Shown here: one piece after another, positions 1 through 64,000 of the stretch
How positions within the stretch are numbered: the first letter of the stretch is position 1
Layout of the letters: each line of letters opens with the position of its first letter
DNA from: Candidatus Saccharibacteria bacterium UBA2866
GTDB lineage: Bacteria > Patescibacteriota > Saccharimonadia > Saccharimonadales > Saccharimonadaceae
Length of the DNA: 64,000 nucleotides
Reading direction: 5' to 3'
Assembly (NCBI GenBank): GCA_002350545.1
Contig: DEEY01000002.1
Span: 38,166 to 102,165, forward strand
The notes under the pieces: generated by a model
The model's input: only the letters and a program-made list of their open reading frames with translations
What the model was told of the DNA's origin: nothing
The model's database searches: none
Position numbers and translations under genes: made by a program

Positions 1-789
1 TCCTCTACTAATCGCCAAATTGTTCGTGTGGGATACACCTACAATTCCACTTTTGCAGAAAACACTTCCAAATCAGACACCATCGCTAATATCTTTGGCA
101 GTAATTCTAGTCCTGAAAAAAACAATGTTCGTTCTGATATTAAGAAATATATTGAAGATGACTGGTATTCAGGTGCTATAGGAGCAAGTAGTGGCCATGA
201 CTACACATCAAAACTAGAAGCTAGCGCTGGTTACTGTAATGACCGTACTATGAATACAACTAATAGCTGGACTACTCCACTTGCTGAGTCCACTACTATA
301 GCTTCTACTTATGGTACATCAGGCCAACAGGCTTACTATTTTGGCGCTTATCCTAGAAATGCAAATGCTGCTCAATCACCATCCCTTACCTGTGGCAATA
401 AATATAGTCAAATAGACCGTAGTACTGTAGACCTTTACCGTTATGTATCTAGTAGCACTACTGACTATACTTCCAATGAACTTAAATACCCAGCTGCTCT
501 ACTTACTGCCGATGAAGCTGCCTTTGCTGGCTCTGGCTATTCCTCATCTACTACTCCTTATCATGCTAATTCCTATTTGCGTTCCGGTTCTTACTTTTGG
601 TTGCTGTCCCCTTACTACCGCAACTCGAACGGTTATGCTCGCGGCTTCAACCTGAGCTCGAGCGGCAATCTCTTCAACTACAACGTCAACAGCGCGCCTG
701 GTGTGCGTCCCGCCATTTCCCTCACCTCTGGAACTATGGCTGCAAGTGGTACAGGAACAGCGACAGATCCGTGGATAGTAAACCCGTAA
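1..789 (+). CDS. 5'-truncated Ser/Thr/Tyr-rich surface protein with a C-terminal C-type-lectin-like (WLLSP...GVRPAISL) domain; probable DGR target
   Basis: Frame is open from base 1 to TAA at 787-789. The C-terminus FWLLSP...GVRPAISL...GTGTATDPW resembles DUF6273/CLec-type DGR target domains. Confidence 0.7.
   Translation, partial: SSTNRQIVRVGYTYNSTFAENTSKSDTIANIFGSNSSPEKNNVRSDIKKYIEDDWYSGAIGASSGHDYTSKLEASAGYCNDRTMNTTNSWTTPLAESTTIASTYGTSGQQAYYFGAYPRNANAAQSPSLTCGNKYSQIDRSTVDLYRYVSSSTTDYTSNELKYPAALLTADEAAFAGSGYSSSTTPYHANSYLRSGSYFWLLSPYYRNSNGYARGFNLSSSGNLFNYNVNSAPGVRPAISLTSGTMAASGTGTATDPWIVNP
598..723 (+). other. Candidate DGR variable repeat (VR)
   Basis: 25 of 42 codons end in C and none in A, with many AAC/NNC codons; it ends in GTGCGTCCCGCC. 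Only 7 of 40 codons at 301-420 of the same gene end in C. Confidence 0.6.
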
Positions 790-800
790 TTCTCACCCCC

Positions 801-829
801 TTGCATTTCCACCTCAAAAGAGGTATAAT
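801..829 (+). promoter_or_regulatory. sigma70 promoter of the rpsF-ssb-rpsR-efp operon
   Basis: TTGCAT-17 bp-TATAAT. Confidence 0.8.
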
Positions 830-834
830 AGAAC

Positions 835-914
835 CAATATCAGCTCAGCAGAGGTGTCAACCCTGGCTTTTAAGGAAGAAGAACGGAGAACAGCCCCTGC
901 TTTAACCAAAGGAG
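835..914 (+). promoter_or_regulatory. Putative bS6:bS18 ribosomal-protein leader
   Basis: 5' UTR of rpsF. GCCCCTGCTTT-AACC-AAAGGAG can fold over the SD, as in known S6:S18 leaders. Confidence 0.45.
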
Positions 915-920
915 TTTTCT

Positions 921-1271
921 ATGAAAGATTACGAACTCTCTGTCGTGTTTCATCCCGATCTCGAGATGAATCTCGACCCCGCCCTTGACAAGGTGAAAAA
1001 GGTCATCGAGTCAAATCAGGGTAAAATCATCAAAGAGGAGAACGACGGTAAAAAACGTCTCGCCTATAAGATTGACGGCCAAGAATTTGGCGTCTACTAC
1101 TATTTTGACCTCCAGCTTCCAGCCGAAGCCCCATCCAAAATCAGTAGCACCTTTAACATTACTGATGAGATTTTGCGCTATCTTCTCGTCAAAGCTGACC
1201 CTAAAAGGCAGGCAGCCAAACCAGTGGAAGAGCCAGAATCAGAATCAACCACTAATCAAAAAGGAGAATAA
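921..1271 (+). CDS. rpsF: 30S ribosomal protein bS6
   Basis: MKDYEL...GKKRLAYKI...ILRYLLVK motifs; rpsF-ssb-rpsR synteny. Confidence 0.97.
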   Translation: MKDYELSVVFHPDLEMNLDPALDKVKKVIESNQGKIIKEENDGKKRLAYKIDGQEFGVYYYFDLQLPAEAPSKISSTFNITDEILRYLLVKADPKRQAAKPVEEPESESTTNQKGE

Positions 1272-1277
1272 CTTATT

Positions 1278-1730
1278 ATGCGCGGATTTTCTAAAGCTAT
1301 TATTACCGGTAATTTAACTCGCGACCCCGAACTCCGGACCACCCCTAACGGTGCCTCCGTCTGTAGCTTCTCGGTGGCGGTCAACCGCACTTTCAAAGAT
1401 TCCACCGGTGATCAAAAAGAAGATGTTTCTTACATCGACTGTTCCGCTTGGGGCAGACTCGGCGAAATGATTAACCAATACGCTAAAAAAGGCTCTGGTG
1501 TCTTAGTCTCCGGTCGCCTTGATCAGCGCAGCTGGGAAGACAAAAACGGTGGCGGCAAACGCTCCCGTGTCGAAATCGTGGTCGAAGATTTCAACTTTAT
1601 CGGTGCACCTAAAAATGATGGTGGCTCCAGCAATTACAGTAGTGCTTCAGCCTCAGCACCAGAAGCCTCAAACGATATCCCAGACGACATCCCTGAGGAA
1701 GAAATTGATCTCAGCGAAGTCCCATTCTAA
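1278..1730 (+). CDS. ssb: Single-stranded DNA-binding protein
   Basis: GNLTRDPELRTTPNG OB-fold motif; acidic tail ending in EVPF. Confidence 0.98.
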   Translation: MRGFSKAIITGNLTRDPELRTTPNGASVCSFSVAVNRTFKDSTGDQKEDVSYIDCSAWGRLGEMINQYAKKGSGVLVSGRLDQRSWEDKNGGGKRSRVEIVVEDFNFIGAPKNDGGSSNYSSASASAPEASNDIPDDIPEEEIDLSEVPF

Positions 1731-1769
1731 AAAATCAAGTAAGTCAAAAACGAAGGAGAATATTAAACT

Positions 1770-1964
1770 ATGAAAAGGATTAAAAGCGATCCGAACCTCT
1801 ATTTCGATTATCGCGATGTCAAAACCTTGCAGCGTTACATCGATAGCTACGGTCGTATCGAACCTATCAGTAAAACTAGCCTTAATGCCAAGCAACAGCG
1901 CCAGCTCGCAGTCGCTATTAAGCGCGCCAGGCACTTAGCACTTTTGCCATTTGTGGCTAAATAA
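1770..1964 (+). CDS. rpsR: 30S ribosomal protein bS18 (short, cysteine-free form)
   Basis: [12 protein letters not shown]...[19 protein letters not shown]. Confidence 0.96.
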
Positions 1965-1972
1965 GGAGAATT

Positions 1973-2533
1973 ATGTACGGACCAACAGATCTTAAGAAAA
2001 ACACTCTTATAACTTTGGATGACCAACCGTATAAAGTGGTGGAATACTCCCAAAAAGTTATGGGTCGCGGCGGCTCTATCGTCAACGTCAAGGTCAAAAA
2101 CTTGATTACCGGCGCCTTGCTCCCTAAAACTTTCAAGGGTCAGGAAAAAATCGAACCAGCAGAAGTTACTACTCGCAAAGTTCAATACCTCTATAAGGAT
2201 GACGAAAAGTTCTACTTTATGGACCCAGAAACTTTTGAGCAGTATGAGTTAGCTAAAGACATGGTTGGTGACGCTGATGATTTTATGAAGGAAGGTGACG
2301 AGATGGAAATTCAGTTCTATAACGGTACTCCCATTAATCTCCAACTTCCTAAAAATCTTTGGCTCAAAGTCACCTACACTGAATCAGTGGTTAAGGGTGA
2401 TACTACCAGCTCAGTCATGAAGGATGCTACACTCGAAACCGGCCTCGTGATAAAAGTCCCAGCTTTTATCAAAGAGGGCGACATCGTTTCAGTTGACACT
2501 GAAACCTACGCTTATAGGGAACGAAAGAAATAG
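1973..2533 (+). CDS. efp: Elongation factor P
   Basis: VMGRGGSIV loop, KGDTTS and LETGLVIKVPAFIKEGD motifs. Confidence 0.96.
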   Translation: MYGPTDLKKNTLITLDDQPYKVVEYSQKVMGRGGSIVNVKVKNLITGALLPKTFKGQEKIEPAEVTTRKVQYLYKDDEKFYFMDPETFEQYELAKDMVGDADDFMKEGDEMEIQFYNGTPINLQLPKNLWLKVTYTESVVKGDTTSSVMKDATLETGLVIKVPAFIKEGDIVSVDTETYAYRERKK

Positions 2534-2536
2534 AGG

Positions 2537-2653
2537 AAAAATCAGAAATAGTGCTTTGAGGGGCTCTCAAGAGTTACGACCGAGAATGAGGGCGCTTCGC
2601 CCGTGACGACGGGCCGAAGCGACCCGTCCCCGAAAAGCACTATTTTGATTTTT
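2537..2653. repeat. Intergenic palindromic element, subfamily 1 (related to the ileS insert)
   Basis: Arms AAAAATCAGAAATAGTGCTTT / AAAAGCACTATTTTGATTTTT. The core shares ACCGAGAATGAGGGCGC and GCGACCCGTCCC exactly with 37368-37419. Confidence 0.85.
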
Positions 2654-2663
2654 AATTTAACTC

Positions 2664-2692
2664 TTGCATTTTATAGTTTTTAAGCTTATAAT
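2664..2692 (+). promoter_or_regulatory. sigma70 promoter of the pil operon
   Basis: TTGCAT-17 bp-TATAAT, 7 nt before ATG 2700. Confidence 0.75.
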
Positions 2693-2699
2693 AGATAGT

Positions 2700-3746
2700 A
2701 TGAATTTATTGCATGGCGTGGGCGATTTCTTCTCGCTTGATATCGGGACAAATTCGATGCGAATCGTACAGCTTTCTGGCGATAGCCAGCATGGTTGGAC
2801 GCTTCAGAGATTTGCTTATGTGCCAATCGACCAAAAACTAACCGCCGATTCGTCTGCCCTCGGCAAAAAACGCCTCGGTGAGGCCATCATGGGTGCCGTT
2901 GTCCAGGCTGGTATTCGCACCAAAAACGTTGCTCTTGGCCTTCCTGCTAATAAGACTTTTACATCCATCGTTGAGACCGAAACTATTCCTGACAAAGAGC
3001 TTAAAAAATCCTTCAAATATGAAATTGATAAATACGTGCCGATGGCATTAAGTGATGCCAAAGCAGATTTTATTATCCTCGGTCCCAGTCCAAACGATCC
3101 AGCTAAGACTGAAGTATTAGTTAGCTCCATTGCTAAGGACTATGCTGAATCCACCATGGAGACTATCGAAAAAACCGGTCTTAACATTGTCGCCATGGAG
3201 CCTGAACCATTAGCGATGGCGCGCGCACTTACTAACCCAGGTGCTATTGATGCTGTCATGGTAGTTGATTTTGGCGAAAACTCCACTGACCTCGTTATTA
3301 CCTTCAAGAATCAACCTCGCCTTGTCCGTTCTATTCCAGGTGGTTTTGGTGTATTAGTCAAAGCTATCGCTAGCGGCCTTAACGTCCGTGAAGATCAAGC
3401 CCGTCAATTTATTCTAAAATTTGGTCTCGATCAAAACCAAGTCGAAGGTCAAGTCTTCAAGATTCTCGATACCCACCTCGATAATTTTGCTTCCGAGCTT
3501 GCCAAATCCGTTCGTTTCTTCCAAACCAAATACATTAACGGTAAAGTCGGCGGCATTATCTTGTCTGGCTATGCTAGCGTGATCCCACTTTTTGCTAATT
3601 TCATTGAAGCTAAAACCAATATCTCCACCATGAATGGTAACCCGTGGCAATTTGTTCGTACCACTCCAGAGCAACAACAAATGTTGATGAATGTCGCCAG
3701 TGAATTCGCTGTCGCTATTGGTTTATCAGAAAGGAGCAATGACTAA
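2700..3746 (+). CDS. pilM: Type IV pilus assembly protein PilM
   Basis: Actin-like fold motifs LDIGTNSMR, VVDFGENST and ILSGY; first gene of the pil cluster. Confidence 0.93.
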   Translation: MNLLHGVGDFFSLDIGTNSMRIVQLSGDSQHGWTLQRFAYVPIDQKLTADSSALGKKRLGEAIMGAVVQAGIRTKNVALGLPANKTFTSIVETETIPDKELKKSFKYEIDKYVPMALSDAKADFIILGPSPNDPAKTEVLVSSIAKDYAESTMETIEKTGLNIVAMEPEPLAMARALTNPGAIDAVMVVDFGENSTDLVITFKNQPRLVRSIPGGFGVLVKAIASGLNVREDQARQFILKFGLDQNQVEGQVFKILDTHLDNFASELAKSVRFFQTKYINGKVGGIILSGYASVIPLFANFIEAKTNISTMNGNPWQFVRTTPEQQQMLMNVASEFAVAIGLSERSND

Positions 3747-4918
3747 TGGCTCACGAAATAAACCTTGTCCCTGATATCAAAAACGAGATGATTAAAACCG
3801 TCAAGCTTCGCAACTACATTTTCTTTGGTTGTATTGTAGTGGCTGCAGCTAGTGTGTTGCTTACCTTGATTTTTGGCCTCATTATGGGTGGCCAGCGCAT
3901 TGCTATCGAGAACAAAAAATCCACCCTCGGAGAACTTTCCGCCAAACTCAATTCCTATACCGATCTCAACGATTTTCTTACCATCAAAGATCAACTCGGT
4001 AATATCGACACTTTAACCAGTGATAAAAAGGTGCTTTCTCGGACTTTCAATATCCTTTCAGCCTTACTGCCTACTGGTGCTGATACCATCACGGTTTCTG
4101 AGTTAAACGTTAACCTCGCCGAAGAACAGCCCAGTTTCTCTTTGGAGGCTCAGGCTAATGCTGGTAAGGAACCATTCATTGACTACAACGTACTCGATTC
4201 TTTTAAAAAGAGTATGCAGTACATGCGCTATGATTACGGCTCTTATGTAGACAAAGAAGGGAATACCATACCGTCATATTGTATGATTGAGCAGGGCTCT
4301 GACGGCGCATTTCTGAGCGAGGGCGAAAAAGGCCTTTATGCCTACTGGACTATCGAAGGCGACGGCTGCAACCCCTCTGAGACACTCAAAACTAGCGACT
4401 ATGCCACCGAGAGTTATAACGATCAAACCGTCGTGCGTGTTTGGCGTACCCCACAATTTAACGATTGGTACAAAGAAAAAGAATCTAGTAACCAGCCTTA
4501 CATGAGTCTAGACGGCGAAATTAAAAATGTAGCACACTTTGAGAGTGCTTGCACCACCTACAGTGGCAGTGTCAATAACGGCTCTAGTCCTAAATGGGAC
4601 ACAACTAATGATTGTAAATTAGTCTATGGCTCCGGCGGCGAAGAAGGCACTGACGAAAGCGGCATCACTATTACTGAATCTTCTAACGGTCGTGATTCAT
4701 CAAACGAATTAGTTTTGCGCTTTTCTGCTAACATCACCTTAGCCCCGGAAGTTTTCCAGTTCACTAATACACATATGATTGCCGTTGCTCCATCTGGCCA
4801 ACGCAATGTTACTGATTCCTACGTCCAAATTCAATCTATGTTTGGGCAACGTGCCGCTGACTGTGCCGAAGGAGATACTGCTTGTAGCACCGCAAAAACG
4901 AATGAGAGGAGCAATTAA
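3746..4918 (+). CDS. PilN-like alignment protein with an extended extracellular domain
   Basis: EINLVPD motif, then a single TM and coiled coil; directly after pilM. Confidence 0.7.
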   Translation: MAHEINLVPDIKNEMIKTVKLRNYIFFGCIVVAAASVLLTLIFGLIMGGQRIAIENKKSTLGELSAKLNSYTDLNDFLTIKDQLGNIDTLTSDKKVLSRTFNILSALLPTGADTITVSELNVNLAEEQPSFSLEAQANAGKEPFIDYNVLDSFKKSMQYMRYDYGSYVDKEGNTIPSYCMIEQGSDGAFLSEGEKGLYAYWTIEGDGCNPSETLKTSDYATESYNDQTVVRVWRTPQFNDWYKEKESSNQPYMSLDGEIKNVAHFESACTTYSGSVNNGSSPKWDTTNDCKLVYGSGGEEGTDESGITITESSNGRDSSNELVLRFSANITLAPEVFQFTNTHMIAVAPSGQRNVTDSYVQIQSMFGQRAADCAEGDTACSTAKTNERSN

Positions 4919-4920
4919 TC

Positions 4921-5787
4921 ATGGCTAAAGAAATCGCAATCAGTAAACGACTCAAAATCTCTGAAGCTCAGAAATACATGTTGATATCTGTCTTGGTAGC
5001 CTCTATTTTCCTAGGCATAGCTATTTCTCTAGTTTCTTATTTCGTCCGCCAAATTTCCTTTAACACTAAAATCATCATGGCCGAAGAAGAAGCCATCGCC
5101 AATTATTCAAACGTTATCAAAAACACTGGCGCCTGTAAGGCTCCTAAAGGCAGCATTTACTCTAGCGAAGAGTTAGACAATTGCAATCCTGACAGCGTCG
5201 AAGTTTCTGAAGTCCCAAACACTTTGCGTTCTAGTATTCTCGAAGGCCTCGCCTCAAACGAAGCACTCAACTCCGTGCCAAGAGAAGAAAATTCCAGTTG
5301 TGTTAACCCAACCACTAACAAAAACTACACCTATAAAGAGCTCAGCAAAATCTATAAAGATGCCAATGGTAGTGAAGAACTTAACGCTGCTAGCCAGCTA
5401 ATTAAAAGCTGCTCTGCACTCCGGGTTATTCCAGATGCACTTCCTGCCTACAAAAACGAAGAAGCTTTGCTTGCTAGCTTAAACAAACTCTTTAATATTT
5501 CTAACTGGGAGCCAGAATCCATTAGCCCAAGCGGCAATACCGTCGAAGAAGAACTCCCTGCTGGGCTTAATGGCATCTCGGTCAACGTGTCGGTTGAAGC
5601 TAACTCCGGTACTACCATGAGCGTACTCAATAACATTGAGCGTTCCATCCGCGAATTCAATATAAAAACCGCAACTATTGAATGGAGCGGTAGCGATAAT
5701 CTCTTATTACAAGCTCAGGCCAATGCCTACTATATGGACAAATCCATCATCACCGAAACTAAGAAAACTATTAGGGAGGATAGCTAA
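4921..5787 (+). CDS. PilO-like alignment protein
   Basis: Single N-terminal TM; C-terminal LNNIERSIREFNIKTATIEW ferredoxin-like region; operon position. Confidence 0.65.
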   Translation: MAKEIAISKRLKISEAQKYMLISVLVASIFLGIAISLVSYFVRQISFNTKIIMAEEEAIANYSNVIKNTGACKAPKGSIYSSEELDNCNPDSVEVSEVPNTLRSSILEGLASNEALNSVPREENSSCVNPTTNKNYTYKELSKIYKDANGSEELNAASQLIKSCSALRVIPDALPAYKNEEALLASLNKLFNISNWEPESISPSGNTVEEELPAGLNGISVNVSVEANSGTTMSVLNNIERSIREFNIKTATIEWSGSDNLLLQAQANAYYMDKSIITETKKTIREDS

Positions 5788-6135
5788 ATGAAAAACGATC
5801 TCGCCACTGCCATTGTTGCTGCCATTGCCGGTGTAGTTATCTCATACTTTGTTTGTAATATGTTTGTCGGCACCTCTGGTGATTTCTCATTTAATTCAGT
5901 TGATGAATCAGTCAACAGTGATTTAGCTACGCCAAATCCAGAACTGTTCAATTATAAAGCCTTAAATCCTACCGTTGAAGTGTATGTAGGCGATTGTACC
6001 GAGGTTGATGTTTATGGTGAATGTGTTGACAATTCATCTGAACAGATCGAAGAAGACGTAATTGAAAACACAGATACCAACGAAGGTACCAACAACGCCG
6101 ACCAAAGGAACGACGATAATGGCAACACTGACTAG
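5788..6135 (+). CDS. Small membrane-anchored protein of the pil operon
   Basis: N-terminal hydrophobic helix and acidic tail; lies between pilO-like and pilB. Confidence 0.65.
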   Translation: MKNDLATAIVAAIAGVVISYFVCNMFVGTSGDFSFNSVDESVNSDLATPNPELFNYKALNPTVEVYVGDCTEVDVYGECVDNSSEQIEEDVIENTDTNEGTNNADQRNDDNGNTD

Positions 6136-7885
6136 GGAAGCTGAAGACCGTATTGTTAGTTTGCTTCTGGCCGAGGGGCTTGCTGATGCGAATTTAGTTA
6201 ATAGCATCAAGGTTCAAGCAGAATCTGCCGGTAAACCTGTTCTTGACGAGCTAATTAATGGTAAACTCATCAATGAAGATATGGTTGCTCGCGCTACAGC
6301 TGCTATCATTGGTGTACCTTATGTAGAGCTCAAAAACATCACCATCGATCAGGATACTCTCAGTAAAATTCCTGGCGACGCCTCCTCGCGTGTTCTTGCT
6401 GTTGCTCTTGGCGAAAAAGACGGTATGTTAAACGTTGCTATGGTTGATGTTACCAACGTCCAAGCTACCGATTACTTATCAAATCTCATTAATCAACCAA
6501 TTAGAGTTTGGATGTCTTCCGAACGAGGTATTCGTGAAGTCCTCGAGCAGTATCATGGTGATTTTTCTAGCGTCAAAGAGGCCGTTGACGAAACTAATGA
6601 AGAAATCGCTGAGGAAAATGCCAGCTCCAACGTTAAAACTATTGTTCAAGATTCGCCAATTAGTAAAGCTCTTACCACTATTCTTAGCTATGCTGCTAAA
6701 ACCAAAGCATCCGATATCCACATTGAGCCTCTCGAAAATTCGCTTATTATTCGGTGTCGTATCGATGGCGTTCTTCGCAAAATCATGGAACTTCCAAAAA
6801 CTGTTGCTCCAGCCTTAGTCTCACGTATTAAAATTCTGTCTAACCTCAAAATTGACGAACACCGCATCCCTCAGGACGGCCAGTTCACAGTTTTAGTTGA
6901 TGATCAAGAGATTGATCTTCGTATCGCCATCTCACCAGTTACTTGGGGTGAGCAAGTTGTAATTCGTTTGCTTGATAAAACCGGTGTTTCGATGGAAATC
7001 GAAAAAATGGGTATGAGTGGCCGTGCTTTACGGGATGTTCTAAATGGTATTAAGCAACCAAATGGTATGATTCTTACCTCTGGTCCTACTGGTTCTGGTA
7101 AGTCTACCACTCTTTATGCCTTGATTCAGCAAATTAAATCCGAACAAATTAACATTGTAACTCTAGAAGACCCAGTTGAGTATAAAATGGACGGCATCAA
7201 CCAAATTCAAGTTAATGTCGATGCCGGGCTAACTTTTGCTTCCGGTCTCCGCTCTATCCTACGTCAGGATCCTGATGTAGTGATGGTCGGTGAGATTCGT
7301 GACTCCGAAACTGCAGGCCTCGCTGTTCAAGCCGCCCTTACCGGTCACCTTGTCTTTAGCACTCTCCACACCAATTCAGCTGCTGGTATTTTACCTCGTC
7401 TTCTTGATATGGGTATCGAACCATTTCTTCTTGCCTCTACGTTAAATGTTGTGATTGGCCAGCGCCTCGTTCGTCGTATTACCGAAAAGCGTGAAATGTA
7501 TAAATCTTCCGAAATTGAAACCAAGGGTATTAATGACATCGTTGGGAATCTCTTGCCGCAAGACAAAGAATCGGTAGCTCAAGTTAGCGAAGATCTTGGT
7601 TATCCAGGCCTGCCAGTCAAAAACGACGACCACTACATGCTTGCACGTGGCATCGATTCCAAAGAGACACCTGGTGGTTACAAGGGGCGTGCCGGGCTTT
7701 ATGAAACTATTACCGTAGACGAAGATATTCAGAAAACAATCATTAATCATTCTACCGCCAATGAAATCATGCGTCTAGCCAAAGAAAAGGGAACTATCAC
7801 CATGCGCCAAGACGGTATGCTAAAAGCTCTCTCGGGCATAACATCAATAGAGGAGGTTAACCGCGTAGCTAGTGACTTATCATAA
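6119..7885 (+). CDS. pilB: Type IV pilus extension ATPase PilB (GspE/PulE family)
   Basis: ASDIHIEP, GPTGSGKST Walker A, LRQDPDVVMVGEIRD; start moved to ATG 6119. Confidence 0.95.
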   Translation: MATLTREAEDRIVSLLLAEGLADANLVNSIKVQAESAGKPVLDELINGKLINEDMVARATAAIIGVPYVELKNITIDQDTLSKIPGDASSRVLAVALGEKDGMLNVAMVDVTNVQATDYLSNLINQPIRVWMSSERGIREVLEQYHGDFSSVKEAVDETNEEIAEENASSNVKTIVQDSPISKALTTILSYAAKTKASDIHIEPLENSLIIRCRIDGVLRKIMELPKTVAPALVSRIKILSNLKIDEHRIPQDGQFTVLVDDQEIDLRIAISPVTWGEQVVIRLLDKTGVSMEIEKMGMSGRALRDVLNGIKQPNGMILTSGPTGSGKSTTLYALIQQIKSEQINIVTLEDPVEYKMDGINQIQVNVDAGLTFASGLRSILRQDPDVVMVGEIRDSETAGLAVQAALTGHLVFSTLHTNSAAGILPRLLDMGIEPFLLASTLNVVIGQRLVRRITEKREMYKSSEIETKGINDIVGNLLPQDKESVAQVSEDLGYPGLPVKNDDHYMLARGIDSKETPGGYKGRAGLYETITVDEDIQKTIINHSTANEIMRLAKEKGTITMRQDGMLKALSGITSIEEVNRVASDLS

Positions 7886-7906
7886 CGCTTGTGGTAAAAT
7901 AGTATT

Positions 7907-8992
7907 ATGGAAAACAGTGGGCAATTACAAAACAATCTCAAAATCGAATCTTTGCTTGAAGAATGTATTCGCCGGAAGGCTTCAGATTTGCATCTTCAAT
8001 ATGGCCTACCGCCAATTTTGAGAATTGACGGTGCCCTTACTCCTATCGCTGGCAACAATGCCTTAAATGAAGAAACCGTTAAAAGTCTAATTTTTGCAAC
8101 TTTAGATGAAGAACAGCAAAAAATCCTCATGCAGGATAAAGAATTTGATTATTCCTTCGCCTTTGGTGATATTGCCCGTTTTCGTGTTAATGCTTTTCAC
8201 GAACGTGGTAAACTCGCCGCTGCCTTCCGCTTAATCCCTAATCAGATTAAAAGCATCAACGATCTTGGCATGCCTGCCATCGTAGAGACTTTCGCCGAAT
8301 TTCCACGCGGCTTAGTTTTGGTCACCGGCCCTACTGGTTCTGGTAAATCTACCACCCTAGCTGCTCTAATTGATAAGATTAATCGTGAAAAATCTACTCA
8401 CATTATCACGATCGAAGACCCAATCGAATTTACCCATAAATCGCAAAGGTCAGTCATCGCTCAACGTGAAGTTCACTATGATACTTTCAGTTTTGCCGCT
8501 GCACTCCGTTCAGCTCTTCGTGAAGACCCTGACGTAGTATTAATCGGTGAGATGCGCGACCTCGAAACTATTCAAGCCGCTATCACCATTGCTGAAACTG
8601 GACACCTAGTGTTCGCAACTTTGCACACTAATTCTGCCGCTCAGTCAATTGATCGTATGGTAGACGTTTTCCCGGCTCATCAGCAACCTCAAGTTCGCAC
8701 ACAATTATCTAACATATTGATGGCTATTTGTGCTCAGCGTCTCGTCCCGGCTATTGGAGGTGGTCGCGTAGTTGCTGCTGAAATTATGATCGCAAACTCA
8801 GCTATACGTGCTCTTATTCGTGATGGTAAAACACACCAGTTAGATACCGCTATCCAAACTGGCGCAGATCAAGGCATGCAGACTATGGATAGAACATTAG
8901 CCAAACTTGTCCAAACCGGTGTAATTACCTATGATTCCGCCCGCGAATTTGCCGTTGACATCAACGAGCTTAATCGATTAGTAAAGGGCTAG
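7907..8992 (+). CDS. pilT: Type IV pilus retraction ATPase PilT
   Basis: GPTGSGKSTTLAA, ALREDPDVVLIGEMRD, AIRALIRDGK, GMQTMD. Confidence 0.96.
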   Translation: MENSGQLQNNLKIESLLEECIRRKASDLHLQYGLPPILRIDGALTPIAGNNALNEETVKSLIFATLDEEQQKILMQDKEFDYSFAFGDIARFRVNAFHERGKLAAAFRLIPNQIKSINDLGMPAIVETFAEFPRGLVLVTGPTGSGKSTTLAALIDKINREKSTHIITIEDPIEFTHKSQRSVIAQREVHYDTFSFAAALRSALREDPDVVLIGEMRDLETIQAAITIAETGHLVFATLHTNSAAQSIDRMVDVFPAHQQPQVRTQLSNILMAICAQRLVPAIGGGRVVAAEIMIANSAIRALIRDGKTHQLDTAIQTGADQGMQTMDRTLAKLVQTGVITYDSAREFAVDINELNRLVKG

Positions 8993-8993
8993 C

Positions 8994-10196
8994 ATGAAGC
9001 GGTTTAAATATAAAGCCAAGGTCAAGGAGACTGGCAAAACAGTCAAAGGTACTATCCAGGCCGAAAACGAGCAATTTGCTGGTCGCCTTTTGATTGAACA
9101 GGGTTACATTCCTGAATCCGTCGCGGAAGAAGGGAATGGCATTTTTGGCAAAGAAGGCCGTGTCACTACCAAGGACCGCATTACCTTTACACGCCAGCTT
9201 TCCACGCTAATTGGCGCTGGCCTGCCACTTGCTACTTCACTTCGCACCGTTGCTGAGCAGACTCAAGGCAAAGCCATGAAAACTATCGTCGAGGAAATTC
9301 TCGCTAAAGTCGAAGCCGGTAAAAGTCTTCATGAAGCCTTTTCTGCATACCCCGACATTTTTAATGGTGTCTATCTCGCACTTATTCAAGCCGGTGAAAC
9401 TTCTGGTACTTTGGATCTCGCTTTGAAGCGCCTAGCCGATCAAGAAGAAAAAGATGCCGCTATGATGAGTAAAATCCGCGGTGCATTAGTATACCCTGGT
9501 ATCATTCTTGTAGTTATTATTGCCGTGCTTGCCTTTATGATGATTATGGTAGTCCCACAAGTCGAAGGACTTTACGAAGACATGGGCAAAGAATTGCCAG
9601 GCCTCACCAAATTACTTGTCAATATTTCCAATTTCTTTGGTCAGTTCTGGTGGCTGGTATTACTTATGGTTGTTGGTATTATTGCTGCAGCGTGGTATGC
9701 CGTCAAGAAAACTCCAGCTGGTCGTAAAGTCGCCGATGGTTTCAAGCTTAAAGTTCCAATTTTTGGAGGGTTATTCAAAAAACTTTACGTTTCACGTTTT
9801 GCTCGTACGGCCGAGATGATGTTAGCTACCGGCGTGCCGATGCTAGATTCTGTTAAAATCGCTATTGACTCAACCTCTAACGTTGTAGTCGAGGAAGAAT
9901 ATAGTAAATCTCTCGACATCATCAAAGGTGGTAAAGCGCTTTCCGAAGGACTCAAAGATCGCAATTATATGTTGCCTCTAGTTCCACAAATGGCGAGCAT
10001 CGGGGAAGAGTCCGGTAAAATTGACGAAATGCTAGGTAAAGCTGCCCAAGTCTATGAAAACGAGTTAGACGAACAAATCAATAATATTTCTACTATGATT
10101 GAGCCAGTTCTTATGGTGATTATGGCTGGTCTTATTGGCGTCGTCGTAGGCGGTACTTTGCTTCCAATTTACTCCCTCGTCAATTCCGTTGCGTAA
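8994..10196 (+). CDS. pilC: Type IV pilus platform protein PilC (GspF family)
   Basis: Two T2SSF repeats (FTRQLSTLIGAGLPL; GEESGKIDEML) and three TMs. Confidence 0.95.
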   Translation: MKRFKYKAKVKETGKTVKGTIQAENEQFAGRLLIEQGYIPESVAEEGNGIFGKEGRVTTKDRITFTRQLSTLIGAGLPLATSLRTVAEQTQGKAMKTIVEEILAKVEAGKSLHEAFSAYPDIFNGVYLALIQAGETSGTLDLALKRLADQEEKDAAMMSKIRGALVYPGIILVVIIAVLAFMMIMVVPQVEGLYEDMGKELPGLTKLLVNISNFFGQFWWLVLLMVVGIIAAAWYAVKKTPAGRKVADGFKLKVPIFGGLFKKLYVSRFARTAEMMLATGVPMLDSVKIAIDSTSNVVVEEEYSKSLDIIKGGKALSEGLKDRNYMLPLVPQMASIGEESGKIDEMLGKAAQVYENELDEQINNISTMIEPVLMVIMAGLIGVVVGGTLLPIYSLVNSVA

Positions 10197-10266
10197 AAAA
10201 CTCTTGATTTTTAGCATAAACTAGTTTATTATAAACATAAGGATAAAATCTAGAAAGGATTTATTT

Positions 10267-10773
10267 ATGACTAAATTAAATACAAAATCTAAGAAAGGCT
10301 TTACTATCATTGAGGTCTTCTTGGTGCTTGCTATCGCCGGTCTTATCTTCTTGATGGTTTTCGTGGCTTTGCCAGCCCTCCAACGTTCACAGCGTGATAC
10401 TCAACGGCGCGACGACCTTGCCCGCGTCGCCACTGCGGTAACCCAATATCAGACTAATAACGGCGGCAAATTACCAGGAGCGGGCAAAGAAAGCAACCTA
10501 ATCAATAACTATCTTGGCGGTAGTGAATTCGTTGATCCAGATGGCGCAGCATACAACATCACTATTATCGATGGAACTACCGGACATACCTATGATGCCT
10601 CCAACGGTAAATATGCAAAAGGTACTCTAGAGTTTGGTGACCATACAATTTACTTAATCCATAAAGCTTTGTGTGACGGTGAAGTTTCAACCCAGTCAAA
10701 CGCACAAGCTCGTAGCTACGCTATACTATACAAGCTAGAGGGAACAGGTACTTACTGCGCGGATAACCAGTAA
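10267..10773 (+). CDS. Type IV pilin, probable major pilin
   Basis: KKG|FTIIEVFLVLAI class III signal peptide; SD GAAAGGA; own terminator. Confidence 0.9.
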   Translation: MTKLNTKSKKGFTIIEVFLVLAIAGLIFLMVFVALPALQRSQRDTQRRDDLARVATAVTQYQTNNGGKLPGAGKESNLINNYLGGSEFVDPDGAAYNITIIDGTTGHTYDASNGKYAKGTLEFGDHTIYLIHKALCDGEVSTQSNAQARSYAILYKLEGTGTYCADNQ

Positions 10774-10794
10774 CCTGACATTGCACAACAGAAT

Positions 10795-10822
10795 AAAGCG
10801 GCAATCGCCGCTTTGTTTTTTT
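10795..10822 (+). terminator. Intrinsic terminator between the convergent pilin genes
   Basis: AAAGCGGC-AATC-GCCGCTTT followed by GTTTTTTT. Confidence 0.8.
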
Positions 10823-10836
10823 ATGCCTAGTCTTAT

Positions 10837-11391
10837 CTAACTGTTTTCACAGTATATTCCACCACCTTCGAGCTTGTATAACACTGCAATCTTTCTTGGG
10901 TTTGACACTTTTACTGCCCCAGTGGCTTCATCCCCCGAGCATTTAGCCTCCAACAGTACATACATTCTAAATTCATTCGGGAAAGTACTGCCTGTCACAT
11001 CCTCTGCGCTTGGGCAAGTCTCACCAGTTGTACCTGTCCCGCAGGTCACAACATTCAGGCTGTATTCCTCTCCACTACTTGGGTCCTCAAAACCATCCCC
11101 CATATAATCTCTCAAAAACCCCGACCAATCCGTCTTAGTATATTTCTCTCCAGTCGCTTTATGGATGTCACTACCAGTCCCGCTTGGCAATGACCCGCGG
11201 TTATTTGTTTGGTACTTCTTTACTGCTGAAATTAGAGCTGTAATATCTTCTTTCCGCGCCGTATCCCTTTGTTGCCTTTGCAATGCCGGCAACGCAATAA
11301 ATATCATCAAGAATATCAAACCCGCAATTGCGAGCACAAGCGACACTTCGATTATTGTAAACCCCTTAAGACTAAAATCACCCTTTTTCAT
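10837..11391 (-). CDS. Type IV pilin paralog
   Basis: LKG|FTIIEVSLVLAI signal; C-terminal YKLEGGGIYC similar to the first pilin. Confidence 0.9.
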   Translation of the reverse strand: MKKGDFSLKGFTIIEVSLVLAIAGLIFLMIFIALPALQRQQRDTARKEDITALISAVKKYQTNNRGSLPSGTGSDIHKATGEKYTKTDWSGFLRDYMGDGFEDPSSGEEYSLNVVTCGTGTTGETCPSAEDVTGSTFPNEFRMYVLLEAKCSGDEATGAVKVSNPRKIAVLYKLEGGGIYCENS

Positions 11392-11420
11392 AATTCAATT
11401 ATATCACAGTTTAGCAAGAA

Positions 11421-11497
11421 TAGCATAAACACCTTTTCGAGGACCGTAGGCTTGGGCGAACGCCCTTGAGTGTGTCCGAGGAAAGGTGTTTATGCTA
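11421..11497. repeat. Intergenic palindromic element, subfamily 2
   Basis: Perfect 16-bp arms TAGCATAAACACCTTT / AAAGGTGTTTATGCTA. The 44-nt core is 40/44 identical to 26924-26967. Confidence 0.88.
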
Positions 11498-11507
11498 TAA
11501 TATGGAT

Positions 11508-12305
11508 ATGATAGTTTTATTTCGAGTGTTTTTATTTGTTCTTGGTGCTTGTATCGGCTCATTCCTTTGTTGCCAGGCACGTCGTTTCCGCCTTAAAGAG
11601 CAAAAAAAGAAATCACTTGGCAATCGCTCAGTTTGTCTGAGTTGTCATAAAAAACTAAAATGGTATGACAATCTGCCCATCATTTCATGGTTAATGCTGA
11701 AAGGGAAATGCCGTCACTGCCACAAAAAAATCGGCCTCGCCGAACTATTATCTGAACTCGGCACCGCACTTTCTTTTGTGCTACTTAGCTTCAATATAAA
11801 CATCCCCATCGCTTCCTCCATGGATTGGACCATTTTTGTCGCCACACTTCTCCTTACTACCATTTTAATTTTTCTCGCTATTTACGATGGGCTTTACGGT
11901 GAATTACCTACTGTTTGTCTCGTGCTTGCCATCAGTTGTGCCATTGCTATTCTAGCATTTAGAATTTATACCACTATTTCTTCAAGCGGTTTTGCCGCAG
12001 AACTTATCTGGAAACCATTAGTGTCATTTTCCATTCTAGGCGGAATATACTTAGTACTCTACCTTGTTTCCAGAGGTCGTTGGGTCGGTGATGGCGACTG
12101 GCTACTTGGCACTGCTATCGCACTCGCCCTTTATGATCCTTGGTTGGCCCTTGTTGCGCTTTTTCTTGCTAATTTTAGTGCCTGCTTGATCATGTATCCA
12201 GCCGTCAAATCCAAGAAAAATCACAAAATCCATTTCGGACCTTTCCTCGTTATTGCCTATATCATCACAGCTAGTTTTGCTAATTTCATTTTGAATATGA
12301 TATAA
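11508..12305 (+). CDS. pilD: Prepilin peptidase (A24 family)
   Basis: GSFL, two CxxC motifs, GDGD catalytic motif, FGPFL. Start set after the extended -10; ATG 11502 is an alternative. Confidence 0.92.
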   Translation: MIVLFRVFLFVLGACIGSFLCCQARRFRLKEQKKKSLGNRSVCLSCHKKLKWYDNLPIISWLMLKGKCRHCHKKIGLAELLSELGTALSFVLLSFNINIPIASSMDWTIFVATLLLTTILIFLAIYDGLYGELPTVCLVLAISCAIAILAFRIYTTISSSGFAAELIWKPLVSFSILGGIYLVLYLVSRGRWVGDGDWLLGTAIALALYDPWLALVALFLANFSACLIMYPAVKSKKNHKIHFGPFLVIAYIITASFANFILNMI

Positions 12306-12312
12306 TAAACTT

Positions 12313-14070
12313 ATGGTAAAAAAGGGTGACACGTTAATTGAAGTCCTCCTCGCAGTAGGTATTTTTTCCATGATTGCAATTTCTGTGGTTGCCGTAATGA
12401 GTGGTGGCACTTCTAGCGCTCAAACCGCTCTTGAAACTACCCTTGCGCGCGAGGAAATTGACGCTCAGGCCGAAGCTCTTCGCTACATACACGACTCTTA
12501 TATTAATGATAAAAATTCTGGAAACACTGAACTCCCCACTGTTGCTCTGTGGCGAGAAATCGTCAACAATGAAAAGGTTTATGTTCCTAGTGGTGACGAG
12601 GACGATAAAGAACTCTTGCAATACGCCCCCAACTCATGTCCTACCAACGCGTCCGATCTTCCAGAGGGCGCCTTCATTCTAGATACCAGATCTCTTGACC
12701 AACCCAACGTCGCCTATAAATCAGCTAAAACTGACCCAGACGTATTTGCTCCTGCGACTACTTTCCCTCGTCTAGTATTCGGTGCAGATAGTAATAACCT
12801 AATTGAAAACAGCACCAATACGACGCTTACTAGGGCTGAAGGTATTTATATTATTGCCGTTGCCGACAAGGATACGACTACCGTCCTCGACGTTGATGGG
12901 AAACCCGTCAATAGCCAAGGCGCCGAAGTTTTTAGGCCTGCATTCTTTGATTTTTATATTCGTACCTGTTGGTACGGCACTGACGCCGAAACGCCTTCCA
13001 CTATTTCTACAGTCATCCGTCTTCACAACCCAGACATCCAGACCGACTATGCATATTTTGGTTATAATGTAAATGGGGCAGCTTCCGATAACACAAACTA
13101 TCTTATCTTCAAAGACGATTACAGGAAGCATTTATATGATAACATTGATAAATTTTGGCCATGGAAACACACTGAAGGATGGAGCTTTGATGGGTGGTGC
13201 TTGAGGGAAAACGTCGTGGAAATAGAAGATGGGGGTACGGCTTGTAGAGGAGGCGCTTATCAAGTCGGAGATAGTTTTTCCAGTAGCGAAGGAGGTAATT
13301 TTGATTTTGTTCCAATATTCTCTCATATTAAGTATACAATTGAGTATGACTCCAATGGCAGTTCATGGAAATACAACAATGGTCAACCTCAAATATGTTG
13401 GGAGGATGTTTCACGAGGTGAATGCGTAGTACAAGGTGATGAAATTACACGCTCTGGCTATGCTTTTGGTGGCTGGTGTGATGGCTCTGTTAGTTCAGAT
13501 GGTACATGCAGTGGAAAAACATACCAAAAAGGCGACATCATCTATGCACCAAGCGGTTTCCCGGCCAGTAGAATTATTAGACTTGCCGCCATCTGGAAAG
13601 AACGAGACGAGGAGATTACTATTTATACCCAGTGGACTAGCAATACCGACTATGATTCGTATCTAAGGCTTTCTGACCCCAATAGCAGTGGTTATCTTGG
13701 TGCATCCTGGAACACCACTAATCCTTGCGCTACTACTGGCAATTCCTTATGCGTCACCCACCGCAATAAAACTTATGCGCTTGCTACGGGCAATGGCGAT
13801 GGTCGCGGTGGCATCAACAACATATATTATGAAAGGTTTGTTATTCATACTCTAGGCGGCAAGGACTATTACTATTCTCTTCGCAACTGGAGCAATCCCG
13901 GCTATATTGGCAACGACATTACCGTTACTGTATCTGGTCCATATCTAGGCACCAAAACCTTCAAATCTACAGTTAAAAATAATTGCGCTTATTGGAATGT
14001 TTTTGCTTATCAAGACGGCTCTATTGTTGAAAGAAACACTTGCACTAGCAGCATCGAATACCCATATTAA
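12313..14070 (+). CDS. Large minor pilin with C-terminal adhesin-like repeats
   Basis: KKG|DTLIEVLLAVGIF pilin N-terminus; YTIEYDSNG...TRSGYAFGGW resembles InlB-B/Listeria-Bacteroides repeats. Confidence 0.8.
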   Translation: MVKKGDTLIEVLLAVGIFSMIAISVVAVMSGGTSSAQTALETTLAREEIDAQAEALRYIHDSYINDKNSGNTELPTVALWREIVNNEKVYVPSGDEDDKELLQYAPNSCPTNASDLPEGAFILDTRSLDQPNVAYKSAKTDPDVFAPATTFPRLVFGADSNNLIENSTNTTLTRAEGIYIIAVADKDTTTVLDVDGKPVNSQGAEVFRPAFFDFYIRTCWYGTDAETPSTISTVIRLHNPDIQTDYAYFGYNVNGAASDNTNYLIFKDDYRKHLYDNIDKFWPWKHTEGWSFDGWCLRENVVEIEDGGTACRGGAYQVGDSFSSSEGGNFDFVPIFSHIKYTIEYDSNGSSWKYNNGQPQICWEDVSRGECVVQGDEITRSGYAFGGWCDGSVSSDGTCSGKTYQKGDIIYAPSGFPASRIIRLAAIWKERDEEITIYTQWTSNTDYDSYLRLSDPNSSGYLGASWNTTNPCATTGNSLCVTHRNKTYALATGNGDGRGGINNIYYERFVIHTLGGKDYYYSLRNWSNPGYIGNDITVTVSGPYLGTKTFKSTVKNNCAYWNVFAYQDGSIVERNTCTSSIEYPY

Positions 14071-15009
14071 TCATTTCGTCTCCGAATGGAACTTCTCATG
14101 TATCTCACGAAGATGCGCATCCGTCACATGCGTATAAATCTGTGTCGTTGAAATGTCAGCATGTCCTAGCATTGACTGTACGGCGCGTAAATCCGCTCCA
14201 TTCATCAATAAATCCGTCGCAAAGGAATGACGTAAAGTATGTGGCGATACATGCTTCGTAATCCCAGCTAGTCTCGCATATTTTTCTACGATTCTTTCCA
14301 CTGATCTCGCCGAAATCCGTCGATAATCACCAGAAGTATCCGCCGTCTGCATATTGCGCGAATTGTTTAAGAAAAGCGCCGGCAGGGAATCAGTCCTTGC
14401 GTCTAAGTAATCTGAAACCCTATCCGCACAAGCCTGTGAAATAAATATCGGCCGATCTTTGCTACCCTTACCTCGCACCATAAACTCCCGCCGCTCCAAG
14501 TTAATCGAATCTCGGTTCAGCCCCACTAGTTCAGACACCCGAAGCCCCCCAGAATACAATAGTTCAATAATCGCTCTATCCCTCAGCCCTGATTCCGTAG
14601 AAGTATCGATTTGCTCCAGCATCTCTTCCACTTCGTCATAATGCAGGAACGTCACTTGTTTACGAATCACTTTAGGAAGATCTACCAGTGACGGGTCCAG
14701 CGACTTAATATCTCGCCGCGCCAAGTATTTCAAGAATCCGCGTAGCGCAATCAAATGATATGCCTGTGTAATAACCTTGAGATCCTCTACGCCATTATCC
14801 GATCCATACCGGTTGAGTTTTAATCGGTATTTACGTAGTAGTTCTTTAGTAATATCTTGTGGCCGCACCACATCCTTGTTTAAAATTTCCTGTGATAGCA
14901 TCAAAAACCTTTCAAGATACAACCTATAATTATCAATTGTCTTCTTACTCCGCCCCGCTTCAATTTCCAGGTGCTCTAAAAAGTCATTGATTAAATCACC
15001 TAAATCCAT
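14071..15009 (-). CDS. XerC/XerD-family tyrosine recombinase
   Basis: LRDRAIIELLYSGGLRVSEL, GKGSK, PHTLRHSFATDLL, LGHADISTTQIY. Confidence 0.95.
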   Translation of the reverse strand: MDLGDLINDFLEHLEIEAGRSKKTIDNYRLYLERFLMLSQEILNKDVVRPQDITKELLRKYRLKLNRYGSDNGVEDLKVITQAYHLIALRGFLKYLARRDIKSLDPSLVDLPKVIRKQVTFLHYDEVEEMLEQIDTSTESGLRDRAIIELLYSGGLRVSELVGLNRDSINLERREFMVRGKGSKDRPIFISQACADRVSDYLDARTDSLPALFLNNSRNMQTADTSGDYRRISARSVERIVEKYARLAGITKHVSPHTLRHSFATDLLMNGADLRAVQSMLGHADISTTQIYTHVTDAHLREIHEKFHSETK

Positions 15010-15024
15010 ACCCTAATTATAGCA

Positions 15025-16218
15025 CTATTCACTGAGCCTGTAAGCATCGCGCACAATCATCACTTCTTCATTGGTCGGTTCAACATAAACTGGCACAGTT
15101 GAATCCTCGGCGGTAATAATACCACTAGTTATCTCTTTGAAACTCGCAATCGCATCGTTTACTTCGTGGTTAATTTTTATACCGAGTGGCGACAACCCCT
15201 CAATGATCGATTCGCGAGTTTCCGCTCCATTTTCGAGTACTCCAGCTGTAAACACAATTGCATCTACTTTACCATCGAGTTCCAAATAGTACTCCGCAAT
15301 ATATCGGTCAATCCTATCAACATACATATCAAGCGCTAATCGCGCATTTTCATCACCTTGCGAAATAGCTTTCTCAACATCGCGGTTATCATTAAACCCA
15401 CAAACTCCGAGCAACCCCGATTTTTTGTTTAATGCTTCATCAACTTCCTCATAAGTCATCCCGCCTTCGTCAATCATATATTTAATAATAGAAGGGTCAA
15501 TCGAGCCGGATCGAGTCCCCATCATCAAACCGTCAAGCGGGGTTAGCCCCATCGTAGTGTCATAGCTTTTACCATCCCTCACAGCAGTAATACTTGCACC
15601 TGAACCTACATGGCAAATAATTAAATTAATAGCTTCTTTACCAAGTTTCTTTTGCATGGTCTCTGTAATGTATTTGTGGCTTGTTCCATGGAAACCATAT
15701 TTTCGTACCCCATACTTTTCGTACCATTTCATCGGTACTGGATACATAAATTGTGCTTTTGGAATCGTCTGATGGAAAGCCGTATCAAATACTGCCACCT
15801 GCACCGCATCTGGCAGCGCCTTTTGCATCGCCTTAATTCCAGCGATATTCCCAGGGTGGTGTAGAGGCCCAAGCTTAGTCAGATCCTTAATATCTTTCAA
15901 GACCTGGTCATCGATTACGACAGAGTCCTTATATTTTTCTCCGCCATGCAATACTCTGTGTCCAACAGCACGGATTTCATCGAGATTTTCAACTGCCCCA
16001 TAGTTTACCAATTCCTCTAGCATTACGCTAGCGGCTTCAGCGTGATCCTTTATTTCTTTTTTGGTTTCAGTTTTTTCACCTTCGTGCTTGATAGTGTAAA
16101 AACTATCCTTTGCCCCGATCTTCTCGACATAACCACTTATAATAGATATTTCGGCTGGCATCTCATAAAGTTGAAACTTCAAAGACGACGAACCAGCATT
16201 AACGCATAGAACTTTCAT
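15025..16218 (-). CDS. ackA: Acetate kinase
   Basis: NAGSSSLKFQL, GHRVLHGG, FDTAFHQT, YGFHGTSH, PTNEE. Confidence 0.97.
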   Translation of the reverse strand: MKVLCVNAGSSSLKFQLYEMPAEISIISGYVEKIGAKDSFYTIKHEGEKTETKKEIKDHAEAASVMLEELVNYGAVENLDEIRAVGHRVLHGGEKYKDSVVIDDQVLKDIKDLTKLGPLHHPGNIAGIKAMQKALPDAVQVAVFDTAFHQTIPKAQFMYPVPMKWYEKYGVRKYGFHGTSHKYITETMQKKLGKEAINLIICHVGSGASITAVRDGKSYDTTMGLTPLDGLMMGTRSGSIDPSIIKYMIDEGGMTYEEVDEALNKKSGLLGVCGFNDNRDVEKAISQGDENARLALDMYVDRIDRYIAEYYLELDGKVDAIVFTAGVLENGAETRESIIEGLSPLGIKINHEVNDAIASFKEITSGIITAEDSTVPVYVEPTNEEVMIVRDAYRLSE

Positions 16219-16284
16219 TTATTCTCCTTTACTTTGATAAATATTATATCATAGAACCGGCGCATCACATGCTATAATATAACT

Positions 16285-17136
16285 ATGCATAAGCTTAAAC
16301 ATGCAATAATTATCATTTTGTTTATTGCAGTAACAATTGGGATGGGAGTTAGCGTATTCTTTTCTATCAACGGTGACTCTAGGGCAGATTATGTAGTAGA
16401 AACCAACGTTCCTTTCGCGCCGTTTGAATTCTACGAAAACCGCAAAATCGTTGGCGTCGATGTGGATATCGTTGATCGTGTTGCAAAAAAGCTTAATAAA
16501 ACCATCCAGATTAAAAACGTTGAATTTGATGTCATTATTGACAACGTTGAAGCTGGTCGTATTGCCGATGCTGGCGCCGCTGGTCTCACTATCACGCCAG
16601 CCAGGGAAGAGAAAGTTAACTTTACTATTCCATATTACACTTCTGTTCAATATGTTATTTTTAACCACAATTATCCACCCTCGCTCCGCGACGATCACGT
16701 CGTTTGGGAGTCGCTCGCCGGTTACACTATCGGTTCACAAATCGGCAGTACCGGATACCTCTTTGTCGACGATGAAATCGAAAACGGCGTACTAAAAAAC
16801 ACCGGCACTGTCGTCAAAGGCATCGACTCGCACCAACTCGCCGTCGATGCTATTAACTCACACATTGTAGATTTCGCCGTTGCCGATGAACTCGTCGCCA
16901 AATTCCTTGTCGAGAAAAACCCCGACCTCGAAGCCCTCCCGCTCTATTATTCTGGCCCCACTAGGGAAGAGGACTATCCAGTCGAAGAATCCTATGCCAT
17001 CGCCGTCAATAAGGATCGCACTGATTTACTCGAAGCCTTCAACGAAGTCCTCGCAGAGATGCTCGTGGAGGATGAGCAGGGCCAAACCGAAATTGACAAA
17101 CTAGTATTAAAATATATGTGGTTAACCAATGAATAG
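16285..17136 (+). CDS. Polar amino-acid ABC transporter substrate-binding protein
   Basis: N-terminal TM; PFAPFEF, GVDVDI and ITPAREEKVNFT family-3 motifs. Confidence 0.9.
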   Translation: MHKLKHAIIIILFIAVTIGMGVSVFFSINGDSRADYVVETNVPFAPFEFYENRKIVGVDVDIVDRVAKKLNKTIQIKNVEFDVIIDNVEAGRIADAGAAGLTITPAREEKVNFTIPYYTSVQYVIFNHNYPPSLRDDHVVWESLAGYTIGSQIGSTGYLFVDDEIENGVLKNTGTVVKGIDSHQLAVDAINSHIVDFAVADELVAKFLVEKNPDLEALPLYYSGPTREEDYPVEESYAIAVNKDRTDLLEAFNEVLAEMLVEDEQGQTEIDKLVLKYMWLTNE

Positions 17137-17851
17137 CATATTAATTATGGGCGAATTTATGAACAAGGTCGTCGAACTCTTCACTACGCCACAATATATC
17201 GAATCAATGTTGCACGGCTTTTTGCTTACCATTCAAATTTCCTATTTTGCCATCCTGCTCGGTATCCTACTCGGCACCATCATCGCTCTTGTCGATATCG
17301 CCAAACCCTCCAAATGGCTAGCAATACCAAAGTTTATTTGCCGTGCCTACACCACTATCATTCGTGGCACCCCGATGGCTCTCCAGCTCTTTATTATGTT
17401 CTTCGTCATTTTTGCCGTTAAAGGATTTCCAAGCATCATTATCGCTATCATCGCTTTCGGTTTAAACTCCGCTGCCTATGTTTCCGAAGTCATTCGTGGG
17501 GGTATTCTTTCCGTTGACAAAGGCCAAACCGAAGCCGGTGAAGCCCTCGGATTATCTGGAAGGACTATTTTCTTCAAAATCGTCGCTCCGCAAGCCGTCA
17601 AAAACATCATCCCCGCTCTTGGCAACGAAATTATCACCGTCATTAAGGAAACTGCTATCGTCAGCATGGTTGGCATGTATGATTTAAACATGGCTGCCAA
17701 AGATATTGGTTCCGGCCAAAACATGGCTAGCTACATCGTGCCAATGTTTGTCGCTGCTTTATTCTACCTCGCCACTATTTACTTAATCACCTTTATTGTC
17801 AGACGTATCGAAAAATCATTAAGAAAAAGTGATTCAAGAACAGGGGATTAA
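17129..17851 (+). CDS. Polar amino-acid ABC transporter permease
   Basis: IRGTP, AAYVSEVIRGGI and GQTEAGEALG EAA motif; start may be ATG 17159. Confidence 0.92.
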   Translation: MNSILIMGEFMNKVVELFTTPQYIESMLHGFLLTIQISYFAILLGILLGTIIALVDIAKPSKWLAIPKFICRAYTTIIRGTPMALQLFIMFFVIFAVKGFPSIIIAIIAFGLNSAAYVSEVIRGGILSVDKGQTEAGEALGLSGRTIFFKIVAPQAVKNIIPALGNEIITVIKETAIVSMVGMYDLNMAAKDIGSGQNMASYIVPMFVAALFYLATIYLITFIVRRIEKSLRKSDSRTGD

Positions 17852-18586
17852 ATGGAAAACAAAAGCACTGAACTCATCGTCAAAAACTTAAAAAAACATT
17901 TTGGCAAAAATAAGGTTCTAAATGGTATTAATTTTGAACTTCATGAAGGCGAACGTGTCGTTGTGCTCGGTCCTTCTGGTTCCGGTAAATCTACATTTTT
18001 ACGTTGTCTTAATCGTCTTGAAGAACCATCTAGCGGTGAAATCTATCTGGACGGTACCCTAGTGACCGATAAAAACATTCGCAAAATCCGACGTGATATG
18101 GGCATGGTTTTCCAGCACTTTAATCTAATTAATAATCTGACTGTTATGGAGAATCTCACTCTTGCTCCATTAAAACTAAAAGTTATGGATAAAAATGCAG
18201 CCAATAAACGTGCTCACGAACTGCTAAAACACATTGGTCTGTCAAACAAAGCCGACGTTTATCCAGCCTCTCTTTCTGGTGGCCAAAAACAACGCATTGC
18301 GATTATTCGCGCCATGATGCTCTCACCCGAGGTATTATTATTTGACGAACCAACTTCTGCCCTCGACCCCGAGTCTATCGGCGACGTGTTGGAGCTCATC
18401 CGCGAACTAGCCGATCGCGGCATGACAATTATGATTGTCACTCACGAAATGAGTTTTGCGCGTGAAATTGCCACTCGCATCGTTTTTGTTGACAAAGGCA
18501 AAATTATCGAAGAGGGAACCCCAGACGAATTTTTCAACCACCCTAAAACCCCCCGCGTACGCGAGTTTTTAAAGAAAGTATTATAG
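17852..18586 (+). CDS. Polar amino-acid ABC transporter ATP-binding protein (GlnQ-like)
   Basis: GPSGSGKST, LSGGQKQR, LFDEPTSALD. Confidence 0.95.
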   Translation: MENKSTELIVKNLKKHFGKNKVLNGINFELHEGERVVVLGPSGSGKSTFLRCLNRLEEPSSGEIYLDGTLVTDKNIRKIRRDMGMVFQHFNLINNLTVMENLTLAPLKLKVMDKNAANKRAHELLKHIGLSNKADVYPASLSGGQKQRIAIIRAMMLSPEVLLFDEPTSALDPESIGDVLELIRELADRGMTIMIVTHEMSFAREIATRIVFVDKGKIIEEGTPDEFFNHPKTPRVREFLKKVL

Positions 18587-18590
18587 AATT

Positions 18591-18697
18591 AATTCAGTGA
18601 TAAAATCCGTCAGGTTGGTGGTTTCTTCGTGCGCAGCGCGATTACATCATCGAGCAAGCACGAAAAACCGCCAAAATGGCGGATTTTAGCCTGAATT
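18591..18697. repeat. Long imperfect palindrome between the GlnQ-like gene and tRNA-Arg
   Basis: Nested pairs AATTCAG/CTGAATT, TAAAATCCG/CGGATTTTA, TTGGTGGTTT/AAACCGCCAA, TTCGTGC/GCACGAA. Confidence 0.8.
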
Positions 18698-18773
18698 TGG
18701 TGACCCGGGTGCGAGTCGAACGCACAACCTTCTCCTTAGGACGGAGCTGCTCTATCCATTGAGCTACCGGGCC
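18698..18773 (-). tRNA. tRNA-Arg(CCT)
   Basis: Cloverleaf GGCCCGG...CCGGGTC-A-CCA, anticodon CCT, TTCGA T-loop. Confidence 0.92.
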
Positions 18774-18794
18774 ACGATGTGCTATAATTATACC

Positions 18795-19826
18795 ATGAGT
18801 CTACTAAAGAAGAAAGACACTAAAAAAACCGAACAGGAAAAAGTCGAAGAACGCCGCGAGGAAGTCTTAGCCCAGGGGCGCAAATTCAAGTATCCTCTTC
18901 AATGGACTAAACACCGCATCGTGATCAATACTATCTTAATTGCTTTTGTCATGATTGCCTTAGTTATCACCGGCATCTGGCTGGGTCTTTATAAGTTTAA
19001 TATGACCGACGACTTCCTTTTCCGAATCACTGAAGTCGTTCCACTCCCTGTCGCTCAGGTCGACGGAGGAGACACCAGATTTTCAGATTATCTCATGTTC
19101 TATCGTAGTAGTATGACTTCTATCGAACGCCAGTCTGGTAGCGAGTTCGACGAAGGTTCCGTCGAGGAACTGCGCGCTGAGTACAAACGCTCTGCTCTCA
19201 CCGAAGCTGAAAAATACACCTATGCTACTAAACTAGCTAATGAGCAAGGCATCGAAGTCACCGACGAAGAAGTCGCTGCCGAATTTGACCGCCATCTTAA
19301 AATTGGTGGCGTGGACCGCAGCGTCGAGGGCTTTGAAAAAATTATCAAGGACAACTTTGGCCTTGATAAATCCGAATACGAACGCATGCTCTACCTCAGT
19401 CTACTAAAGTCCAAAGTCGAAATCAAAATTGATGATAACGCCAACAAAATTGCCAAACAGGTAGAACAAATCCTTGCCGAATCTGGTAACGATTATGGTA
19501 AAGTCGCCGAACAGCTGGGTGATAAAATTAATTATCAGGAAACTGGTGGCCTAGTCGACAACAAAAACATTGACGGCGGGCGTGCCAGTGAAGCTATGAA
19601 GCTTGAACCGGGCGAAAGTAGCGGCAAATTCATTTCCATTAATGGTGATGGTTATTACTTCGTCAAACTCATCAAGAAAACCGATAACCAAGTTGATTTT
19701 GTTTCCATTAAAGTTCCGTTTACCGAGTTTGACCAACGCTTTACCGCTCTCCAAGACGAAGGCAAAATCAACGAATACATCTCTATCACCGCTCCAAATT
19801 ACGAACCCGAAGAATCACAAGAATAA
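18795..19826 (+). CDS. Membrane-anchored SurA/PrsA-like foldase
   Basis: Single TM, VAQVDG motif, helical SurA-N-like body and a degenerate parvulin region. Confidence 0.7.
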   Translation: MSLLKKKDTKKTEQEKVEERREEVLAQGRKFKYPLQWTKHRIVINTILIAFVMIALVITGIWLGLYKFNMTDDFLFRITEVVPLPVAQVDGGDTRFSDYLMFYRSSMTSIERQSGSEFDEGSVEELRAEYKRSALTEAEKYTYATKLANEQGIEVTDEEVAAEFDRHLKIGGVDRSVEGFEKIIKDNFGLDKSEYERMLYLSLLKSKVEIKIDDNANKIAKQVEQILAESGNDYGKVAEQLGDKINYQETGGLVDNKNIDGGRASEAMKLEPGESSGKFISINGDGYYFVKLIKKTDNQVDFVSIKVPFTEFDQRFTALQDEGKINEYISITAPNYEPEESQE

Positions 19827-19845
19827 AAATAAGCCCCAGAAGGCT

Positions 19846-19863
19846 TGGTGCGGGTATGGGGAG
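19846..19863 (-). repeat. 18-bp direct duplicate of the tRNA-Gly 3' end (att-like scar)
   Basis: TGGTGCGGGTATGGGGAG is identical at 19846-19863 and 19930-19947. Confidence 0.85.
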
Positions 19864-19929
19864 AAAATCTCCCCAGGCCCCACTCCACAGAAACTAAAAA
19901 TAACCACAAGTGGTTATTATTACTTTCTC

Positions 19930-20004
19930 TGGTGCGGGTATGGGGAGTCGGACCCCAGTCTCATCCTTGGGAAGGATACATAATAGCCGTTATACGATAC
20001 CCGC
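19930..20004 (-). tRNA. tRNA-Gly(CCC)
   Basis: GCGGGTA...TACCCGC-A-CCA, anticodon loop TT-CCC-AA; T-loop reads TCCGACT. Confidence 0.9.
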
Positions 20005-20053
20005 TAGCTCCCTTATTATACCATATCCCCTTAAAATATGCTATAATTACTCC

Positions 20054-21727
20054 ATGGAAGAAATCAGGGAACAACTTAAAAAAGTTATTCAAGACCTTTA
20101 TGGCCTTGATTTTGCTCCCGAACTTACTCCTTCACCAGATAACATCGATGCTGATTATTCCACTAACGCCCCCTTAAAGCTCGCTAAGGAATTACACAAA
20201 AACCCAATGGAAATTGCAGAAGAAATCAATAGCAAATTAAATGCAAGCATTACTCCCCCTGGTTTTATCAACTTTGTTTTGCCGGATAGTTATCTAGCAG
20301 AGCAGATTAACAAATTAACTGATAATTTTACCGACAGTGTTAAATCCGACGAGTTTAAAGACAAAACGGTAATTTGCGAATTCAGCGATCCCAACCCCTT
20401 CAAAGTTCTCCACGTTGGCCATCTTTATACCAGTGTCGTTGGTGATTCTATTTCTAGACTTTTTGAATATGCTGGCGCCAATGTCATCAGGGCTAACTTC
20501 GGTGGCGATGTCGGACTCCATGTCGCTAAAACCATGTATATTTTGCAAAAAAAACCAATCGATACATTAACTATCGAAGACATTGCTAAATGTTATGTCG
20601 AAGGCACCGCCGCTTATGATGAAGATGAAGCTGCCAAGCAGGAAATCACCAAACTCAACAAGGAAATTTACAAGATTAATGCCGAGAAACTTCACAATAC
20701 GCCACTAGCTGAATTATACTGGAAAGGCAGGGAATTGTCTTACGACTACTTCCGTAATTTCTATGACCAAATCGGCGTCAAATTTGATAAATTCTACCCT
20801 GAATCTACTGTTGCGGGACTCGGCCTTCAAACTGTCAAAGAACAGCTCGATAAAGGCGTCTACCAAATATCTGACGGGGCTGTCATTTTCGATGGCGAAA
20901 AATACGGTCTCCATACCCGAGTGTTTATTAATCAAGAAGGTGTCCCCACCTACGAAGCTAAGGATGTCGGCCTCATCTTTACCAAATGGGACGATTACCA
21001 TTTTGATAAATCAGTTGTCATTACCGGCTCTGAACAAAAAGAATACATGGCAGTAGTTTTAAAATCAGTTGAACAATACGCCCCAGAACTCGTTGAACGC
21101 ACTACTCATCTCACCCATGGCCTTGTTAAACTTCCTGGTAACATCAAAATGTCTTCTAGAAAAGGTAATTTCCTTAAAGCCGTGGATGTTCTAGATATGG
21201 TCAAGGATGAATTAAAGAGCGAATATGATTCAAGCGACGAAACTGTCGCTCTCGCCGCTACCAAATATGCCTTCCTCAAATACAAAATGGGCGGCAATAT
21301 CATCTTCGACCCCAAAGAATCCGTCAAGATGACCGGCAACTCCGGTCCCTACCTCCTCTACTCCGCTGTCCGCGCCAAAAAGATTTTGTCAAAAGAATCT
21401 GAAAAGTTTCTCGGAGGGAGTAAGACTCGGGCTAGCGCCCCGGAGCGCTCCCGACGAGAAAGCTTTTCAGATTCTTATGAAAGGGCATTAATGAAGCGGA
21501 CGATCGAATATAAGGAGGTATTGACCGAAGCTGTCCATGAGATGGCCCCTCACAAATTAGCCAACTATCTTTACGAACTCGCCCAAGAATTTAGCCGTTT
21601 CTATGAAAACTGCCCAGTTATAGGCGCCGAAAACGAATCAGAACGCATTAAACTAGTCAAAATCTATCTCAACACTATGACTCACGGCCTAAACCTGCTT
21701 GGCATTAACATCCCGGAGGAAATGTAG
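20054..21727 (+). CDS. argS: Arginine--tRNA ligase
   Basis: EFSDPNPFKVLHVGH, KMSSRKG, GNSGPYLLY; start set after the extended -10. Confidence 0.96.
   Translation: MEEIREQLKKVIQDLYGLDFAPELTPSPDNIDADYSTNAPLKLAKELHKNPMEIAEEINSKLNASITPPGFINFVLPDSYLAEQINKLTDNFTDSVKSDEFKDKTVICEFSDPNPFKVLHVGHLYTSVVGDSISRLFEYAGANVIRANFGGDVGLHVAKTMYILQKKPIDTLTIEDIAKCYVEGTAAYDEDEAAKQEITKLNKEIYKINAEKLHNTPLAELYWKGRELSYDYFRNFYDQIGVKFDKFYPESTVAGLGLQTVKEQLDKGVYQISDGAVIFDGEKYGLHTRVFINQEGVPTYEAKDVGLIFTKWDDYHFDKSVVITGSEQKEYMAVVLKSVEQYAPELVERTTHLTHGLVKLPGNIKMSSRKGNFLKAVDVLDMVKDELKSEYDSSDETVALAATKYAFLKYKMGGNIIFDPKESVKMTGNSGPYLLYSAVRAKKILSKESEKFLGGSKTRASAPERSRRESFSDSYERALMKRTIEYKEVLTEAVHEMAPHKLANYLYELAQEFSRFYENCPVIGAENESERIKLVKIYLNTMTHGLNLLGINIPEEM
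21393..21476. repeat. Palindromic element in frame inside argS
   Basis: Arms AAGAATCTGAAAAG / CTTTTCAGATTCTT. The core resembles subfamily 2 and encodes ESEKFLGGSKTRASAPERSRRESFSDS. Confidence 0.85.
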
Positions 21728-21728
21728 T

Positions 21729-22253
21729 ATGAAGAAAGCCAAACTCCTTTGGATTGACTTAGAAATGACTGGCCTCGACCCGACAAAGGACAAAATTCTC
21801 GAAGTCGCTGCCATCGCTACTGACATGAAACTAAACGAAATCGCAAGCTACCAAGCAATAGTAAAAGTCCCCGAAGCGTTGATGGATGAACGCATGGTTG
21901 GTGAATTCTGGGAAAAGAACAGCAAATCTCGTGATGCTTTAAAATCCCAAAACAAAGATGGGAAGTCAGTTAAAGAAGTTGAGAAGGAGCTGATAGATTT
22001 TATAGGCCAAAACTGCGACAAGGAACTTTATCTCGCCGGTAACTCCATTCATCAAGACCGTAAGTTTATAGAACGTGAAATGCCAGATTTTAATAAACAC
22101 CTACATTACCGGATGCTTGATGTTTCAAGCTGGAAGATTTATTTCGAAAACGCCTTGAATAAGAAATTTATTAAGCCCGAAAACCATCGAGCCTTAGACG
22201 ATATTAATGGGAGCATTGAGGAACTAAAATGGTACCTGACCTTCATGAAATAA
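21729..22253 (+). CDS. orn: Oligoribonuclease
   Basis: LWIDLEMTGLD, LAGNSIHQDRKF, HYRMLDVSS, HRALDDI (DEDDh). Confidence 0.95.
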   Translation: MKKAKLLWIDLEMTGLDPTKDKILEVAAIATDMKLNEIASYQAIVKVPEALMDERMVGEFWEKNSKSRDALKSQNKDGKSVKEVEKELIDFIGQNCDKELYLAGNSIHQDRKFIEREMPDFNKHLHYRMLDVSSWKIYFENALNKKFIKPENHRALDDINGSIEELKWYLTFMK

Positions 22254-22516
22254 GTGGCATTAATAATTACGGAGAAAAACCCGAAAAAGACCGTTCATTA
22301 TATATGAAAGACGGCAAAGTTTTCCTCGTAGTCAATAAAAACACCATCGAAGTCCGCTGTGACGAAGAGCTCGGTAAAACTCTCCAGGAAAAATACGAAT
22401 CTGTCATGCAGTCTCGTTTCTTTGGTCGCGGTGGCATCGAAATCGTCCCCACTAACCAATTAAGTCCCGAGGAACTCGAGGACTTAATCAGGTTAAGTTA
22501 TAACTTAACTACTTAG
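22229..22516 (+). CDS. MmcQ/YjbR-like small protein, start uncertain
   Basis: VRCDEELGKTLQEKYESV and LEDLIRLSYNL resemble the family's C-terminal half. Confidence 0.6.
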   Translation: MVPDLHEISGINNYGEKPEKDRSLYMKDGKVFLVVNKNTIEVRCDEELGKTLQEKYESVMQSRFFGRGGIEIVPTNQLSPEELEDLIRLSYNLTT

Positions 22517-22907
22517 CTTCTTTTTCAGCCTTTTTGGCTTTCTTCGCGTCTCGTCTCTCATTCAAACGGTTCATTGCTTTAATCACCATAAAGATTACCC
22601 AAGCAATCACGAGGAACTGCACCACATTTTGGATGAAATTGCCGTAAGCAATCACTGCCTCATCTCCGATTCCAAAGAAATTCGGAATCCGAATAGCGAG
22701 CCCCGTAAAATCTACACCACCGAGTAGTAGGCCTACAATCGGCATCACGATATCATTCACTAGGGAATTAACGATTGTCGTAAACGCGCCACCTACTGCT
22801 ACACCTACCGCAAGGTCAATCATTGAGCCACGATTGATGAATTCGATGAACTCCTCTTTCATCGTTTGCTTTTCTTTAATTTTTGCTAGTTCTTCGGACT
22901 TAGCCAT
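22509..22907 (-). CDS. mscL: Large-conductance mechanosensitive channel
   Basis: FIEFINRGSMIDLAVGVAVGGAF, YGNFIQNVVQF. Confidence 0.95.
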   Translation of the reverse strand: MAKSEELAKIKEKQTMKEEFIEFINRGSMIDLAVGVAVGGAFTTIVNSLVNDIVMPIVGLLLGGVDFTGLAIRIPNFFGIGDEAVIAYGNFIQNVVQFLVIAWVIFMVIKAMNRLNERRDAKKAKKAEKEAK

Positions 22908-22921
22908 ATAACTCCTTTCTT

Positions 22922-23539
22922 TTATTTAGTTTCCGAAAAATCACTAAATTTACTATACAAACTATCCAGACTCCCATAGGATTTAGCCAGCAAATCTTTC
23001 AATGTATCATTTTTTGTAGATTTCATAATTTGATTTTCTTCTGTTGCGATTAAAGAAGTCTCATAAGCCATTTTGTGCGCAAAAATCCGATCCAAATTTC
23101 CATTAATTTTCGCTTCAAACAGCTCCGCCATGAGCCCATCTTTATTGGTATTAGCCTCTGCGATAAAATCTTTATCAATCTCTTTTTCCTTAAACTGGTA
23201 TTTGTTGGTCAAATAATCTGTCAAATCCTTACTCGTATTAGACAACACGCCCTTTAGCGATGCTGCACTTGCTCGAAGGTCAGATGATTTTATATCATTT
23301 TGGTACTCTTCAATTACTTCTGTTACTAATGCTAAATGCAGATATAACCTATAACTATTATTCTTTTCGCCGCCCTTATTACCACTTAGTATCGAACCGA
23401 TAATTATAATAACAATTAAAGCTACCACTGCAATCATTCCACCCATAAAGAGCTTCGATGATAAAATACTATTCATCTTGGATTTTTTTACCGGCCGATT
23501 AGAGGCCGATATTTGATTAAGATATTCTTGCCCTTGCAT
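22922..23539 (-). CDS. Membrane-anchored helical hypothetical protein
   Basis: 205-aa ORF with a single TM and its own extended -10. Confidence 0.75.
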   Translation of the reverse strand: MQGQEYLNQISASNRPVKKSKMNSILSSKLFMGGMIAVVALIVIIIIGSILSGNKGGEKNNSYRLYLHLALVTEVIEEYQNDIKSSDLRASAASLKGVLSNTSKDLTDYLTNKYQFKEKEIDKDFIAEANTNKDGLMAELFEAKINGNLDRIFAHKMAYETSLIATEENQIMKSTKNDTLKDLLAKSYGSLDSLYSKFSDFSETK

Positions 23540-23540
23540 A

Positions 23541-23556
23541 TGCTATAATTATACCA
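23541..23556. promoter_or_regulatory. Bidirectional extended -10 promoter (palindromic TATAATTATA)
   Basis: TGnTATAAT on both strands within the 18-bp gap between divergent ATGs. Confidence 0.75.
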
Positions 23557-23557
23557 T

Positions 23558-25195
23558 ATGAACGACGCGAAGGAGGAAATAAAATCCCGGCTTAGCATCG
23601 AAGACGTGGTGGGGCAGTACATAGAGTTAAAAAGAGCCGGTCGTAATTTAAAAGGGCATTCACCTTGGGGTGTCGATAAAACCCCAAGTTTTATGGTTTC
23701 GCCCGAAAAAGGTATTTGGCACGATTTTTCCGCAGGCAAAGGCGGTGATATTTTTACTTTTGTCATGGAAGTTGAAGGAATTGGCTTCAAGGAAGCCTTA
23801 GAAAAACTAGCCGGACAAGCTGGCGTAGACTTAAGTAAATACCGTGGCGGTGACCCAGCCGTCTCCAAGAGGAAGACTCGCGCCAAAGAAGCTTTAGCTC
23901 TTGCCACTAAGTATTACCAAGCTTGTCTCATTCGCAACAAATCTGTTTGCGAGTACGTGTTTTATCAAAGAAATCTTAATCGCGCCACCGTTGCCGAATT
24001 TAAAATTGGTTATTCTCCCGCCTCTGGCAAAGCACTTACCGCTGTGCTCAAAAAGCGTGGCTTCACCGAGTCTGAACTTGATGCTGCCGGCCTCCTCAAT
24101 CGATTCAAATCCGATATGTTCCGCGACCGTATGATGGTACCCTTTATCGATACCACAGGCAATGTTATTGGTTTCACTGCTCGCATTTTAAGAAAAGGTG
24201 AACCAAAATATTTAAATACTCCTGAAACAATTTTGTTCAATAAATCTAAGTTTATCTTTGGCCTTCATCAAGCCAAAGAAGCTATCCGTCGTGATGGTTT
24301 TGTAGTTATCGTAGAAGGGAACATGGATGTTATTTCCTCACATCAGGCTGGCGTCAAACAAGCTGTTGCCACTTCTGGTACTGCTATGACCGAGCAGCAT
24401 CTAAAAGCCCTGTCAAACCTAACTAGCGATATTCGCCTTGCGTATGATGGTGATGAAGCAGGCGTCAAAGCTACTGAACGCGCGATTATGATGGCTGGCG
24501 ATCTCGGGCTAGACCTCACCGTTATCTCTGATTATCACGGCGCCAAAGACCCCGATGAACTCATCCAGAAAGACCCTAAACTTTGGCAACAGGCTGTAAA
24601 AAACTCTATTCCAGCCGTCGATTGGCTTCTTTCAAAATATGAAGAAAACCTCGACCTCAAAAAATCTCCTGACAAACGCAAATATTCCGATATTGCCCTA
24701 AAACTACTCTCTTATGTTAAAGACGAAGTCGAACGTGCCTCTTATGAAGAAAAAGTTGCCAGAAAAATCGGAGTAGAAGTTAGTATTTTGCGTGAAAAAG
24801 GCGATCGTCTTCACCAAAAACTTACACAATCCACTAAAAGATTTCTCAAAAAACCTAAAACCGAAGCCAAATCCGACAAACTTAAAAAACTCGAAGACTC
24901 TCTCCTCGCACTTAAAATATTTGGTGGTATTACCAAAACTAAAATCCCATTAGACATACCAGAAGATGAAACTAAGCTTGCCGAACTAGAACTTGTTTTT
25001 AATTCTGAACACGAAAAAACCAAAAGCCAAAACTATGAAGAAGAAGCTACCGAACTACTTACGCTTTATAACAAAGAATTGAACAAACACATAATTGCCA
25101 ACTTGAACGAACAGTTAAAAACTCTTGATGAAAGCTCCAGTGAATACGAGGATATATTAAGACAAATAACAGACTTGCAAAAAACACCAATTTAG
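23558..25195 (+). CDS. dnaG: DNA primase
   Basis: [34 protein letters not shown]; upstream of rpoD. Confidence 0.96.
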
Positions 25196-25211
25196 ATTAT
25201 ACTTGAGATTA

Positions 25212-26186
25212 ATGAGCTCTAAGAATGACGATATTTTGAATGCAAAAGATTTAGCTTTGGAATTCGACGAACCAGAGAACGATGATCTTGAAAAAGAAGA
25301 AGAACTGTCCGATGAGGAACTCGCTATTACGGCAGAGAATGTCGATGCTTTCGCTGACGACTCGGTCAGGCTGTATTTAAGAGAAATTGGTAAAATTCCA
25401 CTTCTTACCCCCGAAGAAGAGGCTGAACTCGCTCAGCGCATCGTTAAAGGCGACAAAAAAGCCAAGGACAAAATGGTCGAATCCAATATGCGTCTTGTGG
25501 TGTCTATCGCAAAGCGTTATGGTGGTCGCGGTCTTGATTTTCTTGACCTCATCCAAGAAGGAAATACTGGGCTCTTGAGGGCTGTCGAAAAGTTTGACCC
25601 AGATAAGGGCTTTAAGTTTTCTACCTATGCTACTTGGTGGGTTCGCCAGGCGATTACGCGCGCCATTGCTGATCAAGCTCGTACTATTCGTATCCCAGTC
25701 CATATGGTTGAAACCATTAATAAGGTTCTCCGTACCACTCGCAAACTCACTGCAGAATTAAATCGCGAGCCAACTAACGAAGAAATCGCAAAAGCCTTAG
25801 ATATGGAACCAGAAAAAGTTGGTTACGTCATGCGTATCAAACAAGATATCGCTTCACTTGACGCCTCCATCGGTCGCGAAGGTGACGACGAAGACTCCGT
25901 ACTCGGCGATTTTGTCGAAGACGAAGAACGCGACAGCCCGGAAGACTCCGCCGCTAATCAAATTTTAAAAGAGCAACTTTCCGAAATTATCGCAACATTA
26001 ACCGACAGGGAACAAAAAATCATCCGCCTACGATTTGGCATTGGCGGTGGTCGCCCACATACCCTAGAAGAAGTCGGCGCTGAATTTGATGTTACCCGCG
26101 AGCGTATTCGTCAAATTGAAGCCAAAGCTCTCTCTAAACTTCGCAAAAACAAAGAAACCAAAAAACTACACGAATATCTAAAATAG
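25212..26186 (+). CDS. rpoD: Primary sigma factor lacking region 1.1
   Basis: [41 protein letters not shown]. Confidence 0.96.
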
Positions 26187-26195
26187 GAGGTCATC

Positions 26196-26558
26196 ATGAA
26201 AAAATTACTATCTATCATTGTCGCTACCATCCTCGCTTTTTCTACTCTTGTCACGCCGGTCTTCGCTGCTGACCAAGACTCTGGCGTTGAAACTGCTATT
26301 CTCACAGGCTGCGGCCAAGCCGAAGATGGCGTTCAATGTATTTTACAGCTAGTAGTTGACATTATGTCTATCGGGATTGGTATCCTTGGTGTAATTGGTA
26401 TCACTGTCGTTGGCGTTCAATATCTCACTGCTGGTGGTGATGAGGCAAAAACCCGAAAAGCCAAGCAACGTATGTTCGAAATCGTCGTTGGTCTAGTCGC
26501 TTATGTTGTGATATATGCTGCCTTGCGCTGGCTTTTGCCTAGTTTCCAGGGCGTTTAA
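26196..26558 (+). CDS. Secreted TrbC/VirB2-like pilin
   Basis: Signal peptide ending VFA, two TMs, GVQYLTAGGD..K..KAK motif. Confidence 0.75.
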   Translation: MKKLLSIIVATILAFSTLVTPVFAADQDSGVETAILTGCGQAEDGVQCILQLVVDIMSIGIGILGVIGITVVGVQYLTAGGDEAKTRKAKQRMFEIVVGLVAYVVIYAALRWLLPSFQGV

Positions 26559-26567
26559 GGATTGGCC

Positions 26568-27554
26568 ATGAAACGAATTCTTATTGTTTATAACCCCCGT
26601 TCTTCTCGTTATGCTGAGGTCAAAAAAGAAGTACTAGAACCGATTCATAGTCTTAAAGGGTATATCATCGGTAAATACGAGGTTAAACCCTCAAATCTTG
26701 ATGACAACATTAACAATCTTTCTAAATTATTAAAAGATGGCGATCTTGTCATTTCAGCCGGCGGTGACGCCACTGGTGTTATTGCTGCAAACGCTATCTT
26801 AAAATCCAAAAAAGACGTAACACTATCTGTTTTGCCTTTTGGCAATTTTAACGATCTCGCCCGCACTCTAGGAACTAACACCTTGAGCGAAATTCTTGAC
26901 ACGGGTGGCCGAAACCTATCTTCCGAGGACCGTAAGCTCGGCCGAACGGCCTTGAGTGTGTCCGAGGAAGATAGGTTCGGACAGGCCCCGTGTCAAAAAC
27001 TTTATCCCCTAGAAATCTGGGTAGACGATAAATTCTTCCGCTACGCCACTTGTTACGTTACTATCGGCATGACCGCTTCCGCTGTCTATTTATACGATCA
27101 ACCCAAAATGCGCAAAAAACTAAGAACCAATTTCGGTCGCAAAATCAGCTCCTATACCGAACTTGCCAAATGGTATTTCAAAAATCGCCACAAAAAGCAA
27201 TTTCTTCCAGAGTTTACCTTAAATGGCGTCAAGCAACATCCTAAAACTTCTGACTATGCCGCTGTCAACGGCCGTTCTATGGCACGAGTGATGAAGGGTG
27301 GCGACGATTTTTTAAGGCCGCATCATTTTCGTCACGAAACTGACCGCCTTACTAGTTTCCCCCGTTTAGCTAAACTAATGATTAAAAGTATTTTTTATCG
27401 TATTCCTGGGACCGATACCACCGGTGATACTTTAGAATTTACTAATCCTTCCATCGTTGAACTCCAAGCCGAAGGCGAGCACACTATCCTAAAGAATATC
27501 AAAAAAATTGAAATCAAAAAAGGAACTAAATGCCTGAAAGTCATCACGAATTAG
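26568..27554 (+). CDS. Diacylglycerol-kinase-like (DAGK catalytic domain) protein
   Basis: VYNPRS, AGGDAT, LPFGNFNDLAR, QAEGE motifs. Confidence 0.8.
   Translation: MKRILIVYNPRSSRYAEVKKEVLEPIHSLKGYIIGKYEVKPSNLDDNINNLSKLLKDGDLVISAGGDATGVIAANAILKSKKDVTLSVLPFGNFNDLARTLGTNTLSEILDTGGRNLSSEDRKLGRTALSVSEEDRFGQAPCQKLYPLEIWVDDKFFRYATCYVTIGMTASAVYLYDQPKMRKKLRTNFGRKISSYTELAKWYFKNRHKKQFLPEFTLNGVKQHPKTSDYAAVNGRSMARVMKGGDDFLRPHHFRHETDRLTSFPRLAKLMIKSIFYRIPGTDTTGDTLEFTNPSIVELQAEGEHTILKNIKKIEIKKGTKCLKVITN
26896..26996. repeat. Palindromic element, subfamily 2, in frame inside the DAGK-like gene
   Basis: Arms TTGACACGGG / CCCGTGTCAA and CCTATCTTCC / GGAAGATAGG; core 40/44 identical to 11438-11481. Confidence 0.88.
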
Positions 27555-28327
27555 AACAAGTCATAAAATACATGAAGTCACACTGGCCTTCCACGGTTAA
27601 ACCAGAGTGGCAGGTCGAACTAACCGAATATCCTGAAATCCTTCATAAAGTCATTTCGGATTTCACCATTGCTGCGACCAAAAATCACCACCTAATTCGC
27701 ATTGCTGGACTTTCCGGTTCAGGTAAGACCACTCAAATTCTCCCCGCAGTGGAGGCTTATAGTAGAAAGCATAACTTCGAGCCAATACTCCTAGCTGCTC
27801 GCCGTTTTGTAGAATATCACCCTCACTTTCAAGAAATTAAAGATTTCTACGGCGATAAAAACCTCCGTAAACTCACCGACGAGTTTAGCACCATTATGTT
27901 ATTTCTTACCCTGTTAGAGCTCACCAAGGGTGGCTATGATATTGTTTTAGATGTCACTCTTCTAGACCCTGAGATGGAGGCTATCTTGATTAAGATGCTA
28001 AAAGCAAATCAATATGATTTTACAATTTTGATGGTTGCAACCTCTCCTACTGTTACCGAAAAGTTTTTGCAAGGTCGTGCCTGGCGCCACTCTAAAGAAA
28101 CCGAACAAGAGTTTATTCGCGCCACCGAAAAAGCTCTAAGTTTTTATGCCAAAAACGCTCCTAATACCCACATTATTATCTGGAGCGTCTACGACTTAGA
28201 CCCTATTTACGACGGTCCAACCAAAGACTGCCTTAGTATTTTTCATGATTATTCTTCACGCACTGAACTCCCAAAACCAGACGACGATGCCCGACGTGAT
28301 GCTAAAATCGCTTATCTCACCAAATAA
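27530..28327 (+). CDS. P-loop NTPase, zeta-toxin-like
   Basis: IAGLSGSGKTT Walker A and DIVLDVTL Walker-B-like motif; size fits zeta-family kinases. Confidence 0.6.
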   Translation: MPESHHELEQVIKYMKSHWPSTVKPEWQVELTEYPEILHKVISDFTIAATKNHHLIRIAGLSGSGKTTQILPAVEAYSRKHNFEPILLAARRFVEYHPHFQEIKDFYGDKNLRKLTDEFSTIMLFLTLLELTKGGYDIVLDVTLLDPEMEAILIKMLKANQYDFTILMVATSPTVTEKFLQGRAWRHSKETEQEFIRATEKALSFYAKNAPNTHIIIWSVYDLDPIYDGPTKDCLSIFHDYSSRTELPKPDDDARRDAKIAYLTK

Positions 28328-28370
28328 TCTCTTGTCAACTCCTCTAATCTGTGATATAATACTCCCTAAT

Positions 28371-28589
28371 ATGGCTATAAAAGTTACAAGAAAAGACCAA
28401 GGTGAAGCGAACGAGAACATTATTCGTCGTTTTAACCGCAAAGTCCTCCAAAGTGGTATGATGCCTCTTAAAAAGTCGCAAATGCGTTTTTCTAAACCAA
28501 TATCCAAACGTGAACGCCGCGCTAAGGCTATCATCCGCGAAGCACGCAAGGCCGAAAAGACCGAGCGCATCAAGTTGGGGCTCAAATAA
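28371..28589 (+). CDS. rpsU: 30S ribosomal protein bS21
   Basis: ENIIRRFNRKV...RFSKPISKRERR; basic, 72 aa. Confidence 0.88.
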   Translation: MAIKVTRKDQGEANENIIRRFNRKVLQSGMMPLKKSQMRFSKPISKRERRAKAIIREARKAEKTERIKLGLK

Positions 28590-28590
28590 T

Positions 28591-28614
28591 AAAATCCCCT
28601 TAGGGGGATTTTTT
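28591..28614 (+). terminator. Intrinsic terminator after rpsU
   Basis: AAAATCCCC-loop-GGGGATTTTTT. Confidence 0.8.
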
Positions 28615-38422: not shown

Positions 38423-38467
38423 CCCCTGTTAATTTGACAAAATGTGAAAAAATAAGCATAAAAGGTA

Positions 38468-38496
38468 TTGACAAATCAGCCTAAGTGTGCTATACT
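38468..38496 (+). promoter_or_regulatory. Near-consensus sigma70 promoter
   Basis: TTGACA-17 bp-TATACT. Confidence 0.85.
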
Positions 38497-38563
38497 CAAA
38501 TCAAGTTAGAAAATAAAACAAACATTCTAACAAATAATAAAACAAAAACAAGGAAAAACAAAA

Positions 38564-38785
38564 ATGTCACAAACCCAAACTATCAAATTACCAAACAAAG
38601 TTATCGACTCCGAATGGCAAGACGATATCGACTACGAGCCATATGAAGACGAAAAAACTTACGTTTCACCAGATAGTATAAAAAAGGAGACGATTACAAG
38701 AATCAAGCATTCACCTATTAAACTATCTATCCGTAATATGATAGATTGGAAGAAAGTTGACGAAGAGCTTGAGCTCGCAGCCTAA
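38564..38785 (+). CDS. Small acidic hypothetical protein ending in ELELAA
   Basis: 73 aa; strong promoter, A-rich leader with AAGGA. Confidence 0.7.
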   Translation: MSQTQTIKLPNKVIDSEWQDDIDYEPYEDEKTYVSPDSIKKETITRIKHSPIKLSIRNMIDWKKVDEELELAA

Positions 38786-38977
38786 GACTAAAACCAAAAT
38801 CGCAATTAACCTAAGAAAGGAAACCAATGTAAGATAAAAAGATAAATACAAACATTTATATCAACATTAAAGAAGGAATTGTCTATAAGATAGATACCAA
38901 CTAAATTATAAATTTACCACTAGCCATAACAAATCAAACGGTGTCATTTAACGGACCTCCTAACGCACCGCAAGGGT

Positions 38978-39013
38978 AGAAAACCGAACATTGTGTTCGG
39001 TTTTCTGATTTTT
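38978..39013 (+). terminator. Intrinsic terminator
   Basis: 13-bp stem AGAAAACCGAACA-TTG-TGTTCGGTTTTCT followed by GATTTTT. Confidence 0.8.
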
Positions 39014-39105
39014 ATATCTCACTGATTACAAAACAGTTGACCCATCATTAAGGTTATGTTAAACTGAAAATAGAAAGGTCAACAAATAATAAAATAATCA
39101 ACTCT

Positions 39106-39435
39106 ATGGACAACTTACTCATAGATCGAGAAACCTTGGGCAGGTTTGTCGATGAACTTATTAAGAAAAAATCGCTAGAGGGCAATAACCCAGAAGAGTT
39201 AAATGCCTTAAGGGAAAAATCTATCAAGGAACTTGATGATAAAATTGCTCTAGCTATCTTTGGCGGTTTAAGTGAACAACAAGACGAAGAGCTCAATCAA
39301 CTCCTCGACCGCCCAGACACTTCAGAAACCGAATTCCAACAATTTTTCGAAAGAAATGGGCTCAATGTCGAAGAAGCTGTTTCTAGCACTGTCAAAAACT
39401 TTGGCAGAGAGTTTTTAGGAGGTGAAAATGTCTGA
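39106..39435 (+). CDS. Small acidic helical protein (DUF5663-like)
   Basis: 109 aa; ELDDKIALAIFGGLSEQQDEEL pattern. Confidence 0.55.
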   Translation: MDNLLIDRETLGRFVDELIKKKSLEGNNPEELNALREKSIKELDDKIALAIFGGLSEQQDEELNQLLDRPDTSETEFQQFFERNGLNVEEAVSSTVKNFGREFLGGENV

Positions 39436-40963
39436 ATCAGAATTCACAAGCTTTAACAATACTGCGGATAACCCATGGGCAAATGCAGAGATGGATGTAA
39501 GAAACGAAGCAGAGGAAACCTCGAAAGAAGTTGAAAAAAACGAGCCTAGCTTAGCAAACCGCATCAAAAACGAAATGACCTTATCTGAAATTAACGAACT
39601 TGATATCAAGAATCTCCCAGAAGATGAGTATGCTGCTGTTAAAGAACGTATCAAGTATTATCGTGAAACTGGCGATGCTGGTCCAATTAAAGCTTCGGCC
39701 AATGAATCGGTCGACACGACCGAAGTAAATCTCCCTCCCAAAGTCCAAGAGACCAAAGAAAAGGCCGCCAAACATTCTGGCTTTAATCGTTTCATCAACA
39801 ACGCCACAGAAGTTGTCAAAGACCCGAAAAAGCTTGCTGCAATTGGCCTAACAGCTATGATTGCTACTGGCGCTGCCATAGGTGGTTATCAAGTCGGCAA
39901 GAGTCTCAACAGCAATGCCGAAACAAAACCTGATAAACAAATCGAAGAACAAGAAAAAGCCGAAACCGAAATTGGCATCAAAGATGGTTACGGCGAAAAA
40001 GGCATGTATCTATCTGAAAACAAACCATCAGAACTTTCTTTCGGTTCAGCCGTTGAAGTGGCCGAAGTTTGTGACGGTGATGAATGTGAAATGGTCAAGT
40101 ATACCGCCGAAAACCAAGTTGAGTCCATGGCCTCCTATCTTGCAAATCTTCCAAAGGAACTACAACCAGAAGGCTTCAAAGGTCTTACTATTGCCGAAAC
40201 AGAGCAAAAGCTCGAAAGCCTTAGTGATGAGGAATACGAAAAAGTCCAACAAGAGTTTAACAATGCCATCGACCAAGCCTTCACTCGCAGAATAAAAGTT
40301 GAAGGTCGACGAGCAAACGTCTTAATGAACAAGCAAGACGTTTCTGGCGATACGAATTACGAGAACATGAAGGCTGTCAAATGCGAAACTACCGAAAATG
40401 CAATCATGCTACAACTATTCTGGACTAAAGATAACAACGCAAATAGTCCTGAAATCGGCTCCATGGTCCTTAAAATTATCTATGATGATGACGGCAACAT
40501 CATCGGCGGCTGTATCCAGCCTCTCAATGAATTAGATAGTTCGGTACTTGATGGCCTCGAAGAAAAGCATGACACTCCAAAAGAAACTGGCGCCCCAGAT
40601 AACCCAGATACTCCAGATACCCCAGACACTCCAGATAATCCAACCCCAGAACCAACTCCTCCAGGTGGTCATCCTGCCAAGAATGAACAAGCCGAAAGAG
40701 ATAATGCTGGTTCACGGGTAGACCAACAACCGCTTAATGAATCCAAAACCCCAAAGACTACCATAGAGCAAGACCGAAAACCAGTTCAACAAGCCCACGA
40801 ACAAGTCAGCAGTGGCAACACCGCCGGTTCATCAGCTGAAAAGCAAAAACAATCCGCTGTTGATAACAGTGAACAAACTAAGCAGAACAACCAAGAGTCC
40901 ACTTCTCACGCCAATGACTCAGCTTCTGAACGTGCCAACGACTTTGCAGAAGGGAATTATTAA
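39428..40963 (+). CDS. Acidic membrane-anchored surface protein with a Pro/Asp/Thr linker
   Basis: TM LAAIGLTAMIATGAAIGGY; PDNPDTPDTPDTPDNP tract; low-complexity tail. Confidence 0.75.
   Translation: MSESEFTSFNNTADNPWANAEMDVRNEAEETSKEVEKNEPSLANRIKNEMTLSEINELDIKNLPEDEYAAVKERIKYYRETGDAGPIKASANESVDTTEVNLPPKVQETKEKAAKHSGFNRFINNATEVVKDPKKLAAIGLTAMIATGAAIGGYQVGKSLNSNAETKPDKQIEEQEKAETEIGIKDGYGEKGMYLSENKPSELSFGSAVEVAEVCDGDECEMVKYTAENQVESMASYLANLPKELQPEGFKGLTIAETEQKLESLSDEEYEKVQQEFNNAIDQAFTRRIKVEGRRANVLMNKQDVSGDTNYENMKAVKCETTENAIMLQLFWTKDNNANSPEIGSMVLKIIYDDDGNIIGGCIQPLNELDSSVLDGLEEKHDTPKETGAPDNPDTPDTPDTPDNPTPEPTPPGGHPAKNEQAERDNAGSRVDQQPLNESKTPKTTIEQDRKPVQQAHEQVSSGNTAGSSAEKQKQSAVDNSEQTKQNNQESTSHANDSASERANDFAEGNY
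40595..40639 (+). repeat. 5 x 9-bp coding tandem repeat (CCAGAYAMN, PD[N/T])
   Basis: ccagataac ccagatact ccagatacc ccagacact ccagataat. Confidence 0.9.
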
Positions 40964-40974
40964 AAGGAGGAAAT

Positions 40975-41970
40975 ATGAGTAAAAACTTTACAAAAACGGT
41001 GGGCGTCACAACCAAATTAATAGCCACAACGCTATTATTAGCCGGTAGTTTTGCTAGCGCCGCTTCGGCTTGGGGCCCAGAACGCCCTACTTATACTAAC
41101 GAACAGCCAGCTGATTATGCAACATTCAATTCTATTACCAACAACGTAGCAGTTGGTGATGAGCGTAACTTCGTTCGTGTTGGCGAAGTTGGTTCTACTG
41201 ACCCATATCGAGACGAAATAGAAATTGTACCTGGTAAAGAATACGAGGTCTACATCTATTACCATAACGATGCTGGTTCTGACACTAATCAAAGCGGCTA
41301 CGGAATGGCTACCAATACTAGAGTATCATCGGGTTATCCGACTACCCTGAATAAAGGCGACCGTGGCATGGTTAGTGGTATCATTTCGTGGAGTTACGTC
41401 ACTCCCGAAAAACCAAACGATCCACAAACCGGTTCAGTTTGGGATGAAGCCTACCTCACTACTAATACCGATGGCGTAGTACTAAAGTTTAAAGCCTCCT
41501 CAGCAATCATTCATAACAGCGGGGCAGCTAACGGCTCAATCTTACCAACCGCTTTGTTCAGTGAAGCTGGTACCCCGATTGGTTTCAACAAACTTGCTGG
41601 CACCGTTCCGGGTTGTGCTGAGTATTCGGGCCACATTACTTATACTCTAGTAGCCGAGAAAAACGAGGATTGTACTACCAATCCTGATTTGCCAGAATGT
41701 AAGAACTGCGACACCAATCCAGAATTGCCGGAGTGTCAAAAGAAGGATTGTACCACCAACCCCGAAATGGAAGGCTGCCAAGAACTTCCGAACACCGGTC
41801 CAGTTGAAATCATCATGGCGATCATTATTATCGCGGGCATCGGTGGCGGTGGCTATTACCTCTATCGCACCAAGCGCACTTTGAAGACTGCTGAAAATGT
41901 CGCTAAAGGTGAGAGCGAAATAAAGCCAGAAGCTAAAGAAGATATTTCAAAAGAAGAACCTAAAAAATAA
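40975..41970 (+). CDS. Secreted surface protein with Cys repeats and an LPNTG sorting-like signal
   Basis: Signal peptide ASA|W; 3 x CxTNPx(L/M)xxC; LPNTG followed by TM and basic residues. Confidence 0.8.
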   Translation: MSKNFTKTVGVTTKLIATTLLLAGSFASAASAWGPERPTYTNEQPADYATFNSITNNVAVGDERNFVRVGEVGSTDPYRDEIEIVPGKEYEVYIYYHNDAGSDTNQSGYGMATNTRVSSGYPTTLNKGDRGMVSGIISWSYVTPEKPNDPQTGSVWDEAYLTTNTDGVVLKFKASSAIIHNSGAANGSILPTALFSEAGTPIGFNKLAGTVPGCAEYSGHITYTLVAEKNEDCTTNPDLPECKNCDTNPELPECQKKDCTTNPEMEGCQELPNTGPVEIIMAIIIIAGIGGGGYYLYRTKRTLKTAENVAKGESEIKPEAKEDISKEEPKK

Positions 41971-41986
41971 CCGGTAGCCTCTAACA

Positions 41987-42012
41987 GAAAAGACCCCATC
42001 TGGGGTCTTTTC
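41987..42012 (+). terminator. Intrinsic terminator
   Basis: GAAAAGACCCC-ATCT-GGGGTCTTTTC. Confidence 0.75.
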
Positions 42013-42063
42013 AAATCTGAAAAAATGTGATAAAATAATACGAGTATTAAACAAAGGAATAAT

Positions 42064-42372
42064 ATGAAAAAAGCAGTCATCCTCGTCGGTGGTAAGCAAT
42101 ACCTCGTCGAAGAAAAAGAGACCCTACGGGTGGACCTCCTCCCGTCAGGCACCAAAGAGCTCGAACTTGACGCTTTACTCGTTATTGATGGCGACAAAAC
42201 TACAGTCGGCACTCCTACAGTAAAGGGCGTAAAAGTTTCAGCCAAAGTCAAAACGCCCGAAGTTAAAGGCGACAAAATCCGCGTCATCCGCTACAAAGCA
42301 AAGAAACGCGTCCATAAAGAAACTGGCCATCGCCAGAAATACAGCGAGATCGAAATCACCAAAATCGCCTAA
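42064..42372 (+). CDS. rplU: 50S ribosomal protein bL21
   Basis: AVILVGGKQYLV, KGDKIRVIRYKAKK, GHRQKYSEIEI. Confidence 0.96.
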   Translation: MKKAVILVGGKQYLVEEKETLRVDLLPSGTKELELDALLVIDGDKTTVGTPTVKGVKVSAKVKTPEVKGDKIRVIRYKAKKRVHKETGHRQKYSEIEITKIA

Positions 42373-42376
42373 AAAC

Positions 42377-42567
42377 AAATAACTCCATAAGTGAGCATTT
42401 GACAAACCCAGTTAATTTTTACAACTTTTCCTCATCCGAGGCGAGTAAAGTTGCCGAGCGAAGCTGAAAGCTTCGCGAGCTAGCAACTTGATCGAGACGA
42501 GGATAGAGTGAAATGTTGTAATAAATTAACATGGCGTGAAGTCAAGCGCGAACGAGTGGAGTTATTT
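42377..42567. repeat. About 190-bp imperfect palindrome between rplU and parA
   Basis: AAATAACTCCA/TGGAGTTATTT, TTACAAC/GTTGTAA, AAGTTGC/GCAACTT, CGAAGCT-GAA-AGCTTCG. Confidence 0.8.
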
Positions 42568-42603
42568 ATTTTTAAAACTATTTGTGTTATAATCTTAAGT
42601 ATT

Positions 42604-43374
42604 ATGGCGAAGGTAATCTGTGTAACAAATCAAAAGGGCGGCGTAGGGAAGACCACCACTGCTGTCAACGTATCATATTACCTCGCTAAGCAAAAATTCA
42701 AAACACTTTTAATTGATTTTGACCCTCAAGGCAACGCCACTTCTGGCCTCGGCATCGATAAAAACGACAAATCCTTAGGTGTTACCATGACCGAAGTCCT
42801 ACTTGGCACCGCTACTTTAGCAAATGCTGTCCGTTCTACAAAATACAAGAACTTTGATCTTGCGCCTGCCACCCCTGAACTTGCCAATGCTGAAGTCGAA
42901 ATTACCACCCAGAACAAAAAATTTACTCGCTTGCGTGATGCTCTCCAAACTATAGCCTCAAATTACGATTATATTATTATTGACTCGCCGCCGTCTTTGT
43001 CGCTACTAACAGTGAACGGCATGATTGCTAGCAACTATCTTCTTATCCCAGTCCAAACTGAATTCTACGCACTAGAAGGCGTTGCTCAACTTCTCGAATC
43101 CATGAAACTAGTCATGAAGCAAGCCAACCCTAACCTTAGGTTGCTAGGCGTGGTCGCTACCATGTATGACAAGCGCACAAGCCTTTCTCCTCAAGTTTTT
43201 GCTGAAATCAAAAAATACTTTAAACAACTAGCCTTCAACACCACTATCCCGCGTAATGTTCGCGTTGCCGAAGCTCCCTCTCACGGAGTGCCAGTCGGCG
43301 CTTACGACAAATTCAGTAAAGGCTCCAAAGCTTACAAAGATTTAACCAAAGAAATTATAGAAAGGACTAAATAA
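42604..43374 (+). CDS. parA: Chromosome partitioning ATPase ParA/Soj
   Basis: NQKGGVGKTTT, DPQGNATSG, DSPPSL, IPRNVRVAEAPSHG. Confidence 0.96.
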   Translation: MAKVICVTNQKGGVGKTTTAVNVSYYLAKQKFKTLLIDFDPQGNATSGLGIDKNDKSLGVTMTEVLLGTATLANAVRSTKYKNFDLAPATPELANAEVEITTQNKKFTRLRDALQTIASNYDYIIIDSPPSLSLLTVNGMIASNYLLIPVQTEFYALEGVAQLLESMKLVMKQANPNLRLLGVVATMYDKRTSLSPQVFAEIKKYFKQLAFNTTIPRNVRVAEAPSHGVPVGAYDKFSKGSKAYKDLTKEIIERTK

Positions 43375-44213
43375 TGGCAGGACTCGGTCGTGGTTTTGAA
43401 TCACTTATCCCTACAGAGCTCATTGATGAAGAATTTGACCCTACCTCTCTAGAAGACAAAAAGGAGAGCAAGCTAAAAGAAATCAAACTCACAGATATTG
43501 TTCGTGACGAAGAGCAACCTCGCCGTGAGTTTAGCGCTGAATCTCTCGAAGCTCTAGCTGCCTCAATCAAGGAGCATGGCGTCCTTCAACCCATTGTCGT
43601 CACAAAAGAAGAGGACAAATATAAAATCGTTGCCGGCGAACGTCGCTGGCGAGCCTCCAAGATTGCCGGGCTAGAAAAAATCCCTGCCATTGTCCGTACT
43701 TTGGATGCCCAGAATCGTCTCGAGCTATCCATCATCGAGAATGCTCAACGGGAGGACCTCAACGCTATCGAGCTTGCTACCGCCTATGCTAAACTCCAAA
43801 CTCAATTCAACCTTACTCCTGAGGATATCGCCGCCAAGGTCGGCAAATCTGAACAGGCTATTAATAACACCTTAAGATTACTCACTTTACCTGACGAAGT
43901 TAAAAAAACCATGGTTAAAGAACACCTCACCGAAGGTGTAATGCGTCCACTAGTTTCCCGTGACGAGAAAACCATCAAAAAGGTTCTTCCAAAGATCGTA
44001 GCAGAGGGCTGGACCGCTCGTAAAGTTGAACGTTATTTTGCCGAAAATAAGAAAAAATCTTCTGCCACTGCTATCAAACGAAGTGCATACATTAAAGACG
44101 AAAATGCTCTCACCGCCAAATACAATACGGTCGCCGAAATCAAAGGCCGCAGCTTAACTTTCAAATGCAAATCCGATGCTGAACTCCAACAATTAATTAA
44201 AAGATTAAAATAA
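43374..44213 (+). CDS. parB: Chromosome partitioning protein ParB/Spo0J
   Basis: GLGRG, QPRREF, IVAGERRWRA, IENAQREDL. Confidence 0.96.
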   Translation: MAGLGRGFESLIPTELIDEEFDPTSLEDKKESKLKEIKLTDIVRDEEQPRREFSAESLEALAASIKEHGVLQPIVVTKEEDKYKIVAGERRWRASKIAGLEKIPAIVRTLDAQNRLELSIIENAQREDLNAIELATAYAKLQTQFNLTPEDIAAKVGKSEQAINNTLRLLTLPDEVKKTMVKEHLTEGVMRPLVSRDEKTIKKVLPKIVAEGWTARKVERYFAENKKKSSATAIKRSAYIKDENALTAKYNTVAEIKGRSLTFKCKSDAELQQLIKRLK

Positions 44214-44218
44214 TATTT

Positions 44219-44899
44219 TTAGAATGTTCTGATTTTATCAAGCGGGAATAATCGCAGAATTACTGGTCCAACAATCCGGCAATAGGGAATTGTACCAAGA
44301 CCATTTCTTGAATCCCACGAGTTTGAGCCTTCACGGTTATCACCAGATACGAACAATTCACCTTCCGGCACGACCATATCTACCTCACCAGAGGTGAACT
44401 CTTTTGGCCCATCATTCTCTGATACACGCCACTCTGCATCATAAACAATTCCTTCCGAAGATTCTGCATCTGGATAAATTTTCATTTCACCGTCTTTTAC
44501 TGTAACTCTTTCGCCAGGGAATGCAATCACGCGCTTAATGATATACTGGTCATTCACGTTAGATGGGACATTACAGGTCATTGGATTGTTCACTCCAGCT
44601 GCCTTATATTCTGCCACCTTTTCTTCATCTTCGTTTAAGAACACAATGATTTGACCCCGTTCCGGTACATACTCTTGACCAGTAAAATGAGCCCAGCTTA
44701 CTGCCGCTCGGTTTACAATTACTCGGTCGTCTCCGTGCAGAGTATTCTCCATACTTCCGCCTACCACATTATATGAACGGTAAATAAAAGTATTTAAAAA
44801 TAGCGTACCCAGTACAATTGCGATAATAAAACCACTTAAATTCAGCAAATCTTTTAGCAAAGGGTGCTTTTGAAAAAATTTCGGTTCCATCTCATCCAT
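44219..44899 (-). CDS. lepB: Signal peptidase I
   Basis: GGSMENTL (Ser), IIKRVIAFPG (Lys), GDNR...DSR. Confidence 0.93.
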   Translation of the reverse strand: MDEMEPKFFQKHPLLKDLLNLSGFIIAIVLGTLFLNTFIYRSYNVVGGSMENTLHGDDRVIVNRAAVSWAHFTGQEYVPERGQIIVFLNEDEEKVAEYKAAGVNNPMTCNVPSNVNDQYIIKRVIAFPGERVTVKDGEMKIYPDAESSEGIVYDAEWRVSENDGPKEFTSGEVDMVVPEGELFVSGDNREGSNSWDSRNGLGTIPYCRIVGPVILRLFPLDKIRTF

Positions 44900-44952
44900 A
44901 CATGCTATTATATCATTTTTTAAGTTTAATTTAAATTATTTGCTATAATATA

Positions 44953-45741
44953 ATGTATATGGCAGACTATGTATTGGCGAGAAAATCTCGCAACATCGCA
45001 AGCAGCATGATTCATGTTTTTTTAAACCTCCTACTTGGAGTTGGCGCAGTTTTGGTTACAGTTTTATCAAACAGTCCAATTTTAGGTATTATTCTAGTTT
45101 TAGCTTCTAAATGGCGCGTTTTTGCTGTTCGCGCTCGCTACTTAACCCTTAATCTCAAATCCAACCTCGTAGACTTAATTGTCGGTATCAGTGTCGTACT
45201 CTTAGCCTATTATGCTGGCCCCTCATTCTTACCAGTAGATTTTATCTTAATGGCTTTTTACTCAATTTGGCTTTTGTTTATTAAGCCTCTATCTAATGAA
45301 ACCGCCGCCATGGCTCAGTCGTTAATTGCCGTATTCCTTGGTATGTCGGCTGCTGTTATTCTCTCTGCTAGCCTAAACTCAGTAGTTATCACCTTGCTGG
45401 CTTTCTTGATTGGCTATGCCGCCAGCCGTCACATCCTCATTCAAACTAGCGACAAAGATTTTACCCTTACCACTCTAGTTTGCGGTCTAGTCTTTTCCGA
45501 AATAGCTTGGCTTTGCAATTCGTGGTCCATCATCTATACCTTTGGCGCCACCGGTATCCGTATCCCGCAACTAGCTATCATCCTAACCATTTTTGCCTTC
45601 GTCTATAATTATGCTCGTCAAGCAATGATTAAATACCAAGCCGATTTTCGTTTCAAACATATTGTTGGTCCGGTTATTTTTGGCGCGGCACTCGTCGCCG
45701 TAATTGTACTATTATTTAGTAACCCAATATTTAATATCTAA
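44953..45741 (+). CDS. Polytopic membrane hypothetical protein
   Basis: About 8 hydrophobic segments. Confidence 0.75.
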   Translation: MYMADYVLARKSRNIASSMIHVFLNLLLGVGAVLVTVLSNSPILGIILVLASKWRVFAVRARYLTLNLKSNLVDLIVGISVVLLAYYAGPSFLPVDFILMAFYSIWLLFIKPLSNETAAMAQSLIAVFLGMSAAVILSASLNSVVITLLAFLIGYAASRHILIQTSDKDFTLTTLVCGLVFSEIAWLCNSWSIIYTFGATGIRIPQLAIILTIFAFVYNYARQAMIKYQADFRFKHIVGPVIFGAALVAVIVLLFSNPIFNI

Positions 45742-45750
45742 GGAGGTATA

Positions 45751-46986
45751 ATGAAAGAAGAAGAAAAGGGCGAAATTGTTGAAGCCGAAATTAAAACAAC
45801 CGTTGAAGAGTCACCAATAGAAACCAAAGAAAACGAGAAACCAGAACACTCTTCAGAGTGCTGCTGTAAGAAACCTAGCAAAGCCCCAATCATTATTTCA
45901 GTAGTAGCTATTTTATTTGGTGCTGCTGGTCTTTGTTTTGGCTTTCTCGCTTTTCAAAAAAATGGTAACCCCATCACATTCTTAGGTTCAGGCGCTGATG
46001 GCAACTCTGCAAATTTCACTGAAGGTTCCATTGCTGACATCGCAAACAAAGTTTCAAAAAGCGTGGTTTCAATCGTCACCTCTACCAAAAGCATGAACTT
46101 ATTTGGTCAAAGTACTGATTCTCAAGCTGCCGGTACCGGTATCATCGCTACCGCAGATGGCTATATTGTTACCAATAAACACGTCATCAACGGGGCTCAT
46201 AAAGTTACAGTCATTTTGGACGACGGCACCACCTACGAAGACGTCGAAGTGGTTGCCACTGATCCGCTAAACGACGTTGCTTTCCTCAAAATAAAAGACG
46301 TTTCAGATTTAACTCCAGCTACCTTGGGCGATTCTAAAACCATTACTGTAGGCCAGCAAGTTATTGCCATCGGTAACGCTTTGGGTGAATACCAAAACAC
46401 TGTTACTGCCGGTATTATCTCCGGCACCGGTCGTTCTGTTACTGCTTCTGACGGGACTGGATCCAATGTGGAAACCTTGTCTGACATGATTCAAACAGAT
46501 GCTGCTATCAACTCCGGTAACTCTGGCGGCCCTCTCGTTAACGCTGCCGGCGAAGTAATTGGTATTAATACCGCGACAAGCGCTTCCGCTGAGAACATGG
46601 GTTTTGCTATTCCAATATCCAGCGTTAAAGGTATGCTTAACCAGCTGATTGAAACTGGTAAAGCCGAACGTGCCTATCTTGGTGTTTACGCTGTCGCCAT
46701 CACTCCAGAAGCAGCTAAGGAATACAACCTACCAGTCTCTACTGGAGCCTATCTCTACAGTCCATCAGCTTATTCCGCCATCGTCAAAAACAGCCCAGCT
46801 GCTAAAGCTGGCCTTAAAGATAAAGACATCGTTACTGCGATTAATGGCGTTAAAGTTGGTGCCGCTGGTTCACTTGCCGATTTAGTTAGCGAATATAAGC
46901 CAGGTGATACTATTCAACTCACCGTTATTAGGGAAGGGAATGAGATGACGGTCAATGTAACTTTGGAAGGTTACTCTGAAAAATAA
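45751..46986 (+). CDS. htrA: HtrA/DegP serine protease with one PDZ domain
   Basis: TNKHV, NDVAFLK, DAAINSGNSGGPL; TM anchor. Confidence 0.95.
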   Translation: MKEEEKGEIVEAEIKTTVEESPIETKENEKPEHSSECCCKKPSKAPIIISVVAILFGAAGLCFGFLAFQKNGNPITFLGSGADGNSANFTEGSIADIANKVSKSVVSIVTSTKSMNLFGQSTDSQAAGTGIIATADGYIVTNKHVINGAHKVTVILDDGTTYEDVEVVATDPLNDVAFLKIKDVSDLTPATLGDSKTITVGQQVIAIGNALGEYQNTVTAGIISGTGRSVTASDGTGSNVETLSDMIQTDAAINSGNSGGPLVNAAGEVIGINTATSASAENMGFAIPISSVKGMLNQLIETGKAERAYLGVYAVAITPEAAKEYNLPVSTGAYLYSPSAYSAIVKNSPAAKAGLKDKDIVTAINGVKVGAAGSLADLVSEYKPGDTIQLTVIREGNEMTVNVTLEGYSEK

Positions 46987-47612
46987 AGGCTAAATCCTCG
47001 GGTCTCGCCTAGGGTGAGATCTTTTTCCTTTGCGTATTGAACAATTCTTTCATGTTGACATGGGTCAGCTTCGAGCACTAAATGATAAACTTCTTGCTCG
47101 ACTGCCTGATCAATTAATTTAAATATCAATTCTAGCCCTCCATCTTTTGCATAAAGAGCCAGCGCGGGCTCCTTAGAGAGAGCTTCCTTATCAACCCATT
47201 CCCAGTTTTCATCCACATATGGTAAATTTGCCACTATCAAATCGGGTTTTATCCTTACATCGTCTAGTAAATCGCTTTGTAAAAACTCCACTTCAGCCCC
47301 AAGCGCAGAAGCATTTTTCTTCGCAACCCCCAAGGCTTTATCCGAAATATCTGTCGCCACCACTTTAGCTTGAGGCAATAATAGTTTCAGTGTAACAGCT
47401 ATGCAGCCCGAACCAGTTCCCACATCTACAATCGTCAAATTCTCAGGTAGCTCAGCTTTACTCGGCTTTATACCAGGCAAAAACGGCTTCCCAACCAGGT
47501 TCAAAACCGTATCAACCATCATCTCGGTCTCGGGGCGGGGAATCAAAACGTCAGGGCTTACAAGATAGTCCCGACCATAAAAATCGACTTTATTTTGCGA
47601 GCTCTCGCTCAT
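46971..47612 (-). CDS. prmC: Release factor glutamine methyltransferase lacking the N-terminal domain
   Basis: FYGR...[23 protein letters not shown]; follows prfA. Confidence 0.85.
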
Positions 47613-48627
47613 TTCGTATCAACTCCTGCACGAGATCATCGATATCGCCGTCCATCACCGCTGGGATATTTGACCGGGAATAGTGAATCCGATGGTCGGT
47701 CACCCGGTCTTGCGGAAAATTATAGGTTCGGATTTTTTCGCTTCTATCTCCGGTGCCAATCAGGGATTTTCGCGCTTCTGAAGCGTTCTTACGCTCTTCT
47801 TCTTTCTTCTTCTCAAGCAACCTTGTCCGTAAAACGTTCATTGCCTTAACGCGGTTTTGTTGCTGCGAGCGCTCATCTTGCATTGCCACGACAATTCCAG
47901 TAGGGAGGTGTGTAATTCGCACTGCTGAATCGGTCGTATTCACCCCCTGACCGCCATGTCCACCTGAACGGTAGATGTCGATTCTGAGATCCTCTGGCTT
48001 AATTTCCAAATCTTTTTCCGATGCTTCAGGGAGCACAGCCACCGTCACCGTAGAAGTATGAATTCGCCCTTGAGATTCAGTTACCGGTACCCTCTGTACT
48101 CGGTGCACGCCACCTTCAAACTTGAGTTGTCCATAAGCCTCCTCACCAGAAATCTTAAAGATCACCTCTTTCATCCCACCAGCTTCATTCTGATTCTCGG
48201 AGATTAATTCAAATTTCAGCCCATGTCTTTCAGCATATTTCATATATAAACGATATAGCTCTGCCGCAAAAAGCGATGCCTCATCACCACCAGCTCCTGC
48301 CCGGATTTCAAAAATCGCTGGCTTATCATCTTCAGGGTTACGTGGGACCAATAATTCCTCCATTTTTTCTTCGGCGACTTTGAGCTCATTTTTTAATTTT
48401 TCTGAGTCTTCTTTTGCAATCTCACCAAGCTCCGGGTCATTTAACAGGGAATTAGCCTCCTCCAAATTAGCTTTCAGGCGTTCAATTTTTTTATTCAAAT
48501 CCAAAATCTCACGCAAAGTATTAGCGCGCTTTGATTTAGCTGCGAACTCCGAATCCGCATAAGCATCAGGCTGAGCCAAAAAATCCTCAATCTGCCTTAG
48601 CTCCTCTTTAAAATTCTCTAAATCCAT
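47590..48627 (-). CDS. prfA: Peptide chain release factor 1
   Basis: VQRVPVTES (PxT), [12 protein letters not shown]. Confidence 0.96.
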
Positions 48628-48650
48628 GTTATAATTATAACACACTAAAT

Positions 48651-48727
48651 GGGGATTTAGCTCAGCTGGCTAGAGCGTACGATTCACATTCGTAAGGTCA
48701 CAGGTTCAAGCCCTGTAATCCCCACCA
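48651..48727 (+). tRNA. tRNA-Val(CAC)
   Basis: GGGGATT...AATCCCC-A-CCA; anticodon loop TT-CAC-AT. Confidence 0.95.
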
Positions 48728-48744
48728 CGGAGTAAGATTTAGGG

Positions 48745-48881
48745 GGAAACAATAGCAAAAGAAATAAGCCGTTAGGCTTATTTTTAATTTGGGATTGGTA
48801 CCGGACAGAATGGATTCATCCATTCTGGTCGTGTACCGACCCAAATTAAAATAGCTCTGCTATTCTTTTGCTATTGTTTCC
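48745..48881. repeat. Palindromic element after tRNA-Val(CAC)
   Basis: Perfect 19-bp arms GGAAACAATAGCAAAAGAA / TTCTTTTGCTATTGTTTCC enclosing two hairpin domains. Confidence 0.85.
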
Positions 48882-48951
48882 AAAACGCCCGACAGTGGTC
48901 CCGTTTACGCGGACCACAGCTTATGGTATATTTAGGTAAATAGGAGAAAAG

Positions 48952-49377
48952 ATGAACATATATCTCGATATTGACGGAGTGCTAAGAGGAGCAGCCTCGC
49001 CAGTTGAAGACGTGGCAAATTTTCTCAACTATGTTATTGATAATTATCCAGACTCCACCTACTGGCTCACTACTCATTGCCGATAAGGCTACAATCACAC
49101 AAAAGAAGCCCTCCTCGATTCCGAACTCCCAAGAGAGCTTGTCGAAAATGCCAGCAAAGTTATCAAACCCACCGATTTCGGCGTCCTCAAAACCGAGGGA
49201 ATTGACTTCGCTAAACCTTTCATTTGGCTAGACGACAACCTCTTTGAAAGCGAGCAAAAAGTGCTAGAAGAACATGATTGTCTTTCTAGTCACTACCTCA
49301 TGAATCCTCGCGACCCCGAAATGGCCCAAAAAGCCCTAACATTGCTTAAATCCCTCAAGCATAGCCACAGTGATTAG
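48952..49377 (+). pseudogene. HAD-superfamily protein interrupted by an in-frame TAA at 49084
   Basis: SD AGGAG; IYLDIDGVL motif I, YWLTTHCR*G, FIWLDD motif IV in the same frame. Confidence 0.8.
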
Positions 49378-49386
49378 GCCTTTAGC

Positions 49387-49415
49387 TTGCATTATTTATC
49401 AATAAATGCTACAAT
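49387..49415 (+). promoter_or_regulatory. sigma70 promoter of the candidate sRNA
   Basis: TTGCAT-17 bp-TACAAT; spacer partly palindromic. Confidence 0.7.
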
Positions 49416-49420
49416 CAAAA

Positions 49421-49490
49421 CATAAGAAAAGCGCTCCATGAAACGCTTTTCGGGGTTGTTGTCTAGTCGGTCTTACCGACTAGATTTTTT
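49421..49490 (+). ncRNA. Candidate ~70-nt antisense sRNA
   Basis: Own promoter; hairpin GAAAAGCG/CGCTTTTC; terminator TCTAGTCGG/CCGACTAGA followed by T6. Confidence 0.5.
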
Positions 49491-49550
49491 GCTGTGATGG
49501 TTTTTACGCTTTTTCAGGACGATTCGTAAGAGATTAATCTCTACGGTCAT
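49473..49550 (-). CDS. Unannotated 25-aa basic peptide MTVEINLLRIVLKKRKNHHSKKSSR
   Basis: SD AAAGGAGG 5 nt before ATG; below the length cutoff of the ORF track. Confidence 0.5.
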   Translation of the reverse strand: MTVEINLLRIVLKKRKNHHSKKSSR

Positions 49551-49722
49551 TTAATCCTCCTTTCTGGCAACCTGGTTTACATGGAATGCCGTTTAATGAT
49601 TGCCTCACGCTACACAAGCTAACATCTTGCGCTTGTGGTCACTTCGGTCAAATCAACCACTAAACTCCACAGCCAACCCGCCATCAAGGTAACACAGTAT
49701 AAACCTAAAAGCAACCCCCCAC

Positions 49723-49751
49723 TTGCATTTCTTCGTACCACAGAGTATACT
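49723..49751 (+). promoter_or_regulatory. sigma70 promoter of the FNT gene
   Basis: TTGCAT-17 bp-TATACT. Confidence 0.75.
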
Positions 49752-49772
49752 TAACCAAACAAGAGGAGGAAT

Positions 49773-50561
49773 ATGCTAACACCATCAGAAATAGCTATAA
49801 AAACTATCGAAACAGGGAAAACTAAAGCTAACCTACCTTGGTGGAAGATGATTTTACTTGGCATTTTTGCTGGTATGTTTATCGCCTCTGCTGGCGTTGG
49901 CGCCACCTTTGGCAATGTCTATGGCGGCAAAATCGCCGGTGCCTGTATCTTTACTGCTGGTCTCGCCATGGTAGTAGTGGCCGGAAGCGAATTATTCACC
50001 GGCAATAACCTCATGGTTATGGCGCTATTTAATCGCAAAATAAAACTTCACCAACTTCTCAAAAACTGGCTTTTGGTCTTCCTAGGTAATTTTATCGGAG
50101 CATTATTCGTCGCCGTTGTAACAGTAATCAGTGGTGCTTTTGACCAAATGCCAGATACTGTGGTTGCTACCGCAAACGCCAAGGTAAACCTCGGATTCTT
50201 TGAAGCACTCCTTAAGGGTATTATGTGTAACTTTCTCGTGTGTATTGCAGTCTGGATGGCTACTGCCGCGAGCACTGTCACTGGCAAAATCGCCGCTGTA
50301 TTTCTACCCATTATGCTCTTCGTTCTCTGTGGCTTCGAACACTCCATCGCCAACATGTTCTACATTCCAGCCGGCATGATTACCGGCGCAATCAACGGGA
50401 TCCCTGCGCCCACTATTACCGAGTTTCTCTTAAACAATCTCTTGCCCGTCACTATCGGTAACATCATCGGCGGCGCTATTCTGGTCGCTGGCGGCTACTA
50501 TCTCGCCTACCATCCATCAAAACCAAAATCCAAAGACAAAAACCAACCATCCATGTTATAA
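49773..50561 (+). CDS. Formate/nitrite transporter (FNT family)
   Basis: GSELFTGN, KGIMCNFLVC, GFEHSIANM, VTIGNIIGG. Confidence 0.93.
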   Translation: MLTPSEIAIKTIETGKTKANLPWWKMILLGIFAGMFIASAGVGATFGNVYGGKIAGACIFTAGLAMVVVAGSELFTGNNLMVMALFNRKIKLHQLLKNWLLVFLGNFIGALFVAVVTVISGAFDQMPDTVVATANAKVNLGFFEALLKGIMCNFLVCIAVWMATAASTVTGKIAAVFLPIMLFVLCGFEHSIANMFYIPAGMITGAINGIPAPTITEFLLNNLLPVTIGNIIGGAILVAGGYYLAYHPSKPKSKDKNQPSML

Positions 50562-50571
50562 TAAAAAGCAT

Positions 50572-51480
50572 ATGAATAAAAAAGTTGGTGGAGCGAAAGT
50601 AAAAATAATTATAGGCGGAATTTTGTTAGTTGGCGTTGTAGCTATAGCAACAGTACTGTTGACGATAGGAAAAAATAATGAGCGACCATCGGAAATTGGC
50701 ATAACTACCGCGGAAACTACTGAAACTGTCAAAACTCCTAAAAATACTGATAACGATAGCCAATCAGCAGGCGATTTATTTGCCGAACCAAAGGGTGTTT
50801 CCGAAACTACCAAACCGGAAAACCGCGCCCAATCCAAACGCAATCGTCAGCCGTCTAAAGAATCATCCAGACAAGCATCTACTCAGTCAACGGCCAACGA
50901 CTACCAAACCGACGGCTCAAGCCAATCTGCAAATTCAGAATCAGCAAATAATGATTCAAGCGATAACAATTACGCAGAAGCTGAAGAGGTTAGATCTCAG
51001 GAGGAGCTCGCAAGAATGCAAACACAAGGTCAAGCGATTAACCCTAGCAATAGCTACCACTGGAAAGATAACTGTCCGGCAGAAAACGAAAATCTTACTG
51101 CTCGCCCCATCAGCGGGTATCCTGCATGTCAATGCACTAGCTATGTAGCTTGGAAAACGCTTGAAACTTTTGGAATAACTCTTCCTAATTGGGGGAATGG
51201 GAACTTTTGGGACGCTGCGGCATCGGCCAATGGTTACTTAGTGAATAATACTCCTACAATCAACTCCATCGGCCAAATCAAAAATAGCAACTATGGGCAT
51301 CTATTCTGGGTAGAACAAGTTCTTCCAGACGGTTCCGTTATGATCACAGAATACAACAACCCGCTCTCTACTTATCAGCTCACAGGCGACAGTCACACAC
51401 AAGATTTTGGCGCAATGATTATCCCAGCGCAAGCAGCTGTAAACTACATATATATACACCCGAACCAACGAGTTTGGTAG
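50572..51480 (+). CDS. Membrane-anchored CHAP-domain peptidoglycan hydrolase
   Basis: TM, low-complexity linker, QCTSYV...WGNG..W...YGHL.WVE...ITEYN. Confidence 0.85.
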   Translation: MNKKVGGAKVKIIIGGILLVGVVAIATVLLTIGKNNERPSEIGITTAETTETVKTPKNTDNDSQSAGDLFAEPKGVSETTKPENRAQSKRNRQPSKESSRQASTQSTANDYQTDGSSQSANSESANNDSSDNNYAEAEEVRSQEELARMQTQGQAINPSNSYHWKDNCPAENENLTARPISGYPACQCTSYVAWKTLETFGITLPNWGNGNFWDAAASANGYLVNNTPTINSIGQIKNSNYGHLFWVEQVLPDGSVMITEYNNPLSTYQLTGDSHTQDFGAMIIPAQAAVNYIYIHPNQRVW

Positions 51481-51509
51481 CAGTCCATAAAGTGATATAA
51501 TATATATAA

Positions 51510-52205
51510 ATGTTAGAGTTAAAAAACATTTGCTACGAGGTCAAAGGTGGGTCTAGGGCAAAAATCCTAGACCATATTTCACTGCGCATTAAACCTGGCA
51601 GCTTCACCGTTATCACTGGCCCCAACGGCAGTGGCAAATCCACCCTCGCTGATATTATTATGGGTATCAAAACCCCCACGACTGGTAAAATTCTTCTCGA
51701 AGACAAAGACATCACAAATCAAAACATCACCAAGCGCGCTAAAGATATCGCCTACTCTTTCCAACAACCAGTTAAGTTTAAAGGCATCACTGTCTATGAT
51801 CTATTAAACATTGCCAGCGGAGAATTAATCGCACCCGAAGAAGCTGGCGAGCACTTAAAAAACGTTGGGCTAAACCCTGATGATTATCTTGCACGGGAAA
51901 TAAATGACAAGCTTTCCGGTGGGGAATTGAAGCGTATCGAAATCGCCTCCGTGCTCGCCCGCCCCGCTAAACTCTTCGTCTTTGACGAGCCCGAAGCCGG
52001 TATCGATCTCTGGAGTTTTGATAATCTCATCAAGGTTTTTAAAAAACTCAAAAAAGAGAAAAAAACTATCATCATTATTTCTCACCAAGAAAAGATTCTA
52101 AAACTCGCTGACGAAATTATCATCCTTGAAAAAGGAAAGATTAAATCAAAAGGTACTCCGAATACTCTTCTAAAGACCATCACAGGAGAAAATCATGGAG
52201 CTTAA
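51510..52205 (+). CDS. SufC-like ABC ATPase
   Basis: GPNGSGKST, LSGGELKRIEIA, DEPEAGIDL; coupled to a SufB-like gene. Confidence 0.85.
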   Translation: MLELKNICYEVKGGSRAKILDHISLRIKPGSFTVITGPNGSGKSTLADIIMGIKTPTTGKILLEDKDITNQNITKRAKDIAYSFQQPVKFKGITVYDLLNIASGELIAPEEAGEHLKNVGLNPDDYLAREINDKLSGGELKRIEIASVLARPAKLFVFDEPEAGIDLWSFDNLIKVFKKLKKEKKTIIIISHQEKILKLADEIIILEKGKIKSKGTPNTLLKTITGENHGA

Positions 52206-53133
52206 CGATTACGAAAAAGAAATCTTCTGCACTGTAGCCGGTACTACTAACGGTGATGATTTTGAGGTTCCAGCTGGTGCCTACAACTTCCGCGTCAACG
52301 GTAAATCTGTCGGTCGAAACTCTACTAAAAATATCGATGTAAAACCTAAAACCGACAAATCCGGCCTTGATATCACTATCAAGCCGGGTACCAAAAACGA
52401 GCAAGTTCATATACCCGTTGCCATTAGCGCCACCGGTATCAAGGAAGCGGTTTACAACGATTTTCATATTGGCGACAACTCTGAGGTCACCATTATCGCC
52501 GGTTGCGGCATTTATAATTGCGGTCCCACTGATTCAGTGCACGATGGCATCCATCGTTTTTACATTGGTAAAAATGCGAAAATTAAATATATCGAAAAGC
52601 ACTACGGTTTTGGTCCCGGCAGGGGAGGGAAGATTCTTAATCCTATCACCGAAGTCCACTTAAAGGAAAATTCCGAAGCTATTCTAGAACTCGAACAAAT
52701 CAAAGGTGTCGACTCCACTATTCGTAAAACCACCGCTGATTTGGACAAGAACACTAAACTCATCGTCAAAGAACGCTTATTCACTCACGGGCGCCAAACT
52801 GCCGAATCGGTTTACGAAGTGGTATTAAACGGCAAAAACTCCACTACCGACATCGCTTCTCGCTCCATCGCGCAAGATTTATCTAAACAAACCTTCAAGG
52901 CCACCATCATCGGCAACAACAAATGCCGTGGTCACTCCGAATGCGACGCTATCCTCATGGACGAAGCCGAAGTTCACGCTATTCCCGCCCTAGACGCTAA
53001 AACTAAAGATGCCGAACTAATTCACGAAGCCGCCATCGGCAAAATTGCTAGCGATCAAATCAAAAAACTAATGACGCTCGGCCTCACCAAAAAACAAGCT
53101 GAAAGTAAAATCATCAACGGCTTCCTTCGTTAA
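52195..53133 (+). CDS. SufB/SufD-family Fe-S scaffold (short form)
   Basis: Beta-helix character; GHSECDAIL and LIHEAAIGKI motifs. Confidence 0.85.
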   Translation: MELNDYEKEIFCTVAGTTNGDDFEVPAGAYNFRVNGKSVGRNSTKNIDVKPKTDKSGLDITIKPGTKNEQVHIPVAISATGIKEAVYNDFHIGDNSEVTIIAGCGIYNCGPTDSVHDGIHRFYIGKNAKIKYIEKHYGFGPGRGGKILNPITEVHLKENSEAILELEQIKGVDSTIRKTTADLDKNTKLIVKERLFTHGRQTAESVYEVVLNGKNSTTDIASRSIAQDLSKQTFKATIIGNNKCRGHSECDAILMDEAEVHAIPALDAKTKDAELIHEAAIGKIASDQIKKLMTLGLTKKQAESKIINGFLR

Positions 53134-53161
53134 AAAATTTAAAAATTAAGCATAAAAAGTC

Positions 53162-53215
53162 TTGCAATTCCATATTTAGTGTTATATACTAGATAACAGA
53201 CACCAAATATAGCGT
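53162..53215 (+). promoter_or_regulatory. nrdD promoter with tandem NrdR boxes
   Basis: TTGCAA-17-TATACT; ATTCCATATTTAGTGT (53167-53182) and ACACCAAATATAGCGT (53200-53215). Confidence 0.7.
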
Positions 53216-53262
53216 TTGGGACAATCAAGCACATAAAAATTGAACAACTAAAAGGAGGTAAA

Positions 53263-55458
53263 ATGTTCAAGAGAATCGTCAAGAGAGACGGAAAAATCGT
53301 AAAATTTGATCCTGAGAAAATCACCGAAGCCATTGCTAAGGCTGGTCTTGCTACCGAAGAGTTTAAATATGATCGCGCTAAGGCCCTGACTGATAAAGTT
53401 ATTGCTCGCGCTGATGAGAAAATCACTGCTCGTACCCCAAACGTTGAACAAATCCAGGACATCGTAGAAGAAGTTTTGATGGAATCTAGCTTCAAAAAGA
53501 CTGCTCGTGAATATATTCGCTATCGTCAGGAGCGTTCACGCCGCCGCGAAGCCAAATCTGATCTCATGATGGTATACCGTACCATTAGTCATGCTGATGC
53601 CTCCGAAGACTCTGATGTCAAGCGTTCTAACGCTAACGTTGACGGTAACTCCGCCATGGGTAAAATGCTTCAATTTGGCGCCGAAGGCTCTAAGGTTTTC
53701 GCGAAATCATTGTTGCTCCGTCCTGACATTGCTGCCGCACATGATAATGGTGATATCCATATTCATGACCTAGACTTTTATGCTACTGGTACATTGACTT
53801 GTTGTCAATCTGATCCATTTGTAATGTTTGAAAACGGTGGCTTTAACACTGGTCATGGCCACTTAAGGACTCCGAATTCCATTGGTTCTTATGGCGCATT
53901 AGCGGCCATCCTTCTTCAAGCCAACCAAAACGAGCAACACGGTGGTCAGTCCATCCCTAACTTTGATTATGCTATGGCCCCAGGCGTCAATAAATCATTT
54001 AGAAAAGCCCTGAAACGTAACCTCAAAAAATATAACAAGTTCACCGGTAAGAAACTCGACCTTGAGATTAAAGATACTTATGAATACGGCAACGATGATA
54101 AACTGAAAAAAGCTAAATGGCCAAAGGAGATCATCGAGGCGTCTAACGAGGACGTCGAACGTGAAACCCTTCAAGCTATGGAAGGTTTCGTCCATAATCT
54201 TAATACCATGCACTCTCGCGCCGGTGCCCAAGTACCATTTACTAGTATTAACTTTGGTACTGATACTAGCCCAGCTGGTCGCTTAGTTTCAAAGTACCTG
54301 CTTGAAGCTACGGCTAATGGTCTAGGCAAAGGCGAAACGCCAATCTTCCCAATTAGCATTTTCAAGGTCAAAGAAGGCGTTAATTATAATCCGGAAGATC
54401 CTAACTACGACCTCTTTAAACGCTCTATGGAAGTATCTGCTAAGCGCTTGTTCCCGAACTTCTGTTTTATCGATGCTCCGTATAACCTCAAATATTACAA
54501 AAAAGGTGATTATCGTACTGAGATTGCTACCATGGGCTGCCGTACTCGTGTCTTCGCCAGTATCTTCCCAGAATCTGACGGCATCGTTACCGGTCGTGGT
54601 AATTTGTCATTTACCACTATCAACCTCGTCCGCATCGGCATCAAGCATGGCATCTGTCTCGGCGAGCGCAAAGAAGCCGACTGGGACGGTTTCTACAAAG
54701 AACTCGACGAGAAAATGGACCTCGTGAAAGACGAGCTCCTCGAGCGCTTCGAATTCCAAGCCAACCAACACGTTCGCAACTTCCCATTCCTCATGGGGCA
54801 AGGGAACTGGTTCGGCTCCGAGAAACTTGGTTGGAACGACACTCTTCGCGATGTCATCAAGCATGGTACCTTATCGATTGGCTTCATTGGCCTTGCTGAA
54901 ACTCTCGTAGCTATGACCGGCAAACATCACGGTGAAGACGAAGATTCGCGCGAACTTGGCCTTGATATCATCACTTTCATGCGCGAAAAATGTGATAGTT
55001 ACAGCAAAAAATACAAACTCAATTTCAGCCTTCTTGCCACTCCAGCCGAAGGTATTGCCGGCCGCTTTACCAAGATTGATCGCAAAGAATTTGGTAAAAT
55101 CAAAGGCGTTACTGATAGGGAATTTTACACCAATTCCTTCCACGTACCAGTTTACTACCCAATTAGTGCGTTCGAGAAAATCGAAATCGAAGCCCCTTAT
55201 CATAATCTTTGCAACGCCGGCCACATTACCTACATCGAATTAGACGGCGATCCATCCCAGAATATCGCTGCCTTCGAAGCTGTCATCCGTAAAATGCACG
55301 ACGAAGGTATCGGTTACGGCTCCGTCAACCACCCAGTTGATCGCGATCCAGTCTGTGGCTTCTCCGGTATTATTACTGGCGAACGTTGCCCACACTGTGG
55401 TCGCCTTGAAGGGGATGTCCCATTCGAAAAAGTTTGTAACTGCGCGAAAGGTAACTAG
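53263..55458 (+). CDS. nrdD: Class III anaerobic ribonucleotide reductase lacking the C-terminal glycyl-radical motif
   Basis: ATP-cone, HIHDLD, QVPFTSIN, TMGCR, ATPAEG, C-terminal CxxC; no RxxGY(L/I). Confidence 0.88.
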   Translation: MFKRIVKRDGKIVKFDPEKITEAIAKAGLATEEFKYDRAKALTDKVIARADEKITARTPNVEQIQDIVEEVLMESSFKKTAREYIRYRQERSRRREAKSDLMMVYRTISHADASEDSDVKRSNANVDGNSAMGKMLQFGAEGSKVFAKSLLLRPDIAAAHDNGDIHIHDLDFYATGTLTCCQSDPFVMFENGGFNTGHGHLRTPNSIGSYGALAAILLQANQNEQHGGQSIPNFDYAMAPGVNKSFRKALKRNLKKYNKFTGKKLDLEIKDTYEYGNDDKLKKAKWPKEIIEASNEDVERETLQAMEGFVHNLNTMHSRAGAQVPFTSINFGTDTSPAGRLVSKYLLEATANGLGKGETPIFPISIFKVKEGVNYNPEDPNYDLFKRSMEVSAKRLFPNFCFIDAPYNLKYYKKGDYRTEIATMGCRTRVFASIFPESDGIVTGRGNLSFTTINLVRIGIKHGICLGERKEADWDGFYKELDEKMDLVKDELLERFEFQANQHVRNFPFLMGQGNWFGSEKLGWNDTLRDVIKHGTLSIGFIGLAETLVAMTGKHHGEDEDSRELGLDIITFMREKCDSYSKKYKLNFSLLATPAEGIAGRFTKIDRKEFGKIKGVTDREFYTNSFHVPVYYPISAFEKIEIEAPYHNLCNAGHITYIELDGDPSQNIAAFEAVIRKMHDEGIGYGSVNHPVDRDPVCGFSGIITGERCPHCGRLEGDVPFEKVCNCAKGN

Positions 55459-56006
55459 TGGACTATCATAAAATTTCACTAGAAAAAATATCAAGGCAGC
55501 TTGAGACACCAGCCGGCTATATCCGGCTGAGTGCCCCTCTAGAACACGACAACATCGTTAACGGCGATGGCCTTCGCGCGGTTCTTTGGACTCAAGGATG
55601 CCCAAATCATTGTCCCGGCTGTCAAAACCCCGAAACTTGGGATTATGAAGCTGGCTATCTTGTCAAAATCGACGACATCAAAGAAGAGCTTAAAAAATTC
55701 AAGGGTCAAGCTGGGCTCACCTTCTGTGGTGGGGAGCCCTTTGTTCAGGCTAAGGCCTGTAAAGAAATCGCTGATTGGTGCCGTAAAGAATTAAACTGGA
55801 ATGTTTGGAGTTTTTCTGGTTTTACCTATGAAATTATTAAAGAATATGGTAAAGCACCCTGGGAATTCCTTAAATCTCTTGACGCTTTAATCGATGGACC
55901 GTTCATTTTGTCTCAGCGTGATTTAAGTCTCAAATACCGCGGTTCTAAAAACCAACGTCTCTTACACCTGGAGCAGGGAAATGGGAATATTCTATCAACC
56001 GAATAA
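55458..56006 (+). CDS. nrdG: Class III RNR activase (radical SAM)
   Basis: GCPNHCPGC (CxxxCxxC), GGEP, YRGSKNQR. Confidence 0.93.
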   Translation: MDYHKISLEKISRQLETPAGYIRLSAPLEHDNIVNGDGLRAVLWTQGCPNHCPGCQNPETWDYEAGYLVKIDDIKEELKKFKGQAGLTFCGGEPFVQAKACKEIADWCRKELNWNVWSFSGFTYEIIKEYGKAPWEFLKSLDALIDGPFILSQRDLSLKYRGSKNQRLLHLEQGNGNILSTE

Positions 56007-56041
56007 TTTCTGATATAATATAGTCAAACGTGGAGGATTAT

Positions 56042-56902
56042 ATGGAAAACGAAACCAACAATGCATTTACTATCATGCCAATGAACCAAGAAATTTCTTT
56101 GTCGCCTGGCGAGGTTTATGAAGGGTCAATCAAAATCATCAACCCATCTTCTGCTACCGAAAACTTTGCTTACCGAGCTAGCGTTACACCTTATAGCGTA
56201 GGAGGTGAAGAATACACCGCTGACTTGCTTAGTGAATCTGACCGCACGGCTATTTCTAAATGGATTGAAATAGCTGAACCAACCGGCGAAGTTGCGCCTA
56301 ACGAATCAAAAGAAATCAAGTTTAGAATAACTGTTCCCGACAATGCTCCAGCCGGTGGCCAATATGCCACTATTGCCGTTTCATCCAATAAGGATGTAGC
56401 AAACACTAATGGCGTTTCCGTCCAAAATGTCTTCGAAATAGCCAGCATTATTTATGCTAAAGTAGCCGGCGAAACCGTCCATGATGGTGAAGTGCTGGAA
56501 AATAACGTCCCAGCTTTTGTATTCGTCAAACCAGTTAAACTTACTGCCCTCATTTCGAACAGCGGCAATGTCCACGAAACTGCTACTATCACAATTGCCG
56601 TGACCGATGTTTTCACTGGCAGGGTAATTTTACCAACCGAAGAAAACGCGGGTCAATATTCCGAAGTCATCATGCCTGAGACCACTCACTACATAGAACG
56701 CGAAGTCAGTGATTTACCTGAACTTGGCATTGTAAAAGTTTCTCAAACCATTGACTACAATGGGCAAGTGTCTACCATCGAAAAACAAATCTTTATTTGT
56801 CCAATTTGGTTTATAGTACTAGTCATGATTACTATCGCCACAATCATTACAGCAATTGCCCTAGTTGTTAAGAAACATCGTCACGGCAAAGTTGTTGTAT
56901 AA
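56042..56902 (+). CDS. Ig-like surface protein with a C-terminal TM (DUF916-like)
   Basis: VPDNAPAGGQYA motif, beta-rich body, C-terminal TM followed by basic residues; SD GGAGG. Confidence 0.6.
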   Translation: MENETNNAFTIMPMNQEISLSPGEVYEGSIKIINPSSATENFAYRASVTPYSVGGEEYTADLLSESDRTAISKWIEIAEPTGEVAPNESKEIKFRITVPDNAPAGGQYATIAVSSNKDVANTNGVSVQNVFEIASIIYAKVAGETVHDGEVLENNVPAFVFVKPVKLTALISNSGNVHETATITIAVTDVFTGRVILPTEENAGQYSEVIMPETTHYIEREVSDLPELGIVKVSQTIDYNGQVSTIEKQIFICPIWFIVLVMITIATIITAIALVVKKHRHGKVVV

Positions 56903-56909
56903 TAGATAT

Positions 56910-58412
56910 ATGACGAAACAAACCCAATCTAGTTCAGAGCGCATCGAGCATGCCGTTGAGGTAGCTAAAAGTGCCCATAAAGATCAAACTCGTAGAACCG
57001 GAGAGCCTTATATCATTCACCCTTTGGCTGTCAAAAAGATTCTTGAAGATTGGGGAATGGACGAAGATACTATTATCGCTGGTATTTTACATGATACCGT
57101 TGAAGACACCAGTCTTACCCTAGATGACATTAAAAAAGAGTTTGGTGAATCAGTCGCCTTTTTGGTTGATGGCGTAACCAAGCTTTCTACCGCTCGTACT
57201 GGCATGCGCGATATCGACACCTATCTTCCAGCCACCAAAGATAATTTTCTAAGGCTCATGATTGCCTTAGGCGATGATATTCGTGTCCTCATTATCAAGC
57301 TCGCCGATCGTCTCCATAATCTTCGCACTCTTTCTGCTCTTCCTCCCGAAAAACAAAAGAAAATCGCTAAAGAAACTCTCGAAGTCTTCGCTCCACTCGC
57401 TGACCGGCTCAATATGGGGCTTCTCCGCGTCGAAATGGCCGACCTCGCCTTTAAATATGTCGACCCCAAACGTTTTGATGAGCTTAAAAATCTAATCGAA
57501 AAACACAATAAAGAAGCCGAAAAATCCCTCAATAAAATCAAGGCCGAAATTTCCGAAGCTCTAAAAAAAGAGAAAATCAAGTTTTCGATCTCTGGTCGCG
57601 TGAAGTCAGTTTACTCGCTTCACAAAAAATTGGCTAAACATAACCAAAATATCAACGAAATCTATGACCTAACCGCTTTGAGGATTATCGTAAACGACAT
57701 TACAGATTGCTATCTGACTCTCGGTATTATCCATTCGCTCTATATGCCAATGAATGGGCGTATTAAGGACTATATTGCTATGCCAAAACAAAACGGTTAC
57801 CAGTCGTTACATACTACCGTGATTACTAAAGACAAACGTGTCGTTGAAATTCAAATTAGAACCAAAGAAATGCACGAATACGCTGAGCATGGGTTAGCTG
57901 CAAGTTTCTATTATAACGAACAAAAACTTACTGAGAATTACAAAAAAGGGAAGATCGAACATCTTCCAACTAATCTCCTTTGGATTACTGAGCTTCAGAT
58001 GACTGCCGCTAAGTTGCGTGAGGGCAAAAAAGTTGATCTTAGAAAACTAAAGCTCAATCTCTTCGCCGACAAAATCTTTGTTTACACCCCCAAAGGTGAC
58101 ATTATCGACCTACCGGCCGGTGCTATGCCGCTAGATTTTGCTTATCGCCTTCACTCTGAAATCGGTGATCACGTAGTTGGTGTAAAGATTAATGGTAAGA
58201 TGAGTAATTTGAACAAAAAATTAGAACAGGGGGACATCGTAGAAATACTTACCTCTAAAAACCAGACTCCTAAATCCGCCTGGCTTGATAAAATATTCAC
58301 CCCACATGCACGCGCCAAACTGATGCGTGCTCTAAACCTCTCTGCCCGCACTGCCGCTGGCGAAACTATTGAACGACCCAAAAAACGTCGTAAACCTCGC
58401 AAAAACTCATAA
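56910..58412 (+). CDS. rel: Bifunctional (p)ppGpp synthetase/hydrolase ending after TGS
   Basis: HDTVED, KLADRLHN, YQSLHT, EIQIRT, FVYTPKG. Confidence 0.93.
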   Translation: MTKQTQSSSERIEHAVEVAKSAHKDQTRRTGEPYIIHPLAVKKILEDWGMDEDTIIAGILHDTVEDTSLTLDDIKKEFGESVAFLVDGVTKLSTARTGMRDIDTYLPATKDNFLRLMIALGDDIRVLIIKLADRLHNLRTLSALPPEKQKKIAKETLEVFAPLADRLNMGLLRVEMADLAFKYVDPKRFDELKNLIEKHNKEAEKSLNKIKAEISEALKKEKIKFSISGRVKSVYSLHKKLAKHNQNINEIYDLTALRIIVNDITDCYLTLGIIHSLYMPMNGRIKDYIAMPKQNGYQSLHTTVITKDKRVVEIQIRTKEMHEYAEHGLAASFYYNEQKLTENYKKGKIEHLPTNLLWITELQMTAAKLREGKKVDLRKLKLNLFADKIFVYTPKGDIIDLPAGAMPLDFAYRLHSEIGDHVVGVKINGKMSNLNKKLEQGDIVEILTSKNQTPKSAWLDKIFTPHARAKLMRALNLSARTAAGETIERPKKRRKPRKNS

Positions 58413-58427
58413 ACTAAGCATAAAAAA

Positions 58428-58503
58428 TGGAGCCGTTGACTGGGCTTGAACCAGCGACCTGCTCGTTACGAATGAGCTGCTCTACCAACTGAGCTACAAC
58501 GGC
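58428..58503 (-). tRNA. tRNA-Thr(CGT)
   Basis: GCCGTTG...CAACGGC-T-CCA; anticodon loop TT-CGT-AA. Confidence 0.95.
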
Positions 58504-58597
58504 ACCCAGTGCTTCGAGTTTTAAACTCTTAGCACTTGTTACATTATAACATACATTTGTGTTATAATTAATAATAACTAATAAAGGAGATGTTTCC

Positions 58598-59203
58598 ATG
58601 CCAAACAAAAAAGAGCTAAAGCAGTCCATTAAGGACGTCGGCAGTAGCCTGAAAGGGTCTGCTTGGATGGCGATTCTCGAATCGCTAGCCATCGCAATTT
58701 TAGGTGTTTTCTTGATTGCTTGGCCAGATTCTGCTGTTCAAGTCATCTCTTACGTGGCTGGAGTATTCTTTATTATCAAAGGGGCCTATCAAATTATCCT
58801 TTATTTTATGGTCAAAGGTCAAAATGATTTCCTCAATAATGGGCTCCTGTCTGGCGTAATTTCGCTCCTTGTAGGTATTGCTGTTCTTGTAATGGGCGAA
58901 GAACTTGCTACTGTTTTCCGTATCGTAATCGGCATCTGGATGATTTATGAATCATTAGTCCGCATAAACACCGCCATCAAGCTTCATGCCGCTAAGATAG
59001 AAGCCTGGAAATATATCATTATTCTCGCTATCTGTATGCTTTTAATCGGTGTATTTATTACGTTCAATAGCGGCGCAGTTGTTACGCTTATCGGTTGGAT
59101 GATGATTGTGACTGGCGTAATTGGCATCATTAATGACTTCACATTTATGCAATATGTTAACGAAATAGCAAAGGCATTAAACGATAGTACCAAAGATGAA
59201 TAA
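58598..59203 (+). CDS. HdeD/DUF308-family membrane protein
   Basis: Six TMs in repeated pairs. Confidence 0.7.
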   Translation: MPNKKELKQSIKDVGSSLKGSAWMAILESLAIAILGVFLIAWPDSAVQVISYVAGVFFIIKGAYQIILYFMVKGQNDFLNNGLLSGVISLLVGIAVLVMGEELATVFRIVIGIWMIYESLVRINTAIKLHAAKIEAWKYIIILAICMLLIGVFITFNSGAVVTLIGWMMIVTGVIGIINDFTFMQYVNEIAKALNDSTKDE

Positions 59204-59558
59204 TTTTAAGGAAGATTTTATCAAGATATACCAAACTGAACGGGGGATTATAATTCTGATGTTTTTGAATCTCATCCTGTCGCTTGGGCTTCTAGTCTTT
59301 TCTATTATTACCTTAAATCCAAATGCCTCAGTTGTTAAAGTTGGCTATGGCGACATCGGTGGTTATCGCGATGGAACATGGGCTAGTCTCATCGCCTTTC
59401 CACTACTTGCCTTAAACTTCGGCATTTTACACAATCTACTGACTCTTCGAATTTTCAGAAAACGTGGTGGAGGCATGGCTAAATTCTTTTTAATCACTAC
59501 TTCATTCCTAATTCTTGGCACCCTGCTCGTTTTAATTCGTTTACTCGGAGAAGGATAA
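59196..59558 (+). CDS. Small 3-TM membrane protein
   Basis: Hydrophobic profile; overlaps both neighbours. Confidence 0.65.
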   Translation: MNNFKEDFIKIYQTERGIIILMFLNLILSLGLLVFSIITLNPNASVVKVGYGDIGGYRDGTWASLIAFPLLALNFGILHNLLTLRIFRKRGGGMAKFFLITTSFLILGTLLVLIRLLGEG

Positions 59559-61184
59559 ATGCGCAAAAACCTCGAAATTCCACAGGGCAAGCGTACTCCG
59601 CTGTATCGTTTTTTGGAGATTTTACCTGGTGCTATTTCTTACGGCGCAATTATTCTGTTGTTTGTCTTATCAATCGTTAACCCAGTGCTGGGTGCGATTT
59701 ATTTATTCGCTCTAATTGCTAGCACTCTTGTTAAAGCCATTGGCGTAGCCTACCGCACTATCCAAGGCTATGAGGTCATTAAACGCGCTGGTCGCGTTGA
59801 TTGGCGTAGCCGTATGGAAGACCTTGAGCATCCTCACGAATCCTACGAACGTCTGCGGGACGAAGATAATAAGAGTTATCATTTTGAGGAACACATTGAG
59901 AATCTTAAAATGATGGCTGCAATGGAGAACGAATATCCTAAACCCTCCAAAATCTATCACGCTGTCATTATGACAGCTTACGACGAAGGGGAAGAGGTGC
60001 TTGGCCCTTCTATTGAAGCAGTCAAAAACACATCTTTTCCCAATGACCGTATAATCTTCACTATTGCATACGAAGAACGTGGTGGCGAAGCAATTGAAAA
60101 AACTGTTCAAGCTCTCGCCAAAAAGTACAAAGGGGTTTTTAAACATTTTATGCTGGTCAAACACCCGGCAAATCTCCCAGGCGAAATAGTTGGCAAAGGT
60201 CCTAACCTCACCTACGCAGGCCAAGAATTAGCCACTTACGTTCATAAGAAACATCTACCAATTGAAAATATTATTGTAACTTCCCTAGACAGCGACAATC
60301 ATATGGCACCAAAATATCTAGATTCAGTTGCTTACGAATTTATTACACACCCCAATCGTCAACGTCTCAGCTATCAACCAGTTTCGCTATTCATGAATAA
60401 TATTTGGGATGCTCCTGCTCCTACAAGGGTGATTGCTGTTTCCAACTCCTTCTTTAATGTGATTTCTACTATGCGCCCGCATTTACTGCGTAATTTTGCT
60501 TCTCACTCTCAGCCTCTCCAGGCTTTGGAAGCAATGAATTTCTGGAGTAAACGCACCATCGTAGAAGATGGCCATCAATACTGGCGCAGCTTGTTCTTCT
60601 TCAATGGCGATTACTCTGTGCTCCCTATCCGTATCCCAATCTATCAGGACGCCGTAGTTGACGAGACGCTCTGGAAAACCATCAAAGCTCAGTTTGTCCA
60701 AGTCCGCCGTTGGTATTATGGTGCTTCCGATGTTGCCTATGTTGGTTCGCGCCTATTCGTACCCAAATCTGAACGCACCGTGCCATTCTGGCAACTATTT
60801 CCTAAATTCTGGCGTCTGTTAGATGGTCACGTTACCCTTGCAATTCTAGCCCCTATTGTAGCTTTTGGCGGTTGGGTGCCAATGATCATGAACCTTTCTG
60901 CCCACTCTATGATTACCTATAATGTCCCCAACATCGTTAGTGTGGTAGAAACATTCGCCTCAATCGGACTTATCGTTTCCATTATTGTTTCACTGCGAAT
61001 GCTACCAGAACGCCCTGCCAAATATCGCAAAAGTAAGAATCTTCTGATGGTTTTGCAATGGATTCTAATGCCAGTCACCTCAATTCTATATCAGTCACTT
61101 GCTGCTTTCTATGCTCAAACCCGTCTCATGCTAGGTAAATATATGGAAAAGTTCGACGTCACCAAAAAGGTAGTCAAAAAATAA
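59559..61184 (+). CDS. Polytopic glycosyltransferase family 2
   Basis: AYDE, GKGPNL, LDSD, IVEDG and QVRRW motifs. Confidence 0.85.
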   Translation: MRKNLEIPQGKRTPLYRFLEILPGAISYGAIILLFVLSIVNPVLGAIYLFALIASTLVKAIGVAYRTIQGYEVIKRAGRVDWRSRMEDLEHPHESYERLRDEDNKSYHFEEHIENLKMMAAMENEYPKPSKIYHAVIMTAYDEGEEVLGPSIEAVKNTSFPNDRIIFTIAYEERGGEAIEKTVQALAKKYKGVFKHFMLVKHPANLPGEIVGKGPNLTYAGQELATYVHKKHLPIENIIVTSLDSDNHMAPKYLDSVAYEFITHPNRQRLSYQPVSLFMNNIWDAPAPTRVIAVSNSFFNVISTMRPHLLRNFASHSQPLQALEAMNFWSKRTIVEDGHQYWRSLFFFNGDYSVLPIRIPIYQDAVVDETLWKTIKAQFVQVRRWYYGASDVAYVGSRLFVPKSERTVPFWQLFPKFWRLLDGHVTLAILAPIVAFGGWVPMIMNLSAHSMITYNVPNIVSVVETFASIGLIVSIIVSLRMLPERPAKYRKSKNLLMVLQWILMPVTSILYQSLAAFYAQTRLMLGKYMEKFDVTKKVVKK

Positions 61185-61199
61185 TCTTAATTAGCACTC

Positions 61200-61778
61200 A
61201 TGGTGGGCGAAATAACCGAAAAAAAGCTAAAAAACAAACGTTTCTGCAAAACTGAAGAAGCTATTGTTAAGGCAATTCTCTCAGCCAAAGACAAACTTAA
61301 TTTAGCTCAACTCATTCATCTTGCCCATGCTTCACGCTCCACTGTTTATCGCCACCACGGAAGTATTAACGAAATAGTTCCAAATTATGAAAAGTATCTC
61401 TTACGTAAGTGCAAAACGACCCTAAATCATCTCATAAGAATCAAAAATATCCGTCTTGAATACCTCTACGAACGTCTGATGATTTTTCTATTAAACAATC
61501 AACAAATAATCAGACTCATCCTTAAGTACGGGGACTCAAGTTTCATAGAGAAATTAGTTATTATTCTAAAACCGAAAATTATTAAAACTAGCAAAATATC
61601 CAACGACGAAGCACTCATCCTCTATAATAAAGAAATTGCTGGCTTGATAGAACTTTGGGTTCACGCTGGGTTTGATGAGGCTAACATAATACCGACTGTT
61701 GAAAAAATCATGTATCTTACGAATCATGTTCAAACTCACCTTAACCCGCTTGCTAAGTTTAATCGCCCTAAAACATAA
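61200..61778 (+). CDS. TetR-like HTH protein
   Basis: LAQLIHLAHASRSTVYRHH helix-turn-helix. Confidence 0.65.
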   Translation: MVGEITEKKLKNKRFCKTEEAIVKAILSAKDKLNLAQLIHLAHASRSTVYRHHGSINEIVPNYEKYLLRKCKTTLNHLIRIKNIRLEYLYERLMIFLLNNQQIIRLILKYGDSSFIEKLVIILKPKIIKTSKISNDEALILYNKEIAGLIELWVHAGFDEANIIPTVEKIMYLTNHVQTHLNPLAKFNRPKT

Positions 61779-61846
61779 TGAACCTCAACACTTTAGCGGA
61801 TTTCCTATTTGGAATTTTTACCTCTTTGTGTTATAATTAACTGAGT

Positions 61847-61923
61847 GGGTCGCTAGCTCAGTTGGCTAGAGCGCCTCGTTTACACCGAGGAGGTCAGGAG
61901 TTCGAGCCTCTTGCGACCCACCA
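61847..61923 (+). tRNA. tRNA-Val(TAC)
   Basis: GGGTCGC...GCGACCC-A-CCA; anticodon loop TT-TAC-AC. Confidence 0.96.
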
Positions 61924-61960
61924 GAATAAAAAAATACCCCAAAAGGGTAGTTTTTTATTC
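61924..61960 (+). terminator. Intrinsic terminator after tRNA-Val
   Basis: GAATAAAAAA...ACCC-CAAAA-GGGT...TTTTTTATTC. Confidence 0.7.
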
Positions 61961-61966
61961 TGACGA

Positions 61967-62104
61967 TTGTAATGAGGCAAGAACTCCGTAGGAGTTCGTT
62001 CGCGGTAGGAGCCGAGCAAAAATCTAAAACTCGTTTCAGATTTTTCGAGGCGACGCCCCGCGGGAATGTTTTTCGCATAGCGAAAAACATGACGCCTCTT
62101 GACA
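61967..62104. other. Multi-hairpin structured element
   Basis: Outer pair GAGGC/GCCTC enclosing GAACTCC/GGAGTTC, AAAAATCT/AGATTTTT and ATGTTTTTCGC/GCGAAAAACAT. Confidence 0.65.
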
Positions 62105-62215
62105 TTTTTTCAACTTATGACACAAATGTTGCAAAACTTAAAAATCCAAAAAATAAACCAAATCATCCCGTGTTACAATGTCACCAAGTGGAGAGAAGGG
62201 AATGGTTAAAAATCG

Positions 62216-62875
62216 ATGCTTAAAGTGGTGGTATATGATTCAGGCTATGGTGGCGAATTCTTTGCGGACCGGCTCGAAGAAGAGCTCCCAATTATTGAGA
62301 TTATCAGAGTGATTGACTGGCGGAATGCCGAAAAGATTCAAAGTAATCCTAAAGAAGCCAGAAAAATCGCGCGAGCCGACCTCCGTCCGTACATTGGGCG
62401 TGTAGATTTAATAATCTTAGCTAACCACCTCCTTACACTCACTAGCCTTAAATTTTTCCGCCGCAAGTATAAAAATCAACGTTTCGTGGGGTTAAACCTC
62501 AAAAAACCCATCTCTCCACCCAAGAAAGATACGATTATTCTGACTACAAAACCAGTTACTAAAACTATTAATTATTATAATTTTATTCTACACCTCAAAA
62601 AACGCGTCAAAACTTATGCTCTGGATAGTTGGCCTCTTAAGATTGACGATGGCGAGCTCACAGAACAGGAAATCAGAGAAGCACTCAGTGATCACCTCAA
62701 TAGAGACTCTAAATATCAAGAAATATTCCTTGCCTGCTCGCAATTTTGCGAGCTGACTCCAAAACTTAAAGAGATCTTTGGTCATAACATCAAAATCCAC
62801 GATGGTTTTGATGACACATTTAAAGAAATATGTAAAACTCTCCGTATCCGTGGCAGCTTCAAAAAGATTAAATAA
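62216..62875 (+). CDS. Divergent glutamate-racemase-like protein
   Basis: YDSGYGG N-terminal motif and LACSQF (second Cys); first catalytic Cys replaced (LANH). Confidence 0.6.
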   Translation: MLKVVVYDSGYGGEFFADRLEEELPIIEIIRVIDWRNAEKIQSNPKEARKIARADLRPYIGRVDLIILANHLLTLTSLKFFRRKYKNQRFVGLNLKKPISPPKKDTIILTTKPVTKTINYYNFILHLKKRVKTYALDSWPLKIDDGELTEQEIREALSDHLNRDSKYQEIFLACSQFCELTPKLKEIFGHNIKIHDGFDDTFKEICKTLRIRGSFKKIK

Positions 62876-62924
62876 TTTATTCTTTTCACCTATGATATAA
62901 TAGAGTAAGTAAACGGGAGTTAAA

Positions 62925-64000
62925 ATGAATAATAATCTAGAAAAAATGCGACACACTTTAAGTCACGTGCTCGCTGCTGCAGTTAAACAAATATATCCGC
63001 ACGCTAAATTCGGCATTGGTCCAGCCATCGACACCGGTTTTTATTATGATATCGACTTCGGTGATACTAAGGTGTCAGATACCGACCTAGCTAAAATCGA
63101 AAAGAAAATGCGCGAAATCATCAAGCGTAAACTCCCTATGACTAAACGCGTAGTTTCAAAATCTGAAGCTTTGGATTGGGCTCGTGACAATAAACAAGAT
63201 TACAAAGTTGAACTAATTGAAGAACTCCCCGAAAAAGAAGAAATCTCTTTCTATGATATGGACGATCTGTTTACTGATCTTTGTAAGGGTCCACACGTCA
63301 ATAATTTATCTGAAACTGGCCCATTCAAACTCATTCGGGTGGCTGGCGCCTATTGGCGTGGCGATGAAAAACGCCCGATGCTTACTCGTATTTACGGGGT
63401 AGCTTTTGATACCGAAGCAGAGCTTGAAGACTATTTGAAGCGCCAAGAGGAAGCTAAAAAACGCGACCACCGTAAACTCGGCAAAGAACTAGACTTATTC
63501 TGCTTCTCAGACCTCGTTGGTGCCGGGCTTCCGCTCTTCACTCCTCGTGGCACCGAGTTACGTGAATTAATGGCTAATTACTCCCTTAGCCTTCGCGGTA
63601 GGGAAGGATTCAAAAAGGTTTGGACTCCTCATATCACCAAAACCGACCTCTATAAAACCTCTGGACACTATGCCAAATTTGGTGATGAGTTATTTATGGT
63701 ACATTCTCAGGTCAATGGAGAAGATTTTGCTATGAAGCCGATGAACTGTCCGCATCACGCTCAAATCTTCGCATCTAAGCCACGTACTTACCGCGAGATG
63801 CCTGTTCGTTATATGGAAGCCACTACTGATTATCGTGACGAGAAAACCGGGGAGTTAGGCGGTCTTTCTCGTGTTCGTTCGCTTACCCAAGACGATTCGC
63901 ACGTTTTCTGTCGCAAAGACCAGATCAAAGACGAAGTCAAACGTCTTGTTGGCATCGTCAAGGAACTTTATGAAACTGTTGGCATGCAAAAACTTCGCGC
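62925..64000 (+). CDS. thrS: Threonine--tRNA ligase, truncated at the window end
   Basis: MRHTLSHVLA, GFYYD, DLCKGPH, RDHRKLG, KPMNCPHH; absent from the ORF track because there is no stop. Confidence 0.95.
   Translation, partial: MNNNLEKMRHTLSHVLAAAVKQIYPHAKFGIGPAIDTGFYYDIDFGDTKVSDTDLAKIEKKMREIIKRKLPMTKRVVSKSEALDWARDNKQDYKVELIEELPEKEEISFYDMDDLFTDLCKGPHVNNLSETGPFKLIRVAGAYWRGDEKRPMLTRIYGVAFDTEAELEDYLKRQEEAKKRDHRKLGKELDLFCFSDLVGAGLPLFTPRGTELRELMANYSLSLRGREGFKKVWTPHITKTDLYKTSGHYAKFGDELFMVHSQVNGEDFAMKPMNCPHHAQIFASKPRTYREMPVRYMEATTDYRDEKTGELGGLSRVRSLTQDDSHVFCRKDQIKDEVKRLVGIVKELYETVGMQKLR

Follow-up and report, generated by a model that had tools for sequence, protein, structure and literature searches.

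The window analyzed here, a 64,000-nucleotide stretch of contig DEEY01000002.1 of Candidatus Saccharibacteria bacterium UBA2866, opens on the 3′ part of a long gene that is followed by the rpsF operon. A preliminary description, made from the letters of the window, proposed that the last folded domain of the encoded surface protein holds a probable DGR variable region (VR) at 598-723, and that it is a remote target, with no template or reverse transcriptase (RT) nearby. The locus raises the question of whether a VR-like segment that stands apart from any cassette is a genuine DGR product and, if so, which template (TR) wrote it and whether that template still rewrites it. Positions refer to the window unless a contig is named, and the features discussed below are collected in Table 1.

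Table 1. Features of the window, cassettes on related contigs and genomic contexts of the target family
Feature	Position (strand)	Description	Basis or loci
Target gene, 3′ part	1-789 (+)	262 codons, frame 1, open at the left window end, stop at 787-789	ORF list
VR/TR homology block	578-713 (+)	matches L018 TR 1572-1707 at 86% and L023 TR 302-437 at 88%	blastn against TRs
Diversified core	592-698 (+)	37 template-adenine positions, almost all in the first two codon positions of NNC/NNT codons	
IMH-like 3′ boundary	700-723 (+)	GGTGTGCGTCCCGCCATTTCCCTC	direct sequence comparison
rpsF	921-1271 (+)	first gene of rpsF-ssb-rpsR-efp	ORFs and Pfam labels of identical genes, L001-L007
TR-type sequence		TGCGTTCCGGTTCTAACTTTTGGTTGCTGTCCCCTAACAACCGCAACTCGAACGGTAATGC[G/T]AACGGCTTCAACCTGAACTCGAACGGCAATCTCAACAACAACAACGTCAACAACACGAATGGTGTGCGTCCCGCAC	
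Cassette on L017		target; VR 6272-6422; TR 6728-6878; 154-aa ORF 7178-7642; 354-aa RVT_1 protein	L017
Cassette on L018		target 1-1308; TR 1572-1707; 153-aa ORF 2028-2489; RT 2490-3578 (362 aa); ftsH start	L018
Cassette on L020		full 736-aa target, TR, 153-aa ORF, RT, ftsH, pepN	L020
Cassette on L023/L024		last 30 nt of target, TR, 133-aa ORF, RT	L023, L024
Target-family context 1		upstream of rpsF	window, L001-L007
Target-family context 2		adjoins T4SS coupling-protein gene	L013
Target-family context 3		adjoins AMP-ligase gene	L014 = L008 in MAG RGIG5768
Target-family context 4		adjoins cassette	L018, L020, L023

Codon usage at the 3′ end of the gene is suggestive but not decisive

The third bases of the 42 codons at 598-723 are C in 25, T in 9, G in 8 and A in none, against 44 C, 106 T, 41 A and 8 G among the 199 codons at 1-597 (Fisher p = 7e-6). 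GC content at 601-720 is 0.575, compared with about 0.40-0.45 upstream. Our recount returned exactly the numbers first reported for the segment (25/42 C-ending, 0/42 A-ending) and also the 7 of 40 C-ending codons reported at 301-420; the interleaved AAC, TAC, AGC and TTC codons and the terminal GTGCGTCCCGCC are likewise as described. We then slid a 42-codon frame along the 48 window ORFs of at least 200 aa, which gave 15,750 stretches. At least 25 C-ending codons occurred in 32 of them, and the combination of at least 25 C-ending with no A-ending codons was observed in only three stretches of the window's long ORFs, all at the 598-723 site.

Codon usage alone places the segment in a 0.2% tail, which is suggestive but not decisive. 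Because other stretches of the window are equally C3-rich, C3 richness alone is no VR marker in this genome, and we rejected codon usage as sufficient evidence for a DGR, given the comparable stretches at 21.2 kb and 52.8-55.3 kb. The preliminary description had itself cautioned that plus-strand genes here favor C-ending codons anyway. The other stretches, at 21227-21397, 52828-52962, 54613-54750 and 55207-55335, hold 25-29 C-ending codons of 42, and each has 5-8 A-ending codons.

Related contigs carry a template and a DGR-type reverse transcriptase beside a sister gene

In the search for a template and an RT, we aligned the contigs from four gut runs (bovine or sheep) to the window at 80% likeness. 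Run X4 yielded a 4,071-nt contig with window 450-789 and a second copy of 578-713 placed 263 nt past the stop codon, and from run X3 came a 151-nt contig whose differences from the window are nearly all changes to A. A more distant cassette was found, via the distant homologue P0032, on a 72-kb Saccharibacteria contig (L017). A search with the L017 RT then led to P0061, which is encoded on the same 4,071-nt contig of X4 (L018). The canonical order of target, TR, an ORF of 133-154 aa and RT is present on the related Saccharibacteria contigs L018, L020, L023 and L017. The L018 target is 94.2% identical to window 1-789 at the nucleotide level without a gap, and the last 30 nt of the L023/L024 target are identical to window 760-789. 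The preliminary description had named a TR-like repeat and an RT as the things to look for in the genome or in relatives, and both were found in relatives.

The RTs that follow the TR in L017, L018, L020 and L023 are 354-364 aa long. P0061 has a Pfam RVT_1 match and the catalytic YMDD. Among solved structures, it matches the 328-aa 'Reverse transcriptase' chain of 8ub7-8ube best (E = 3.9e-26), well ahead of group II intron RTs (1.5e-11); we take the 8ub7 chain to be the Bordetella phage BPP-1 DGR RT. The IGAVTSQ of P0061 aligns to the IGSLTSQ of the 8ub7 chain (the IGxxxSQ motif), and group II intron, retron and Drt models score P0061 far below the family cut-offs. The small ORF between TR and RT is conserved in position (133-154 aa), and its L018 and L017 copies are 47% identical. 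It gave no Pfam, NCBIfam or PDB sequence match and no detectable similarity to known Avd; its position suggests that the 153-aa ORF may nonetheless be Avd. Two RT relatives, P0052 and P0058, were rejected as a cognate source: one contig has no TR, and the TR of the other (L022) is not cognate, its scaffold differing from the window at many non-A positions.

Allelic variation falls on template adenines

We compared strains by anchoring on the window's exact RpsF, which is encoded on many metagenome contigs, seven of which gave loci with flanks (L001-L007). L004 and L007 match the window exactly, L002 carries a second allele, and L001, L003, L005 and L006 carry a third. All seven are identical 3′ of 705, except at base 708 in L003 and at a few intergenic positions just upstream of rpsF in L001, L005 and L006. 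Upstream of about 577, the gene body is strongly diverged among alleles, with indels; over the whole target gene, amino acid identity between strains is 75-91%, with indels upstream of the VR. The differences among alleles at 613-699 fall almost only on codon positions 1-2 of NNC codons, and the interleaved codons are invariant.

For the adenine test, seven VR alleles or paralogues from other metagenome contigs were aligned, and the columns were classed by template base. All 37 template-adenine columns were variable among the seven, compared with 7 of the 99 non-A columns (Fisher p = 1.3e-26), and 37 of the 44 variable columns lie in codon positions 1-2. The cassette-adjacent VRs were also read against their own templates: L018 has 24 mismatches, all at TR adenines, and L020 has 22 at adenines and none elsewhere. 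The window VR shows 15 mismatches at TR adenines against each of the L023, L020 and L018 TRs, with one other mismatch against L023 (639, G to T), two others against L020 (702 and 705, inside the IMH-like end) and four others against L018. The window scaffold thus disagrees with its closest TR (L023) at base 639, where the window has T, and it resembles a mosaic of TR variants, L020-like at 585-669 and L018/L023-like at 702-705. Among strains and paralogues, at least eight distinct VR alleles were observed with conserved flanks. The diversified stretch begins slightly before the 598 of the preliminary description, the first template adenines corresponding to 592-593.

With TRs and adjacent DGR-type RTs on related contigs, and with allele variation on TR adenines, we consider that 578-713 is very probably a DGR variable region of the target gene, and we would put the probability at about nine in ten. 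The pattern of mismatches further suggests that a TR of the L023 type wrote the window copy.

Some contigs of X3, X4, X7 and X8 bridge window 633-699 with 68 unalignable letters where the window has 65. These variants are VR alleles one codon longer, with a core too diverged to align; a one-codon-longer VR is also found in L010 of MAG RGIG5912.

The variable region ends in an IMH-like boundary

The window VR and the cassette-adjacent VR of L018 share the same 3′ boundary, GGTGTGCGTCCCGCCATTTCCCTC. At the corresponding place the TRs read GGTGTGCGTCCCGCACTTTCAC, an IMH*-like divergence from the VR at 714-715 and beyond 719, and this difference between VR and TR holds for the window, L018, L020 and L023. 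By analogy with the Bordetella phage paradigm, 700-723 would act as IMH. No stable hairpin follows it, as the preliminary description had cautioned: window 695-830 folds no better than shuffled sequences (z = -0.75). L018, L023, L008 and L014 have, about 30 nt past the stop codon, a GC stem closed by a 4-nt loop (AGCGAGC-N4-GCTCGCT), which the window lacks. An IMH-adjacent hairpin or cruciform, a feature of BPP-1-type target recognition, is not known to be universal among DGRs.

The target is a predicted surface protein with a DUF6273-like domain

The full-length target gene encodes 734 aa (L004:7665-9869, on a contig identical to the window). At its N-terminus, basic residues are followed by a hydrophobic segment that ends ...GTSQVHA|TAS; this segment would serve as a signal or anchor, and export is consistent with it. 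Judged by its sequence, the target is probably a secreted or surface protein of ruminant-gut Saccharibacteria. A weak match to the Listeria-Bacteroides repeat was also observed in the protein.

The VR sits in the last folded domain. Pfam DUF6273 covers it with a match over aa 190-242 (E = 0.006) that scores 16.8 bits against a gathering cut-off of 23.5, and some target homologues have precomputed PF19789 matches. We built an AlphaFold2 model from 32 homologues (mean pLDDT 79.8) and searched it with Foldseek. The best PDB match of the model was 9qa6, a Thomasclavelia IgA peptidase (probability 0.92, E = 0.012) whose N-terminal domain is annotated DUF6273, and the best BFVD matches were phage DUF6273 proteins (E = 0.011). 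No match in PDB or BFVD reached E <= 0.001, and classical CLec (CD23) appeared only at E = 9. On the strength of the model and the profile match together, a DUF6273-like fold for the VR-bearing domain is plausible. In gut phages, DUF6273 is a C-type-lectin-like DGR target domain (PMC10743442). The preliminary description spoke of C-terminal CLec domains as DGR targets; the domain here is DUF6273-like, which others call C-type-lectin-like, and a canonical CLec is not evident in the fold search.

One JGI homologue, P0030 (385 aa), has the VR-bearing domain followed by a second domain with a precomputed match to PF09603, the Fibrobacter succinogenes major paralogous domain. The last residues of P0030, GGYVRCV, recall another lectin-like ending of the DGR-target type.

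Unlinked paralogues share the VR scaffold

We scanned the GTDB representative genomes with a degenerate pattern of the invariant VR scaffold and found five further VRs, every one of them in a sheep-gut MAG of Candidatus Saccharibacteria or Nanosyncoccus. One of these relatives, MAG RGIG5912, has three VR-bearing genes, each on a contig of its own, which shows that the genome of a relative can hold several targets. Members of the target family were observed in at least four genomic contexts (Table 1). In the AMP-ligase context, the 75 nt after the target stop codon (L014:2941-3015 and L008:7046-7120) are 93% homologous to the pre-TR spacer of L023 and include the stem-loop AGCGAGC-GAAA-GCTCGCT, and the AMP-ligase gene begins immediately after. 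This 75-nt remnant looks like the scar of a lost DGR cassette, left beside what would have been a cassette-adjacent target.

The cassette appears rare and the alleles recur unchanged

By repeat search and by sliding comparison with an inferred TR, no second VR copy or TR was found in the 64-kb window or the 10 kb upstream of it. Among window and flank ORFs of 150 aa or more, a scan for YxDD/SQ motifs found no RT. The statement that no template or RT lies nearby thus holds from 10 kb upstream to 63 kb downstream. At the window locus itself, rpsF lies directly 3′ of the target gene and there is therefore no cassette downstream. Neither a TR nor an RT was found in the 10 kb upstream in L001-L004 or on the contigs that could be tied to the window's genome. 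The pattern scan of GTDB representative genomes gave no TR, the IMG/VR viral contigs matched neither the VR nor the TR pattern, and the JGI metagenome contigs gave no match to the TR pattern. The loci around the target homologues P0001, P0002, P0003 and P0010 represent other genomic contexts, without a cassette. We chose ftsH as a query for the window's strain since it follows the cassette in L018; a search with the FtsH N-terminus returned only short contigs at <=78% identity.

The presence of the TR in each run was judged from TR-like contigs that align to the window VR, and contigs of this kind show presence, not absence. On this basis, the TR-diagnostic bases (A at 640 and A at 674) were observed in only X3 and X4 of 12 runs, and they are absent from the runs and contigs that hold the window allele (X1, X5, L004 and L007). 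The window allele, at a depth of 16x in X1 and 4x in X5, is identical in L004, L007, X1 and X5, and the L002-type allele is unchanged in L002, X1, X2, X6, X7, X8, X15, X16 and X19. In X1, three VR alleles occur together at similar depth (16, 15 and 12x) with three different downstream flanks. Three alleles also coexist in X2; they are assignable to different loci or strains and recur across studies. P0061 and the RTs closest to it (P0054, P0056 and P0057) were each found on one or two Logan contigs, whereas the collection lists the window's exact RpsF in 88 blocks. The organism was absent from the raw-read runs X21-X23. Together, the rarity of the RT, the recurrence of the alleles and the absence of the TR from the window-allele runs favor a rare cassette and static VR alleles.

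Origin and present state of the window copy

In the mechanism that we propose, the TR RNA would be copied by a DGR RT that misreads adenines (mutagenic retrohoming), and the cDNA would replace the part of the VR that begins at about 578-592 and ends at the GC-rich IMH (about 700-713). Each of the 37 template adenines, nearly all of which occupy codon positions 1-2 of AAC/AAT codons, could become any base while the scaffold stayed fixed, and about 18 codons would be recoded in the ligand-binding face of the DUF6273-like C-terminal domain. In related strains, the cassette (TR, a 153-aa ORF in the Avd position, and RT) stands directly downstream of a sister gene copy, so that the window copy is a non-adjacent target. 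The identity of the IMH probably lets the element act in trans, and recombination among paralogues may additionally move alleles.

Two readings do without ongoing retrohoming at this gene. Ordinary diversifying selection on a surface protein with Asn/Tyr/Ser/Gly-rich loops and a local codon bias would be in keeping with the other parts of the window that reach at least 25 of 42 C-ending codons and with the high divergence of the whole gene between strains; selection, however, would not confine change to the 37 adenines of an external repeat and leave 92 of 99 other columns invariant, nor would it explain the fixed third positions and the TR copies beside a DGR-type RT. We regard this non-DGR reading as effectively refuted by the comparison of VRs with TRs. 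Recombination or gene conversion among the paralogous targets (rpsF-, T4SS-, AMP-ligase- and cassette-linked), as the main source of the variation in place of ongoing retrohoming, also seems improbable to us, if less so. The near-identical 3′ ends of the paralogues (window 699-789) and the VR flanks would be good substrates, the same VR alleles recur widely, and the mosaic-like window scaffold is what such exchange might leave. Yet gene conversion moves alleles and cannot create an adenine-specific pattern, so that a DGR is still needed as the source, and no VR allele common to two different loci was found here.

Given a DGR origin, the window copy may still be an active remote target, with one cassette elsewhere in the window's genome, for example upstream of ftsH beside a sister target, that rewrites the VR in trans via the shared IMH, as happens in Treponema denticola. 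The IMH-like end shared with the cassette-adjacent VR of L018, the 30 nt shared with the cassette-adjacent target of L023 and the three targets of the RGIG5912 relative all argue for this, as does the depth in X4, which is similar for the cassette contig (6.9x) and for the contigs with a window-like rpsF flank (about 6x); moreover, the cassettes lie on short contigs that break at repeats and are easily lost from bins. Against it stand the absence of TR markers from X1 and X5, which hold the window allele, and from eight other runs, the identity of the window allele across the four data sets given above, the persistence of the L002-type allele without change in at least nine, and the scarcity of the closest RTs relative to RpsF. 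Furthermore, the window has T at 639 where sister alleles in the same runs have G, and a single active TR would homogenize this base. We therefore consider an active remote target possible but doubtful. The remote target of the preliminary description stands insofar as the copy adjoins no cassette, but the only contigs found to carry the cassette are short and come from other strains, and its placement in the same genome is opposed by the lack of a TR on the contigs of the window-allele runs and by alleles that are static across samples. [quoted passage not shown]

A wider reading of these loci is offered tentatively, and we would not bet on it at even odds: one compact DGR would serve at least three to four unlinked paralogous surface genes, the presence or absence of the cassette would be polymorphic, and most circulating strains, that of the window included, would have lost it and would hold frozen alleles. 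As part of the same tentative reading, the frozen alleles would have been diversified earlier and would persist across animals and studies, and rare cassette-bearing strains would make new alleles.

Comparison with known systems

Taking the related loci into account, the sequences indicate that the mechanism is the known DGR mechanism, the main hallmarks of which are found through those loci. Similar to the BPP-1 DGR (mtd VR, TR, avd, brt), the related loci show a target with a 3′-terminal VR, then TR, small ORF and RT; VR and TR differ only at TR adenines (24/0 in L018, 22/0 in L020); the VR ends GC-rich and slightly unlike the end of the TR (IMH versus IMH*); and the RT shares IGxxxSQ. Unlike the phage-borne BPP-1 system, the Saccharibacteria system is cellular, its target domain is DUF6273-like where Mtd has a CLec, the 153-aa ORF is without sequence similarity to bAvd, and the window VR has neither a hairpin right after the IMH nor a cassette beside it.

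Paralogous targets with one VR scaffold at unlinked loci are also a feature of the Treponema denticola DGR (TvpA and others), and non-adjacent, remote DGR targets are known (Wu et al. 2018, PMC5758913). In contrast to those targets, the window VR is matched by TRs on related contigs and not on contigs of its own genome. The survey took as targets sequences with only A-to-N differences from the TR, minor exceptions allowed (PMC5758913); the window has 15 A-to-N differences and one exception. CPR DGRs are mostly single-target (PMC5758913), so that a Saccharibacteria DGR with several targets and loss in some strains would extend that pattern modestly.

The DUF6273 targets of gut phages (Tentaclins and Faecalibacterium prophages; PMC10743442, PMC11792537) likewise carry the VR in a globular domain of the DUF6273 type. 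They differ from the window in that the matches of the latter stay below the Pfam gathering score and short of a Foldseek E <= 0.001. Moreover, rather than a receptor-binding protein of a phage, the Saccharibacteria target is a cellular surface protein of 734 aa with the domain at its C-terminus.

DGRs of CPR/Patescibacteria and DPANN were reportedly described by Paul et al. in 2017. As in those systems, a small-genome episymbiont would here diversify a surface protein with a compact DGR; what differs is the ruminant-gut lineage, the several paralogous targets and the apparent presence or absence of the cassette at strain level. As obligate episymbionts, Saccharibacteria have to attach to host bacteria, and a DGR-diversified, lectin-like surface protein is an obvious candidate for host recognition or phage evasion. 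The VR scaffold is common to unlinked paralogues, the cassette stands beside only one of them and is seemingly missing from most sampled populations; this combination suggests that, in genomes as tiny as these, targeted hypermutation may be episodic and limited to certain strains. A VR-like segment with no RT nearby can be a true DGR product, and such segments escape annotation that takes the RT as its starting point.

Other features of the neighborhood

A type IV pilus cluster lies directly downstream of efp at window 2664-11000, close to the diversified surface protein, and comprises a PilM-like protein, PilB/MshE, a PilT-like ATPase, PilC/T2SSF and a prepilin with an N_methyl motif.

The window also contains two kinds of intergenic GC-rich repeat. 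The first occurs in two copies, 90% identical, at 11435-11483 and 26921-26969, which form the same long hairpin (z-scores -4.5 and -5.5) and match no Rfam family. Their differences are compensatory in the outer stem (CACCUUUUC/GAAAGGUG versus CUAUCUUCC/GGAAGAUAG) and in the inner stem (GGGCGAACGCCC versus GGCCGAACGGCC). The second, a 91-nt repeat without an Rfam match, occurs at 2561-2651 (between efp and pilM) and at 37350-37440; the two copies are 75% identical and adopt a similar branched fold (z = -3.8 and -1.7).

Upstream of ftsK, one strain carries two serine-recombinase (Resolvase/Recombinase) genes (L002:767-4212). This strain-specific island lies about 6 kb upstream of the target gene, and its place is occupied in other strains by TsaD, a T4SS-pilin-like gene and others.

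Follow-up and report, generated by a model that had tools for sequence, protein, structure and literature searches.

The argS gene of a gut Saccharibacteria genome of 0.72 Mb (721 kb) from Nanosyncoccus, labelled G000 in the comparisons, lies within the 64,000-nucleotide stretch of DNA that was analysed (the window). Its product, the 557-residue arginyl-tRNA synthetase (ArgRS), matches the Pfam domains Arg_tRNA_synt_N, tRNA-synt_1d and DALR_1, and the closest solved structure is that of E. coli ArgRS (4OBY, E = 2.7e-46). The gene contains a hairpin element, originally predicted to be an 84-bp palindrome with 14-bp perfect arms that is read in frame. Base pairing, open reading frame and fold all agree with this description. 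The outer 14 base pairs are perfect (21393–21406, AAGAATCTGAAAAG, against 21463–21476, CTTTTCAGATTCTT), and seven inner pairs are formed by TTTCTCG (21407–21413) and CGAGAAA (21455–21461), with a single bulged G between the two segments of the right arm. The RNA fold of positions 21385–21485 has a minimum free energy of −52.7 kcal/mol, compared with −27.6 ± 3.2 kcal/mol for shuffled sequences (z = −7.9), and none of 200 shuffles folded equally well. The layout of the core had been assigned to subfamily 2, and the nhmmer model of this subfamily indeed matches the tip, as its sub2b variant.

Table 1 Features of the argS locus and sister elements in the window.
Feature	Position	Strand	Basis
argS, host gene (arginyl-tRNA synthetase, 557 aa)	20054..21727	+	ORF and Pfam
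Whole hairpin element, 84 bp, sub2b type; predicted translation K-ESEKFLGGSKTRASAPERSRRESFSDS-Y	21393..21476	+	Pairing, fold, AF2
Left arm (AAGAATCTGAAAAGTTTCTCG)	21393..21413	+	Pairs with 21455–21476
Conserved 41-nt tip, GA-GGGAG-TAAGA-CTC-GGGC-TAGC-GCCC-CG-GAG-CGC-CTCCC-GA	21414..21454	+	nhmmer family model
Apical stem-loop of the tip, GGGC/TAGC/GCCC	21429..21440	+	
Right arm (CGAGAAAGCTTTTCAGATTCTT), G21462 bulged	21455..21476	+	Pairing
Tract divergent from P0003/L116: hairpin, 8 nt upstream and ~48 nt downstream (~140 nt)	21385..21524	+	Identity drop
Sister element, sub1 tip, in frame in IleRS	37316..37451	+	
Sister element, sub2a tip enclosed by a CGGGTGG...CAGGMCCCG outer shell; lies in frame within the gene of a DAGK-like kinase	26890..27002	+	
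Sister element, sub2a tip, intergenic; right arm continues into a TATAAT box	11420..11498	+	
Sister element, sub1 tip, intergenic	2546..2645	+	

The codons at 21395–21475 specify ESEKFLGGSKTRASAPERSRRESFSDS, which directly follows GPYLLYSAVRAKKILSK. Since the hairpin keeps the frame and contains no stop codon, the ribosome would read it as 27 added residues; conservation of the frame is the basis on which translation of the hairpin within ArgRS is proposed. The element had been placed in the anticodon-binding domain, and it begins 14 residues inside Pfam DALR_1, the start of which is residue 484 of the 607-residue open frame and residue 434 of the protein. The 27 residues are located in the loop that joins helices 1 and 2 of this domain. 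The AF2 model has a coil at residues 454–473 between helices 431–453 and 474–484, with pLDDT below 50 at residues 456–470. In this model, the insert is a disordered loop that separates the two DALR helices. E. coli ArgRS has its own 21-residue loop at the equivalent position. The loop is of variable length, as had been expected, and spans 16–69 residues across 120 close ArgRS homologues.

The argS hairpin belongs to a family of 48 copies in the 721-kb genome, 22 with "sub2" and 26 with "sub1" tips, which corresponds to about one copy per 15 kb. The tips are conserved over 41–80 nucleotides, and the arms are locus-specific but paired in every copy. The mean identity of arms between loci is 37%, and the stems are unique to each locus. 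The tip has inverted GGGAG/CTCCC termini and is bracketed by a GA/GA junction in 30 of 34 sub2b copies; the outer ends of the elements are not conserved. About two-thirds of the copies are intragenic: approximately 33 of the 48 lie in frame within housekeeping genes, the hosts being named by Pfam. Inside genes, more than one frame of the tip and either orientation are used, and frames of the tip that contain stop codons are never used there. The same tips are also present in intergenic copies. Therefore, the encoded peptide is a by-product, and the inherited unit is the DNA hairpin. An insert in a second aminoacyl-tRNA synthetase of the window had been noted, and this is the subfamily-1 copy in IleRS (Table 1). 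The suggested enrichment in translation genes was borne out in part: translation-related genes host 18 of the ~33 intragenic copies, with synthetases about threefold over-represented per base by a rough estimate. However, genes of DNA replication and repair and of the cell envelope host copies too, and therefore the preference seems to be for housekeeping genes that are long and conserved.

The distribution of the family was surveyed in a sample of about 400 genomes from the class. The sub2 pattern is present in 12 of 37 Nanosyncoccus genomes and in none of 364 genomes from 185 other genera. The sub1 pattern was detected in 11 of 401 genomes and is confined to one of 180 genera. Among the sampled genomes of the class, the hairpin family was found only in Nanosyncoccus, and within the genus the sub2 copy number is patchy, from 0 to 12 per genome.

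The ArgRS loop is a hot spot of hairpin turnover. The native loop of 16–19 residues has been kept in only 16 of the 120 close homologues, the site harbours at least eight hairpin classes, and the ArgRS gene tree requires at least 54 changes of loop state over 115 tips. Identical hairpin classes are found in ArgRS backgrounds that have diverged, and nearly identical backgrounds can hold different classes; the backgrounds of the A and B alleles, for example, are ~97% identical. The nearest strain (P0003, contig L116) has a class-B hairpin and a completely different peptide at this site. Its nucleotide identity to G000 is 98.5% over positions 19946–21340 and 52% over positions 21380–21540. The argS copy of G000 is read as a recent import, which replaced a class-B hairpin after the split from the P0003 strain.

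In more distant comparisons, the hairpin is more similar than its surroundings. The ArgRS hairpins of G000 and P0002 are identical at 77 of 80 positions, whereas fourfold degenerate sites are 49.7% identical and the adjoining 120 nucleotides downstream 78%. The tip of P0025 is identical to that of G000 at 39 of 41 positions, with just 41.5% identity at fourfold degenerate sites. The arms diverge through compensatory changes. P0002 and P0025 are the two homologues with the same peptide, and in both it is encoded by palindromic DNA; the finding named as a refutation, the same peptide from non-palindromic DNA in close relatives, was not observed. These comparisons suggest that either structural selection or transfer at the level of cassettes may lie behind the conservation of the hairpin. 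Its value as proof of purifying selection is weakened by the gene tree, in which alleles move between backgrounds. The peptide "KTRAS" of L003/G001 was considered as an orthologue of the G000 peptide and rejected, as it belongs to a separate, decayed class. The hairpin is more conserved than would be expected of a decaying selfish insert.

Five kinds of DNA-level change are seen in the family: sharing between ArgRS and TsaD, 60–75-nucleotide indels in tips, tip inversion, different tips at one site and allele replacement. The ArgRS and TsaD copies have common arms and a common tip, with compensatory differences at 9 of 34 pairs; the left arm of the argS hairpin shares ~76% identity with that of the TsaD copies in relatives. 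A nested 69-nucleotide module and indels of 60 and 75 nucleotides were found in genes that are 98% identical, with direct repeats of 5, 6 and 7 nucleotides on either side of the strain-level indels. The tip is inverted in UvrB, and different tips occupy one site in LigA, GatB and RecX. Whole alleles are replaced between strains together with short flanking tracts. The ArgRS loop has gained length on balance, which is compatible with arms that represent the native loop made palindromic; however, this origin was set aside as the main model, because ArgRS and TsaD share arms, with a gain of 22 residues in TsaD, and because the arms bear no likeness to the native loop of P0013.

The search for a mobiliser covered the Y1 transposase and reverse transcriptase families. 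The Y1 transposase (PF01797) has no match in G000 and occurs in 7 of 81 genomes of the genus, where no tips adjoin the Y1 genes. A Y1 (IS200/IS605/RAYT) transposase was therefore rejected as the mobiliser. Reverse transcriptases are encoded in 13 of 16 genomes irrespective of the presence of tips, and G000 has two, both without a maturase domain; a link to reverse transcriptases was rejected because their presence does not track that of the tips. Neither tip pattern has a match among the IMG/VR viral contigs, and on this ground a phage origin was rejected.

The orientation of the hairpins agrees with the local GC skew in 45 of the 48 copies of G000 (P = 1.3e-10), in 35 of 45 copies in relatives and in 26 of 30 sub2b loci of other MAGs. 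Measured against the direction of the host gene, 12 copies run sense and 24 antisense. The skew is of the replication type, as third codon positions keep one sign for genes of both strands. Orientation follows the replication strand rather than transcription. The dnaA gene (C16:84.5 kb) is situated away from any skew switch and was dropped as an origin marker for fixing the leading strand. Therefore, the leading strand was assigned from the general G>C rule and from the G-rich strand, which carries 61% of long open reading frames.

The argS hairpin is probably one allele of a transposase-free palindromic repeat "cassette" that resembles the Rickettsia palindromic elements (RPEs) and is read as a disordered surface loop of ArgRS. 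Such cassettes may be selfish or neutral repeats that persist where proteins tolerate a loop. Some step in their insertion or survival could depend on replication, by way of single-stranded DNA or of a hairpin formed on one of the template strands, and homologous recombination in the conserved flanks that housekeeping genes provide may spread them among lineages. How these steps combine is a more tentative matter: the cassettes might rely on replication-strand-specific copying into tips together with recombination or natural transformation via essential-gene flanks, or they might be replication-oriented host signals that are dual-coded with protein.

The RPEs, numbered RPE-1 to RPE-10 and described by Ogata et al. 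(2000), are ~150 bp long, are conserved over their whole length and encode a conserved peptide in each family, as summarized in PMC10969869. They share with the hairpins the form of short palindromes dispersed in a reduced genome, often in frame in unrelated housekeeping genes, as well as translation at fold-compatible sites and the lack of an encoded transposase. They differ in that only the 41–80-nucleotide tip is conserved in the hairpins, with locus-specific arms and the use of several frames and both orientations. Replication-linked orientation, reused sites, strain-to-strain swaps of alleles and the taxon are further differences. Tip-only conservation, replication-strand orientation and loop hot spots are, as far as was found, the three features that set the hairpins apart from RPEs as reported. 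Sequence homology to RPEs is unlikely because the tips are restricted to one genus of Saccharibacteria.

REP/BIME sequences and REPINs are GTAG/CGTC-tagged palindromes associated with RAYT (Y1) transposases (PMC3733652). Like the hairpins, they are multicopy, GC-rich, imperfect and lineage-specific palindromes, in which recognition of single-stranded DNA or of a hairpin is thought to be involved. However, REPs are 20–40 bp long, extragenic and RAYT-linked and have conserved stems, whereas the hairpins are mostly intragenic, have variable stems and occur in a genome without a Y1 gene. Like the hairpins, MITEs are small, non-autonomous, hairpin-forming and sometimes nested (PMC10969869). The short inverted termini of the tip, GGGAG...CTCCC, may recall theirs, and a duplication of 2 bp could account for the GA/GA bracket. 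Unlike MITEs, the hairpins have no conserved outer terminal inverted repeats and no autonomous partner among the Y1 and reverse transcriptase families, and the direct repeats that flank their indels vary from 5 to 7 nucleotides. The closest known precedent for the bias of 45 in 48 copies is the bias of IS200/IS605-derived PATEs relative to the replication fork. Such a bias is a hallmark of IS200/IS605-type elements, and these PATEs and single-stranded DNA transposition were reportedly described by Ton-Hoang et al. in 2010. However, PATEs require the Y1 transposase TnpA, which is absent from G000, and their two subterminal hairpins and fixed target tetranucleotide were not seen in the present family.

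The hairpins could alternatively drive their own transmission by recombination or transformation, with a tip that biases uptake, breakage or gene conversion, and with alleles that spread via conserved flanks without a transposase. We regard this as rather unlikely, even though the exchange of hairpin classes between ArgRS backgrounds, the 96% conservation of the hairpin against 73–78% identity of its flanks, the conserved housekeeping nature of the host genes and the failure to find a Y1 transposase in G000 all fit it, as do the tips, which form a genus-specific "dialect". Such an element would be akin to an uptake sequence, or to an intein that homes with no endonuclease of its own. DUS/USS as well as homing inteins or introns likewise have a genus-specific motif that is tolerated in housekeeping genes and spreads through conserved flanks. 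Uptake sequences are 10–12 nucleotides long, occur about once per kb and are about 100 times denser than the hairpin family, and homing elements encode an endonuclease; neither description fits the hairpins. By contrast, the tips are 41–80 nucleotides long, and 48 copies in 721 kb are far sparser than known uptake sequences. In addition, the non-homologous copying between ArgRS and TsaD requires a further step.

A domesticated host signal is improbable. The hairpins would then be cis-elements on one replication strand, involved in priming, restart, topology or nucleoid organization and kept by selection. The replication-linked orientation speaks for such a role, as do the near-invariance of tips across species and the compensatory nature of arm substitutions. 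The plus strand of the tip is G-rich and yet occupies the C-rich strand, contrary to the mutational bias (base count of the sub2a tip, taken together with the orientation result), and the plus strand is the better folder in 41 of 45 copies, although the tip accounts for most of this large asymmetry in folding energy. In the arms only, G-T mismatches exceed A-C mismatches by 40 to 23 (P = 0.04), an effect so weak that it was rejected as a test of the folding strand. The patchiness of sub2 copies within the genus, the irregular and clustered spacing of copies along G000, the frequency of sites that are empty or occupied by other or inverted tips, and the rapid turnover all weigh against a host signal, as does the weakness of the mismatch excess in the arms.

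Regulation by the argS mRNA hairpin, through translation, stability or processing, is very unlikely. The stability of the fold and the conserved tip are what such an RNA element would have; however, the mixture of sense and antisense copies means that either strand is present in mRNAs, and sister strains have an empty loop or unrelated hairpins. No promoter or terminator signal was detected at the argS element. Searches of Rfam 15 in gathering mode matched solely tRNAs in the window, and no credible family emerged for the sub2b and sub1 copies, even in permissive mode: the best hits were generic miRNA hairpins (23 bits, with the cut-off at 81) and Actinomyces-1 (14.7 bits, with the cut-off at 39.1). 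An adaptive insertion, in which the 27 residues confer a new ArgRS function, for example in the binding of tRNA or of a partner, is hardly credible in spite of its position in the anticodon-binding domain and the retained frame, as the peptide is disordered in the AF2 model and completely different in the nearest strain, the same DNA encodes unrelated peptides in other genes, 16 homologues lack the insert, and conservation is at the nucleotide level, synonymous positions included.

If the hairpins do propagate as such cassettes, the essential genes of these bacteria would have fixed hot spots at which DNA structures cycle fast and are exchanged horizontally. Palindromic repeats in frame in essential genes, once a curiosity of Rickettsia, now extend to an unrelated, ultra-small and host-dependent CPR lineage. 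The family offers a testable system for the spread of selfish DNA without a transposase, for the shaping of such DNA by replication or natural transformation, and for the tolerance of essential enzymes to loop turnover. In practice, the hairpins break MAG assemblies and inflate the apparent divergence of proteins, and they may serve as strain markers.

The best-supported reading of the argS hairpin is that it belongs to a family of palindromic repeats that resemble RPEs, with DNA as the form in which these repeats are passed on and exchanged. The RPE family is the closest precedent; unusual in the present repeats are the replication-linked orientation of the copies and the turnover of cassettes within essential genes. 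The argS hairpin is built of two stems and a tip (Table). The predicted RNA minimum free energy of the segment 21385–21485 is −52.7 kcal/mol, as against −27.6 ± 3.2 kcal/mol for shuffled sequences (z = −7.9; none of 200 as stable). The only long open reading frame of the region contains the hairpin, which would be translated as ESEKFLGGSKTRASAPERSRRESFSDS, and encodes an ArgRS with the Pfam domains Arg_tRNA_synt_N, tRNA-synt_1d and DALR_1 that resembles solved ArgRS structures (4OBY, E = 2.7e-46). The original prediction that the insert lies at the start of the anticodon-binding domain is borne out, because DALR_1 begins 14 residues before it, and the insert thus falls between helices 1 and 2 of the domain. 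In an AlphaFold2 model of the protein (mean pLDDT 76), helix 431–453 is prolonged through the left arm of the insert, residues 454–473 form a coil with pLDDT below 50 at positions 456–470, and helix 474–484 follows. The equivalent position in ArgRS of E. coli is occupied by a native 21-residue loop. Therefore, in the predicted structure the insert resembles a surface loop that is disordered and tolerated by the protein.

Features of the argS hairpin and related elements (window positions, or contigs C of G000, the genome holding the window) and genes of G000 that host intragenic copies
Feature	Location	Description
argS hairpin, outer stem	21393–21406 with 21463–21476	14 bp, perfect
argS hairpin, inner stem	21407–21413 with 21455–21461	7 bp
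argS hairpin, bulged G	21462	
argS hairpin, tip		41 nt
Intergenic copies before ATG	11420–11498; C22:14374; C15:43107; C8:9638; C15:47748	right arm ends (T)GTTATAAT
N runs or contig ends	C24:1165–1222; C21:7033–7087; C15:41516–41652; C22:24817	in or beside several elements
GC skew switches	C15, ~56 kb; C17, ~15 kb and ~35 kb	sharp
dnaA	C16:84.5 kb	not at a skew switch
Reverse-transcriptase genes	C16:7914–8909; C15:54657–55820	RVT_1 only, without maturase domain
Separate hairpin family	38295–38387; C14:9861–9935; C9:19674–19820	arms AAAAATTACAAC...GTTGTAATTTTTAT
Synthetase hosts		LeuRS, ValRS (two copies), ArgRS, IleRS, PheT
Amidotransferase subunit hosts		GatA, GatB
tRNA/rRNA modification hosts		MnmA, TruB, TsaD (two copies), Tgt, UPF0020-type methylase
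Translational GTPase hosts		LepA, Obg, Der
DNA replication/repair hosts		TopA, DnaX, PriA, UvrB, LigA, RecX, TatD
Envelope hosts		MurB, FemAB, GT1 glycosyltransferase, DegT
Other hosts		Aminotran_5 enzyme, P-type ATPase, DAGK-like kinase
Hosts recognised by eye only		TypA, O-antigen-ligase-like protein

Models for nhmmer seeded with the copies from the window, iterated and run on the 721-kb G000 assembly identified 48 copies, 22 with sub2 tips, including the sub2b variant in ArgRS, and 26 with the longer sub1 tips. All copies have a conserved tip and arms that are locus-specific yet complementary. In a set of 34 sub2b copies drawn from many genomes, positions 2–7 of the arms are Watson–Crick paired in 28–33 copies, with four to five pair types per position, and a GA/GA bracket marks the arm–tip border in 30. 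Arm pairing without gaps reaches 86% within a copy and 50% between copies, and the mean arm identity between different loci is 37%. No Rfam family matches the sub1 or sub2 tip. The copies in ValRS and FemAB have common inner arms and unlike outer arms, a pattern suggesting that the palindrome has grown outwards; some arms have clearly been copied together with the tip. In the apical loop of sub2, GA[G/A]C, the third base covaries with a base 14 nt downstream, in GAG[C/T]G; the covariation is kept in four stem and loop combinations, with one exception, and may stem from a tertiary or alternative pairing.

The loop of ArgRS is a hot spot for such elements. In 24 genomes of the genus Nanosyncoccus, a single reading frame often yields several separate matches to ArgRS, because inserts occupy the DALR loop and another loop, around residue 60. 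A native loop of 16–19 residues (for example QKSSNNQPAKNTAYNTY) is present in 16 of the 120 closest public ArgRS proteins, and the remaining ones contain at least eight classes of hairpin-encoded inserts of 21–69 residues. On an ArgRS tree of 115 tips calculated with the loop masked, the loop class changed at least 54 times and the native or insert state 11 times. The nearest relative of the G000 protein, P0003, is 98% identical, and its contig matches the window with 98.5% identity over 1,395 nt upstream; its loop, however, contains a different hairpin, of the sub1-like class B. The differences cluster in 21385–21524 (52% identity), a tract that extends from 8 nt before the hairpin to about 48 nt after it. 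Such a tract marks an allele as imported through homologous recombination, and since both P0003 and another homologue, P0004, carry class B, it is the sub2b allele of the window that arrived recently. Classes A and B show the same contrast in backgrounds that are about 97% identical. A function of the insert at the protein level is unlikely, because the peptide differs wholly between near-identical strains and the same DNA encodes unrelated peptides in other genes. The second hot spot lies between a helix of the N-terminal domain and the ...ITPPGF strand, where several species (loci L009, L010, L017 and L022) have hairpin-encoded inserts of 20–35 residues.

The sub2b element of ArgRS also occurs, with its arms, in the ArgRS of P0002 (87% amino acid identity) and P0025 (75%). 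The G000 and P0002 elements are identical at 77 of 80 positions, as against 49.7% identity at fourfold-degenerate sites and 78% over the 120 nt that follow the element. Relative to P0025, the tip is identical at 39 of 41 positions and the arms at 29 of 39, with at least four compensatory pair changes. TsaD of two other genomes contains the same arms and tip, and G000 has a decayed version of them; the site is empty in a third TsaD. The complete hairpin has thus been copied between unrelated sites. Sites are also reused: LigA contains sub2a in G000 and sub2b, with related arms, elsewhere; GatB contains sub1 or sub2b; RecX contains sub1, or sub2b in sense or antisense; and the tip in UvrB is inverted between species. 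Between genes that are 98.4% identical, one difference is a 69-nt hairpin module that follows GACGACGG in the class-A tip loop; a class-B element in another lineage has this module at the corresponding position. Since shorter forms are widespread, these differences are insertions. The module, CGCAACGAAGCGAGAGAAATTCGAGCTTGCTCGGATTTCCGAGCGAGGCAGCGACGTCTCTAAAGACGG, is carried by locus L061 (P0012) and by P0020 and is absent from G000. Furthermore, CTGAGG repeats flank a 60-nt loss, and AACGAGT repeats flank a 75-nt indel.

Relative to local GC skew, 45 of the 48 G000 copies are oriented alike (P = 1.3e-10), whereas relative to host genes 12 are sense and 24 antisense. The orientation flips where the skew flips inside single contigs, C15 and C17. 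The bias is present in four relatives (35 of 45 copies; 27 of 33 for sub2 alone) and at 30 independent sub2b loci (26 of 30, P = 6e-5). Since the bias extends to intergenic copies (11 of 12), it does not arise from reading-frame constraints. The third-codon-position skew has the same sign on both gene strands, −0.43/−0.46 in negative and +0.28/+0.36 in positive regions, which marks the skew as one of the replication type. Under the usual rule, and given that 61% of long reading frames lie on the G-rich strand, the C-rich strand would be the template of the leading strand. The plus strand of the tip is G-rich yet lies on the C-rich strand, and thus its orientation opposes mutational pressure. 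The plus strand is better folded than its complement in 41 of 45 copies, and the arms alone have a weak excess of G–T over A–C mismatches (40 versus 23). That the hairpins act as RNA is unlikely, because their orientation is independent of transcription. The skew of G000 is very strong, and two of its switches lie within 20 kb on C17.

Approximately 33 copies lie within genes, in frame, and about 15 between genes. Host genes were named by Pfam, except for two. The suspected enrichment in translation genes holds in part: 18 of 33 intragenic copies are translation-related, but the bias is broader, towards long, conserved housekeeping genes. Synthetase genes contain six copies, compared with approximately 1.7–1.8 expected (Poisson P ~0.01, a rough estimate) for uniform insertion per coding base with synthetases assumed to occupy ~33 kb of ~650 kb of coding sequence. 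Intragenic tips are read in both orientations and several frames, none of them a stop-containing one, and the strain-level indels of 60, 69 and 75 nt are all multiples of three, which argues that the elements are translated and not removed. Several intergenic copies lie directly upstream of a TGnTATAAT box. In five, the right arm ends 6–8 nt before ATG and is repeated in inverted form by the left arm; the −10 box of a leaderless-type promoter thus forms part of these hairpins. The promoter was either brought by the element or was native and then overgrown by the palindrome.

The sub2 tip pattern was matched in 12 of the 37 genomes sampled within the genus (0–12 copies per genome) and in no genome among 364 that represent 185 other genera of the class; the sub1 pattern occurs in 11 of 401 genomes and is confined to one of 180 genera. 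The 30 sub2b loci, from a scan of one genome per species, come from the gut of goats, sheep and roe deer and lie in metagenome-assembled genomes of Candidatus Saccharibacteria or Candidatus Nanosyncoccus. Neither pattern was present in viral contigs, and a full-text literature search found no such elements reported for Saccharibacteria. As members of a DNA-borne repeat family, the hairpins would be tolerated at permissive protein loops, propagate through a replication-coupled step and move from lineage to lineage by recombination via conserved flanks. The strong conservation of tip and stem may reflect selection, cassette-level transfer or a host function.

A Y1 transposase is absent from G000, and the presence of reverse transcriptases is uncorrelated with that of tips. 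Intact IS200/IS605-type Y1 transposase genes occur in 7 of 81 genomes of the genus (including L035–L038 in G023, G453, G478 and G442), with no tips beside those at L035–L038; one in G023 lies about 6 kb from argS. The neighbours of the reverse-transcriptase gene on C15 are a recombinase-like gene and one with weak similarity to Fib_succ_major. The hairpins of the family seem to break or confuse short-read assemblies. The window also contains a separate hairpin family with conserved arms and variable centres, a layout opposite to that of the tip-conserved sub1/sub2 family.

Follow-up and report, generated by a model that had tools for sequence, protein, structure and literature searches.

A gene for a diacylglycerol/lipid kinase-like (DAGK) protein in the 64,000-nucleotide stretch of Saccharibacteria DNA that we analysed (the window) carries, within its reading frame, a GC-rich hairpin element of 101 nt (Table 1). 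The open reading frame spans 26562-27554, and the protein probably begins at the ATG of position 26568, given that its homologues start with MKRIL or MQRI. The segment 26890-27000, which holds this coding copy, has a predicted folding energy of -60.7 kcal/mol (z -7.8), and the segment 11405-11515, which holds a sister copy in an intergenic region, folds at -45.4 kcal/mol (z -7.2).

The conserved 37-nt core at the tip of the coding hairpin is laid out as GGAC / CGUAA / GCUC-GGCC-GAAC-GGCC-UU-GAGU / GU / GUCC, and an internal loop formed by tandem GA/GA (26925-26926 and 26964-26965) borders it. Its inner hairpin is an imperfect palindrome of the size of a repetitive extragenic palindrome (REP), with an 8-bp bulged stem and a 4-nt loop, and the core contains an invariant G.U pair as well as a position that alternates between C-G and U.G. 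The unpaired motif on one side of the core reads CGUAA in the coding copy, C-GUAG-G in the intergenic copy and CAUAA or CAUAG in relatives, for which (C)RUARG is the general form. The left arm is single-copy in metagenome contigs and is homologous to the arms at L089-L093 (loci fetched for comparison carry L numbers), although it has diverged from them with compensatory changes.

Table 1. Position of the hairpin elements and of the DAGK gene in the window
Feature	Position	Strand	Remarks
Host gene, DAGK_cat (diacylglycerol/lipid kinase-like) protein	26568..27554	+	PF00781, E 3e-11, residues 5-107
Hairpin element, whole	26896..26996	+	In frame in the DAGK-like gene; ~residues 112-145 of the 330-aa ORF, LDTGGRNLSSEDRKLGRTALSVSEEDRFGQAPCQ; inverted repeats I11 and I15
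Left arm	26896..26924	+	Outer shell UUGACACGGGUG and inner shell CCUAUCUUCC, separated by CCGAA; pairs with 26966-26996
Conserved asymmetric core, 37 nt (GGACC...GTGTCC)	26927..26963	+	Identical in the window, L086, L082 and L089; single change in L090
Right arm	26966..26996	+	GGAAGAUAGG, then UUCGG, then bulge A-CA-GGC, then CCCGUGUCAA
Intergenic sister hairpin (core 11441-11477)	11420..11498	+	Flanked by divergent -10 boxes, those of a pilin-like gene (- strand, start 11391) and of a prepilin peptidase gene (+)
Related element, core B	21389..21480	+	Same layout, GAGUAAG plus hairpin; BLAST matches in L047 and L068
Related element, core C family	37326..37441	+	Core family recurs at DAGK sites
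Second core C family element of the window	2537..2653	+	Core recurs in many of the 80 loci
Probable further member	42411..42530	+	CCGAGG...GAGUAAAG motif, rod-like fold

A variable insertion site within the DAGK gene

The 1071 DAGK homologues in our comparison all come from Saccharibacteria wherever a source gives a name, and the 80 genome loci that serve as species representatives belong to Candidatus Nanosyncoccus or to Saccharibacteria MAGs from ruminant guts. Homologue length is bimodal (~300-303 aa or ~321-359 aa), and all length differences map to one point, between '...TLGTKTLEDV' and 'KLYPLEI', with insert-free orthologues being 28-30 residues shorter. An AlphaFold2 model computed on the alignment (mean pLDDT 74.9, pTM 0.77) assigns a pLDDT below 50 to residues 115-141, with values of 30-33, and shows no regular structure for them between the well-predicted N-terminal domain and the next beta strands; because of these two properties of the model, the element is predicted to encode a disordered interdomain loop.

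Of the 80 species representatives, 54 lack any insert here, nine contain one that does not form a hairpin, and in the other 17 the site is occupied by a strong hairpin whose core, either core C or one of the GGGGGACCCCC type, differs from that of the window. All 80 loci are in frame and the ORF is continuous across the insert, and the DAGK element appears to be a translated in-frame insertion. Elements with different cores at this site, the one in the window included, have an outer shell in common (ACGGGTGRC ... CAGGMCCCGT), and the inner shell of the window also occurs in L005 and L054, both of which carry core C. The core C family occupies the DAGK site in L001, L003, L005, L011, L021, L025, L054 and L061, and the core C sequence is read there in two different frames, depending on the species. 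Furthermore, L084/L085 (P0003) have 78 nt, corresponding to the left arm and the core, missing between two GAGGA repeats, so that the GAGGA repeat borders the deletion and not the element. Since the orphan right arm of L084/L085 is 100% identical to that of the window while the flanks have diverged, this allele points to a recent deletion and not to an ancestral empty site. The DAGK site is a hot spot that tolerates many different inserts.

A dispersed core on locus-specific arms

An earlier note on this DNA had described two near-identical palindromic cores, one of them in frame in the DAGK-like gene, and comparison of 26924-26967 with 11438-11481 bears this out, with differences at 4 of 44 positions. 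One is an A/G difference in the unpaired CGUAA/CGUAG, another a C/U difference in GCUC/GCUU that converts a C-G pair into U.G, and the remaining two form a paired swap from GGCC-GAAC-GGCC to GGGC-GAAC-GCCC; the compensatory G-C/C-G exchange and the G-U/G-C change that the note had listed are thus both present as described. One refinement to the note concerns the extent of the likeness: the arms of the two window hairpins have no sequence in common, and the unit that they share is the core only. A degenerate 45-mer of the core matches the 64-kb window twice, at the two known copies, and matches in none of 100 shuffles. No Rfam 15 family reached its gathering threshold on any element, and relaxing the cutoff to E<=5-10 brought up no credible match either; viral contigs scanned with the core pattern gave no match.

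Metagenome contigs reveal how the two parts of the element differ in copy number. Depth in contigs from ruminant-gut runs is 514-656 over 26907-26980 compared with 24.9 on either side, a similar pattern is seen over 11423-11485, and the core is flanked in these contigs by many different sequences that occur as complementary pairs. The core (~40-50 nt) is repeated some 20- to 26-fold, summed over the organisms in the samples, and the arms of the DAGK copy are single-copy. We considered recurrent insertion of whole elements with DAGK arms and rejected it because metagenomes in which this genome is present contain these arms as a single copy, and for the same reason the repeated unit would comprise only ~40-50 nt. 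The core is evidently a dispersed repeat in Nanosyncoccus. A covariance model (R1) built from the window core (core A) and its 10-bp inner arm detected 20 related copies when run over 1.5 Mb of DNA from Nanosyncoccus; further members of the family lie, among others, at L010, L081 (where a metagenome contig has a 38-nt variant of the core), L093, L077, L040 and L027. The cores of the additional GC-rich hairpins of the window also recur in many of the 80 loci. Over families A-C, 48 of 64 copies are intragenic, and the intergenic copies of core A mostly lie between divergent genes.

Cores also occur inside one another: L092, L093, L075 and L077 are nested composites in which a C-like unit sits inside a core A shell. 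On the grounds of these composites and of the different cores found in homologous shells, new cores are evidently gained within pre-existing hairpins. As to the origin of the arms, P0003 keeps a right arm, and the right arm of the intergenic copy at 11493-11498 is native promoter sequence, which had led us to consider that each insertion generates its arms by copying the flank in inverted form. We rejected this idea because the elements at L010 and L081, each located at a gene 3' end with the stop codon within the left arm, have arms in common at different loci, as do the two copies at L077, which argues that arms are not simply derived from the flank at each insertion. It is also countered by P0003 being better explained as a 78-nt deletion allele and by the homology of the DAGK arms across lineages.

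Filled and empty sites in divergent promoters

The intergenic sister hairpin is present, with one core change (CCAUAGG), in strains at 97% PilD identity. Strains at 82-83% PilD identity have only a 30-nt spacer at this position, cat-AAGCCTATTATACCATGATATAATTAGGAT-atg or cat-AACTTAATTATAACATGTTATAATGAGAAT-atg, and are without 11407-11492, and contigs in two runs show the same skip of the element. In the empty spacer between the pilin and pilD genes, two divergent -10 boxes form a compact palindrome (ATTATA-CCATGA-TATAAT or ATTATA-ACATGT-TATAAT); the extra 86 nt lie at the centre of this palindrome, and the outermost stem pairs of the filled site are native promoter sequence. No direct repeat indicative of target-site duplication was found at the junctions of the filled compared to the empty pilD site. 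The spacer upstream of dnaG spans 17 nt and has no element in the window (23541-23557); L093 and L027 carry one there in plus orientation, and in L077 the orientation is minus. The two intergenic sites for which an empty allele is known, pilD and dnaG, each consist of a compact, palindromic divergent promoter that the element splits at or near the centre, and, taken together with the nesting described above, they suggest that insertion occurs at the centre or apex of existing palindromes.

Age and constraint of the coding copy

Orthologous copies of core A are found at the same codon position of DAGK genes over a wide range of protein identity: L086-L088 (96%), L082/L083 (84%) and L089, L090 and L091 (63-67%), with L092 and L093 also carrying it there in nested form. 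In codon alignments of the window with L082, L089 and L090, third-codon identity is 13/13 in the core and 44-49%, that is, saturated, in the 294 flanking codons. Since orthologues with saturated synonymous divergence hold the element at the same codon position, the coding copy is old and not a recent arrival.

The arms have diverged among these orthologues and still remain complementary, as exemplified by CCUAUCUUCC and GGAAGAUAGG in the window, UCUGUCUUUU and AAAAGACAGA in L090 and UCCGUUCUCC and GGAGAAUGGA in L089. One outer-stem pair passes from A-T in the window through G.T in L086 to G-C in L082, and the remaining two differences between the window and L082 lie in bulges. In a MAFFT alignment, which was not fitted to the structure, 88.5% of cells pair compared with 75% after column shuffling and 29-48% with slid partners, and 19 of 39 pairs changed on both sides in this small and partly orthologous copy set. 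When 18 distinct copies are aligned by fitting to the model, the share of paired cells is 94% (74% when shuffled), 14 of 22 pairs changed on both sides and all ten inner-arm pairs (10/10) covary. In the core of L091, ggc>ggg is accompanied by ccc in place of gcc such that the stem is kept while Ala becomes Pro, and pairing is likewise retained across the peptide changes of this locus (A>P, L>S, S>N). Arm identity is 94% between the window and L082 and falls to 48-62% towards L089-L091. This jump fits poorly with steady evolution in situ; the arms may have changed in bursts, or hairpins may have been exchanged by recombination.

The frozen synonymous sites of the core, the compensatory divergence of the arms, the altered peptide on an intact stem in L091 and the use of core C in two frames together place the constraint on the nucleic acid rather than the peptide. 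The earlier note had proposed that selection acts on secondary structure even in the coding copy, and this is supported by the frozen core synonymous sites and the double substitutions in orthologues, with the caveat that palindrome-templated repair, a DNA-level process, would also yield paired changes. Its further proposal of a recent spread is not supported for the coding copy, as this core occupies an unchanged codon position even between genomes with DAGK proteins of no more than 63-67% identity. Near-identity of the coding core therefore reflects constraint and cannot be read as a clock. Presence and absence among related strains is seen for the intergenic copy alone, which is missing at 82-83% PilD identity.

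Strand preference of the elements

Intragenic cores of families A-C are oriented sense in 48 cases and antisense in about two, a count that includes many orthologues and not only independent events. With orthologues likewise included, 32 of 37 filled DAGK sites have their more stable fold on the sense strand, and among strong hairpins (<= -50 kcal/mol) in plus-strand genes that strand is the more stable one in 92 compared to 25 cases, whereas weaker windows of ordinary coding sequence lean the opposite way. The matches in minus-strand genes contain almost no true elements. These counts, along with the invariant G.U pair and the C-G/U.G alternation of the core, favour a structured form of the plus strand, although G.T exceeds A.C by only 13 to 7 outside the two inherited wobble positions; nearly all sampled genes lie on one strand, and therefore mRNA and the template of one replication strand look alike in the sampled DNA. 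One metatranscriptome run yielded a single 151-nt contig, which lies downstream of the hairpin and leaves it uncovered. The intergenic copy, located upstream of the -10 boxes, may be untranscribed, which argues against a reader that acts purely on RNA.

Discussion

We consider it probable that a GC-rich palindromic repeat dispersed in Nanosyncoccus, akin to tagged REPs and to Rickettsia palindromic elements (RPEs), has a copy in the DAGK gene that is translated in frame, and that this repeat spreads and is recognised as follows. The unit would spread as DNA, with a single-stranded hairpin as the probable intermediate, by entering palindromes and hairpins already in place at their apex or centre, and within genes it would survive only where the additional 28-29 residues are harmless. 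The single-stranded form of the plus strand, either mRNA or unwound sense DNA, would be recognised by a putative trans-acting factor that reads the core sequence as displayed on a stable stem, and such recognition would hold the core fixed and the stem paired. The Pfam labels of the genes in the fetched loci do not include Y1_Tnp, and no transposase, RAYT or partner protein was found there. A bolder reading, possible but tentative, takes the cores as functional recognition modules and not junk: an invariant asymmetric RNA or ssDNA motif on a covarying stem that is read by a putative Saccharibacteria factor and that spreads by a new mode, apex or centre insertion, which would give rise to 'Russian-doll' elements in essential genes and in compact bidirectional promoters.

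The paired changes in the arms could also arise neutrally if quasi-palindrome template switching kept the stems paired and gene conversion among copies kept the core uniform. Only the core has homologous partners elsewhere, as conversion needs, and the arms change fast yet remain near-perfect. Some metagenome flanks have a C.A intermediate, G.T exceeds A.C by only 13 to 7 in stems outside the two inherited core wobble positions, and the L084/L085 deletion between short GAGGA repeats shows that replication slips at this hairpin. Frequent conversion, however, predicts the reverse of what is seen in the core, where the two window copies differ at four positions and distant orthologous copies are identical. 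Nor would a symmetric DNA mechanism predict the 92 to 25 excess of sense-strand stability against the background trend, and the conserved unpaired CGUAA, the UU bulge and the GA/GA loop are left unexplained by palindrome repair; for these reasons, we regard a purely neutral palindrome as unlikely. Host selection at each locus for a cis-acting mRNA structure (an exonuclease stabiliser, a processing site or a ribosome pause), with mobility being secondary, would account for the sense orientation of 48 of about 50 intragenic copies, for the more stable sense strand and for the conserved G.U pair and the C-G/U.G alternation in the core. The copies of L010 and L081 at stop codons are placed where REP-like stabilisers act, and REPs are thought often to work as RNA elements (PMC3733652). 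On the other hand, there is no Rfam match at E<=5, many copies are located between divergent -10 boxes and are probably untranscribed, the L077 copies are inverted at the dnaG site, a hairpin of -60 kcal/mol within essential ORFs has no obvious benefit and no RNA reads cover the hairpin, all of which makes this explanation quite improbable in our judgement.

That the inserted peptide SSEDRKLGRTALSVSEE is the selected module and the hairpin incidental would agree with the hydrophilic nature of the peptide and with an insert that is in frame and stop-free in every orthologue examined. This reading is largely refuted and very improbable, given that 13/13 synonymous positions of the core are frozen, that L091 alters its peptide and keeps the pairing, that core C is translated in two frames at the DAGK site, that the region is predicted to be disordered (pLDDT 30-33) and that at 11441-11477 this core lies outside any coding sequence. 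Assemblers break at the core and produce unitigs of 35-55 nt, which might suggest chance similarity or an artefact of assembly, but the core pattern is matched by 0/100 shuffles. Moreover, an exact 901-base stretch is present in at least 20 independent runs from 10 studies of ruminant and other gut metagenomes, a 13.3-kb contig spans the coding element without differences and the independent assemblies L086-L088 and L082/L083 contain it, so that we give this explanation practically no weight.

The closest resemblance by description is to two kinds of repeat. The Rickettsia elements RPE-1 to RPE-10 of Ogata et al., as outlined in PMC10969869 and PMC3733652, are palindromic repeats that lie in frame in housekeeping genes. 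The tagged REPs, palindromes of 20-40 bp (stem of 5-13 bp, loop of 2-20 nt) with an unpaired GTAG or CGTC tag, are mostly extragenic, downstream of unidirectional or convergent ORFs, and have an associated gene for a RAYT (Y1 tyrosine transposase), with some of them being intragenic and encoding 20-30 residues and with RPE-4 and RPE-6 being CGTC REPs (PMC3733652). Like RPEs, which measure ~100-150 bp, the element described here (a 101-nt hairpin of which only ~40-50 nt are repeated) is a dispersed hairpin repeat in the reduced genome of a host-dependent bacterium, located in frame in unrelated housekeeping genes as an extra surface or loop peptide, with intergenic copies as well and no known transposase. 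Unlike RPEs, to which the likeness is one of description only, it belongs to a different phylum, repeats only its ~40-nt tip on locus-specific arms, nests cores in older shells, accumulates several cores at one hot spot and has core synonymous sites that are frozen across species. RPEs have been described as decaying in place, in contrast to the frozen core seen here, and we treat the Saccharibacteria element as an analogue of RPEs and do not file it as a member.

It resembles tagged REPs in being an imperfect palindrome within REP size limits, in its unpaired motif on one side and in its copy number of some tens. It differs from them in its tag, which follows (C)RUARG and no strict GTAG or CGTC (GTAG occurs in the intergenic copy and CGTAA in the coding copy), in the location of most copies within genes or divergent promoters (L010 and L081, at the 3' ends of genes, are exceptions), and in that the core is carried on long locus-specific stems without head-to-head dimers. 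Miniature inverted-repeat elements (MITEs) such as Correia, ERIC and Nezha (PMC10969869) are likewise small, non-autonomous and palindromic, and they are able to fuse in frame with ORFs and to carry or split promoters. Here, by contrast, the terminal inverted repeats differ between copies (some subfamilies do have common arms), no target-site duplication was seen and the genes of the fetched loci include no parent IS. The GC clusters and double-hairpin elements of fungal mitochondria, GC-rich hairpins that spread in an AT-richer genome and reside in frame in yeast var1, provide an analogy only, as they are organellar, unrelated in sequence and of another structure. The literature that we searched contains no description of elements of this kind from Saccharibacteria or other CPR bacteria, and we read the element, by analogy, as a REP/RPE-like palindromic repeat that is new for Saccharibacteria.

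Dispersed repeats within essential genes are unexpected in Saccharibacteria because the genomes of these and other CPR bacteria are tiny. In practical terms, metagenome assemblies break at the core, and protein lengths in these genomes vary more because of it. The DAGK locus, where a single element can be traced across species at a fixed codon position, with its frozen core, covarying arms, replacement of cores in old shells and a deletion allele, provides an unusually clean natural experiment that makes it testable whether intragenic palindromic repeats such as RPEs and intragenic REPs are tolerated or constrained, whether such constraint acts on RNA or on single-stranded DNA and how these repeats choose their targets.

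Orientation and promoter-like spacers

The sole clear exceptions in 1.5 Mb to the sense orientation of intragenic cores of families A to C were two members in one related locus (L068), one of which lies antisense within a 516-residue ORF. Four other strong hairpins of the window have AT-richer stems, and the core A, B or C motif is absent from all of them (Table).

Related strains carry a spacer of just 30 nt between the pilin-like gene and the prepilin peptidase gene pilD, and this spacer holds the palindrome ATTATA-N6-TATAAT, a back-to-back pair of -10 boxes with a TGn extension on each. Because the ATG stands just 6 nt past the -10 box, the pilD transcript probably lacks a leader, and the start codon actually used in the window would be 11508 rather than 11466 or 11502. 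The 17-nt spacer upstream of dnaG (CAT-ATGCTATAATTATACCAT-ATG) is a second palindromic bidirectional promoter, and core A-type hairpins, in both orientations, were found at the orthologous site of other genomes.

Table. Positions of the features discussed, in the window and in related Nanosyncoccus/Saccharibacteria loci (L handles)
Feature	Sequence	Position
Opposite-orientation family member	L068	2911-2935
Opposite-orientation family member	L068	15372-15412
Pilin/pilD spacer	L097	2971-3000
Pilin/pilD spacer	L100	1263-1292
Pilin/pilD region	window	11392-11510
dnaG-upstream spacer	window	23537-23560
DAGK deletion allele	L084	2803-2940
DAGK deletion allele	L085	1801-1938
Zeta_toxin/AAA_33-like kinase-fold gene, directly after DAGK-like gene	window	27530-28327
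Weak RVT_1 gene	L082	14969-16105
Strong hairpin, adjoining tRNA genes or intergenic	window	48745-48881
Same	window	18601-18688
Same	window	38279-38404
Same	window	61885-62004

Alleles at and around the DAGK site

In the window, the last 25 nt of the DAGK-like gene also belong to the Zeta_toxin/AAA_33-like gene. In the related locus L010, the left arm of a core A hairpin contains the stop codon and 3' end of this downstream gene, altering the last residues of the protein (LEKLK* against LTK*). Separately, in L082, a close relative of the window genome, a Fib_succ_major surface-protein gene is followed downstream by a gene that weakly matches RVT_1 (reverse transcriptase) and may be a DGR cassette.

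One naturally occurring DAGK-like allele (L084, L085) has lost 78 nt between two GAGGA repeats, corresponding to the left arm and core, and retains an orphan right arm identical to that of the window. Five further loci (L031, L039, L042, L043 and L055) carry low-complexity Lys/Glu-rich inserts of 20-30 residues that form no hairpin (fold -12 to -19 kcal/mol) at the same codon position, and the DAGK-site loop therefore tolerates unrelated insertions. The deletion allele provides a ready-made control for functional tests of any kind.

Follow-up and report, generated by a model that had tools for sequence, protein, structure and literature searches.

[quoted passage not shown] The par locus of the Enterococcus faecalis plasmid pAD1, which encodes the 33-aa Fst peptide (RNA I and RNA II), likewise produces convergent transcripts and uses a common bidirectional terminator. 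In par, the first contact between both RNAs is thought to be a loop–loop interaction at the terminator, and the 5′ structure of the toxin mRNA limits its translation. The antisense RNAs of hok/sok and aapA1/IsoA1 cover the 5′ or translation-initiation region of their targets, and activation requires that the mRNA be processed. The T1TAdb database describes Shine-Dalgarno (SD)/anti-SD pairing, terminal stem-loops and long-distance 5′–3′ interactions as key features of type I toxin mRNAs (PMC8594479). According to a 2025 paper, the type I TA systems known until then were confined to Proteobacteria, Firmicutes and Tenericutes (PMC12390103). Our full-text literature search retrieved no paper tying type I TA to Saccharibacteria or Patescibacteria.

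We describe here a self-contained cassette of about 300 bases from Candidatus Nanosyncoccus, a rumen member of the Saccharibacteria. It was found in the window, that is, the whole stretch of 64,000 nucleotides that was analysed, where the cassette region (49380-49772) is flanked by an HAD-like ORF (48952-49377, plus strand) and a formate/nitrite-transporter-like (FNT) gene (49773-50561, plus strand). Judging from its sequence features, we consider it somewhat probable (roughly 0.58) that this cassette is a chromosomal, multi-copy, genus-restricted type I TA-like module that represents a new family. The elements recognized on its two strands are the following.

49709..49714, minus strand: −35 element TTGCTT of the putative peptide mRNA promoter, within the conserved GGGGGTTG and aligned with the family consensus GGGGnTTG
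49686..49691, minus strand: −10 element TACCTT of the same promoter, aligned with the family consensus TGnnTATAAT
49415..49680, minus strand: predicted peptide mRNA of ~265 nt, from an inferred start at CGGGUUGG to the tail beyond hp2
49556..49563, minus strand: SD sequence AAAGGAGG, by direct reading and family conservation
49473..49550, minus strand: 25-aa ORF MTVEINLLRIVLKKRKNHHSKKSSR from the ORF list, with ATG at 49550 and TAA at 49475..49473
49485..49490, minus strand: A6 run of the mRNA, forming Lys-Lys codons; on the other strand, the U-tail of the antisense terminator
49461-49485, both strands: hp1, the terminator hairpin of the antisense RNA, with a T6 tail on the plus strand and the ORF stop codon TAA in its loop
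49426..49451, both strands: hp2, the terminator hairpin of the mRNA, with loop CAUGGA at 49435-49440, followed by UUCUUAUGUUUU on the minus strand
49387..49415, plus strand: antisense promoter, TTGCAT (49387-49392), a 17-nt spacer and (TG)cTACAAT (TACAAT at 49410-49415)
49422..49490, plus strand: predicted antisense RNA of ~69 nt, placed by promoter spacing and terminator

The predicted antisense RNA is perfectly complementary, over 69 nt, to the last six codons and the 3′ UTR of the mRNA, and its 5′ part is the complement of hp2. Most of this layout had been proposed in an initial annotation of the stretch. The SD, the ATG and the 25-aa ORF that it placed on the minus strand are seen by direct reading and in the ORF list, and the minus-strand hairpin with a T-rich tail that it reported near 49420 is present (49451..49426, followed by UUCUUAUGUUUU), as are the plus-strand promoter, the predicted ~69-nt RNA and the terminator whose loop contains the stop codon. 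The annotation had also taken TATACT (49701..49696) as the −10 element of the mRNA. This assignment was rejected: TATACT sits in the spacer of the promoter supported by the family alignment, which favours TTGCTT (−35) and TACCTT (−10) instead; the assigned −10 was displaced by about 10 nt. The start of the mRNA was deduced from promoter spacing, and the −10 element is weak in the window copy and in its sister L012. The annotation's central proposal, a small-peptide gene with a convergent, 3′-overlapping antisense RNA, is supported by all that the sequence can show, namely the coding pattern of the ORF, the antisense promoter, the wobble asymmetry of the hairpins and the predicted mRNA fold.

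The cassette resembles the B. subtilis systems in its convergent genes with a 3′ overlap, its partly sequestered SD and its peptide with a hydrophobic N-terminus and a Lys-rich C-terminus. Nevertheless, there is no sequence similarity between them. The cassette further differs in its peptide of 20–31 aa without a transmembrane-length segment, in an overlap of only ~69 nt, in a pseudoknot at the SD and a kissing loop between leader and terminator, and in its host, which belongs to the Patescibacteria; no prophage context was seen around the copies.

As for conservation of the ORF and SD in related loci, which the initial annotation had named as decisive, 114 out of 117 copies retain the SD, a start codon (113 ATG and 1 GTG) and an ORF of 20–31 codons. 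The three exceptions are a copy cut by a contig end, another with a mutated SD and a frameshift, and a third in which ATG has become ATA. The peptides fall into four subfamilies.

Subfamily A: MTIQINLLCIIFPKRKxRRSKKSN
Subfamily B: MSIKFSLWRIRITVKLSLRRGSRRKK..
Subfamily C: MFQIALIIINRNKDDKPKKKD
Subfamily D: MLKITLLTITLGRSSKREKKETPSTEIILS

Mean entropy over codons 2-13 of family A is 0.97, 0.25 and 1.13 at codon positions 1, 2 and 3, respectively, and the corresponding values in family C are 0.87, 0.38 and 1.36. Position 2 is thus conserved (U, hydrophobic residues) and positions 1 and 3 are free, a pattern that marks protein-coding sequence and would not follow from RNA structure. By this codon pattern, the ORF is under coding selection. 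The lengths of the ORF body are mostly 63 and 66 nt, with a few of 69 and 72 nt, and leader lengths display no 3-nt periodicity.

The N-terminal dozen residues of the peptide are hydrophobic (mean Kyte-Doolittle value of 2.1 in family A) and the remainder is strongly basic, with a net charge of about +6 to +9. The initial annotation had cautioned that the peptide lacks a full transmembrane helix, and the family data sharpen this caveat. No segment of transmembrane length (about 18-20 residues), as found in membrane-active type I toxins, is present in the peptide; the longest stretch free of K, R, D, E and H spans 4 residues in the window copy and averages 10.6 residues in family A, with a maximum of 14. 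Searches with seven representative peptides retrieved no family of Pfam or NCBIfam, toxin or other, at E<=10. Lacking such a segment, the peptide falls outside the membrane-pore toxin families and, if toxic, must act differently. Several of its residues are set by the RNA. Residues 3 and 9 covary (V3/R9, I3/C9 and L3/S9, with G:C, A:U and U:A pairs, respectively) because their codons base-pair in hairpin P6, and the Lys-Lys pair near the C-terminus is encoded by the A-run, which on the other strand becomes the U-tail of the antisense terminator. Selection may therefore not have acted on every part of the peptide for its own sake.

On the opposite strand, A2 and T6 of the antisense −10 element (TATAAT) are kept in 96 of the 104 unique copies, TG stands before the −10 in 65/104, and a TTG −35 element at 16-18 nt is found in 57/104. 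Further indications come from the terminators. Since a G.U pair on one strand corresponds to A.C on the other, the folding of both strands of each hairpin can be compared. Across the family, hp1 comprises 992 Watson–Crick pairs, with only 2 G.U pairs on the mRNA strand against 15 A.C (that is, G.U on the antisense strand), and it is better folded on the antisense strand in 66 copies versus 19 (p 2e-8). The asymmetry of hp2 is the opposite, with 145 G.U and 8 A.C pairs on the mRNA strand and better folding there in 79 copies versus 18 (p 4e-11). These biases indicate that hp1 was selected as the terminator of an antisense RNA and hp2 as that of the mRNA, from which we infer that both strands are read as RNA. 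An Rfam 15 scan of 48500-50500 found only a tRNA-Val above threshold and no family for either strand of the cassette; the only matches within it were sub-threshold and due to chance (ctRNA_p42d, 20.1 bits, compared with a gathering score of 50).

With par, the cassette shares its convergent transcripts, a predicted loop contact in the terminator region, a translation-limiting 5′ mRNA structure and a small peptide. However, instead of the single bidirectional terminator of par, the cassette has two separate terminator hairpins (hp1 serving the antisense RNA and hp2 the mRNA) with opposite strand preferences. The direct-repeat interaction sites typical of par were looked for at the 5′ ends and none were seen in the cassette. 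Moreover, the peptides have no match in the Fst family, and the cassette is chromosomal and multi-copy, with no plasmid match.

The mRNA itself has an elaborate predicted fold, made up of the following elements.

49667..49673, minus strand: P1, 5′ strand GCUGUGG, pairing with 49491-49497
49491..49497, minus strand: P1, 3′ strand UCACAGC, in codons 18-20
49658..49665, minus strand: P2, 5′ strand GUUUAGUG, pairing with CAUUAAAC
49591..49598, minus strand: P2, 3′ strand CAUUAAAC
49609..49657, minus strand: P3, a variable hairpin region inside P2, differing in length and sequence between copies
49599..49604, minus strand: P4, 5′ strand GGCAAU, directly 5′ of CAUUAAAC, forming a pseudoknot with GUUGCC
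49566..49571, minus strand: P4, 3′ strand GUUGCC, just 5′ of the SD
49580..49585, minus strand: P5, leader loop UCCAUG, complementary to the hp2 loop CAUGGA (kissing loop)
49525..49545, minus strand: P6, a hairpin of codons 2-9 (z −7.4, relatedness among copies ignored)
49516..49523, minus strand: P7, anti-SD AUCGUCCU in codons 10-12, pairing with the SD region in the minimum-energy fold (z −6.4, relatedness ignored)

In the aligned copies, the helices that join the 5′ end to the end of the ORF, form the pseudoknot at the SD, pair the SD with the anti-SD and connect leader and terminator all covary. P1 is only 65% paired in a plain MAFFT alignment, because two classes of sequences are offset from each other by 1 nt. 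It was therefore evaluated through the duplex energy of each strand with its own versus a shuffled partner, which gave a z of −7.2 (relatedness among copies ignored), and by listing the strand variants, which covary (CUUCGG/CCGAAG, CUUUGG/CCAAAG, CUGUGG/UCACAG, CUGCGA/UCGCAG and CUUCGU/ACGAAG). P2 is mostly invariant in sequence, with 97.6% of its cells paired in family A and 94.7% across families. In P4, all six pairs have double-sided changes and 94.2% of the cells are paired across families (96.8% in family A), with a permutation z of −11.5 that again ignores relatedness among copies. As P4 crosses P2, both would form an H-type pseudoknot. An RNAalifold prediction from three sequences, in which the 5′ end paired with the region preceding the SD, was replaced by this pseudoknot once more copies were aligned.

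The kiss between P5 and hp2 was evaluated with hp2 loop sequences taken from a fixed window anchored on the profile. Watson–Crick complementarity of at least 5 nt was detected in 105 out of 110 copies, in at least 10 covarying variants. Most copies have UCUAGG/CCUAGA, and UCCAUG/CAUGGA is found in the window copy and three others; further variants include CCAGG/CCUGG, GUUAGG/CCUAAC, UCUGGG/CCCAGA, CCGGG/CCCGG, UGCUAAGU/ACUUAGCA and UCCAGA/UCUGGA. Within the family A alignment, 89.3% of the cells of the kiss are paired and four of its six pairs are compensatory. For the structure as a whole, observed pairing amounts to 82-88%, compared with 33-61% in slid controls. As the copies are treated as unrelated in the shuffle tests, the z-values are inflated; the evidence from the numerous different compensatory variants is independent of this simplification. 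Taken together, the mRNA appears to be folded into a translationally closed form. Irrespective of the function of the peptide, this RNA offers a well-supported natural case in which a pseudoknot and an intramolecular kissing loop are combined with a built-in competitor RNA.

In most copies, the tetranucleotide CTAG is repeated at three functional sites (UCUAGG, UCUAGnnnG...CUAGA and CCUAGA). In the window copy, the loop pair has switched to loops containing CAUG and CUAG is kept in hp1.

SD sequestration and long-range 5′–3′ contacts bring the cassette mRNA in line with the T1TAdb descriptors, and the cassette resembles hok/sok of plasmid R1 and aapA1/IsoA1 of Helicobacter pylori in that its mRNA would be locked by 5′–3′ contacts and SD/anti-SD pairing (PMC8594479). 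In contrast to both systems, the overlap with the antisense RNA is at the 3′ end, and the 5′–3′ contacts consist of P1, which involves codons 18-20, and the loop–loop kiss. The cassette is also without the mok-like leader ORF of hok/sok.

A blastn search against 40 related genomes retrieved two homologues in different genomic contexts, and in both of them the SD, the ORF, the hairpins and the antisense promoter recur. When 95 genera of the family were searched with a covariance model covering the leader and the beginning of the ORF, the element was detected only in the genus of the window. There, the module is present in 94 out of 369 genomes (their titles point to Candidatus Nanosyncoccus and ruminant gut), and a single 0.7-Mb genome can contain as many as 7 copies. 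A second covariance model, built from 52 diverse copies, found no element outside this genus in 255 genera of the order. An exact-pattern scan of 185,579 species, with one genome per species, returned 78 stretches, of which 65 belong to Saccharibacteria and 13 are chance matches that do not correspond to elements. The 65 stretches come from assemblies named 'Candidatus Nanosyncoccus sp.' or 'Candidatus Saccharibacteria bacterium' (sheep, goat, buffalo and cattle gut) and from Candidatus Nanosyncoccus alces. The profile of the full module (~265 nt) matched all 117 fetched copies almost end to end. The conservation of the cassette is therefore far beyond chance, as the whole module is present in 117 examined copies from many genomes. 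An origin as a mobile element was considered and rejected, since the plasmid search gave no cassette match and the four pattern matches in viral contigs were due to chance, with no real matches among these contigs.

Inspected by eye, the neighbours of the cassette differ among copies and include recJ (six times, beside a 179-aa gene), uvrB, cysS, tgt, tmk, truB, transporters and large surface proteins. As the neighbours vary from copy to copy, the cassette is not the leader of one particular gene. The flanks of six copies (L005, L022, L023, L025, L026 and L027) encode large Ser/Thr/Asn-rich proteins with a conserved C-terminal domain (...DxRDxxxYxxxxxxxxxWMxxNL...), which by eye presumably resembles the Fibrobacter succinogenes major paralogous domain. 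Many copies are located a few hundred bases from a contig end, as in L019 (181-343), L034 (63-226), L039 (176-321) and L017 (last 200 bases). Such a location is expected if near-identical copies break short-read assemblies, and copy numbers per genome are probably underestimated.

Two copies have decayed. In L067 (G543:C3:66622-66779), ATG has changed to ATA in an otherwise intact cassette, and in L034 (G454:C42:63-226) the SD is mutated (AAAGTAG) and 2 nt are inserted in the early part of the ORF. The 5′ leader half of three family C copies (L103, L104 and L107) is almost identical to that of the family A copies L021 and L047 (alignment A5, columns 1-100), and L103 and L021 are encoded in the same genome (G543). 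A leader half common to copies of both families suggests recombination or gene conversion among cassette copies.

The cassette was also compared with its syntenic counterpart in a sister genome, with the following identities.

Leader: 94.7%
Antisense/3′ UTR part: 92.8%
ORF: 87.2%
Flanking HAD gene: 81.9%
Flanking FNT gene: 81.3%
Adjacent spacer: 55.6%

The leader and the antisense/3′ UTR part are more conserved than the neighbouring protein genes, and on this comparison there is selection on the RNA.

These features can be arranged in a mechanism. The mRNA would be locked by pairing of its 5′ end with codons 18-20 (P1), by the P2/P4 pseudoknot, which ends at the SD, by pairing of the SD with codons 10-12 over the hairpin of codons 2-9, and by the kiss between P5 and the hp2 loop. 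As the antisense RNA contains the complement of hp2, its stretch opposite the hp2 loop is identical to the leader loop P5, and both must compete for the hp2 loop. The predicted antisense RNA would probably start pairing at the hp2 loop and the 3′ UTR, displacing the leader loop, and the resulting duplex of ~69 bp would be cleaved by RNase III and decay. Since RNase III is encoded in this genome, duplex decay of this type is plausible. Synthesis of the peptide would then be confined to times at which the antisense RNA is in short supply. We infer from the sequence that both strands are transcribed, that the antisense RNA represses the mRNA and that the peptide may inhibit growth.

Regarding membership of the type I class, the cassette has a gene for a small protein (<60 aa) with its own SD and start, a candidate antisense RNA gene whose product would pair with the toxin mRNA (promoter, terminator and 69-nt complementarity, at the sequence level), and a predicted translation-blocking mRNA fold whose components P7, P1, P4 and the kiss covary. 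Its multi-copy, patchy and context-independent occurrence and its occasional decayed copies fit type I modules.

The main rival to the type I reading is that the ORF encodes a small non-toxin protein under antisense control, such as a micropeptide with a regulatory or structural role whose target is RNA, the ribosome or the surface of the membrane. The clear coding selection, the absence of a transmembrane segment and of any toxin-family match, and a net charge of about +6 to +9, which suits nucleic-acid binding, all speak for such a micropeptide. Its patchy, multi-copy occurrence (in about a quarter of the species, with 1 to 7 copies) in varied contexts, however, fits a selfish or addictive module better, and so do the decayed copies (L034 and L067) and the recombination between copies, which are less expected of a housekeeping gene. 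In addition, heavy locking of the SD is typical of mRNAs whose leaky translation does harm. On balance, we regard a non-toxic micropeptide as a rather unlikely, though serious, alternative.

It could also be argued that the cassette encodes a pair of structured non-coding RNAs, the long one acting as a decoy or regulator controlled by the small one, and that the ORF is incidental or a by-product. Nearly all nucleotides lie in covarying helices, the leader is more conserved than the ORF (94.7% versus 87.2%) and some of the amino-acid covariation is driven by RNA pairing. Yet an SD and an ATG at the right spacing are found in 114/117 copies, the frame remains open in four strongly differing subfamilies, the main classes of ORF body (63 and 66 nt) are 3 nt apart, and the 3-nt conservation periodicity with a fixed position 2 is not predicted by RNA structure. 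Given this codon signature, a purely non-coding reading is unlikely, and we assign it a distinctly low probability. Least probable by far is that the region consists of a cis-regulatory leader, or of intergenic terminators and promoters, of the flanking HAD-like and FNT genes, with a chance ORF. Its location between convergent and divergent genes and a −35 element placed back to back with the FNT promoter would suit such an arrangement. This explanation is already contradicted by the family data, in which the complete module lies beside unrelated genes in other genomes (by eye, recJ, uvrB, cysS, tgt, tmk, truB and surface proteins) and each strand has its own promoter and terminator.

If the type I reading holds, the cassette might be the first type I TA family of the candidate phyla radiation, with a cationic effector of ~25 residues that does not span the membrane and a lock of pseudoknot and kiss undone by an antitoxin RNA that presents the leader-loop sequence; we advance this fuller description tentatively, at less than even odds. 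Saccharibacteria are obligate epibionts whose genomes, of about 0.7 Mb, have little spare room. Despite this genome size, a quarter of the Nanosyncoccus species hold 1 to 7 copies of an unannotated cassette, a conserved gene family missed by gene callers. Up to 7 copies in a 0.7-Mb genome would, on the type I reading, imply a real role, be it in genome stabilization, defence or dormancy. Should the peptide be a toxin, the range of addiction or stress modules with an RNA antitoxin would come to include the candidate phyla radiation, and their effectors one that lacks a membrane helix.

Two further observations concern the borders of the cassette in the window. Within 49709-49751, the −35 element of the mRNA (49714..49709, minus strand) stands back to back with a plus-strand TTGCAT (49723-49728), followed by a 17-nt spacer and TATACT, before the FNT gene. 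The putative mRNA and FNT promoters thus form a compact divergent pair. On the other side, the HAD-like gene (48952-49377) is interrupted by one in-frame TAA (49084-49086). The syntenic gene next to the sister cassette L012 has Gln at this site and an open frame, and the L020 cassette adjoins an intact copy of the gene, so that the TAA in the window reflects either a nonsense mutation of very recent origin or an error in base calling.

Follow-up and report, generated by a model that had tools for sequence, protein, structure and literature searches.

A class III ribonucleotide reductase without a glycyl radical domain, conserved across Nanosyncoccus

The nrdD gene of Nanosyncoccus, a genus of tiny rumen Saccharibacteria, encodes a class III ribonucleotide reductase (RNR) that stops before its glycyl radical domain (GRD), and this truncated form is fixed across the genus under purifying selection, together with an intact activase. 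Every class III RNR, and every glycyl radical enzyme, is regarded as having a C-terminal GRD among its defining parts. Autonomous GRD proteins of the NrdD type exist in related systems, and the explanation we consider most plausible, with about even confidence, is that Nanosyncoccus NrdD is the core of a split class III RNR to which the glycyl radical is supplied in trans.

The locus was analyzed in a 64-kb stretch of DNA (hereafter the window), where nrdD and nrdG carry the following features:

53263-55458, + strand: nrdD, class III RNR catalytic subunit, 731 aa, without a GRD
53272-53538, + strand: ATP-cone, aa 4-92 (Pfam PF03477, E 2.4e-21)
54538-54540, + strand: codon of Cys426, the thiyl-radical Cys, in the finger loop ATMGCRTRV
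55339-55404, + strand: Zn-ribbon region DRDPVCGFSG...RCPHCGR, aa 693-714
55405-55431, + strand: conserved stub LEGDVPFEK, aa 715-723, equivalent to the strand entering the Gly loop of fused enzymes
55432-55458, + strand: variable, often Cys-containing tail VCNCAKGN and stop codon TAG, at the site of the missing GRD
55458-56006, + strand: nrdG, radical-SAM activase, 182 aa, with a GTG start overlapping the nrdD stop
55458-55520, + strand: lineage-specific N-terminal extension of NrdG (VDYHKISLEKISRQLETPAGY), not present in the NrdGs of fused or split relatives
55599-55622, + strand: CxxxCxxC radical-SAM cluster motif of NrdG (C48, C52, C55)

NrdD exceeds the whole-protein cut-offs for class III RNRs, including NCBIfam PRK07111 (1023.8 bits; cut-off 764) and TIGR02487 (552.8 bits; cut-off 326), and matches PF13597 with an E value of 2.4e-180. 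It has the finger-loop Cys, the bottom-face Cys and Asn, the Zn ribbon and an NrdG partner, and is missing the C-terminal RxxG[YF] radical loop and the helix that follows it. The alignments stop early, at position 709 of 746 in PRK07111 (from position 1), at 529 of 562 in the Pfam NRDD profile (from position 2) and at chain residue 704 of 743 in the solved Prevotella copri NrdD (8p23; E 2.8e-186), and the final ~35 family positions are therefore missing. The protein ends ...CPHCGRLEGDVPFEKVCNCAKGN before TAG, and the GTG start of nrdG at 55458 uses the G of that stop codon, so that the open reading frames and the alignments bear out an earlier note on this DNA, in which NrdD was said to end before its glycyl-radical motif and nrdG to start on the stop. 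The closest fused relative, P0121, reads ...EEDVPFERIRRITGYLVGTLDRFNDAKKAEEKDRVKHE; judged against it, the cut falls exactly before the Gly loop. Where NrdD stops, relatives run on with RIRRITGYL..RVKH, and at the position of the stub P0121 goes on with VPFERIRRITGYL.

Up to this point the protein is highly conserved within the genus. The finger loop ATMGCRTRV is invariant in 78/78 species, as are C180, C426 and N447 (the bottom-face Cys, the thiyl Cys and the Asn), and the Zn-ribbon residues D693-G702 and R708-R714 are essentially so. Fused close relatives such as P0121 share the same Asp/three-Cys (D-x-x-C) form of the ribbon, which is predicted to bind metal. Conservation extends through the stub (F721 in 78/78, E722 in 76/78 and K723 in 69/78 species) and is followed by a tail of 2 to 18 residues (S, ACC, VCNCAKGE or VCDCVNCDCADCSCTKKD), in which C727 is present in 72 of the 78. 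In many homologues, inteins sit exactly at the thiyl Cys.

The activase is likewise intact. NrdG scores 131.7 bits against TIGR02491 (cut-off 126.1) and matches Pfam Fer4_12 (E 3.8e-35), its three cluster cysteines are invariant in 77 species, and its GGEP motif is invariant and its RGS.NQR motif nearly so. The gene adjoins nrdD in 80/81 sources; the two are the only constantly linked genes, and synteny around them is otherwise poor. Upstream lie the following elements:

53162-53190, + strand: sigma-70-like promoter TTGCAA -17- TATACT (consensus scan, 9/12 matches)
53167-53182, + strand: NrdR-like box 1 (ATTCCATATTTAGTGT), overlapping the promoter spacer
53200-53215, + strand: NrdR-like box 2 (ACACCAAATATAGCGT), read upstream of nrdD
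49773-50561, + strand: formate/nitrite transporter (FNT) gene, context only, 2.7 kb upstream (Pfam PF01226, E 3.7e-76)

Two NrdR-like boxes at fixed spacing precede nrdD in 66/80 Nanosyncoccus species. The thiyl Cys, ATP-cone, activase, promoter and NrdR boxes that had been described as retained are thus all present. Class III RNRs with a single-Cys loop are usually reduced by formate, but the FNT gene is linked to nrdDG in only 4/81 sources and the link is therefore weak.

The truncation is real and shared. Positions 55200-55700 of the window were letter-identical in three independent Logan assemblies (depth 11-14), and all sampled words of the region were found in 19 runs from different studies, which disposes of an assembly error. 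The same NrdD end was found in 120/120 of the closest proteins listed, which are 91-96% identical, and in each of the 79 loci that could be parsed from 80 GTDB Nanosyncoccus species. For NrdD, pN was 0.058-0.095 compared with a saturated pS of 0.78-0.85 and was uniformly low over the whole protein; in the tail it was 0.28 compared with 0.06 for the core. The orthologues therefore do share the truncated end under purifying selection, and the recent inactivation that the earlier note had also entertained is refuted. Sporadic distribution, relaxed selection and loss of catalytic residues, the marks of a pseudogene, are all missing; a split enzyme predicts a core that has no GRD but keeps its catalytic residues and evolves under purifying selection, as seen here. 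Judged from sequence comparison, the GRD-less nrdD is functional and old. Host-associated Saccharibacteria carry nrdD, the RNR reported for them, and environmental members a B12-dependent RNR (PMC7427843). Frameshift, read-through or bypass restoring the motif was also considered, and all three downstream frames after nrdD were read and contained no Gly loop. A GAAAAA repeat with copies 56 nt apart (FEK / LEK) might have joined the nrdD and nrdG frames, but was dropped because other species do not preserve the second copy (ANI, KNI or ERM stands there instead).

Support for a radical domain in trans comes from related systems. GRD-less NrdD cores with an intact thiyl loop were common among the closest 50%-cluster representatives, and wherever the DNA context of such a core was readable, a separate GRD ORF usually lay nearby, within a few kb of the core in the readable split operons. 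Among 80 IMG/VR loci, 26 had a separate GRD ORF (E 1e-12 to 1e-19) and the other 54 were fused. Oscillospiraceae and phages encode autonomous NrdD-type GRD proteins (43-157 aa) within nrdD-core/grd/nrdG operons. One Oscillospiraceae chromosomal operon (L163-L166) consists of a core (760 aa), a grd gene (53 aa, with its own Shine-Dalgarno site) and nrdG, and the split system is also found in the cultured Eggerthella phage EL753P1 and in phage contigs L081, L148 and L256/L328. A profile of the short type (consensus ..GV.FERIRRITGYLVGT.D.WN.AK.AEE.DRVKH) returned autonomous GRD proteins of 43-81 aa for all of its best 120 matches, with some clusters exceeding 200 members, and the long type (112-157 aa) gave 2162 matches. 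In 71 of the 80 best viral loci, the GRD gene was an orphan, with neither core nor nrdG within 6 kb; a GRD therefore need not be encoded beside its core. No description of a GRD-less NrdD or an autonomous NrdD-type GRD was found in the full-text literature searched, and the autonomous proteins are likewise missing from the reviews and curated libraries consulted. A neighbor-joining tree of 122 representatives, built to ask if the GRD-less forms make up one clade, was star-like with intermingled states, and no conclusion was drawn from it.

The activase provides the closest connection to these systems. The closest outgroup NrdG found is 68-75% identical (68% to the L256 NrdG; 75% between the L328 NrdG and Nanosyncoccus NrdGs), close to the average for pairs of Nanosyncoccus species, and it sits in a phage contig; identity to the Oscillospiraceae NrdG is 45%. 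In IMG/VR, no viral relative of the window NrdG exceeded 40% identity. The phage contig (L256/L328) comprises a core, a long-type grd and nrdG; an insert that carries an HNH endonuclease gene, probably an intron, splits the grd at its Gly codon. The core there ends ..NIPFDKLTVSDKN, much like NrdD here, and the L328 core has ..IPFDK and then a short tail. Such kinship to the activases of split operons is expected of a split enzyme, and so similar an activase has likely kept its substrate, a free GRD.

Nanosyncoccus nonetheless differs from these split operons in several respects. What the two share is a core that has no GRD but keeps its thiyl loop and Zn ribbon intact, and a neighboring nrdG. 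In split operons the GRD is an ORF of its own between or near the core and nrdG, whereas this slot is empty in every Nanosyncoccus species. Most split cores have a longer conserved helical tail (..EKLEELKKKY..MP..) that Nanosyncoccus NrdD lacks, and their NrdGs lack the N-terminal extension found here. In fused and split relatives, NrdG starts with M.IRISG, MLDLSG or MKIRLSGP. The extension, which by these comparisons is real and lineage-specific, contains a motif of Pro (76/78) - x - Gly (73/78), shortens to 13-16 residues in some species and has a mean pairwise identity of 44% within the genus compared with 79% for the NrdG core. The idea that it derives from a former GRD or long-type N-domain was set aside: the likeness is by eye only, and neither the GRD HMM nor the long-type N-domain HMM matches NrdG.

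A GRD gene was also sought in Nanosyncoccus itself. No real ORF of the window contained R..GY[LIVMF], and the GRD profile HMM had no match there in any frame (best E 3.4). Within 10 kb on either side of nrdD in 80 species, the GRD HMM detected no GRD-coding sequence (best E about 1); the long-type N-domain HMM had no match in the window or the nrdD flanks, and neither the window nor the ±10-kb regions of the 80 species held a separate ..FER[IL]RRITGYLVG..RVKH ORF. For a nearby PFL-type or divergent GRD, the expressions R..GY and R.{1,4}G[YFW]...[RK].xH yielded only sporadic short ORFs, none of them in the window. Because synteny around nrdDG is poor, the flanks sum to about 320 ORF families and ~290 kb of non-redundant coding sequence, roughly a third of such a genome, and the missing GRD therefore carries some weight. 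In the protein collection, no Saccharibacteria GRD was named among the best 120 matches to the short-type profile or the best 120 to a long-type sequence; the matches examined in their genomic context came from Oscillospiraceae or phages. Small ORFs of the kind proposed earlier (RxxGY[LI]) are found in Oscillospiraceae and phages, and not in the window or the nrdD flanks of 80 species. The proposal of a radical domain in trans gains precedent from the Oscillospiraceae and phage split operons and from the 75% identical NrdG, and is left without a Nanosyncoccus GRD gene in the window or flanks.

We infer that Nanosyncoccus possesses an autonomous GRD protein acting in trans. The core would keep nucleotide binding, allostery and thiyl-radical chemistry, with the ~35-residue GRD gone from the polypeptide. 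With S-adenosylmethionine, NrdG would generate the radical on a small, free-standing GRD protein whose gene lies elsewhere in the genome, and this free GRD would dock in the open end of the NrdD barrel beside Cys426, as a covalent GRD does and as GrcA does with damaged pyruvate formate-lyase (PFL). Points against the split reading are that the window and flanks held no GRD, that the slot is empty and that the NrdG extension is something split systems do not need.

Compared with canonical NrdD/NrdG (phage T4, Escherichia coli and P. copri 8p23), the Nanosyncoccus system shows full-length homology. It has the same ATP-cone, Zn ribbon and finger loop bearing one thiyl Cys, and likewise a radical-SAM activase next to NrdD and operator boxes of the NrdR type. 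The differences are that NrdD breaks off ahead of two features that define class III RNR, the RxxGY loop and the helix after it, and that NrdG has an extra ~20-residue N-terminus. The concept resembles GrcA/YfiD of PFL, in which the activase acts on a small, free Gly-loop protein that then complements a core without a working GRD. GrcA, however, is a PFL-branch protein (RVSGY) that rescues a full-length enzyme cleaved by oxygen, whereas the Nanosyncoccus core is genetically GRD-less. [quoted passage not shown]

Rather improbable, in our estimate, is a class III RNR that works independently of a glycyl radical, with NrdG as a stoichiometric radical-generating subunit. Held on NrdD by its extension, NrdG would generate a 5'-deoxyadenosyl radical that takes H from Cys426, directly or via another residue, through the barrel opening, with the extension and the LEGDVPFEK stub as docking elements. 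The results consistent with such an enzyme are that no GRD occurs in the window or ~290 kb of flanks, that the slot is empty in all species, that no genes besides nrdD and nrdG are constantly linked, and that the extension with its conserved P-x-G is lineage-specific and absent from fused and split relatives. Class II (adenosylcobalamin) RNR offers a chemical precedent, in that its 5'-deoxyadenosyl radical makes the thiyl directly, with no stable protein radical or GRD (PMC9531940). NrdD is no sequence member of class II, however, and B12-binding elements were not seen in it; here the radical would come instead from SAM and a [4Fe-4S] cluster carried by another protein. Several observations weigh against such an enzyme: the phage NrdG to which NrdG is 75% identical acts on a free GRD, NrdG has not changed at an accelerated rate, the extension reaches only 44% conservation and shrinks to 13-16 residues in some species, and the GRD search spans roughly one third of the genome. 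We also know of no precedent for a radical-SAM enzyme that makes the RNR thiyl radical directly.

It is less probable still that the protein is no longer a reductase, the epibiont salvaging host deoxynucleotides and keeping NrdD and NrdG for nucleotide sensing or binding or for other radical-SAM chemistry. Saccharibacteria genomes are reduced, with limited biosynthesis (PMC7427843), and NrdD homologues that have lost catalysis are known (P0200, P0204, P0216, P0226, P0246 and P0260). Those dead homologues lack the catalytic cysteines, however, whereas C180, C426, N447 and the finger loop are invariant in 78 species here, the activase cluster motif and NrdR-like boxes are kept, and pN is low along all of NrdD.

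That the radical glycine lies on the N-terminal extension of NrdG (..TPAGYIR), the activase itself bearing the radical, had been floated in the earlier note as a weak idea and is very improbable. The extension arises in the same lineage that lost the GRD, and EKISRQLETPAGYI superficially resembles ERIRRITGYL; yet 5/78 species have D, K or R in place of the Gly, the residue after it is free (Y/M/F/K), Ala stands at the second candidate Gly (SGP) in six further species as well as in the window, the GRD HMM misses NrdG, and IRLSGP.. is an ordinary NrdG N-terminus. An assembly error or recent pseudogene, for which the missing motif alone speaks, has a negligible chance of being correct given identical sequence in independent assemblies and 19 runs, a truncation fixed across 80 species under strong purifying selection, and no GRD remnant in any frame.

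Annotation pipelines call GRD-less cores ordinary NrdD and their 43-150 aa partners hypothetical proteins, and metabolic reconstructions of Saccharibacteria and gut Firmicutes thus rest on an assumption about NrdD. If the radical is provided in trans by a free mini-protein, class III RNRs would join PFL in having autonomous radical cofactor proteins; the GRD family, short or long, operonic or phage-orphan, would be a large unannotated group, and its phage-orphan genes would probably be auxiliary genes that sustain host dNTP synthesis. If no GRD protein is involved, Nanosyncoccus would have a new way to initiate ribonucleotide reduction. Such an enzyme would be the SAM-dependent equivalent of a class II RNR and a living link between the chemistries of class III and class II, and would bear on the origin of B12-dependent from SAM-dependent RNRs. 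In either case, Nanosyncoccus is a genus that has retained a class III RNR without a GRD over long evolutionary time.

The window belongs to a Saccharibacteria (TM7) genome of the rumen and gut genus Candidatus Nanosyncoccus. Its closest proteins and 80 related GTDB loci carry the name Candidatus Nanosyncoccus or 'Candidatus Saccharibacteria bacterium', with cattle, sheep, goat and yak gut as their sources.

Features around nrdD and nrdG (window coordinates, NrdD residues where stated)
49773-53133, directly upstream of nrdD: formate/nitrite transporter (FNT; 49773-50561), CHAP-domain protein, SufC and SufBD-core protein
53263-55458: nrdD, 731 aa
NrdD residues 4-92: ATP-cone (domain search)
NrdD residues 123-714: NRDD domain (domain search)
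55458-56006: nrdG, GTG start

As the earlier note had read from the sequence, NrdD ends before its glycyl-radical motif and nrdG starts on the nrdD stop codon, the G of TAG being the first base of GTG. NrdD matched the NCBIfam equivalog PRK07111 at 1023.8 bits, yet only over model positions 1-709 of 746, and its alignment to the solved Prevotella copri NrdD (8p23) stopped at chain residue 704 of 743. The protein finishes ...CPHCGRLEGDVPFEKVCNCAKGN, followed by TAG, whereas the corresponding end of P0121, the closest relative with a glycyl radical domain (GRD) in the same chain (57% identity), reads ...EEDVPFERIRRITGYLVGTLDRFNDAKKAEEKDRVKHE; the cut therefore sits exactly before the radical loop. 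Downstream of nrdD, that loop was not encoded in any of the three forward frames. This is a class III NrdD by every criterion tested except the defining feature of the class's radical chemistry.

A GRD profile that finds the domain at E values of 1e-12 to 1e-19 wherever it is present gave no match (best E about 1) across the 64-kb window or in the 10 kb on either side of nrdD in 80 Nanosyncoccus species, and a relaxed motif scan and an HMM for the N-domain of long-type GRD proteins were also negative there. Gene order around nrdDG is poorly conserved, with the formate channel found in 4, SufC/SufBD in 23 and RelA in 16 of 81 sources, so the flanks sample about 320 ORF families and ~290 kb of non-redundant coding sequence, an estimated third of such a genome. 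The missing GRD is informative, not decisive. The surroundings are unstable despite 87-99% NrdD identity among species (322 ORF families, 232 of them in a single locus). The FNT and Suf neighbours fit a formate-using, Fe-S-dependent system; of the 81 sources, just 4 show the FNT linkage and 23 the Suf linkage. The absence of a GRD match from these regions speaks for the main rival to a split enzyme, namely initiation without a glycyl radical, in which NrdG, anchored through an N-terminal extension, would make the thiyl radical directly from SAM, a role likened to that of adenosylcobalamin in class II RNR; we consider this unlikely.

Synonymous sites of nrdD were saturated among 400 random species pairs (pS 0.78-0.85), and pN was 0.058-0.095 in the regions of the ATP-cone, the core and the Zn ribbon; the relaxed part is confined to the last seven residues (pN 0.28). 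No variation was found across 78 species at C180, in the finger loop ATMGCRTRV with the thiyl-radical cysteine C426, at N447 or in the Zn-ribbon residues, and conservation ends immediately after F721-E722-K723. A non-catalytic role for NrdD fits poorly and seems distinctly improbable, because homologues truly without catalysis have also lost the cysteines that are invariant here.

The activase gene is likewise under selection: nrdG adjoins nrdD in 80 of 81 sources, the CxxxCxxC cysteines and GGEP motif of its product are invariant and RGS.NQR is nearly so. Upstream, nrdD is preceded by a promoter-like site and a pair of NrdR-like boxes, and the pair was found again in 66 of 80 species; the thiyl Cys, ATP-cone, activase, promoter and NrdR boxes listed earlier as retained are thus all present, the last two as predicted sites. 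NrdGs of fused systems, Oscillospiraceae and phages start directly with M.IRISG, MLDLSG or MKIRLSGP, so the Nanosyncoccus proteins have a lineage-specific extension of ~20 residues ahead of IRLS(A/G)P, moderately conserved among 78 species (Pro in 76, Gly in 73, mean identity 44%). The idea that this TPAGYIR extension acts as the radical site does not hold, because the Gly of P-x-G-[YFM] is replaced by D, K or R in 5/78 species, the residue after it varies freely and Ala takes the place of the second Gly (SGP) in the window and six other species. With a GRD HMM also giving no match to the extension, a radical glycine carried by NrdG itself is very improbable. Frame fusion of nrdD and nrdG through the GAAAAA hexamers at 55426-55431 (..FEK, NrdD) and 55482-55487 (..LEK, NrdG), 56 nt apart, was rejected as coincidence, the second copy being unconserved in other species.

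The truncation itself is authentic and old. Window 55200-55700 was letter-identical across three independent assemblies from different studies (depth 11-14), and nineteen public runs held every sampled word of it. All 120 best database homologues (91-96% identity) share the end type, being kept through ..CPHCGRLEGD[VL]PFE[KR], after which comes a tail that varies (VCNCAKGE, IACC and VCDCVNCDCADCNCTKKD are examples). The 79 loci that could be parsed among the 80 GTDB species representatives all do likewise, and nrdG overlaps or abuts the nrdD stop in most of them. Orthologues thus keep the truncated end under purifying selection, a question the earlier note had posed. Identical assemblies and runs, a fixed end, low pN and invariant catalytic residues exclude the assembly error and recent inactivation that it had entertained, leaving an artefact or pseudogene with next to no probability. 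All sampled words of this ruminant-type sequence also turned up in three runs labelled 'mouse gut metagenome' (X6-X8), perhaps through mislabelling or carry-over in the study concerned.

Nanosyncoccus is not alone in having a GRD-less NrdD. Many of the 150 closest 50%-identity cluster representatives lack the Gly loop but retain ..NHPVDRDPVCGY.GII..CP.CGR.EGE as well as the thiyl loop MGCRTRV, whose Cys is often the site of an intein. Inteins exactly at this cysteine (..SHN|CRTRV..) occur in many homologues of 900-1700 aa (P0127, P0130-P0132, P0138-P0140 and others). One GRD-less representative comes from cultured Selenomonas strains, a second cellular lineage posing the same puzzle; neither nrdG nor a GRD ORF was found within 10 kb of its nrdD. 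An IMG/VR scan with the C-terminal part of GRD-less proteins gave 80 loci, and the GRD profile (consensus RIRRITGYLVGTLDRFNSGKKAELKDRVKH) matched every one of them: 54 were normally fused and 26 had a separate small ORF adjoining, or a few kb from, the GRD-less core. One group of GRD-less cores (P0124, P0126, P0128, P0130, P0134, P0135, P0137, P0182, P0202 and the core at L096) has a conserved acidic end, ..NPDEEADR[LV]SN[PT][LI].., resembling the C-terminus with which class Ia beta subunits bind alpha (E. coli, ..DDLSNFQL), and by this analogy it might be a docking peptide. Natural NrdD-NrdG fusions also occur (P0170, GRD intact; P0226, degenerate RRINDLL loop), and NrdD-like proteins of ~650-700 aa without Zn ribbon, GRD or catalytic cysteines form a separate group (P0200, P0204, P0216, P0246, P0260), probably pseudo-enzymes.

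GRD-less cores and separate GRD genes in other genomes
L161 8360-10648 (Selenomonas sp. KH1T6, FNWN01000020.1): GRD-less NrdD, 762 aa, ends ..CPHCHRKEVETGSFTIKRMKK
L163 3691-6667: Oscillospiraceae operon of core (3691-5973), grd (6001-6162) and nrdG (6155-6667)
L255 3926-4131 (OP172808.1 6964-7169): GRD ORF of phage EL753P1, reading frame changes just before TGY
L256 2286-3364 and L328 4557-5627: grd interrupted at the radical Gly codon (..RRITG | YLVGT..)

The 120 best profile matches in a 5.8-billion-protein collection were all autonomous GRD proteins of 43-81 aa (P0305-P0424). Short-type proteins read M..G.GV.FERIRRITGYLVGTMDKWNDAK.AEERDRVKH.., form some clusters of >200 members and are labelled only 'hypothetical protein' or 'ribonucleoside-triphosphate reductase'. 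One such 'hypothetical protein', P0388 from an Oscillospiraceae MAG, is encoded in a chromosomal nrdD core/grd/nrdG operon, with a 760-aa core ending ..RRKYPQMPAFQGIE and a 53-aa GRD whose gene has an AAGGAGG site to itself; the operon is flanked by genes for tRNA synthetase and ABC transporter proteins, and four assemblies share the arrangement. Of the 80 viral loci that best matched the GRD profile, 71 carried orphan GRD genes: terminase, portal, capsid or holin genes were the neighbours, and neither nrdD nor nrdG was close by. These orphans look like phage-borne 'spare parts' for a host class III RNR. Orphans occur as short and long types (L170-L174, L175-L254, L260, L329); long-type proteins (112-157 aa, ~85-residue N-domain, 2162 matches) were phage orphans too in the examples checked. 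In the cultured Eggerthella phage EL753P1, a GRD-less nrdD is followed by a 'hypothetical' GRD ORF in which one frame reads ..GFERIRRI then stop and the -1 frame goes on ..LTTGYLTGSADRWNDAKKAELRDRVKH. The same change recurs in an IMG/VR contig (L123 8838-8984), so it may be a programmed shift and not an error. Small GRD ORFs, which the earlier note had suggested seeking, are thus abundant in other genomes and absent from the window and the 80-species flanks. NCBIfam (June 2026) and PHROGs contain no model for them, and their matches to full NrdD models are limited to the final ~35 positions. According to a June 2026 review (PMC13450708), formate lyases alone among glycyl radical enzymes are known to have spare-part proteins, and full-text literature searches yielded no description of a GRD-less NrdD or an NrdD-type autonomous GRD.

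The closest outgroup found was a pair of phage-like contigs, L256 and L328 (large terminase subunit, TnpB and HNH genes; GC 40-41%), whose NrdD core ends ..CPLCGRRENNIPFDKLTVSDKN. Their long-type grd breaks exactly after ..FERLRRITG and resumes with YLVGTLERFNDGKKAEEKDRVKH; the insert, probably a group I intron, carries an HNH endonuclease gene. L096-L102 have a similar break around 10079-10222, after which the ORF resumes at YLVGT. The nrdG product of L256 and L328 starts MKIRLSGPLERDSIVNG.. and shares 68% identity with the window NrdG and 75% with other Nanosyncoccus NrdGs, about the mean pairwise identity within Nanosyncoccus (79%), compared to 45% for the Oscillospiraceae NrdG. In Nanosyncoccus, then, the activase is almost the protein that serves a free GRD in such a split system.

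The finding is thus real and more interesting than the earlier note had stated. Its proposal of a radical domain supplied in trans by a small protein gains from the autonomous GRDs and the near-identical activase of a split operon, and is weakened by the lack of a GRD in the window and the flanks of 80 species. The best-supported model, on which we are evenly balanced, is that Nanosyncoccus has a split class III RNR, with NrdD as its core and the radical on a small free GRD protein. We infer that Nanosyncoccus has a gene for such a protein elsewhere in the genome; NrdG would place the radical on its product, which would then dock beside Cys426 of the NrdD core.
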